From Acutalibacteraceae bacterium (GTDB lineage Bacteria; Bacillota; Clostridia; Oscillospirales; Acutalibacteraceae), in contig JBJEQF010000016.1 in the NCBI GenBank assembly GCA_051881615.1, positions 89,547-113,546 on the forward strand: DNA of 24,000 bases, in the 5' to 3' direction. The notes under the pieces are model-generated. The model had not been told where the DNA came from and did not search any database. It worked only from the letters and a program-made list of their open reading frames with translations. Position 1 is the stretch's first letter. Every line of letters begins with the position of its first letter. A program made the translations under genes and the position numbers. Of this stretch, positions 1 to 24,000 are shown piece after piece.

Positions 1-333
1 CCCTGTGATGCAGAGCTTTCCGAAAAGCTCAGAAGTGCTTGCGCTGTTCTTGAAAACACAAGAGCGTTACAGGGCAGAATTGCAACGGGCGATGTTTTTG
101 TATCGGCAAAGGAGAAAAGACTTGCTGTCGGCAATACATTTAACGCTCACGCCTGCGAGATGGAGGGCGGCGCTGTCGGTCAGGTCTGCTACAGAAATGA
201 AGTGCCGTTTGCAATCTTACGCTCAATATCGGACAGCATAGATGAAAACACAGCTATGGACTTTATGCAGTTCAGAGAGTTAGCCGCCGATAATTCAATC
301 AGGGTTATCGCAGAGCTTTTTGACAGCCTTTAA
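1..333 (+). CDS. mtnN: 5'-methylthioadenosine/S-adenosylhomocysteine nucleosidase, C-terminal fragment (5' end lies outside the window)
   Basis: Frame 1 is open from base 1 to the TAA at 331-333. It is absent from the supplied ORF track because it has no start codon in the window. The translation ...GDVFVSAKEKRLAVGNTFNAHACEMEGGAVGQVCYRNEVPFAILRSISDSIDENTAMDFMQFRELAADNSIRVIAELFDSL carries the EMEG-A--QVC and RSISD blocks I recognise from Pfs/MtnN. Confidence 0.8.
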   Translation, partial: PCDAELSEKLRSACAVLENTRALQGRIATGDVFVSAKEKRLAVGNTFNAHACEMEGGAVGQVCYRNEVPFAILRSISDSIDENTAMDFMQFRELAADNSIRVIAELFDSL

Positions 334-1707
334 TGCCTTAGAATATCTGATATGCTTGATTTTTAAAACGCACCCTCTGTGCGTGTAAAGGTAAAGACTG
401 CATTTGCCGCTAAATTCTTGAATTAAGCTTTGCTTAATTGTGACGTACTCTATATATTCCTTTTTGATAAAGCTGTACGTTATATGCAGTCTTTTGTAAA
501 AACAGATTACAGCCGTCCTGCCGCCTATTGCAAGGACGGCTTTTTTGTATGCAAAAATTCTGAAAATAAGCCATACTACACAGACGATAAGAAAAACAAC
601 AGACAAAATCTCAACAGCGACTAAGTGCAAATAAGCGTTTACAACAGCTGACAATAAAATGCAGATAAACGGCAGTGCGGTATAGCCGAACAGCGCATTT
701 TGCGGTCTTGCACAAAAGCAGTTTTCCGTATCAAAGCCTGTGAGCCTTTCAGCACAGCTCAAGGCTTTTTTCGACCTTACGGCAGGCAATAGCAAAAGCT
801 CTTTTTCAGCCTTGTTTTTCGGCAGATTTACATATACTGCGGCAGTTTTCATCAAAAGCAACGCAATGCTCTGTCTGACTGTCACACTGTAGATACTATC
901 TTTTTTCGCTGTAAAGAATAGCCTTTGCAATATTCCGCAGCTAAGAAATATATTTCTGCCGTCACCCTTAACACAAAAGGACGACAGCCTGAAAACCCTG
1001 ACCAAAACGGCAGAAAGCCACGCAAAAATCAGCAAGCCGCCGACTATCCCCAATATAGGCGGTATGCTGACTGCAAAAATATAACGGCTGATGTCTATCT
1101 GCCCAAGCAGAAATTGCTCGTACTCCCTGCCAAAAAGTGTTCCTGCTCTTTTCAGAATAAGCGACACAATCGGTATGCCCGTCAAAAAATCCGACTGAAA
1201 AACACAGGTGATGAGTATCCGCAAAAAGCTCGACCTTTTCTCATACAAAAACCGCTTTTCATTCTCAGCATCTGCAAAAACTCTTTCAAATTCACAGTAA
1301 GCTCTTTTTGACAGGCACAAAACACCTTCTCTCCCTACAGAACAGGCAGGAGAAATAACCGTTACCTTAACGGCAGAAAAAATCCGCTGTAACACCGACT
1401 GACCGGCAAGCAAAAAGCAGTTATTTTTAATAAAAAGCGTATCTGACGTCTTAAACATAAAACGTCTTTTTACAGTCAATATATCACCGTCAAATCGGTA
1501 AAGCGATGTTCTGTATAAATACAATGCTCCTGCAACAACAGCGACTGTCAGCAGAATATTAAGGCTGTAGTCTGCGATTACTTGAGCTATCGTCTGTGGC
1601 TTGATTAAGAGAGTGCGTATAAGCGGAATAATCAGAAGCCACACAGCCTTGGACAGATATTCATAGACGGTAAAGGCGTGAACACGAATAAAGCTGTTAT
1701 TTTTCAT
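295..1707 (-). CDS. YdbT-like membrane protein with repeated bacterial PH (bPH_2) domains
   Basis: 503-aa ORF. The likely true start is the internal ATG at 1707 (MKNNSFIRVHAF...), which overlaps the upstream ydbS-like stop by 11 nt. It has several TM hairpins alternating with soluble segments. Size and the small-then-large gene pairing resemble B. subtilis ydbS-ydbT. Confidence 0.55.
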   Translation of the reverse strand: MKNNSFIRVHAFTVYEYLSKAVWLLIIPLIRTLLIKPQTIAQVIADYSLNILLTVAVVAGALYLYRTSLYRFDGDILTVKRRFMFKTSDTLFIKNNCFLLAGQSVLQRIFSAVKVTVISPACSVGREGVLCLSKRAYCEFERVFADAENEKRFLYEKRSSFLRILITCVFQSDFLTGIPIVSLILKRAGTLFGREYEQFLLGQIDISRYIFAVSIPPILGIVGGLLIFAWLSAVLVRVFRLSSFCVKGDGRNIFLSCGILQRLFFTAKKDSIYSVTVRQSIALLLMKTAAVYVNLPKNKAEKELLLLPAVRSKKALSCAERLTGFDTENCFCARPQNALFGYTALPFICILLSAVVNAYLHLVAVEILSVVFLIVCVVWLIFRIFAYKKAVLAIGGRTAVICFYKRLHITYSFIKKEYIEYVTIKQSLIQEFSGKCSLYLYTHRGCVLKIKHIRYSKALKAVKKLCDNPD

Positions 1708-2086
1708 AGCCGACCGACTTTTCTGATGATAATATCCGCACTGCCTTGGCTGACGTTTTAAGTGAAATTGTCTGAACCTTAAAAAGCCTTTGAAGCGGTG
1801 AGGCAAAATGAGCGACTGCGATTATTCTGCTTTTTTGCATTACCGTTTTGCTTTTTAAAAAAACTCCTTTTTCTATTGTTACCTTGTTATCTGTAGTTCT
1901 GACATTCAGCTTTTTAAAATAAAGCGGAATATAGATAAAAAAGAAAAACACAAAAGCAACCGTCAGAAAAGCTACAGCAAAAAATAAAAATCTTTTGCAA
2001 AAGCACAGCAGTAAAACAAATACTAAGGCTGACAAAATTGCACATCTGATTTGCCACAGCAAAATAAATTTTTTATCATCCGACAT
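1697..2086 (-). CDS. YdbS-like small membrane protein (bPH_2 domain)
   Basis: ORF 1697..2092. The ATG at 2086 sits 7 nt downstream of an AGGGG Shine-Dalgarno; the GTG at 2092 is less likely. An N-terminal TM hairpin is followed by ...VTIEKGVFLKSKTVMQKSRIIAVAHFASPLQRLFKVQTISLKTS, which looks like a bPH_2 motif. Confidence 0.55.
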   Translation of the reverse strand: MSDDKKFILLWQIRCAILSALVFVLLLCFCKRFLFFAVAFLTVAFVFFFFIYIPLYFKKLNVRTTDNKVTIEKGVFLKSKTVMQKSRIIAVAHFASPLQRLFKVQTISLKTSAKAVRILSSEKSVGYEK

Positions 2087-2120
2087 ATCCACACCCCTAC
2101 AAAATACAGGATTACCGCAC

Positions 2121-2149
2121 TTGACAACAAGGTTTATTTTTTGTAAAAT
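2121..2149 (+). promoter_or_regulatory. Sigma-A type promoter for ilvB
   Basis: TTGACA (2121-2126), 17-nt spacer, TAAAAT (2144-2149), about 100 nt upstream of the ilvB start. Confidence 0.45.
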
Positions 2150-2246
2150 AAGTCTAATTAGCCATAGGAAAATTCAGTAATTTAAAGCAACTGTTTTGAT
2201 ATATTTGGCAAAGAATTTTGTCGAAAAACGAAAGGAAGTAATTTTT

Positions 2247-3914
2247 ATGAAGCTTACAGGTGCAGATATAATCTGTGAATGTCTGTTAGAACAGGGTGTA
2301 GACACCGTTTTCGGCTATCCGGGCGGTGCGGCGCTCAATACATATGACGCTCTTTACAAATATTCCGACAGAATAAACCACGTTATGACAGCTCACGAGC
2401 AGGGTGCGGCACACGCCGCTGACGGCTACGCACGTGCAACAGGCAAGGTGGGCGTTGTATTTTCAACCTCGGGACCGGGAGCAACTAACCTTGTAACAGG
2501 TATTGCAACAGCAAACATCGACAGCATACCTGTTGTTGCAATCACAGGCAACGTTTCAAGAGATTTGCTCGGACGTGACAGCTTTCAGGAGGTCAACATT
2601 GTTGACACAGTAAAGCCGATTACAAAGGCAAGCTTTCTTATAGAAAAGCCTGAGGACTTAGCGCCGACCTTGAGAAAAGCGTTTGAAATCGCTCAAACAG
2701 GCAGAAAGGGCGTAGTTCTTGTTGACGTGCCAAAGGATATTACGGCTACTCTGTGCGAATATGAAAAGGCTGCTCCCGTAGTGCCGAAAAATGATTTTGA
2801 TGTAGCAGAGAATATAATTGAAGAAACGGTAAGACTTCTGACAGAGAGCAGAAAACCGTTTATCTATGCAGGCGGCGGTGTAATCAGCGCTGACGCATCA
2901 GACGAATTTGTAAAGTTTGCAGAGCTTCTTGACGCTCCCGTTTGCTCATCTTTAATGGGACTTGGCTGTATTCCTGCAAGTCACAGACTTTCATACGGCA
3001 ACTTGGGTATGCACGGCAGCTACGAAACGGCACAGGCTACAGAAAATGCAGATTTAATAATCGCCTGCGGCGCAAGATTTTCTGACAGAGTAGCAGGCGA
3101 CAGAGAAAAATTCGGCGAAAACGCAACAGTTATTCAGTTTGATATCGATAAAAACGAGATACACAAAAACGTTAAGGTAAACAACTGGGTTCTGGGCGAT
3201 ATAAAAGAAACGCTCAAAGAGATTAACAGCCGACTTGCACAGCAGAATCATTCGCAGTGGCTCAGTCAGATAGATAAGTGGAAAAGCGAAGTGCCTGCAA
3301 AAACAGAAAGCAGTGACGGCTTTGTTACACCGTATGAGATTTTACAGGCTGTAAACAAAATCAAGTCAGACAGCGACATAGTTGCAACAGACGTAGGCCA
3401 GCACCAGATGTGGGTTGCACAGTATGCAAATATCGAACAGCCTCGCACACTGCTCACCTCGGGCGGTATGGGTACTATGGGCTACGGTATGGGCGCAGCT
3501 ATAGGCGGACAGCTTGCTAAGCCTGACGGCAGAACAATTCTTATAACGGGCGACGGCAGCTTCCATATGAATTTAAACGAGCTTGTAACGCTTAAATCCT
3601 ACAATCTGCCTGTTATGGTAGTTGTTATGAACAATACTGTTTTAGGTATGGTTCGCCAGTGGCAAAAGCTCTTCTACGGCGCAAGATTTTCACAGACAGA
3701 CCCTCACAGAGCAACAGATTTTGTTGCGCTTGCCAATGCCTTCGGCATAGAGGGTATGAGAATTACAAAGCCAGACGAGGTTTATGACGTGCTGAAAAAG
3801 GCATACGACTTAAACGCTCCCGTTGTAGTTGACTGTGCAATAAGTCCCGACGAAAACGTACTGCCGATGATTCCCCCCGGAAAGCCGGCAAGAGATATTG
3901 TGCTTGATATGTAA
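2247..3914 (+). CDS. ilvB: Acetolactate synthase (acetohydroxyacid synthase) large catalytic subunit, ThDP-dependent
   Basis: ATG at 2247 is preceded by AAAGGAAG. MKLTGADIICECLLEQGVDTVFGYPGGAALNTYDAL..., the HEQGAAHAADGYARATGKVGV block and the C-terminal GGMGTMGYGMGAAIGG...ITGDGSF ThDP-binding motif are all present. No small-subunit (ilvN/ilvH) gene follows. Confidence 0.92.
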   Translation: MKLTGADIICECLLEQGVDTVFGYPGGAALNTYDALYKYSDRINHVMTAHEQGAAHAADGYARATGKVGVVFSTSGPGATNLVTGIATANIDSIPVVAITGNVSRDLLGRDSFQEVNIVDTVKPITKASFLIEKPEDLAPTLRKAFEIAQTGRKGVVLVDVPKDITATLCEYEKAAPVVPKNDFDVAENIIEETVRLLTESRKPFIYAGGGVISADASDEFVKFAELLDAPVCSSLMGLGCIPASHRLSYGNLGMHGSYETAQATENADLIIACGARFSDRVAGDREKFGENATVIQFDIDKNEIHKNVKVNNWVLGDIKETLKEINSRLAQQNHSQWLSQIDKWKSEVPAKTESSDGFVTPYEILQAVNKIKSDSDIVATDVGQHQMWVAQYANIEQPRTLLTSGGMGTMGYGMGAAIGGQLAKPDGRTILITGDGSFHMNLNELVTLKSYNLPVMVVVMNNTVLGMVRQWQKLFYGARFSQTDPHRATDFVALANAFGIEGMRITKPDEVYDVLKKAYDLNAPVVVDCAISPDENVLPMIPPGKPARDIVLDM

Positions 3915-3941
3915 TTGTAAAAATGGGTTTGTCAAAATAAT

Positions 3942-4036
3942 CGGCGGAATATGCAGGCTTTCTTGTGTAAAGCCGCCGTAATTATTCATTATTCATTCTT
4001 CATCATTCATTATTCATTAAATTAAGTATTACACAA
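3942..4036. repeat. Intergenic repeat element, copy 1: hairpin, five tandem heptamers, short inverted repeats
   Basis: CGGCGG...GGCTTT-CTTGTGT-AAAGCCGCCG hairpin (3942-3978). TAATT then ATTCATT ATTCATT CTTCATC ATTCATT ATTCATT (3984-4018). TTGTGTAA (3963-3970) is inverted relative to TTACACAA (4029-4036). A paralogue lies at 8464-8627. Confidence 0.6.
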
Positions 4037-4048
4037 TATTTTTAATTA

Positions 4049-4084
4049 AAATAAAAAACAGGGCGGTGCTGTGCGGCACCGCCT
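4049..4084 (-). terminator. Rho-independent terminator of the LRR-dockerin gene (usable in both directions)
   Basis: GGCGGTGC (4062-4069) pairs with GCACCGCC (4076-4083). On the minus strand a TTTTTTATTTT run follows the stem. Confidence 0.65.
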
Positions 4085-4098
4085 TTAGTTCTAAATAC

Positions 4099-6390
4099 TT
4101 ATTTTTCTGCCAGATACATCTGAATTGCCGTTGCGTCTTTTATGTTGACCTCGCCGTCAGAATTTACATCGGCTGATTTACACTGCTCTTCTGTAAGTGT
4201 AACAAGTGATGCAACAGACTTTTGTATTACCGTAACATCATTTATATTGATTTTACCGTCACCGTTGACGTCGCCCAAAGCATCAGTTGCAGGCTTTTCT
4301 GCCGTATCGATAAATATAAATCCGTTGCTGTTTGCATATTTTTCAGCCGCTGTGCCTGAGGTTCCCCTGATTGTAAAGCCGTCAATCCTCCTTCGTGAAG
4401 GGAATTTTGTATACCCAAATGCAAGATCACCGATAGCAGTAACACTGTCGGGGATTGTTACTCTTTTAAGGCTTTCACACTCGTCAAAGGCATAACTGCC
4501 GATTTGTTCAACTCCCTCGGGAATTGTAACGTCCGACAGCCTTTGGCAATCAGAGAACGCATATCTGTCGATTACCGTAACGGCAGAGGGGATTTTTATA
4601 CTTTCAAGACTTTTGCAGCCTGAAAACGCAAATCCGCCAATGTCTGTAACACCGTCGCCCATTTCCACATTCTTTAGACTTTCACAGACACAAAATGCTC
4701 CATAGCTGATTTTTGTTACGCCGTTGGGGAGCTTTATGCTTTCAAGACTTTTGCAGTCGCAAAACGCACTTTCGCCAATATCTGTAACGCTGTCGGGGAT
4801 TTTAATGCGTGAAAGACTTCGACACCTAAAAAATGCATAGTCGCCAATCTTTTTAACGCCGTCAGGGATAACTGCGTCTGTAAGTTTTATACATCCGTAA
4901 AATACGCCATCGGCGATATTTGTAATCTGCTTTGGCATTGTAACAGCCTCAAGGCTTATACAGTTTTCAAACGCAAGGCTGCCGATGCTTATAACGCTGT
5001 CAGGGATTGTTATGCTTTTAAGGCTTTCACACTCTTCAAAGGCATATCTGCCTACTACCGTAACGGCAGAAGGGATTATTATTCTTTCAAGGCTTTTGCA
5101 GCCTGAAAACGCATATTCGCCAATTACTGTAACACCGTCGCCCATTTCCACATTCTTTAGATCTTCACAGTCACCAAATGTTCCGTCGCTGATTTTTGTT
5201 ACGCCGTTGGGGAGCTTTATGCTTTCTAAACTTTTGCAACTGCAAAACGCACTTTCGCCAATATCTGTAACACTGTCGGGGATTTTAATGCGTGAAAGAC
5301 TGCTACACCAAAAAAATGCATAGTCGCCAATCTTTTTAACGCCGTCAGGGATAACTGCGTCTGTAAGTTTTATACATCCGGAAAATGCACCATATGCGAT
5401 ATTTGTAATATACTTTGGCATTGTAACAGCCTTAAGGTTTATACAGTTTTCAAATGCAAGGTAGCCGATGCTTGTAACGCTGTCGGGTATGTTTATGCTT
5501 TCGAGGTTTTCGCAGTTTGAAAATGCAAACCTACCAATGCTTACGGCGCTGTCGGGAATTACAACGCTAACAAGCGTTTTGCAATCTGCAAAGGCTAACT
5601 CAACAATGCTCTTGGTACCGTCCTTAATTGTTATCTCTGAATTCTCAGGCATTTCCCCCTTGTATTTGTAAGCAAACCCTCCGGCATAAACTACACCGTC
5701 AGGCTGATTGTTATACCACTTCGTATTGTAAAAAGCGGCACCGTCGATACGTGTAACGCTGTCGGGTATGTTTATGCTTTCGAGATTTTCGCAGTCTGAA
5801 AACGCAGCCGTACCAATGCTTACAACGCTGTCGGGGATTTCTACGCTTACAAGATTTTTGCAGTCATCAAAAGCACAGTCGCCAATCTCTGTAATGCCGT
5901 TAGGGATAGAATATGATGCGTATGCCTTAGGAAGCATTACGATTGTATCCTTTTGCTTGTTAAAAAGCACGCCGCCCTCTGAAGTATAATTATCGTTATT
6001 GATTACATTTATGCTTTTAAGATTTGAACATCCTTTAAAAGCATATTCATCTACACTTGTAACGCTGTCGGGGATTGTTACGCTCGTAAGTTCTGTGTGA
6101 CCGAAAAAAGCAAAACTACTGATCATTTTAACCGTTTTGCCGTCAAGCTCTGACGGAATTGTAAGCTCAGCCGCATTTCCTGTGTAGCCTATGATTTCTA
6201 TAGTACCGTCCTTAAGTATTTGATAAAGAAAGTCGCCGCTCGAAAAAGGTTCTCCTCTGGAACCCGTCTGTGCACTGCCAAAATTTGATACCTCATTTGC
6301 CGAGGCTGTCAGCGGCACCGATACCGCCGTGCTTAACAGCATAAGTGCAGAAAGTAAAACTGAAGCTAAGCGTTTTGATTTTATCATCAT
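4099..6390 (-). CDS. Secreted BspA-like leucine-rich-repeat protein with C-terminal type I dockerin (cellulosome/amylosome-associated)
   Basis: AAGGAGAGG is followed 5 nt later by the ATG at 6390. The signal peptide is MMIKSKRLASVLLSALMLLSTAVSVPLTASA. There are more than 20 LRR units of ~23 aa (IPDSVTSIG--AF--C-SL). The C-terminus has duplicated Ca-binding dockerin segments, DVNGDGKININD and DVNSDGEVNIKD. Confidence 0.88.
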   Translation of the reverse strand: MMIKSKRLASVLLSALMLLSTAVSVPLTASANEVSNFGSAQTGSRGEPFSSGDFLYQILKDGTIEIIGYTGNAAELTIPSELDGKTVKMISSFAFFGHTELTSVTIPDSVTSVDEYAFKGCSNLKSINVINNDNYTSEGGVLFNKQKDTIVMLPKAYASYSIPNGITEIGDCAFDDCKNLVSVEIPDSVVSIGTAAFSDCENLESINIPDSVTRIDGAAFYNTKWYNNQPDGVVYAGGFAYKYKGEMPENSEITIKDGTKSIVELAFADCKTLVSVVIPDSAVSIGRFAFSNCENLESINIPDSVTSIGYLAFENCINLKAVTMPKYITNIAYGAFSGCIKLTDAVIPDGVKKIGDYAFFWCSSLSRIKIPDSVTDIGESAFCSCKSLESIKLPNGVTKISDGTFGDCEDLKNVEMGDGVTVIGEYAFSGCKSLERIIIPSAVTVVGRYAFEECESLKSITIPDSVISIGSLAFENCISLEAVTMPKQITNIADGVFYGCIKLTDAVIPDGVKKIGDYAFFRCRSLSRIKIPDSVTDIGESAFCDCKSLESIKLPNGVTKISYGAFCVCESLKNVEMGDGVTDIGGFAFSGCKSLESIKIPSAVTVIDRYAFSDCQRLSDVTIPEGVEQIGSYAFDECESLKRVTIPDSVTAIGDLAFGYTKFPSRRRIDGFTIRGTSGTAAEKYANSNGFIFIDTAEKPATDALGDVNGDGKININDVTVIQKSVASLVTLTEEQCKSADVNSDGEVNIKDATAIQMYLAEK
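4525..5490 (-). repeat. Intragenic tandem duplication, 2 x 483 bp (161 aa, 7 LRR units each)
   Basis: 4525-5007 aligns with 5008-5490 at a constant 483-nt offset. For example, 4741 ttcaagacttttgcagtcgcaaaacgcactttcgccaatatctgtaacgc matches 5224 ttctaaacttttgcaactgcaaaacgcactttcgccaatatctgtaacac. Identity is roughly 90% by eye. Confidence 0.85.
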
Positions 6391-6480
6391 ATCAACCTCT
6401 CCTTGCATTTAATGAGTATTTTTACGCTTTCACCATATATACAACTCAGCCTGTCAAAATTTTACACCTGCTGAAAATTT

Positions 6481-6520
6481 TTTAAAAAACACCCGAACTG
6501 CACAGTATGCCGTTCGGGTG
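6481..6520 (-). terminator. Rho-independent terminator of lepA
   Basis: CACCCGAAC (6490-6498) pairs with GTTCGGGTG (6512-6520). On the minus strand the stem is followed by TTTTTTAAA. Confidence 0.7.
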
Positions 6521-6536
6521 TCTGATATCTTCTGTT

Positions 6537-8348
6537 TTAGTCTGTATCAAGCTTAAGCACCGCCATAAACGCCTCCTGCGGTACTTCAACAGTGCCGAGC
6601 TGGCGCATACGCTTTTTGCCCTCCTTTTGCTTTTCAAGGAGCTTTTTCTTTCGTGTAATATCGCCGCCGTAGCACTTTGCAAGAACGTCCTTGCGCATAG
6701 CCTTTACCGTTTCTCTTGCGATTATCTTACCGCCGATACAAGCCTGAATAGGAACCTCAAAAAGCTGGCGCGGGATTTTCTCTTTCAGCTTTTCTGCCAT
6801 TTTTCTTGCTCTGCCGTAAGCCTTGTCTGCGTGAATGATAAACGACAGTGCGTCAACAACGTCACCGTTTAGCATTATATCAAGCTTTACGAGCTTGCTC
6901 TCGGCGTAGTCCTTAAGCTCATAGTCAAAGGACGCATAGCCCCTTGTGCGTGATTTGAGCGTGTCAAAGAAATCGTAGATAATCTCTGCAAGCGGAAGCT
7001 CGTAGTGAATATCAACTCTGTCAGAGTCGATGTACTCCATTCCGATAAACACTCCTCGCCTGTCCTGACAAAGCTCCATAATGTTGCCTACATATTCGGA
7101 CGGAGCGAAAATGTGCGCATTCGTCATAGGCTCCTCTGCCTTTGCGATAAGAGCCGGATCGGGGTAGCTTGTGGGGTTGTCTATCATCTCGACAGTGCCG
7201 TCAGTCTTTGTGATTCTGTAGCTAACGCTCGGCGCAGTCGTGATAAGGTCAAGGTTATATTCTCTTTCAAGTCGCTCCTGAATAATTTCCATATGCAAAA
7301 GTCCTAAAAATCCGCATCTGTAGCCAAAGCCTAAAGCAACAGACGTTTCAGGCTCATAGGAAAGCGAAGCGTCATTTAATTTGAGCTTATCGAGCGCATC
7401 ACGCAAATCGCCGTACTTTGCGCCGTCAACAGGATAAATACCGCAGAACACCATCGGCTGTGCCTCTCGGTAGCCCGGCAGCGGCTCGGGCGCAGGATTT
7501 TTTGTAAGCGTTACGGTGTCGCCCACCTGAGCGTCAGACAGCGACTTGATAGAGGCGGCTATATAGCCTACCTCGCCTGCGTACAGACCGTCACAGGGGT
7601 CAAGGCTTGTCGCACGAAGATAGCCGCACTCGACAACAGAGAAAACAGAGCCTGTAGCCATAAGCCTGAACTCGTCGCCGGGGTGAATCTGTCCGTCCTT
7701 TACTCTTACGTATATGATAACTCCCTTGTAGGAGTCGTAGTAGCTGTCAAAAATAAGCGCACGAAGCGGAGCGTTTATATCGCCTGTCGGGGCGGGAATA
7801 TCTGTTACAACCTTTTCAAGAACACTGCGGATATTCACGCCCGTTTTTGCCGAAACTCTCGGTGCGTCCTGTGCAGGAATACCGATTATGTCCTCAATTT
7901 CATTGATAACCCTGTCGGGGTCGGCAGACGGTAAATCAATCTTGTTGACAACAGGCACTACCTCAAGACCGCCGTCAACGGCAAGGTATGTGTTTGCAAG
8001 CGTCTGCGCTTCTATTCCCTGACTTGCGTCAACAACGAGGATTGCACCCTCGCAGGCGGCAAGGCTTCTTGACACCTCATAGTTAAAGTCAACGTGTCCC
8101 GGTGTGTCAATAAGGTTAAACAGGTATGTTTCGCCGTCATCTGCCTTGTACTCAAGCGTTACTGCGTGTGCCTTGATTGTAATGCCACGCTCACGCTCAA
8201 GCTCCATATCGTCAAGCAGCTGATCCTCCATATCCCTTTTTGCAACAGACTCCGTCTGCTCTAATATTCTGTCGGCAAGCGTTGATTTACCGTGGTCTAT
8301 GTGAGCAATTATGCTGAAATTTCTGATTTTATCTTGCGGAAAAATCAT
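6537..8348 (-). CDS. lepA: Translation elongation factor 4 (LepA/EF4) GTPase
   Basis: The start is reassigned to the ATG at 8348, preceded by [52 protein letters not shown] and the LepA-specific C-terminal domain ending ...[29 protein letters not shown] are all present. Confidence 0.95.
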
Positions 8349-8388
8349 TTTATGCACCTCCGCTGTGTATTTTTGTAATATCACTGCT

Positions 8389-8417
8389 ATTGTACCATAA
8401 AATTTTATATCAATCAA
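8389..8417 (-). promoter_or_regulatory. Extended -10 promoter for lepA
   Basis: On the minus strand: TTGATT (8417-8412), 17-nt spacer, TGgTACAAT (-10 at 8394-8389). Confidence 0.45.
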
Positions 8418-8463
8418 ATATTTTTTGCAGGTTCTAATGCAAATGTTGGGGTATCCGTAGGCT

Positions 8464-8627
8464 CCCTTGTGTAAAAGGTGAGGCTTTTATGTGCTGTATT
8501 ATATTTTTGTTTTCTTGATTAAATTCATCTTTATCGCCATAATTATTCATTTTTCATCATTCATCATTCATTATTCATTTAAAGAAATTTTCCACAAAAA
8601 GCCTCACTTTACACAGTGGAGGCTTTC
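8464..8627. repeat. Intergenic repeat element, copy 2: long inverted repeats flanking five tandem heptamers
   Basis: CTTGTGTAAAAGGTGAGGCTTTT (8466-8488) is inverted relative to AAAAGCCTCACTTTACACAG (8597-8616). Between them: CCATAATT then ATTCATT TTTCATC ATTCATC ATTCATT ATTCATT (8545-8579). The right arm also folds locally as AAAGCCTCAC-TTTACACA-GTGGAGGCTTT. Confidence 0.6.
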
Positions 8628-8678
8628 TGTATCGGCAAAATTAATTTATACACAACATATGAAATAGAACATTTTTGT

Positions 8679-8708
8679 AAAACAAAAAAGCAAGGCAAAT
8701 GCCCTGCT
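8679..8708 (-). terminator. Rho-independent terminator of rpsT
   Basis: On the minus strand: AGCAGGGC-ATTT-GCCTTGCT followed by TTTTTTGTTTT, about 30 nt after the rpsT stop. Confidence 0.65.
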
Positions 8709-8740
8709 TTTAAGGTTTTAGCTAAAATCTTAAATTTTAA

Positions 8741-9001
8741 TTACGCAGAAGCGTTAAGTCTTTTTGCAAGTGCAGATTTGCTTCTTGCAGCTGTGTTCTT
8801 GTGCATAATGCCCTTAGCTGCTGCTTGATCTATCTTCTTCATAGCAAGACTAACTGCCTCAGCCTTGTTAGCTGCATTGGTATCAATAGCGATGTACGCT
8901 TTCTTTACAGTAGTTCTTAAGTTAGATTTGATAGCCTTGTTCTGTGCAGTTTTAGTAGCAATAACCTTAACACGCTTTTTAGCTGACTTAATGTTTGGCA
9001 T
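8741..9001 (-). CDS. rpsT: 30S ribosomal protein S20
   Basis: ATG at 9001 is preceded by GGAGGTGGGAC. MPNIKSAKKRVKVIATKTAQNKAIKSNLRTTVKK... is a typical S20. Confidence 0.92.
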   Translation of the reverse strand: MPNIKSAKKRVKVIATKTAQNKAIKSNLRTTVKKAYIAIDTNAANKAEAVSLAMKKIDQAAAKGIMHKNTAARSKSALAKRLNASA

Positions 9002-9170
9002 TGTCCCACCTCCTAACAATTGATATAGTCACGTGCATATTATAATAACATTTTTAAGGCAGTAAATCAAGTACTTCGAGTAATTTTTTGTATTTTTTTC
9101 ATTTTTTACATAAATTCAAAGCTTAAATGCGATATAATTTAATACAATTACTAATATGTCATAATTTTCA

Positions 9171-9199
9171 TTGATAAAACTGCATACTTATGGTAAAAT
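9171..9199 (+). promoter_or_regulatory. Extended -10 promoter for mntP
   Basis: TTGATA (9171-9176), 17-nt spacer ending in TGg, TAAAAT (9194-9199). Confidence 0.45.
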
Positions 9200-9230
9200 A
9201 AATGCAATAATTTAAAGTGTGAGGATTGCT

Positions 9231-9800
9231 ATGGGTTTTGCTGAGCTTTTGCTTTTAAGCGTAGGACTTGCCATGGACGCCTTTGCCGTTTCTGTGTGCA
9301 AGGGTCTGAATATGAAAAAAATAAACTACCGCCACGGCTTTATTATAGCGCTTTTCTTCGGCATATTTCAGGCAGGTATGCCCGTTATAGGCTGGCTGCT
9401 CGGTGTGCAGTTTCAGCAGTATATCAACGAGTTTGACCATTGGATAGCCTTTGTTCTCTTAGGCTTTATCGGCGGCAAGATGATTTACGAATCAATAAAG
9501 GGTGACGGTGATGAGGGTGCTTCCTCTGACGGCTCGCTTGACATAAAGGAGCTTCTTGTGCTGTCGGTGGCAACGAGCATTGACGCACTTGCTGTAGGCG
9601 TGACCTTTGCGTTTTTAGATGTGAATATATGGCTGTCTGTGTCGTGTATCGGCATTATTACGCTTTTGCTGTCGTTTATCGGCATTATAATAGGCAACAA
9701 CTTCGGCGCAAAATACAAAAGCCGTGCAGAGCTTGCAGGCGGAATTATACTTGTGCTTATCGGTGTAAAAATCCTTGTTGAGCATTTAATCAGCGGTTAA
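9231..9800 (+). CDS. mntP: Manganese efflux pump MntP (DUF204 family)
   Basis: ATG at 9231 follows GAGGA. MGFAELLLLSVGLAMDAFAVSVCKGL... and the internally duplicated ...SVATSIDALAVGVTFAFL half are characteristic of MntP. Confidence 0.85.
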   Translation: MGFAELLLLSVGLAMDAFAVSVCKGLNMKKINYRHGFIIALFFGIFQAGMPVIGWLLGVQFQQYINEFDHWIAFVLLGFIGGKMIYESIKGDGDEGASSDGSLDIKELLVLSVATSIDALAVGVTFAFLDVNIWLSVSCIGIITLLLSFIGIIIGNNFGAKYKSRAELAGGIILVLIGVKILVEHLISG

Positions 9801-10243
9801 AAGTGCATTTCAAAATAGTACCATTTATCCGCAATTTTTTCTGTATATTCCCAATTATCGCCGCCGCTTTCATTCCATTTCCAGCCGTTTTCATATTCGG
9901 TAAAAACAACGTCTGTTCCCTGAAAACCAAGCGGCTTATCATCAGGCGAATAATAAAAGCCTGAGTATTCAGAGGACGAGCCGATACCGCCCTTGTTTAC
10001 AATAAATTCAACCATATCTGATGTCTGCCAATAATTTATTTCGCAATTTTTAAAGGATATATCGTCAACCTTTTTATTTTCAATAATCTTTTCTGCGATT
10101 TCCTCTAAATATACGCTGTTTTCCTGCACCGTTTTTGTTATTGACTGTTTGGTGCTGTTATTCTGTGAAAATAAAAAAACAGCCAAAAACAACACCACAG
10201 CAAACGAACAGGCGGCAATCAGGTAACGTGACAGCTTTTTCAT
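9797..10243 (-). CDS. Hypothetical secreted/membrane-anchored protein (148 aa)
   Basis: ATG at 10243 is preceded by AGGAGGG. There is an N-terminal signal/anchor MKKLSRYLIAACSFAVVLFLAVFLF and a Trp/Tyr-rich C-terminus (GWKWNESGGDNWEYTEKIADKWYYFEMHF). I do not recognise a family. The 3' end overlaps the mntP stop convergently by 4 nt. Confidence 0.55.
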   Translation of the reverse strand: MKKLSRYLIAACSFAVVLFLAVFLFSQNNSTKQSITKTVQENSVYLEEIAEKIIENKKVDDISFKNCEINYWQTSDMVEFIVNKGGIGSSSEYSGFYYSPDDKPLGFQGTDVVFTEYENGWKWNESGGDNWEYTEKIADKWYYFEMHF

Positions 10244-10426
10244 AGTCCCTCCTGTATAGATAACCAAATACTTGAATTTCGACATTTTATTCTGTAATTA
10301 TTATAAGTCATATATTTTTATTTTCAAGCTCAAACTGAAATACAGTCCGAATTTTGCATTATTTTATTCTGCTTATTGTCGCTTAAAATGAGTTTAAATA
10401 AAAATCCCGTTAAACGAATGAAAGCA

Positions 10427-10454
10427 TTGACAATCACCCTTAAAATTATATAAT
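10427..10454 (+). promoter_or_regulatory. Sigma-A promoter for the two small membrane-protein genes
   Basis: TTGACA (10427-10432), 16-nt spacer, TATAAT (10449-10454). Confidence 0.5.
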
Positions 10455-10488
10455 TATACCATACCCCTATTTTAAAGGAGGAAACAAA

Positions 10489-10785
10489 ATGATTCTTGCA
10501 ATTTTATCATCTTTAATCTGCTTTATAGCGGCTGTTATAATGTTCACACCGTATTTTCGCAAGGTTACGCTTCTACGTCCCTGCGCAGTTTATTTTATTT
10601 TTCAGGGTTGCTGGCAGCTTGTGGCTTACCTTGTTTCACAGCTTTCACCCGGTAATGAAATAATGCTTTACATCAGCTTTATTGCAACAATAGTCCTTTT
10701 GCTTTACTACATTTTCATTTTGCTTATGACGTCACGCAAGTCAAAACACAAAAAGAAAAAACAGCAAAACGGCGAGGAGTACTGA
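10489..10785 (+). CDS. Small membrane protein (98 aa, ~3 TM, highly basic C-tail)
   Basis: AAAGGAGGAAAC Shine-Dalgarno 6 nt upstream. Three hydrophobic segments, then SRKSKHKKKKQQNGEEY. Confidence 0.55.
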   Translation: MILAILSSLICFIAAVIMFTPYFRKVTLLRPCAVYFIFQGCWQLVAYLVSQLSPGNEIMLYISFIATIVLLLYYIFILLMTSRKSKHKKKKQQNGEEY

Positions 10786-10788
10786 TGT

Positions 10789-11052
10789 ATGGAAAATTTT
10801 ACACAATACCTCTTTGTGCTTTTGTGGGCGTTTATGGCTGTTTACCTGTTTGTGCAGGGGTTAAAGGTAAATAAAATCTGCTTTGTTTACAGCGTGTTCT
10901 TTTTGTTTATGACTGGCTGGTACCTTGCAGATATAATCTACACCGACATAGATATGATGCACGGCAGCTTAGGCTGGGTGTTCAGAGGAATTGTCGGAGC
11001 TGTTCTGCTATTTACAATAATAGTTGCCGTAGTCAAGCGGAGGAAAAAATAA
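10789..11052 (+). CDS. Small membrane protein (87 aa, ~3 TM, basic C-tail)
   Basis: GAGGAG lies upstream, and the start is 3 nt after the previous stop. Three hydrophobic segments, then VKRRKK. Confidence 0.5.
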   Translation: MENFTQYLFVLLWAFMAVYLFVQGLKVNKICFVYSVFFLFMTGWYLADIIYTDIDMMHGSLGWVFRGIVGAVLLFTIIVAVVKRRKK

Positions 11053-11068
11053 AAAATCTTAATAAAAA

Positions 11069-11094
11069 GCTCCCGACATTTATTCTGTCGGGAG
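11069..11094. terminator. Bidirectional rho-independent terminator
   Basis: GCTCCCGACA (11069-11078) pairs with TGTCGGGAG (11086-11094). An A-run lies upstream and a T-run downstream. It serves the convergent 10789..11052 (+) and 11113..11565 (-) genes. Confidence 0.65.
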
Positions 11095-11112
11095 TAAATT
11101 TTTGTTCTGAGC

Positions 11113-11565
11113 TTATACATCATAATGCGTCTTGGTGTAACCCTCTTTTTGAAAATCAAAAGCTTCAACATATGGCTCTGAGCTTTCGTATATCCATCTC
11201 TGAATGTATTTTGGAACAACCCTGAAAAGTCTTTCGTTATTCAGCAAAGAATACTTTTGGTATGACCAGTTGTAGTGCTGCTCATATAGCCTTATGAACC
11301 TTTCGTTATCACTCGGCTTGCCTATTTCTGAACATACTCCCTCAATCGATGTATTATCAAAGCACAGTGCAACATTTGGATTGCCGATGATTTGATTATA
11401 CTTTCTGAAAGAAATATCTGTCTGAAAATAAAAGGCTCTGTCTAAAATGATAACGCTCATCATTCTTGACGTGACTGTTTTATCAAGGCAAGTGGACAGC
11501 ACCATATTTCTGCTTTCGCCCAATTCTGAAAACAGATTTTCAACCTTTTCACCAAAGTCATTCAT
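11113..11565 (-). CDS. Pyridoxamine 5'-phosphate oxidase-like (split-barrel FMN-binding fold) family protein
   Basis: 150 aa. The pattern ...NMVLSTCLDKTVTSRMMSVIILDRAFYFQTDISFRKYNQIIGNPNVALCFDNTSIEGVCSEIG resembles PNPOx-like / general-stress-protein-26 proteins (from memory). Its ATG overlaps the toxN TGA as ATGA (11562-11565). Confidence 0.55.
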   Translation of the reverse strand: MNDFGEKVENLFSELGESRNMVLSTCLDKTVTSRMMSVIILDRAFYFQTDISFRKYNQIIGNPNVALCFDNTSIEGVCSEIGKPSDNERFIRLYEQHYNWSYQKYSLLNNERLFRVVPKYIQRWIYESSEPYVEAFDFQKEGYTKTHYDV

Positions 11566-12080
11566 AGCCTTACCTCTGATAAATTTCTATATTCATTGCA
11601 CTTTTTCTCCAACAATGAAAAATCACAGCTATTCCTCAAAAGTGAAGGACTCTTGCCCATCATAACCCTTTTATACGTTCTTTGTGCTAATCGTCTTATG
11701 TATTCCTGATTTTTAATACAGAACTTAAGCTCCTGTGCTAAAAGTGTTTTATAAGCTTTGTCTGGCTCCGTATCAATTCTTCTTTCTTTCACAATTCCTA
11801 AAGGTATCGGAAACATATAATTAAATCGTAAGGAAGCTACCGCATTATTGTTTTTGTCACAAATTATGAAATTGTCTGCTTTCTTCTCTTTATAAGATGA
11901 CACCGGAACAAAATAATTCAAGTTGTTTATTTCAAGAACTATTCCGCACAAAAATTTTTGCTTTCTGTTTTTTCCGTAATCCATATTCGGTACACGAGAG
12001 AAACCTCGATGCTCAATTTCAGCATTTTGCAAATATTTTACATATTTTTGATCAACAATATAAAAATTCAGATTATCCAT
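11562..12080 (-). CDS. toxN: Type III toxin-antitoxin system toxin, ToxN/AbiQ-family endoribonuclease
   Basis: 172 aa, AGAGGAGAAG Shine-Dalgarno. Three blocks match my recollection of ToxN/AbiQ (Pfam ToxN_toxin): the N-terminus NFYIVDQKYVKYLQN; FLCGIVLEINNLNYFVPVSSYKEKK; and the C-terminus NSCDFSLLEKKCNEY. The length fits ToxN/AbiQ (170-185 aa). The gene is preceded by a tandem-repeat array and a terminator. Confidence 0.8.
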   Translation of the reverse strand: MDNLNFYIVDQKYVKYLQNAEIEHRGFSRVPNMDYGKNRKQKFLCGIVLEINNLNYFVPVSSYKEKKADNFIICDKNNNAVASLRFNYMFPIPLGIVKERRIDTEPDKAYKTLLAQELKFCIKNQEYIRRLAQRTYKRVMMGKSPSLLRNSCDFSLLEKKCNEYRNLSEVRL

Positions 12081-12090
12081 ACTTCTCCTC

Positions 12091-12123
12091 TAAAGTAAAA
12101 GGGAACGATTACTCGCTCCCTTT
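12091..12123 (-). terminator. Intrinsic terminator/attenuator between the antitoxin repeats and toxN
   Basis: On the minus strand: AAAGGGAGCG-AGTAAT-CGTTCCCTTTTACTTT, a 7-bp stem with one G-U pair followed by a T-run, immediately before the toxN ribosome-binding site. Confidence 0.65.
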
Positions 12124-12127
12124 GCTT

Positions 12128-12237
12128 AACATTATCGCCTGCACTCAGAGCGGCAGGGCACTCAGCATAAATCACTTGCGCTCAAAGTGGCAAGGCACTT
12201 AGCATAAATCACTTGCGCTCAAAGTGGCAAGGCACTT
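12128..12237 (-). ncRNA. toxI: ToxI/antiQ-like RNA antitoxin: three tandem 36-37-nt repeats
   Basis: On the minus strand, R1 (12237-12201) and R2 (12200-12164) are identical: AAGTGCCTTGCCACTTTGAGCGCAAGTGATTTATGCT. R3 (12163-12128), GAGTGCCCTGCCGCTCTGAGTGCAGGCGATAATGTT, is ~75% identical. The units are contiguous with no spacers. Each contains AAGTG/CACTT/AAGTG segments capable of alternative or pseudoknot pairing. Confidence 0.75.
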
Positions 12238-12269
12238 AACAACAGTAGATTACATCTACCTTTACTATT

Positions 12270-12298
12270 ATTATACTCAAGCAAGGCTTTTATGTCAA
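12270..12298 (-). promoter_or_regulatory. Consensus sigma-A promoter driving the toxI-toxN transcript
   Basis: On the minus strand: TTGACA (12298-12293), 17-nt spacer, TATAAT (12275-12270). Both hexamers are perfect. Confidence 0.7.
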
Positions 12299-12373
12299 GA
12301 AAAATATGACGGCATAATTTAGACAATGTAGACGATGTAAACGTGCGGTATTTTTTATACATTTTTCGTCTTT

Positions 12374-12526
12374 CTACTCGCTCACATTCTTATCCTTCAA
12401 ATGCTCCTTTAAAACGAGATTTATATATTGCGAAAAAGAACGGTCGCATTCCTCTGCAAGTATTTTTACGCTGTTTATTATATCCTCGTCAAGTGTAATA
12501 CTTACCTTTTGCTTTAACGGCTTCAT
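12374..12526 (-). CDS. Ribbon-helix-helix (CopG/Arc/MetJ-type) DNA-binding protein, 50 aa
   Basis: The start is reassigned to the ATG at 12526, preceded by GAGGTG. MKPLKQKVSITLDEDIINSVKILAEECDRSFSQYINLVLKEHL has the beta-strand / helix / helix layout typical of RHH antitoxins and repressors. Confidence 0.6.
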   Translation of the reverse strand: MKPLKQKVSITLDEDIINSVKILAEECDRSFSQYINLVLKEHLKDKNVSE

Positions 12527-12607
12527 TTTTAACACCTCGGTAATAATATACTCTAAAATGCTTTGTCTGCTTGAAAATATAGGCATAAACGCCTCTGACA
12601 GCCATAA

Positions 12608-13189
12608 TCAGCCGATGCCGAGCTCCCTGAGTCTGCGGTGAAGCAACGCAACAGGCAGTCCCATTACGTTGTAATAGTCGCCCCTTATACCCTTTACAAG
12701 CAGTGCTCCCTTGCCCTGTATGCCGTATGCGCCCGCCTTGTCAAACGGCTCGTTTGTTTTTATATATTCAAGGATTTCGCCCTCTGTCAGCGGATAAAAC
12801 TCAACCGATGTTTTGTCGCTGAAGCTGACGGTTTTTTCGCCCTTGCAGATACAACAGCCCGTTACGACAATATGCTCTCTGCCCTGCAATAATCTCAGCA
12901 TTTCAAAGGCGTCCTCTACGTTTTTCGGCTTGCCGAGCATTGTATCATCTGCAATAACGACTGTGTCGCTGCCTATTACTATACTTTCCCTGTGCGCTTT
13001 TGCTACCGCCTTGCATTTTATTTCTGCAAGGTATTCGGCTCTTTTTAATATGTCAATACCGTCAGGCACGATTTCTTCAACATCTGCCGGAATACACTCA
13101 AAATTGTCTGTAATAAGCCGCAGCAGCTCCTGCCGTCTTGGTGAGGCTGAAGCAAGGATTATTGTATCTGACGCACTAAGGCTGTTCAT
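12608..13189 (-). CDS. maf: Maf-like nucleoside triphosphate pyrophosphatase (septum formation protein Maf)
   Basis: IILASASPRRQELLRL..., VIGSDTVV...LGKP..., and DKAGAYGIQG...GDYYNVMGLP are hallmark Maf motifs. GAGAGGAG Shine-Dalgarno. Confidence 0.9.
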   Translation of the reverse strand: MNSLSASDTIILASASPRRQELLRLITDNFECIPADVEEIVPDGIDILKRAEYLAEIKCKAVAKAHRESIVIGSDTVVIADDTMLGKPKNVEDAFEMLRLLQGREHIVVTGCCICKGEKTVSFSDKTSVEFYPLTEGEILEYIKTNEPFDKAGAYGIQGKGALLVKGIRGDYYNVMGLPVALLHRRLRELGIG

Positions 13190-13206
13190 AGGAAAGCTCC
13201 TCTCGG

Positions 13207-13335
13207 TTATTTATTCGGAAAACAGCGTTTTCCCTTTCTTTCTGCTCTTTTCTGACTGCGGTCTGCGCTGTCAATCATCTTTACGGCGGCGCAAACAGCG
13301 TAGGAAATAAAAACAAAAACACAAAAATTAAACAT
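13207..13335 (-). CDS. Possible 42-aa small membrane/basic peptide upstream of maf
   Basis: Not in the ORF track (too short). ATG at 13335 is preceded by AGGTGA. The translation is MFNFCVFVFISYAVCAAVKMIDSADRSQKRAERKGKRCFPNK. The only support is the ORF plus the Shine-Dalgarno. Confidence 0.25.
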   Translation of the reverse strand: MFNFCVFVFISYAVCAAVKMIDSADRSQKRAERKGKRCFPNK

Positions 13336-13395
13336 AAAATCACCTGTAAAATAAATTTAGAATTAACTCTATACTTATATTTTACAGGATATGCT

Positions 13396-13453
13396 GTCCG
13401 TTAATACGGACTTTGACTTTATAGGTCTGTATAATCTGTCCGTTATTACGGAC
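13396..13453. repeat. Two copies of a 16-bp palindrome GTCCGTTAWTACGGAC, 42 bp apart
   Basis: GTCCGTTAATACGGAC (13396-13411) and GTCCGTTATTACGGAC (13438-13453). Both are preceded by CT. They lie between the WYL gene stop and the maf upstream region. Confidence 0.6.
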
Positions 13454-13460
13454 TGTGATT

Positions 13461-14468
13461 TCAGTCTTGCCTTTTATACAAATCGGCAATCTCTGCTATG
13501 TACCTTTCAAAGGACTCTCTTTCTCTTTTCGGCTCGATTATCTCTACCTTTGAGCCTAAGCCGCACAGCCAGCCGTAAAACTGCTTGCTCGGCACTACCT
13601 CAAGTGTTACGAAAAAGCTGTCGTTGTCTGCTTTTGATACAAATATATCAGCACCAAAGCGGTCTGCAAGCACACCGATAAGCGAATTTGCAACCTTTAG
13701 CTTAATGTCGACAACTTCGCCGCCGAACATTCCGAAAACCGATTTTGAATAAAGTGCTGTGTCAAAGCTATACTGTGCTTCGCTTCTCTTTTGCTGTGAG
13801 ATTTCGATTTTTTCCATTTTGTCAACACGGTAATGCTTTACCTCGCCGCTTTTCTGCTCATTTGCTACAAGGTAGTAATTTTCATCGTCCCACACAAGAG
13901 CAAGCGGAGATACCTCGTAGCTTTCGCCGTTTTTGCGGTATTTTTTAGTCACCTTTTTTGCACCGCCGAAGTCAACCGTCCACTCGCTGTATAAAAACGT
14001 AATCTGACTGTCGCAGTTAATTGCGTTGTGAATTTTATCTACGTTATAATATATTTTCTCATTATCTGTCTTTACTCTGTTAGTTACATAAACCTGTCTT
14101 TGAAGAAGCGCTCCGTCGTGAACGCTTGCAAGGCTTTCCACCTTTTTAATAAGCTCCATACTCTTTTTGCGAGTGATGAACTTTGAGCTTTGCACAGCGT
14201 CAACAAGGAGCTTTAGCTCGGGCATTTCAAAGTCACGGTTGCCTATGTAGTAGGTCACCGTCTTTGACTTTTTTGTGCAGATGTCAAGTCCGAAGCCTTC
14301 GAGCGTGTGGATATCGTCATAAATGCTTTTTCTCTCTGCCGATATGCCGTACTGCGACAGTATGTCGATAATCTCGCCGACAGTTATTCCGTGAGTATCG
14401 TCTGTTCTTTCAAGCAGAATTTTCTGAACGTACAAAAGCTTTTGCTTTTGTCTTGATTCCTTTGCCAT
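13461..14468 (-). CDS. WYL-domain transcriptional regulator (N-terminal wHTH, central WYL, C-terminal WCX-like domain)
   Basis: 335 aa. The N-terminus KLLYVQKILLERTDDTHGITVGEIIDILSQYGISAERKSIYDDIHTLEGFG looks like an HTH. The central ...YYLVANEQKSGEVKHYRVDKMEKIEI carries the WYL signature. GGAGGG Shine-Dalgarno. It sits 17 nt after the AEC gene stop. Confidence 0.8.
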   Translation of the reverse strand: MAKESRQKQKLLYVQKILLERTDDTHGITVGEIIDILSQYGISAERKSIYDDIHTLEGFGLDICTKKSKTVTYYIGNRDFEMPELKLLVDAVQSSKFITRKKSMELIKKVESLASVHDGALLQRQVYVTNRVKTDNEKIYYNVDKIHNAINCDSQITFLYSEWTVDFGGAKKVTKKYRKNGESYEVSPLALVWDDENYYLVANEQKSGEVKHYRVDKMEKIEISQQKRSEAQYSFDTALYSKSVFGMFGGEVVDIKLKVANSLIGVLADRFGADIFVSKADNDSFFVTLEVVPSKQFYGWLCGLGSKVEIIEPKRERESFERYIAEIADLYKRQD

Positions 14469-14485
14469 TAAATATTCCCTCCGAT

Positions 14486-15412
14486 TTATGAAAAGCTCTG
14501 CGCAAGTCCTACTATGAGAGGCATTGTCACTATTGATAACAGCGTTGTAGCAGACACTATGCTGACGGAAAGCTCTGTATCTCTGTCATATTTTGCAGAA
14601 AACATTGTGGTTATAGCCGCAATAGGAGCGGCGCAGGATATAATGCACGAAACCAGCACAGCTCCTCTTATGCCGAGCATAAGCATTACAAAAAGTGCCG
14701 TAAGCGGAACTACTACAAGCCTTATCGCCATCGTAATGTAGCTGTTAATATCGGTAAAGGCTCTGCGCAAATCAGACTGTGACAGGTAAAAGCCTATAAT
14801 AAGCATCGGAAGCGGAGTGTTAAGGTCAGCAAGATAGCTTATCGGTGTGATTATAATTTCAGGCAGTAAAAGCTGTGAAAGGTAGAGTGTAAGTCCGATA
14901 ACAACGCCGATAATTCCGGGGTTTAGTATCAGCTTTTTAACAGACAGCACGCTTTTGTCGCCGCTCATTGAAAACAGCCCGTATGTCCACACGAATATGT
15001 TGAATACTGCTATAAATGCGCCGGCATAAAATACTCCGTCGTTGCCGAGAAGTGCTTGCTGAAGAGGAATTGACATAAACGCACAGTTTGAAAACACTGC
15101 GCCGAACTGCAAAACCTTCTTCGAGCCTTCGTTTTTATCACGGATAACAAGTCTGCACAGCAAAATCGTACCCAGATGAATAAATAAAGCGGCAAGGCAC
15201 GAAATACCCAGATTGCCGAGCATATTAACATCAAGCTCACGCTGAAACGCTCTTATAATAACGCACGGCGTTACAAGATAAAGCACAATGTCTGTCATAT
15301 GCTTTGCAGAGCTGTCGGTGATAAGCCTCTTTTTTCCGCAGACAAAGCCTGCGCCGATTAAAATAAACAAAATAAGCACCTGCTGTGCCACAATTAAAAA
15401 GCTGTCTGTCAT
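14486..15412 (-). CDS. AEC (auxin efflux carrier) family permease
   Basis: The start is reassigned to the ATG at 15412 (MTDSFLIVAQQVLILFILIGAGFVCGKKRLI...). About 308 aa and ~10 TM segments, with the 5+5 arrangement typical of the AEC / malate-permease family. Confidence 0.78.
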   Translation of the reverse strand: MTDSFLIVAQQVLILFILIGAGFVCGKKRLITDSSAKHMTDIVLYLVTPCVIIRAFQRELDVNMLGNLGISCLAALFIHLGTILLCRLVIRDKNEGSKKVLQFGAVFSNCAFMSIPLQQALLGNDGVFYAGAFIAVFNIFVWTYGLFSMSGDKSVLSVKKLILNPGIIGVVIGLTLYLSQLLLPEIIITPISYLADLNTPLPMLIIGFYLSQSDLRRAFTDINSYITMAIRLVVVPLTALFVMLMLGIRGAVLVSCIISCAAPIAAITTMFSAKYDRDTELSVSIVSATTLLSIVTMPLIVGLAQSFS

Positions 15413-15448
15413 TTTTACCCCTCTGAAAATAAATATATTGCCTGTGTA

Positions 15449-15476
15449 ATTATACCACCGCCGCCGAAATTTACAA
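15449..15476 (-). promoter_or_regulatory. Extended -10 promoter for the AEC-WYL operon
   Basis: On the minus strand: TTGTAA (15476-15471), 16-nt spacer, TGgTATAAT (-10 at 15454-15449). Confidence 0.45.
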
Positions 15477-15663
15477 GCTATTATCTGCGTTTTTGACTTC
15501 AAATATGTTTATTTTTGCAGACAGCTATGGAATTTTCTGATTAAAAAACGTAAAAGCCACGCTTGTTTATGATAAAAAAGCTGCAATTTTGTTGTTACAA
15601 TTACTTAAAATAAATTTTCGTATAAGGTATTTATATTGCAAACGCTGAAATTTGCCGATTTGT

Positions 15664-15692
15664 TTGACATAAAAGCATAACGGTTATATAAT
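15664..15692 (+). promoter_or_regulatory. Consensus sigma-A promoter for the 15771 gene
   Basis: TTGACA (15664-15669), 17-nt spacer, TATAAT (15687-15692). Confidence 0.6.
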
Positions 15693-15770
15693 TACTGTCG
15701 GAAAACGGTCAAAAACGGCTTTGCTATGCCGTTTTTCGACTGTTAGTAATATGAAAGAAGGAATTTCAAA

Positions 15771-16070
15771 ATGGCAGCAACAAAGAAAACTACTGCAGAG
15801 GCAGAAACAAAAACAACAAAAAAGACTACTAAAAAAGAAACAGAGGCTAAAGCTCCTGCAAAGAGATGCACAAGAAAAGCAGCTGAAAAGGTTACTGTTT
15901 ACGTTGAGTTCGGCGGCGTTAAGGTATCAGTTGACGATATCGTAAACAACGTAAAGCTCACAAACGGCAAAGCAGCTAAGGAATACACAATCTACGTTAA
16001 GCCGGAAGACAGCAAGGCTTACTTCGTAGCAGACGGCGAAGAAAAGGAAATGGACGTTTTCTTCTGCTGA
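15771..16070 (+). CDS. Small protein with Lys/Thr/Ala-rich basic N-terminal tail and acidic globular C-terminus (uncharacterised, possibly a DUF family common in Clostridia)
   Basis: GAAGGAA Shine-Dalgarno. MAATKKTTAEAETKTTKKTTKKETEAKAPAKR... then VTVYVEFGGVKVSVDDIVNNVKL...YTIYVKPEDSKAYFVADGEEKEMDVF. A strong terminator follows. Confidence 0.6.
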   Translation: MAATKKTTAEAETKTTKKTTKKETEAKAPAKRCTRKAAEKVTVYVEFGGVKVSVDDIVNNVKLTNGKAAKEYTIYVKPEDSKAYFVADGEEKEMDVFFC

Positions 16071-16095
16071 TTTTAAGCAGCTACAGTTTAATTTC

Positions 16096-16124
16096 AAAAA
16101 GCAGGGCAGATGCCCTGCTTTTTT
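16096..16124. terminator. Bidirectional rho-independent terminator
   Basis: AAAAA-GCAGGGC-AGAT-GCCCTGC-TTTTTT (stem 16101-16118). Confidence 0.78.
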
Positions 16125-16251
16125 GCATATACGGTTAAATATCATAATGCTTTTGGTGATAACAGAAAGCTGTGTGCTTCATAAATAAAGTAAATCTCTA
16201 TATGGAGCTGCGCGCGTCAGCGTAAGCTGACAAAGAAAAGAAATGTATTCT

Positions 16252-16335
16252 TCTTTTTCTTTGTCTTTATCTTTATCTTTTTCTTTGTCTTTGTCTTTTT
16301 CTTTGTCTTTTTCTTTGTCTTTTTCTTTTTCTTGG
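16252..16335. repeat. Hexanucleotide tandem repeat (TCTTTN)x14
   Basis: Fourteen in-phase hexamers: TCTTTT TCTTTG TCTTTA TCTTTA TCTTTT TCTTTG TCTTTG TCTTTT TCTTTG TCTTTT TCTTTG TCTTTT TCTTTT TCTTGG. Only the 6th base varies. Confidence 0.9.
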
Positions 16336-16448
16336 CTGCCGTCGCAGGCGACCGATAGCGAACGCTTGCAAGCGTTTGCAAACGTTCTTTGCCGTATTAT
16401 CATTCAAGCGGATTTTTCAGTAAATAGAAAGTATTTCACTATAAGCTG

Positions 16449-16502
16449 TCTAACAGTCAGACACTGTTAGAGGGTGTTAGAAGCCGTTAGACAGCTGTTG
16501 GA
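16449..16502. repeat. GTTAGA array 1: one inverted copy plus four direct copies at 10-11 bp phasing
   Basis: TCTAAC (16449-16454), then GTTAGA at 16466, 16476 and 16486, and GTTGGA at 16497. Confidence 0.75.
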
Positions 16503-16619
16503 TTATTCGATAGCCGCAAGAGCATCGTTTAGCTGTAAAACCGCTGAAAAGTCAGATAAAATGCCGATTTTTTTATTTTTGCTAAGTTGAATAAACACAA
16601 AATACTTGACAATAATTTA

Positions 16620-16670
16620 TCTAACGGTTGGGCGTTGTTAGAAGCTGTTAGATGCTGTTAGACAGTTAGA
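16620..16670. repeat. GTTAGA array 2, a paralogue of array 1 lying 171 bp downstream
   Basis: TCTAAC (16620-16625), GTTGGG at 16627, then GTTAGA at 16637, 16647, 16657 and 16665. Confidence 0.75.
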
Positions 16671-16689
16671 TAAACGTCAGTCGACTCTT

Positions 16690-16720
16690 AAAAAACCGAG
16701 GCAAATCGCCTCGGTTTTTT
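16690..16720. terminator. Bidirectional rho-independent terminator (ends the RND gene)
   Basis: AAAAAA-CCGAGGC-AAATC-GCCTCGG-TTTTTT. Confidence 0.8.
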
Positions 16721-16721
16721 G

Positions 16722-19700
16722 TTACTCATCTATATCAGCTACGTCGCTGTCAGATATTTTCTTCATTTCTTTTCTGTTGAACAAATCGTACAGAACAGGA
16801 ACTATGAACAGCGTCATAACAGTTGCGTACAAAAGACCGCCTATGCACACTATTGCAAGCGGCTGCATAAGCTGTGAGCCGCTGCCTATGCCTAAGGCCA
16901 TTGTTGAAAGTCCCAGTATCGTTGTAAGCGAGGTCATAAGTATAGGACGGATACGTGTTTTGCCTGCTTCTATGATAGCCGCCCTTTTAGTCGAGCCGTC
17001 AAGACGAAGCTGATTTATATAGTCAACAAGCACGATACCGTTGTTTACTATAACGCCGCACAGCATAATAAAGCCGACCAGCGACACGATGCTTATGTTA
17101 AAGCCTGTTATGAACAAGCCTAAAAATCCGCCGGTGAACGCAAGCGGAATCGTAAACATTACGATAAACGGAGATTTAAGGCTCTGGAACTGCGCCACCA
17201 TAATAAGGTAGATAAACACAACTGCAAGTCCGAGCATTTTTACCATTTCAAAAACAGCCTGCATTGTGTTTTCGTTCTCGCCGCTGAATTCAAGCGTTAC
17301 GCCTGACGGCTTGTCGTAGCCTTCAACTGCCTTTTGCACCTCGTTTGCTACGTTTGTTGTTATGTAGCCGTCTGCAACCTCGGCAGAAACCGACAAATAC
17401 CTGTTCTGATTATATCTGTCTATGGAGCTTAGCGTTGCACCCTCGTTTATCTGTGCGATTTCCGATAATGCTACCTTTTTCTCCTGTGACGTTTCTCCGT
17501 CCTTTTCTGTGTAGGTAAGCTGTATGTTCTTGATTCTGTCAACGTTGTAGTCCTCGTTCTTGCCGCTTACTACAACTACGTCAAGCTCTGAGCTGTCGCT
17601 GTTTGTAAGCGAGGTGGCTGTTTTTTCGCTTGCTATTTCGGCACTTATCTGCTGATAAACCTGCGCTACCGTCAGTCCCTTTTTCATCGCCTTTTGCTTG
17701 TCAACGGATATTGAAATTTCGGAAGTTGTGTCCTCAATTCCGCTTTCTACATTCTGCACACCGTCAACCTTAGAGATTATATCGGCTATATCCTGTGCCG
17801 ATTTCTGCAGCTGCTTCAAATCGTCACAATAAACCTTCAGCGCTATACCGCTGCCCGTAAGTATTGACATAGAGTCCATAGCTCCGCCGCCTGATACGGT
17901 GATTTCTGCGTCTATATCCTTGAGTGCGTCTTCAACTCTGCTGACAAGCTCATTATTGTTTACCGTCTTGCTCTTGTCAAGCACTGCGTAAAACGACACC
18001 TCGCTTGTATCTGAGGAAACTCCGCCTAAGCCTATAAGCGCAGTCTGCGAGCCTATCATACCGCCCACTGTTTCAAACTCTTTAAATTTATACAGTCTTT
18101 CAAGTATCTTGTCGGCAGTCTGTGTTGTTTCTTCAAAGGTGTTTTCCTTTGGCATTTCAGCCGTTATGGTAAGTTCAGTACCGGCTACATCGGGCATAAA
18201 GCTAAAACCCCTTGACGTTGCGCCTAACGCACTGCCTGCAAGCAATATAACTGCCGTAATCAAGGCGATTGCCCTGTGACCTAATACAAAGCGCAGTGCT
18301 TTTTCATAGACGGCAACTAATTTGTCAAAAATTTTGTGCTGCTTCTCCTTATGATTTACAAACATTTTACTGCTCATAGCCGGCACAAGCGACAGCGCAA
18401 TTACAAGGCTTGCAAGCAGTGAGAATGTTATCGTGAGCGCCATATCGGTGAAAATCTGCCTTGTAAGTCCCTTTACAAAAACTATAGGCAAAAATACGCA
18501 GACGGTTGTCAGTGTTGATGATGCGATAGCGCCTGCCACCTGCTTTGCACCGCTTGCCGCCGCCTGAAGCGCCGGCACACCCTTACTGCGTAATCTGAAT
18601 ATGTTTTCGATAACTACTACCGAGTTATCTACAAGCATACCTACGCCAACCGCAAGTCCAGACAGCGAGATAACGTTTAATGTAATACCGCTGAAATACA
18701 TAAGAATAATTGCGGCGATAAGGCTAATAGGAATAGAAAATGCAATTATAATTGTCGGCTTTATATCTCTTAAAAAGATAAACAAAATTATAACAGCCAG
18801 AGCGGCACCGAGCAAAAGGTTTTGCAGTACGTTGTTAATAACGAGATATATGTAGTCGCCCTGATCCATAAGTGATGTAAAATGCAGACCCTCGTTTTCT
18901 TCCGACAGCTCTTTAAGCTCTGATTGCAAATTGTTTGACGCTTCTGCCGTTGCATAGTTTGACTGCTTTGTAAACGACAGCATAACGCCGTTGTTGCCGT
19001 TGATTTTTGCAAAGACCTCATCGGAATTGTCTGTTTCAAACACATCTGCGACGTCGCTTAGAAAAATCGGAGAAAGACCGTCAATGTTCATATCAAAAAG
19101 CATCATATTTGAAAGCTCGACTACATCTGCTACCTTATCGCCTACTCTGACAAGGTAATCAACGTTATCGTCTGTTATGTAGCCTGCCGGCATAGAAAAG
19201 TTCTGTGCCTTTAAAATGTTTGACACCATATCCATTGTGATGACTTTCTCGGCATTTGCGTTGTCGAGCGCCTCTTGCTTTTTCTCTGCAAGCTCATCGA
19301 CTGATTTTTCAAGCTCTGCTTTTGTCTTTTCAAGCTGTGAAATTGTTGCAGTGATCTCGCTTTCCTTTGAAACAAGCTCAGCGTATGTGCTGTTCATCTG
19401 AAAATCGGCTGTGGATTTCTGAATTTCAAGCTGTTTTTTTGCCTCGTCAATTTTGAGCTTTCCCTCTTCAAGCTGTGTAAGCGCTGTGGCTATTGTTTCT
19501 ATACCGCTGTCAAGCTGTCCTATTACGTCCTCAAGACCCTTGATGGCTTCCGGCAGCTCCTCGATTTTTGCTCCGAGTGCGGCTATATCCTCTTTTGCTT
19601 TTTCATAGCCTTCCTTGGTTTTTTTCAGTGCTTCGTTTATTTTGTCAATTCTTTCGCTTATCTCGTTATACGTTGTGCTAAGCTCTGAAAGCTGCTTGTC

Positions 19701-20765
19701 AAGCTCGCTAAGCTTTTCCTTTGCCGCCTGATAAAGCTCACTGCCCTCGACAGCGTCTTTTAGCTGTGCCGCAGCATTATCGTATGCGGTCTTTATCTGC
19801 TCTAACTTTTCCTTTGTTGCTATTAAGATGCTTTCAGACTCTTTAAACTCAGTTATTCTCTTCTGCAAAAGCAGAAGTGCGTCGTATGCTTTTTTCATAA
19901 GCTCTCTTTGCGTTGTAAGCTCTGACTGCTTATTTACAAGCTGCAGCTTCATTTCAAGGAGCTTTGTCTGCTCGCTGTCAAGAGTCGCCTTGCCCTGTGC
20001 AAGCTGATTTGCGATTTCCTCTCTTTTATCATTTAACTGCTGTTTGCCGTTTTCTATCTGAGCTTTGCCGTCTGTCGCCTTGTCTATGCCCTCCTGAAGC
20101 TGATTTTTGCCGTCTGTTATTTTATCCTCGGCTTCCTTGAACTTCTTGTTGAGTGCGTCCTCTATTTTTTTGTTGACCTTATCAAGCTTATCCTGAGAAA
20201 TTACCACGTTAATTCTCTGCTCAAGCAAGCCCATTGAGTTTACAGACGCAATACCCGACACGCCCTCAAGCCTGTTTATTACGTTTTCCTTTACGAAATC
20301 AGATACTTCCTGCGTATTTTTGCCGTCTATATCGACTGCATAGGAGGCAACAGGCAAGACGTTGGGGTTAATCTTCATAATAACGGTCGAGCCTACGCCG
20401 TCGGGCATATAGGCTGACACCATATCAATTTTTTCACGTATATCAATACTTGCTGTATCCATATTTGTACCGTCGGCAAATTCAAGTATCAGCATAGAGT
20501 AGTTTGCCGCAGATTTTGAACGGATATCGTTTATATTTTCAATAGTCGCCATCGACTGCTCAAGCGGCTTTGAAACAGCCGTTTCTACTGCCTCGGGAGT
20601 AGCACCCGGGTATGTAGTCATCAGAAGTACATACGGCAGGTCAAGGCTCGGGAATAAATCGGGAGTCATATCAGAAAACGAAACCGCACCGAAAACAAGC
20701 ACAAGAATTATCGCCACAAATACTGTAAGCGGTTTTTTAACACTGAATTTAGTCAAGGCTGTCAC
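16722..20765 (-). CDS. RND-superfamily efflux permease (AcrB/HAE-type) with a ~310-aa coiled-coil insertion in the first extracytoplasmic loop
   Basis: 1347 aa with 12-TM RND architecture. Recognisable blocks include FSVKKPLTVFVAIILVLVFG at the N-terminus and GLAVGVGMLVDNSVVVIENI, GVIVNNGIVLVDY in the TM4/TM10-type regions. The start is uncertain: GTG at 20765 sits too close to the AAGGAGA Shine-Dalgarno, so TTG at 20756 is plausible. The 5' end overlaps the TetR gene stop. Confidence 0.85.
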   Translation of the reverse strand: MTALTKFSVKKPLTVFVAIILVLVFGAVSFSDMTPDLFPSLDLPYVLLMTTYPGATPEAVETAVSKPLEQSMATIENINDIRSKSAANYSMLILEFADGTNMDTASIDIREKIDMVSAYMPDGVGSTVIMKINPNVLPVASYAVDIDGKNTQEVSDFVKENVINRLEGVSGIASVNSMGLLEQRINVVISQDKLDKVNKKIEDALNKKFKEAEDKITDGKNQLQEGIDKATDGKAQIENGKQQLNDKREEIANQLAQGKATLDSEQTKLLEMKLQLVNKQSELTTQRELMKKAYDALLLLQKRITEFKESESILIATKEKLEQIKTAYDNAAAQLKDAVEGSELYQAAKEKLSELDKQLSELSTTYNEISERIDKINEALKKTKEGYEKAKEDIAALGAKIEELPEAIKGLEDVIGQLDSGIETIATALTQLEEGKLKIDEAKKQLEIQKSTADFQMNSTYAELVSKESEITATISQLEKTKAELEKSVDELAEKKQEALDNANAEKVITMDMVSNILKAQNFSMPAGYITDDNVDYLVRVGDKVADVVELSNMMLFDMNIDGLSPIFLSDVADVFETDNSDEVFAKINGNNGVMLSFTKQSNYATAEASNNLQSELKELSEENEGLHFTSLMDQGDYIYLVINNVLQNLLLGAALAVIILFIFLRDIKPTIIIAFSIPISLIAAIILMYFSGITLNVISLSGLAVGVGMLVDNSVVVIENIFRLRSKGVPALQAAASGAKQVAGAIASSTLTTVCVFLPIVFVKGLTRQIFTDMALTITFSLLASLVIALSLVPAMSSKMFVNHKEKQHKIFDKLVAVYEKALRFVLGHRAIALITAVILLAGSALGATSRGFSFMPDVAGTELTITAEMPKENTFEETTQTADKILERLYKFKEFETVGGMIGSQTALIGLGGVSSDTSEVSFYAVLDKSKTVNNNELVSRVEDALKDIDAEITVSGGGAMDSMSILTGSGIALKVYCDDLKQLQKSAQDIADIISKVDGVQNVESGIEDTTSEISISVDKQKAMKKGLTVAQVYQQISAEIASEKTATSLTNSDSSELDVVVVSGKNEDYNVDRIKNIQLTYTEKDGETSQEKKVALSEIAQINEGATLSSIDRYNQNRYLSVSAEVADGYITTNVANEVQKAVEGYDKPSGVTLEFSGENENTMQAVFEMVKMLGLAVVFIYLIMVAQFQSLKSPFIVMFTIPLAFTGGFLGLFITGFNISIVSLVGFIMLCGVIVNNGIVLVDYINQLRLDGSTKRAAIIEAGKTRIRPILMTSLTTILGLSTMALGIGSGSQLMQPLAIVCIGGLLYATVMTLFIVPVLYDLFNRKEMKKISDSDVADIDE

Positions 20766-21393
20766 TCTCCTTAGTCAATTCCGAAACCGACATCGCTCCG
20801 TATCTGAGGAGCTTTTCTGTTCGTACCAGATTATCCTTTACGGCGGCTTTGTCCTTACCGCAGGCAAATACATCAAATATCGCCTTGAACAGCACCGTCA
20901 TAAGCGTATCAAATAACGAATGAAGGTCATCTTCGTCTTTTATGCTCAGCATTTCGAGGTTGATATGTGGAAAAACAGCCGACTTGCAGGGAACTATGTG
21001 CCTGTTTTTCAGATAGTCGCTTATCAGGTCGCTGTTCATCTTAAAATTGCTTATTATACACTCAATAATTCTGCTGTTGCTCTCTGTTTCGCAAAAATGA
21101 ATTATTGCGTCAAACAAATCGAAGGGAACCTTGAAAATATCTCCGTTTGATTTTTCGAGCGATTTTTTGGTAGCGTTCTTCATAAAGGACGAGAAATCCT
21201 CTGTTATAATCTGAATTAAGTCCACCTTATCGTCAAAATACTGATAAAAGCTTCCGCGTGAGATATTCGCCTCCTGAACAATGCGGTTGATAGAAATTCT
21301 CTCGGCAGGCGAGCGTGAAAATTCAAGCCTGATTGCCCTGATTATTCGTTCTCTTTTTTCCTTTGGCAGATTGTAAAACGTCTGCTTAATCAT
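20749..21393 (-). CDS. TetR/AcrR-family transcriptional repressor
   Basis: The N-terminal HTH RIIRAIRLEFSRSPAERISINRIVQEANISRGSFYQYFDDKVDL is typical of TetR_N. The gene is the first in an operon with the RND pump. Confidence 0.85.
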   Translation of the reverse strand: MIKQTFYNLPKEKRERIIRAIRLEFSRSPAERISINRIVQEANISRGSFYQYFDDKVDLIQIITEDFSSFMKNATKKSLEKSNGDIFKVPFDLFDAIIHFCETESNSRIIECIISNFKMNSDLISDYLKNRHIVPCKSAVFPHINLEMLSIKDEDDLHSLFDTLMTVLFKAIFDVFACGKDKAAVKDNLVRTEKLLRYGAMSVSELTKESDSLD

Positions 21394-21427
21394 AATACCA
21401 TTCCTTTCAAAACAAAGCGTTCACCTA

Positions 21428-21459
21428 TATGACAAGTTGTCATATGACAGGTTGTCATA
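21428..21459. promoter_or_regulatory. Two overlapping palindromic operators, probably TetR binding sites
   Basis: TATGACAA-G-TTGTCATA (21428-21444, a perfect 8-1-8 palindrome) and TATGACAG-G-TTGTCATA (21443-21459). They lie immediately downstream of the -10 of the operon promoter. Confidence 0.6.
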
Positions 21460-21488
21460 ATTATATATACATATTTTTTATTTGTCAA
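21460..21488 (-). promoter_or_regulatory. Consensus sigma-A promoter of the tetR-RND operon
   Basis: On the minus strand: TTGACA (21488-21483), 17-nt spacer, TATAAT (21465-21460). Confidence 0.65.
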
Positions 21489-21552
21489 TAAAATTTAAGC
21501 CTTTGTTTGTCAAAATATCGTAATTGTTCGGCGGTTTCAAACAAAATAAGGT

Positions 21553-21590
21553 AAAAACCCGAACAGCCGTCCCATAAGCGGAACGGCTGT
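21553..21590 (-). terminator. Rho-independent terminator of the EF-G paralogue (hairpin usable in both directions)
   Basis: ACAGCCGT (21563-21570) pairs with ACGGCTGT (21583-21590). On the minus strand the stem is followed by TCGGGTTTTTACC. Confidence 0.6.
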
Positions 21591-21616
21591 CTTTGACTTT
21601 TTTATCTGTTTAATAA

Positions 21617-23686
21617 TTATTCTGCATTTTCTGCCTTTGCCTGCTCTATAACCTTTTGTGCAACAACTGCAGGAGCGTCCTCGTAACGCTCAAATTCAAA
21701 GGTAAAGCTTCCTCTGCCCTGCGTTACCTGACGAAGATATATTGCAAAGTCGCTCATCTGCGCCATAGGAACCTCTGCCTCTACAACCTGCATACCGTCC
21801 TCGCCGGGGTTCATACCCATAACTCTGCCGCGGCGCTTGTTTACCTCGCCCATTACGTCACCCATATTGCTGTCGGGTACTGTTGCCTTTAGGTAGCCGA
21901 TAGGCTCTAAAAGCGTCGGTGAAGCCTGTGGCATACCGTTTTTGTATGCGATTGAAGCCGCCATTTTAAACGACATTTCTGATGAATCTACAGGGTGGTA
22001 TGAGCCGTCATAAAGAGTTGCCTTGAGTCCTACAACGGGGTAGCCTGCAAGAGGACCTTTTTTGATTGACTCACGCAGTCCCTTTTCAACTGCCGGGAAG
22101 AAGCCCTTAGGAACTGAACCGCCGACAATTTTTTCGGCAAATTCAAGTCCGTCACAGTCGCAGGGCTCAAATTTAATCCATACATCGCCGAACTGTCCGT
22201 GACCGCCCGACTGCTTTTTATGTCTGCCCTGAACCTCGACCGACTTACGGATAGTTTCTCTGTAGGCAACCTTCGGAGTTTTCAGAACAACGTCAATGTT
22301 ATACTTGTTTTTAAGCTTTGATACAACAACGTCAAGATGCTGTTCGCCCATACCCGAAATAACCATTTCGTGTGTTTCGTTGTTAGTTACAAGCTTGATT
22401 GTCGGGTCCTCCTCCATCAGCTTTGCAACGCCCTGTGCAACCTTTTCTTCATCGCCCTTTGTCTTTGGGAAGATTGCCATTGAATAGCAGGGATTCGGAT
22501 ATGTAATGCCGTCAAGCACTACCTTTCTGAGCGGTGAGCAGAGCGTGTCGCCTGTTTTTGCGCCCATAAGCTTCGGTATTGCGCCTATGTCGCCTGCGCC
22601 GATATAAGCTGCGTCCTCCTGCTTTTTGCCCCTTACGGTCAGCACCTTTGTAATACGCTCCTGATTGCCTGTGCGCATATTGATAAGCGGAGTATCGGCT
22701 GATACCTTGCCCGATATTACCTTTATATATGACAGCTTGCCGACAAACGGATCCATAACCGTCTTGAATATTACAGCGGCTGCTGCGCCGTTTTCGTTTA
22801 CAGAGATTTCAACAGGCTCGCCGTCTGTGTCTGCACCTATTTCGCCGCCCTTGTCGGCAGATTTCGGTGCAAGCCATGTAAGGCTGTTTAACAGCTGGTC
22901 AATAGCAAACGTGTTTTGTGCGTCACCGCAGAAAACAGGGTAAATTGTGCCGTCCTTAACACCCTGACTTACGCCCAAGATGATTTCCTCGGGTGTGAAC
23001 TCCTCGCCCATAATGAACTTATCAAGAAGCTCCTCCGATGTTTCTGCAACTGCCTCCTTGATAGCTACACGCAGACCCTCAAGACGGTTGCCCATATCAG
23101 GCATATCGGTAGGCATTACCTTGCCGTTTTCGTATTTATAAGCCTTGTATTCAAACAGGTTTACATAGATATTAGCCTGACCGTCAACAATGTAGGGAAC
23201 GATAACAGGACAAACGGCTGGGCCGAAGGTAGCCTTTAGCGTTTCAAATACACGGTAGAAGCGGGCGCTCTCGTCACACAGACCGTTTACAAAGAACACC
23301 TTTGTAAGACCTGCCTTTGTAGCTGCCTTTACAGCCTTTTCTGTGCCGACATTAACGCCGTCCTTGCCCGATACTACAATCAAAGCAGTGTCTGCCGCAC
23401 GAATACCCTCATACAGACCGCCCTCAAAGTCAAAAAGTCCGGGAGTGTCGATAAGGTTGATTTTTGTATTCTTCCATTCAAGCGGAGCTACTGCCGACAG
23501 AACGGAGGTTTTTCTTTTGATTTCCTCAGAATCGTAGTCAAGAACAGTGTTGCCGTCTGATATTTTACCTAATCTGTCAGATGCGCCTGCAAGATAAAGC
23601 ATAGATTCTGCAACAGATGTTTTTCCGCTGCCGCTGTGACCTGCAACGGCAATATTTATAATTTTTTTAGCGTCATACTGTTTCAA
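21617..23686 (-). CDS. Elongation factor G family protein (divergent EF-G paralogue, EF-G II-like)
   Basis: 689 aa. TTG start at 23686, 8 nt after AAAGGAG. EF-G five-domain length and C-terminal blocks are present (HKKQSGGHGQFGDVWIKFEP, DGSYHPVDSSEMSFKMAA, LLEPI). It is not in a str-operon context, and its G-domain motifs are degenerate (see findings). Confidence 0.85.
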   Translation of the reverse strand: MKQYDAKKIINIAVAGHSGSGKTSVAESMLYLAGASDRLGKISDGNTVLDYDSEEIKRKTSVLSAVAPLEWKNTKINLIDTPGLFDFEGGLYEGIRAADTALIVVSGKDGVNVGTEKAVKAATKAGLTKVFFVNGLCDESARFYRVFETLKATFGPAVCPVIVPYIVDGQANIYVNLFEYKAYKYENGKVMPTDMPDMGNRLEGLRVAIKEAVAETSEELLDKFIMGEEFTPEEIILGVSQGVKDGTIYPVFCGDAQNTFAIDQLLNSLTWLAPKSADKGGEIGADTDGEPVEISVNENGAAAAVIFKTVMDPFVGKLSYIKVISGKVSADTPLINMRTGNQERITKVLTVRGKKQEDAAYIGAGDIGAIPKLMGAKTGDTLCSPLRKVVLDGITYPNPCYSMAIFPKTKGDEEKVAQGVAKLMEEDPTIKLVTNNETHEMVISGMGEQHLDVVVSKLKNKYNIDVVLKTPKVAYRETIRKSVEVQGRHKKQSGGHGQFGDVWIKFEPCDCDGLEFAEKIVGGSVPKGFFPAVEKGLRESIKKGPLAGYPVVGLKATLYDGSYHPVDSSEMSFKMAASIAYKNGMPQASPTLLEPIGYLKATVPDSNMGDVMGEVNKRRGRVMGMNPGEDGMQVVEAEVPMAQMSDFAIYLRQVTQGRGSFTFEFERYEDAPAVVAQKVIEQAKAENAE

Positions 23687-23782
23687 AGCAAAAAACTCCT
23701 TTTCACCCTGTTGCGAGATAATAGTATATAATTCGTCAAAAAACAGGGCAATATTTACAATTACCTAAGTAATCGCTTGATA

Positions 23783-23811
23783 ATTATATCACATTTGTAT
23801 AAAAAAGACAA
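23783..23811 (-). promoter_or_regulatory. Candidate extended -10 promoter for the EF-G paralogue
   Basis: On the minus strand: TTGTCT (23811-23806), 17-nt spacer, TGaTATAAT (-10 at 23788-23783). Confidence 0.35.
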
Positions 23812-24000
23812 TAGGGATAAATTTGTCCCCAAAAAAATTCGCCCCTTGACCAATAAATCAAGGAGCGAGTTGTGCAAAATGTATATCGTTTTAAAACAAA
23901 AGCATTGATGTTACAAAAATCACTTTTAATATTTGTGCAGTTTAACAAGCGGTTTGTAATGTTTGCACAAACCGATTATTCAAGCACTGCACCTGTTGAG

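Follow-up and report, generated by a model that had tools for sequence, protein, structure and literature searches.

A probable chromosomal toxIN-family type III toxin-antitoxin operon with a diverged terminal antitoxin repeat

The interval 11562-12298 on the minus strand of the 24,000-nt stretch of DNA analysed here (the window) is very probably best explained as a toxIN-family (ToxN/AbiQ) type III toxin-antitoxin operon carried on the chromosome, and by its sequence the module is apparently a complete and working copy. Published type III operons are recognised by a promoter, tandem repeats, a terminator hairpin and a toxin open reading frame (ORF) (PMC3401426, PMC8860590), and all four are found at this locus. 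Approximately 37 related loci in Clostridia have the identical order of promoter, leader, array, terminator, Shine-Dalgarno sequence and toxN, with 37-nt units. An earlier note on this DNA had proposed a complete ToxIN/AbiQ-like module consisting of a perfect TTGACA-17-TATAAT promoter (12298-12270), two identical 37-nt repeats with a diverged 36-nt copy (12237-12128), a hairpin and T-run terminator (12123-12091), and a strong Shine-Dalgarno sequence ahead of a 172-aa ORF. Every one of these elements was recovered at its coordinates, and the family assignment is borne out by Pfam, PADLOC, PDB and fold matches. Locus anatomy, toxin family and fold, catalytic-residue conservation, purifying selection and a covariation-backed pseudoknot are all read directly here. 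The same note took the repeat period, copy number and repeat sequence for a new variant, and this view was not upheld. In published toxIN systems the repeats measure 31-62 nt (mean 38.1), the copy number is 1.9-5.6 (mean 2.8) and the toxin averages 168 aa (PMC3401426 Table 2). The values here (37 nt, ~3 copies, 172 aa) are mid-range, so the locus is not a new variant, and the repeat core can be aligned with that of ToxI from pECA1039. The ToxIN cassette is a typical member of its family and no new type.

The toxin gene, toxN (11562-12080, minus strand), encodes a 172-aa protein that by homology is an endoribonuclease toxin of the ToxN/AbiQ family. Profile searches, suggested in the earlier note as a check, matched the protein to Pfam ToxN_toxin (PF13958; E=3.6e-36, 125.2 bits against a cut-off of 25) over residues 4-164 and profile positions 1-159 of 159, and to the PADLOC AbiQ profile (E=5.2e-32); no NCBIfam model matched the toxin. 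The only real sequence relatives found in the PDB with phmmer are 4ATO, 2XD0, 7D8O and 4GLK (ToxN_Bt, ToxN_Pa, ToxN_Ec and AbiQ), with 4ATO as the best match (1.7e-12). Structure prediction, also named as a check, gave the same picture: the AF2 model (pLDDT 90.2) has only these four structures as fold relatives in Foldseek (TM 0.74-0.80, E<=7.5e-10), and 4ATO is again the best (TM 0.80). It is extremely unlikely that the locus belongs to another type III family (cptIN or tenpIN), or that it holds another type of toxin next to an unrelated upstream repeat. CptN (4RMO) does turn up in the fold search, but only at E=0.02 and TM 0.50, compared with the values just given for the four ToxN/AbiQ structures; the best Pfam and PADLOC matches are ToxN and AbiQ; and a 37-nt repeat falls outside the ranges of cptIN (40-48) and tenpIN (39-57) and inside that of toxIN (31-62). 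The active-site residues of ToxN are K33, T52, S53 and K55 (PMC8860590), with which K42, S61, S62 and K64 of the toxin here align. K42 and S62 do not vary among 24 homologues, and K64 is conserved in at least 90% of them. Comparison with the 95%-identical allele of the sister strain (L071) gives a dN/dS of 0.13.

A sigma-70-type promoter (12270-12298, minus strand) precedes the array, with its -35 element TTGACA at 12298-12293, a 17-nt spacer and the -10 element TATAAT at 12275-12270. The match to consensus is 12/12, and the exact TTGACA-17-TATAAT pattern occurs 3 times in the 24,000-nt window versus 0.00 expected (100 shuffles). A TTGACA/TATAAT-like promoter stands at the matching position in nearly all related loci and in the sister strain. 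Between the promoter and the first repeat, a 5' leader stem-loop, GTAGAT-GTA-ATCTAC (12245-12259, minus strand), can be read from the sequence; next comes TGTTGTT (12244-12238), in the place where a repeat tail would precede unit 1. Related loci also have a short hairpin between the -10 element and unit 1; its sequence varies and its loop is often of the GNRA type. The leader hairpin may serve to stabilise the 5' end of the RNA. Downstream of the array lies an intrinsic terminator or attenuator (12091-12123, minus strand), which has an 11-bp stem (AAAGGGAGCGA/TCGTTCCCTTT), a GTAA loop and then the T-rich TACTTTA, with a local fold energy of -17.8 kcal/mol. A simple terminator scan did not pick up the hairpin at 12123-12091, likely because maximal stem extension consumes the first T residues. 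A GC-rich hairpin and T-run separate the array from the Shine-Dalgarno sequence in essentially all related loci. The Shine-Dalgarno sequence GAGGAG (12085-12090, minus strand) is located 4 nt 5' of the ATG at 12080.

The antitoxin array (12237-12128) lies immediately 5' of the toxin gene on the same strand and is described by TRF as having a period of 37, 2.7 copies and 91% matches. ToxI-like unit 1 (AAGTGCCTTGCCACTTTGAGCGCAAGTGATTTATGCT; 37 nt, 12201-12237, minus strand) has covariation-backed stems, and unit 2 (37 nt, 12164-12200, minus strand) is identical to it, with 0 such copies expected by chance. Unit 3, the terminal unit (GAGTGCCCTGCCGCTCTGAGTGCAGGCGATAATGTT; 36 nt, 12128-12163, minus strand), is a diverged copy with a TAATG tail that differs from units 1 and 2 at ~10/36 positions. 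Its stems are kept through compensatory changes, A1:T16 to G:C and T8:A25 to C:G. The two internal units of the sister strain share a single G18A change, indicating concerted evolution. Across the clade, a TAATG tail is found in 37/37 terminal units and 0/70 internal units, whose tail is YTATG. Metagenome assemblies break exactly at the array, owing to its identical repeats, so that surveys of metagenome-assembled genomes (MAGs) probably report too few such antitoxins.

The divergence of unit 3 could be taken as erosion, which would make the locus a decaying remnant with a nonfunctional toxin or array, and the adjacent PNPOx-like gene is visibly decaying in the sister strain. We consider this very unlikely, as the ORF is of full length with intact catalytic residues and evolves at the low dN/dS given above, the internal repeats are identical and co-evolving, and the changes in unit 3 are compensatory in both stems. 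Moreover, the TAATG-tailed terminal unit is a rule throughout the clade rather than a local loss. In 24 loci the core of the terminal unit is 54% identical to the internal units of its own array and 80% identical to the terminal units of other species; in these loci it is an anciently diverged unit of conserved structure. This terminal unit appears to be a previously undescribed feature; no mention of a distinct terminal repeat unit was found in the type III toxin-antitoxin literature searched.

Comparison of the repeats across relatives supports an H-type pseudoknot for each unit, with positions 1-4 paired to 13-16 and 8-11 to 22-25. Covarying repeats, which the earlier note had proposed looking for in related genomes, were found in the form of 71 distinct internal and 31 terminal units. 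Among the internal units, 90.7% of cells are paired versus 33-47% when the partners are slid, and there are 65 double-sided compensatory cells versus 20.6+-3.3 in shuffles (reached in 0/500). The terminal units, taken as an independent alignment, have 90% of cells paired and 49 double-sided changes versus 13.7 in shuffles. The pseudoknot predicted in the earlier note therefore stands, while the mutually exclusive AAGTG/CACTT/AAGTG helices from which it had been argued do not: the alternative helix CACTT(12-16):AAGTG(24-28) is paired in 64.8% of cells versus 63.8% in shuffles (71 units), and was set aside as having no covariation support. The second AAGTG of the repeat is peculiar to its own lineage. 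Pair 5:12 was also rejected as part of a stem and classed as a junction, since its two bases fail to pair in 14/71 internal units and 20/31 terminal ones; G5 itself is near-invariant. Pair 7:26 is formed mainly in terminal units.

Rfam ToxI (RF02519; gathering score 50) gave no match at E<=10 within 11000-13000. This model, built on a 34-nt unit, matches only repeats of the Bacillus thuringiensis (Bt) type and likewise fails to find ToxI_Pa or the phage array; since ToxI_Pa itself is missed, the lack of a match reflects a narrow model and not a different kind of RNA. The junction between units, AUGCU|AAGUG, is without the A-run cut by the characterised ToxN/AbiQ enzymes (AA/AU, A/AAAA, A/AAA). 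Our best guess for a candidate cleavage position is A33^U34 in UUUA^UG, by spacing relative to ToxI_Pa, which is cut 4 nt before A1; this position was chosen as A-U-G is shared by the tails of internal and terminal units and by many of the leader junctions. The distinct terminal unit raises the rather doubtful idea that the clade array is a fixed heterotypic set, comprising two homogenised "A" pseudoknots and one specialised terminal "B" pseudoknot with a role of its own. The B unit might serve as the last cleavage or closure site, so that each transcript would give rise to exactly one closed 3:3 complex; alternatively, it could be a unit of lower or higher affinity that sets the trigger threshold.

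Taken as a toxIN operon, the locus can be given a working scheme in which self-processing, complex stoichiometry, terminator attenuation, toxicity and phage defence are carried over from characterised homologues. The strong promoter would act constitutively to give a transcript in which a short leader hairpin precedes three ToxI-like units in tandem. By analogy, most transcripts would be halted at the intrinsic terminator, providing an excess of antitoxin RNA, and read-through would supply toxN mRNA. ToxN, as a metal-independent endoribonuclease, would then cleave the array within the single-stranded tails between units. [quoted passage not shown] The processed units would be expected to bind ToxN head to tail and block its active site; the complex would most likely be closed and ToxIN-like, with 3:3 stoichiometry. 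A collapse in synthesis of the labile RNA, e.g. on phage infection, would leave free ToxN to degrade RNA and cause arrest or death of the cell, as abortive infection or as addiction.

The host is an uncultured gut Ruminococcus-like bacterium and the locus is chromosomal. The surroundings are housekeeping genes, with no recognisable defence island or mobile element. The earlier note had remarked that toxN is richer in AT than the flanking housekeeping genes, which is correct (32% GC, versus 48% for Maf and LepA and 42% for the window); as a signal this is weak, because several small neighbouring genes are also at 34-38% GC. A PNPOx-like gene downstream overlaps the toxN stop codon by ATGA and was considered as a third operon member; it was rejected, as it is absent from 66/66 related loci and carries a 273-bp internal deletion in the sister strain. 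An upstream RHH/CopG-like ORF was likewise dismissed as a regulator or partner, being absent in the sister strain, where homology restarts at the -35 element; a homologue is found in just one distant related locus, 2 kb away. Comparison with an empty site through a 91%-identical LepA gives no insertion boundaries, as synteny is not kept.

This setting bears on whether the module defends against phage. The same RNA-protein mechanism could operate purely as a chromosomal addiction or stress toxin-antitoxin system, a possible though not favoured reading that would fit the position of the locus among housekeeping genes and the finding of only 2 relatives on viral contigs. Of the type III systems assayed, some did not protect against the phages used: for cptIN of E. 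rectale and of R. torques, the EOP of six coliphages in E. coli was ~1 (PMC3401426 Table 3). Against this, the characterised toxIN members ToxIN_Pa and AbiQ are described as Abi systems. The relatives are patchy over Clostridia, with single matches in MAGs labelled Bacteroidales, Bacteroides and Spirochaetaceae and in a Pyramidobacter genome at 60-70% identity, and such spread, along with neighbouring genes that are polymorphic for presence or absence, is consistent with a mobile defence gene.

The toxIN operon described here adds one more chromosomal member to a family already known as common in gut Clostridia, and points to a gene that likely serves phage defence or addiction in this uncultured bacterium. 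Its wider use lies in the comparison, as covariation among ~100 natural variants of a ToxI-type RNA confirms both stems of the pseudoknot, and the same variants expose a conserved, distinct terminal unit. This set of variants could seed an RNA family model wider than the Bt-only ToxI of Rfam.

ToxIN of Pectobacterium atrosepticum pECA1039 (with ToxIN_Ec; 2XD0, 2XDB, 7D8O) has in common with the locus the order of promoter, tandem repeats, terminator and toxN. Its toxin matches in fold at TM 0.74 and has the same catalytic K/T(S)/S/K residues, whereas protein identity is only ~22-24%. [quoted passage not shown] By eye, the core of ToxI_Pa, the sequence of which was verified in pECA1039, aligns as AGGTG..TGCTACCTTTAAGTGCAG with the clade consensus AAGTG..TGCCACTTTAAGAGCAG. 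The unit here is 37 nt rather than 36, with loop 3 shorter by 1 nt and the tail longer by 2 nt. There are three units in place of 5.5, the tail is without the GAA/AU cleavage motif, and the clade has a distinct terminal unit, unlike Pectobacterium ToxIN. The locus here is located on the chromosome of a Gram-positive anaerobe and that of Pectobacterium on an enterobacterial plasmid.

ToxIN of Bacillus thuringiensis pAW63 (4ATO; RF02519) is the top match both by sequence (E=1.7e-12) and by structure (TM 0.80), and it resembles the locus here in having ~3 repeats (34 nt x 2.9) and a Firmicute host. Its 34-nt unit is of other sequence, such that Rfam ToxI finds the Bt-type array and not that of the window, and the A/AAAA cleavage motif of ToxN_Bt is absent at the junctions here. 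AbiQ/antiQ of Lactococcus lactis (4GLK) belongs to the same family (PADLOC AbiQ 5e-32, Foldseek TM 0.75), and antiQ has 2.8 repeats of 35 nt. Both toxins carry Ser instead of Thr at the nucleophile position, as Ser51 in AbiQ and S61/S62 here. AbiQ differs in its lower sequence similarity (E=1.6e-7), in being plasmid-borne and in a repeat that is unrelated in primary sequence. The toxIN loci catalogued in gut Clostridiales, none of which is biochemically characterised, include those of Ruminococcus torques ATCC 27756, Roseburia intestinalis and Eubacterium rectale DSM 17629 (Blower et al. 2012); they are chromosomal, come from hosts of the same bacterial order, and share with the locus described here both the defining features of the family and its parameter ranges.

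The 172-aa product of toxN (12080-11562, minus strand, with GAGGAG just 5') belongs to the ToxN/AbiQ endoribonuclease family, as an earlier note had proposed. It covers the whole Pfam profile ToxN_toxin PF13958 (E=3.6e-36; score 125 bits, cut-off 25) and matches the PADLOC AbiQ model at 5.2e-32. The only meaningful sequence relatives among solved structures are ToxN_Bt from Bacillus thuringiensis (4ATO, 1.7e-12), ToxN_Pa (2XD0, 8e-11), ToxN_Ec (7D8O) and AbiQ (4GLK), and an AlphaFold2 model made from 24 homologues (mean pLDDT 90.2) superposes on all four with TM 0.74-0.80. CptN (4RMO) lies far below these structures (E=0.02, TM 0.50). The catalytic residues of ToxN are K33, T52, S53 and K55 (PMC8860590), and their aligned counterparts here are K42, S61, S62 and K64; across the clade alignment K42 and S62 never vary, and conservation of K64 is 90% or more. 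Compared with an allele of 95% identity in another sample, the window toxN has a dN/dS of 0.13 and is therefore under purifying selection.

In membership and architecture, the locus is very probably a type III toxIN module. Reading the minus strand confirms each element that the earlier note had described, i.e. the ORF and its Shine-Dalgarno sequence, a TTGACA-17-TATAAT promoter (12298-12270, score 12/12), two identical 37-nt repeat units (12237-12201 and 12200-12164), a diverged 36-nt third unit (12163-12128) and a terminator-like hairpin with an 11-bp GC-rich stem and T-run (12123-12091; local fold energy -17.8 kcal/mol). The exact promoter pattern has 0.00 chance occurrences expected in the window, and TRF reports the array with period 37, 2.7 copies and 91% matches. 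A leader hairpin, GTAGAT-GTA-ATCTAC, lies at 12259-12245 (minus strand). Two more perfect TTGACA-17-TATAAT promoters occur at 15664-15692 (plus strand) and 21460-21488 (minus strand), the former having a common start with the toxIN promoter, TTGACATAAAAGC. The description of toxN as AT-richer than its flanking genes holds against Maf and LepA (32% against 48% GC; window 42%), but the signal is weak because small genes near toxN are also 34-38% GC.

The source is an uncultured Ruminococcus-like member of Oscillospiraceae, and the window LepA is 89-91% identical to LepA of "Ruminococcus sp." MAGs. The flanks are housekeeping or ordinary genes (LepA, Maf, EF-G, acetolactate synthase, RND pump, dockerin/LRR protein). 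Two adjacent ORFs were considered as parts of the module and rejected. Downstream, a 150-aa PNPOx-like ORF (11113-11565, minus strand) begins at the stop codon of toxN, which it overlaps in ATGA; it was found beside toxN in 0 of 66 related loci, and in a sister strain the gene carries a 273-bp internal deletion (contig L070, 629-808). A 70-aa RHH/CopG-antitoxin-like ORF (12374-12586, minus strand; PF12441, 1.3e-6) sits in the interval from Maf to the toxIN promoter with no toxin gene adjoining it, and is missing in sister strain L071, where ~75 nt of unrelated sequence replaces ~300 nt and homology restarts exactly at the -35 element. Farther upstream, 1.2 kb from the toxIN promoter and past Maf, a 335-aa protein with a WYL-WCX domain (13461-14468, minus strand; PADLOC WYL model, 1.1e-27) is a possible defence-associated regulator. 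Elsewhere, a 483-bp tandem duplication (4559-5501, 2.0 copies, 90% matches, with periods of 138 and 69 bp nested in it) forms part of an ORF (4099-6408, minus strand) for a 769-aa BspA-type LRR_5 protein with a C-terminal type I dockerin, and a hexanucleotide microsatellite, (TTCTTT) x 13.8, occupies intergenic or ORF-poor sequence at 16251-16333 upstream of the RND transporter gene.

Public data hold >300 toxin homologues, mostly at 60-70% identity, and some are already labelled by their sources as "type III toxin-antitoxin system ToxN/AbiQ family toxin" or "AbiQ". Scanning species-representative genomes gave 66 loci, mostly from Clostridia MAGs and isolates, e.g. Eubacterium sp. OM08-24 and Ruminococcus intestinalis (67-68% identity). 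Tandem repeats of 37 nt (36 nt in one exception, L004) lie within 400 nt upstream of the toxin in ~37 loci whose toxins are at least ~50% identical, with the consensus AAGTGCCCTGCCACTTTAAGAGCAGATCATTTATGAA; toxins at 38-48% identity have repeats of 33-36 nt instead. The order is fixed clade-wide: TTGACA/TATAAT-type promoter, leader hairpin, array, GC hairpin with T-run, Shine-Dalgarno sequence and ATG. Across loci L001-L043 the leader hairpin, between the predicted transcription start and unit 1, varies in sequence but keeps its position and its capacity to form a hairpin; its loop is often GAAA, GCAA or GTAA, and the leader end just 5' of unit 1 is repeat-tail-like, (T)AATGNN or TGNN. Every plasmid-borne relative is <37% identical. 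Phage-borne relatives are few, namely two IMG/VR contigs and Clostridioides phage ES-S-0107-01 (unannotated 133-kb genome; CP067347.1, ~95.5 kb), whose ToxN is 50% identical to that of the window and whose array (L077, 287-398; 36 nt x 3.1) has the order A-B-A with a diverged middle unit and every tail TAATG. An Rfam Fusobacteriales-1 RNA match lies just upstream of this array (L077, 118-231). Independent short-read assemblies of this locus stop within the run of identical 37-nt units (contigs L067, L069 and L070, ending 113 nt upstream of toxN), so metagenome assemblies probably truncate or lose type III antitoxin arrays.

Covariation supports a pseudoknot fold for the repeat unit, other than the one first proposed. 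In alignment A2, which comprises 71 distinct units (internal or recognised), stems 1 (1-5:12-16) and 2 (7-11:22-26) of an H-type pseudoknot are paired in 90.7% of cells, compared with 33-47% when partners are slid by 1-3 columns, and 65 double-sided compensatory cells were counted against 20.6±3.3 after shuffling (0/500 shuffles as high). The usual exchanges are 4:13 UA to CG, 8:25 CG to UA, 9:24 UA to CG and 10:23 GC to AU. Position 7:26 pairs in some units only, and 5:12 was rejected as a true pair, with G5 near-invariant while N12 is free. Alignment A4, of 31 distinct terminal units, independently bears out this scheme, which was derived on internal units: 90% of cells are paired, with 49 double-sided changes against 13.7±3.7 in shuffles. 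Window unit 3 retains both stems, A1:T16 being replaced by G:C and T8:A25 by C:G. A pseudoknot of two interleaved stems is thus supported, but the helix proposed earlier, in which CACTT (12-16) pairs to the second AAGTG (24-28), does not exceed chance level family-wide (64.8% against 63.8% shuffled, 78/500 shuffles as high).

Internal units of clade arrays end in [T/C/G]TATG (70/70), whereas terminal units, one nucleotide shorter, end in TAATG (37/37; loci L001-L059 and the window). Window unit 3 (12128-12163) obeys the terminal rule with GATAATG. In 24 loci the terminal-unit pseudoknot core shares only 54% identity with the locus's own internal units but 80% with terminal units from other species, and follows the same pairing scheme as the internal units. 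Within each locus the internal units are homogenised; both of those in L071 share a G18A change relative to the window. With its distinct terminal units and homogenised internal units, the array appears to be a conserved heterotypic set whose repeats are not equivalent. No mention of a systematic terminal-unit difference was found in the type III TA literature searched, and it is possibly an undescribed clade feature.

The canonical ToxIN mechanism is the most likely one at this locus. The array would be strongly transcribed and the terminator would attenuate; ToxN would cut the array in its single-stranded tails, the resulting pseudoknot monomers would inhibit ToxN, and the toxin would be freed once antitoxin supply fails. 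We infer array processing, the stoichiometry of the complex, toxicity and abortive infection from homologues. In the published triangular 3:3 complex, the single-stranded tails of the ToxI pseudoknot reach into two ToxN monomers and occupy their active-site grooves (PMC5086642). The window unit junction, AUGCU/AAGUG, is without the A-runs that characterised enzymes cut; by spacing analogy with ToxI_Pa, the Pectobacterium antitoxin, our guess is that cleavage might occur at A33^U34 in UUUA^UG.

The ToxI_Pa repeat sequence was checked at 100% match in pECA1039 (NC_011767.1). Side by side and by eye, its core, AGGTG-ATTTGC-TACCT-TTAAGT-GCAG, resembles the clade consensus AAGTG-CCCTGC-CACTT-TAAGA-GCAG, although loop 3 of the clade unit is one nucleotide shorter and its tail two nucleotides longer. 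The 34-nt Rfam ToxI model RF02519 recognises Bt-type repeats only, and its scan gave no match to the window repeats, ToxI_Pa or the related phage array; because it also misses the latter two, absence from Rfam is no evidence of novelty. Toxin homologue, palindromic terminator, tandem array and promoter, by which toxIN loci are defined (Blower et al., 2012, PMC3401426; Manikandan et al., 2022, PMC8860590), are all found here. Among the 67 toxIN loci of Blower et al. (2012), many from gut Clostridiales, repeats span 31-62 nt (mean 38.1), copies 1.9-5.6 (mean 2.8), mean toxin length is 168 aa and 57 of 67 are chromosomal (PMC3401426). The description of the locus as a new variant does not stand against these values, since its period, copy number, toxin length and location (37 nt, ~3 copies, 172 aa, chromosomal) all lie at the centre of the catalogued family; it is an uncharacterised further toxIN member of a kind already known.
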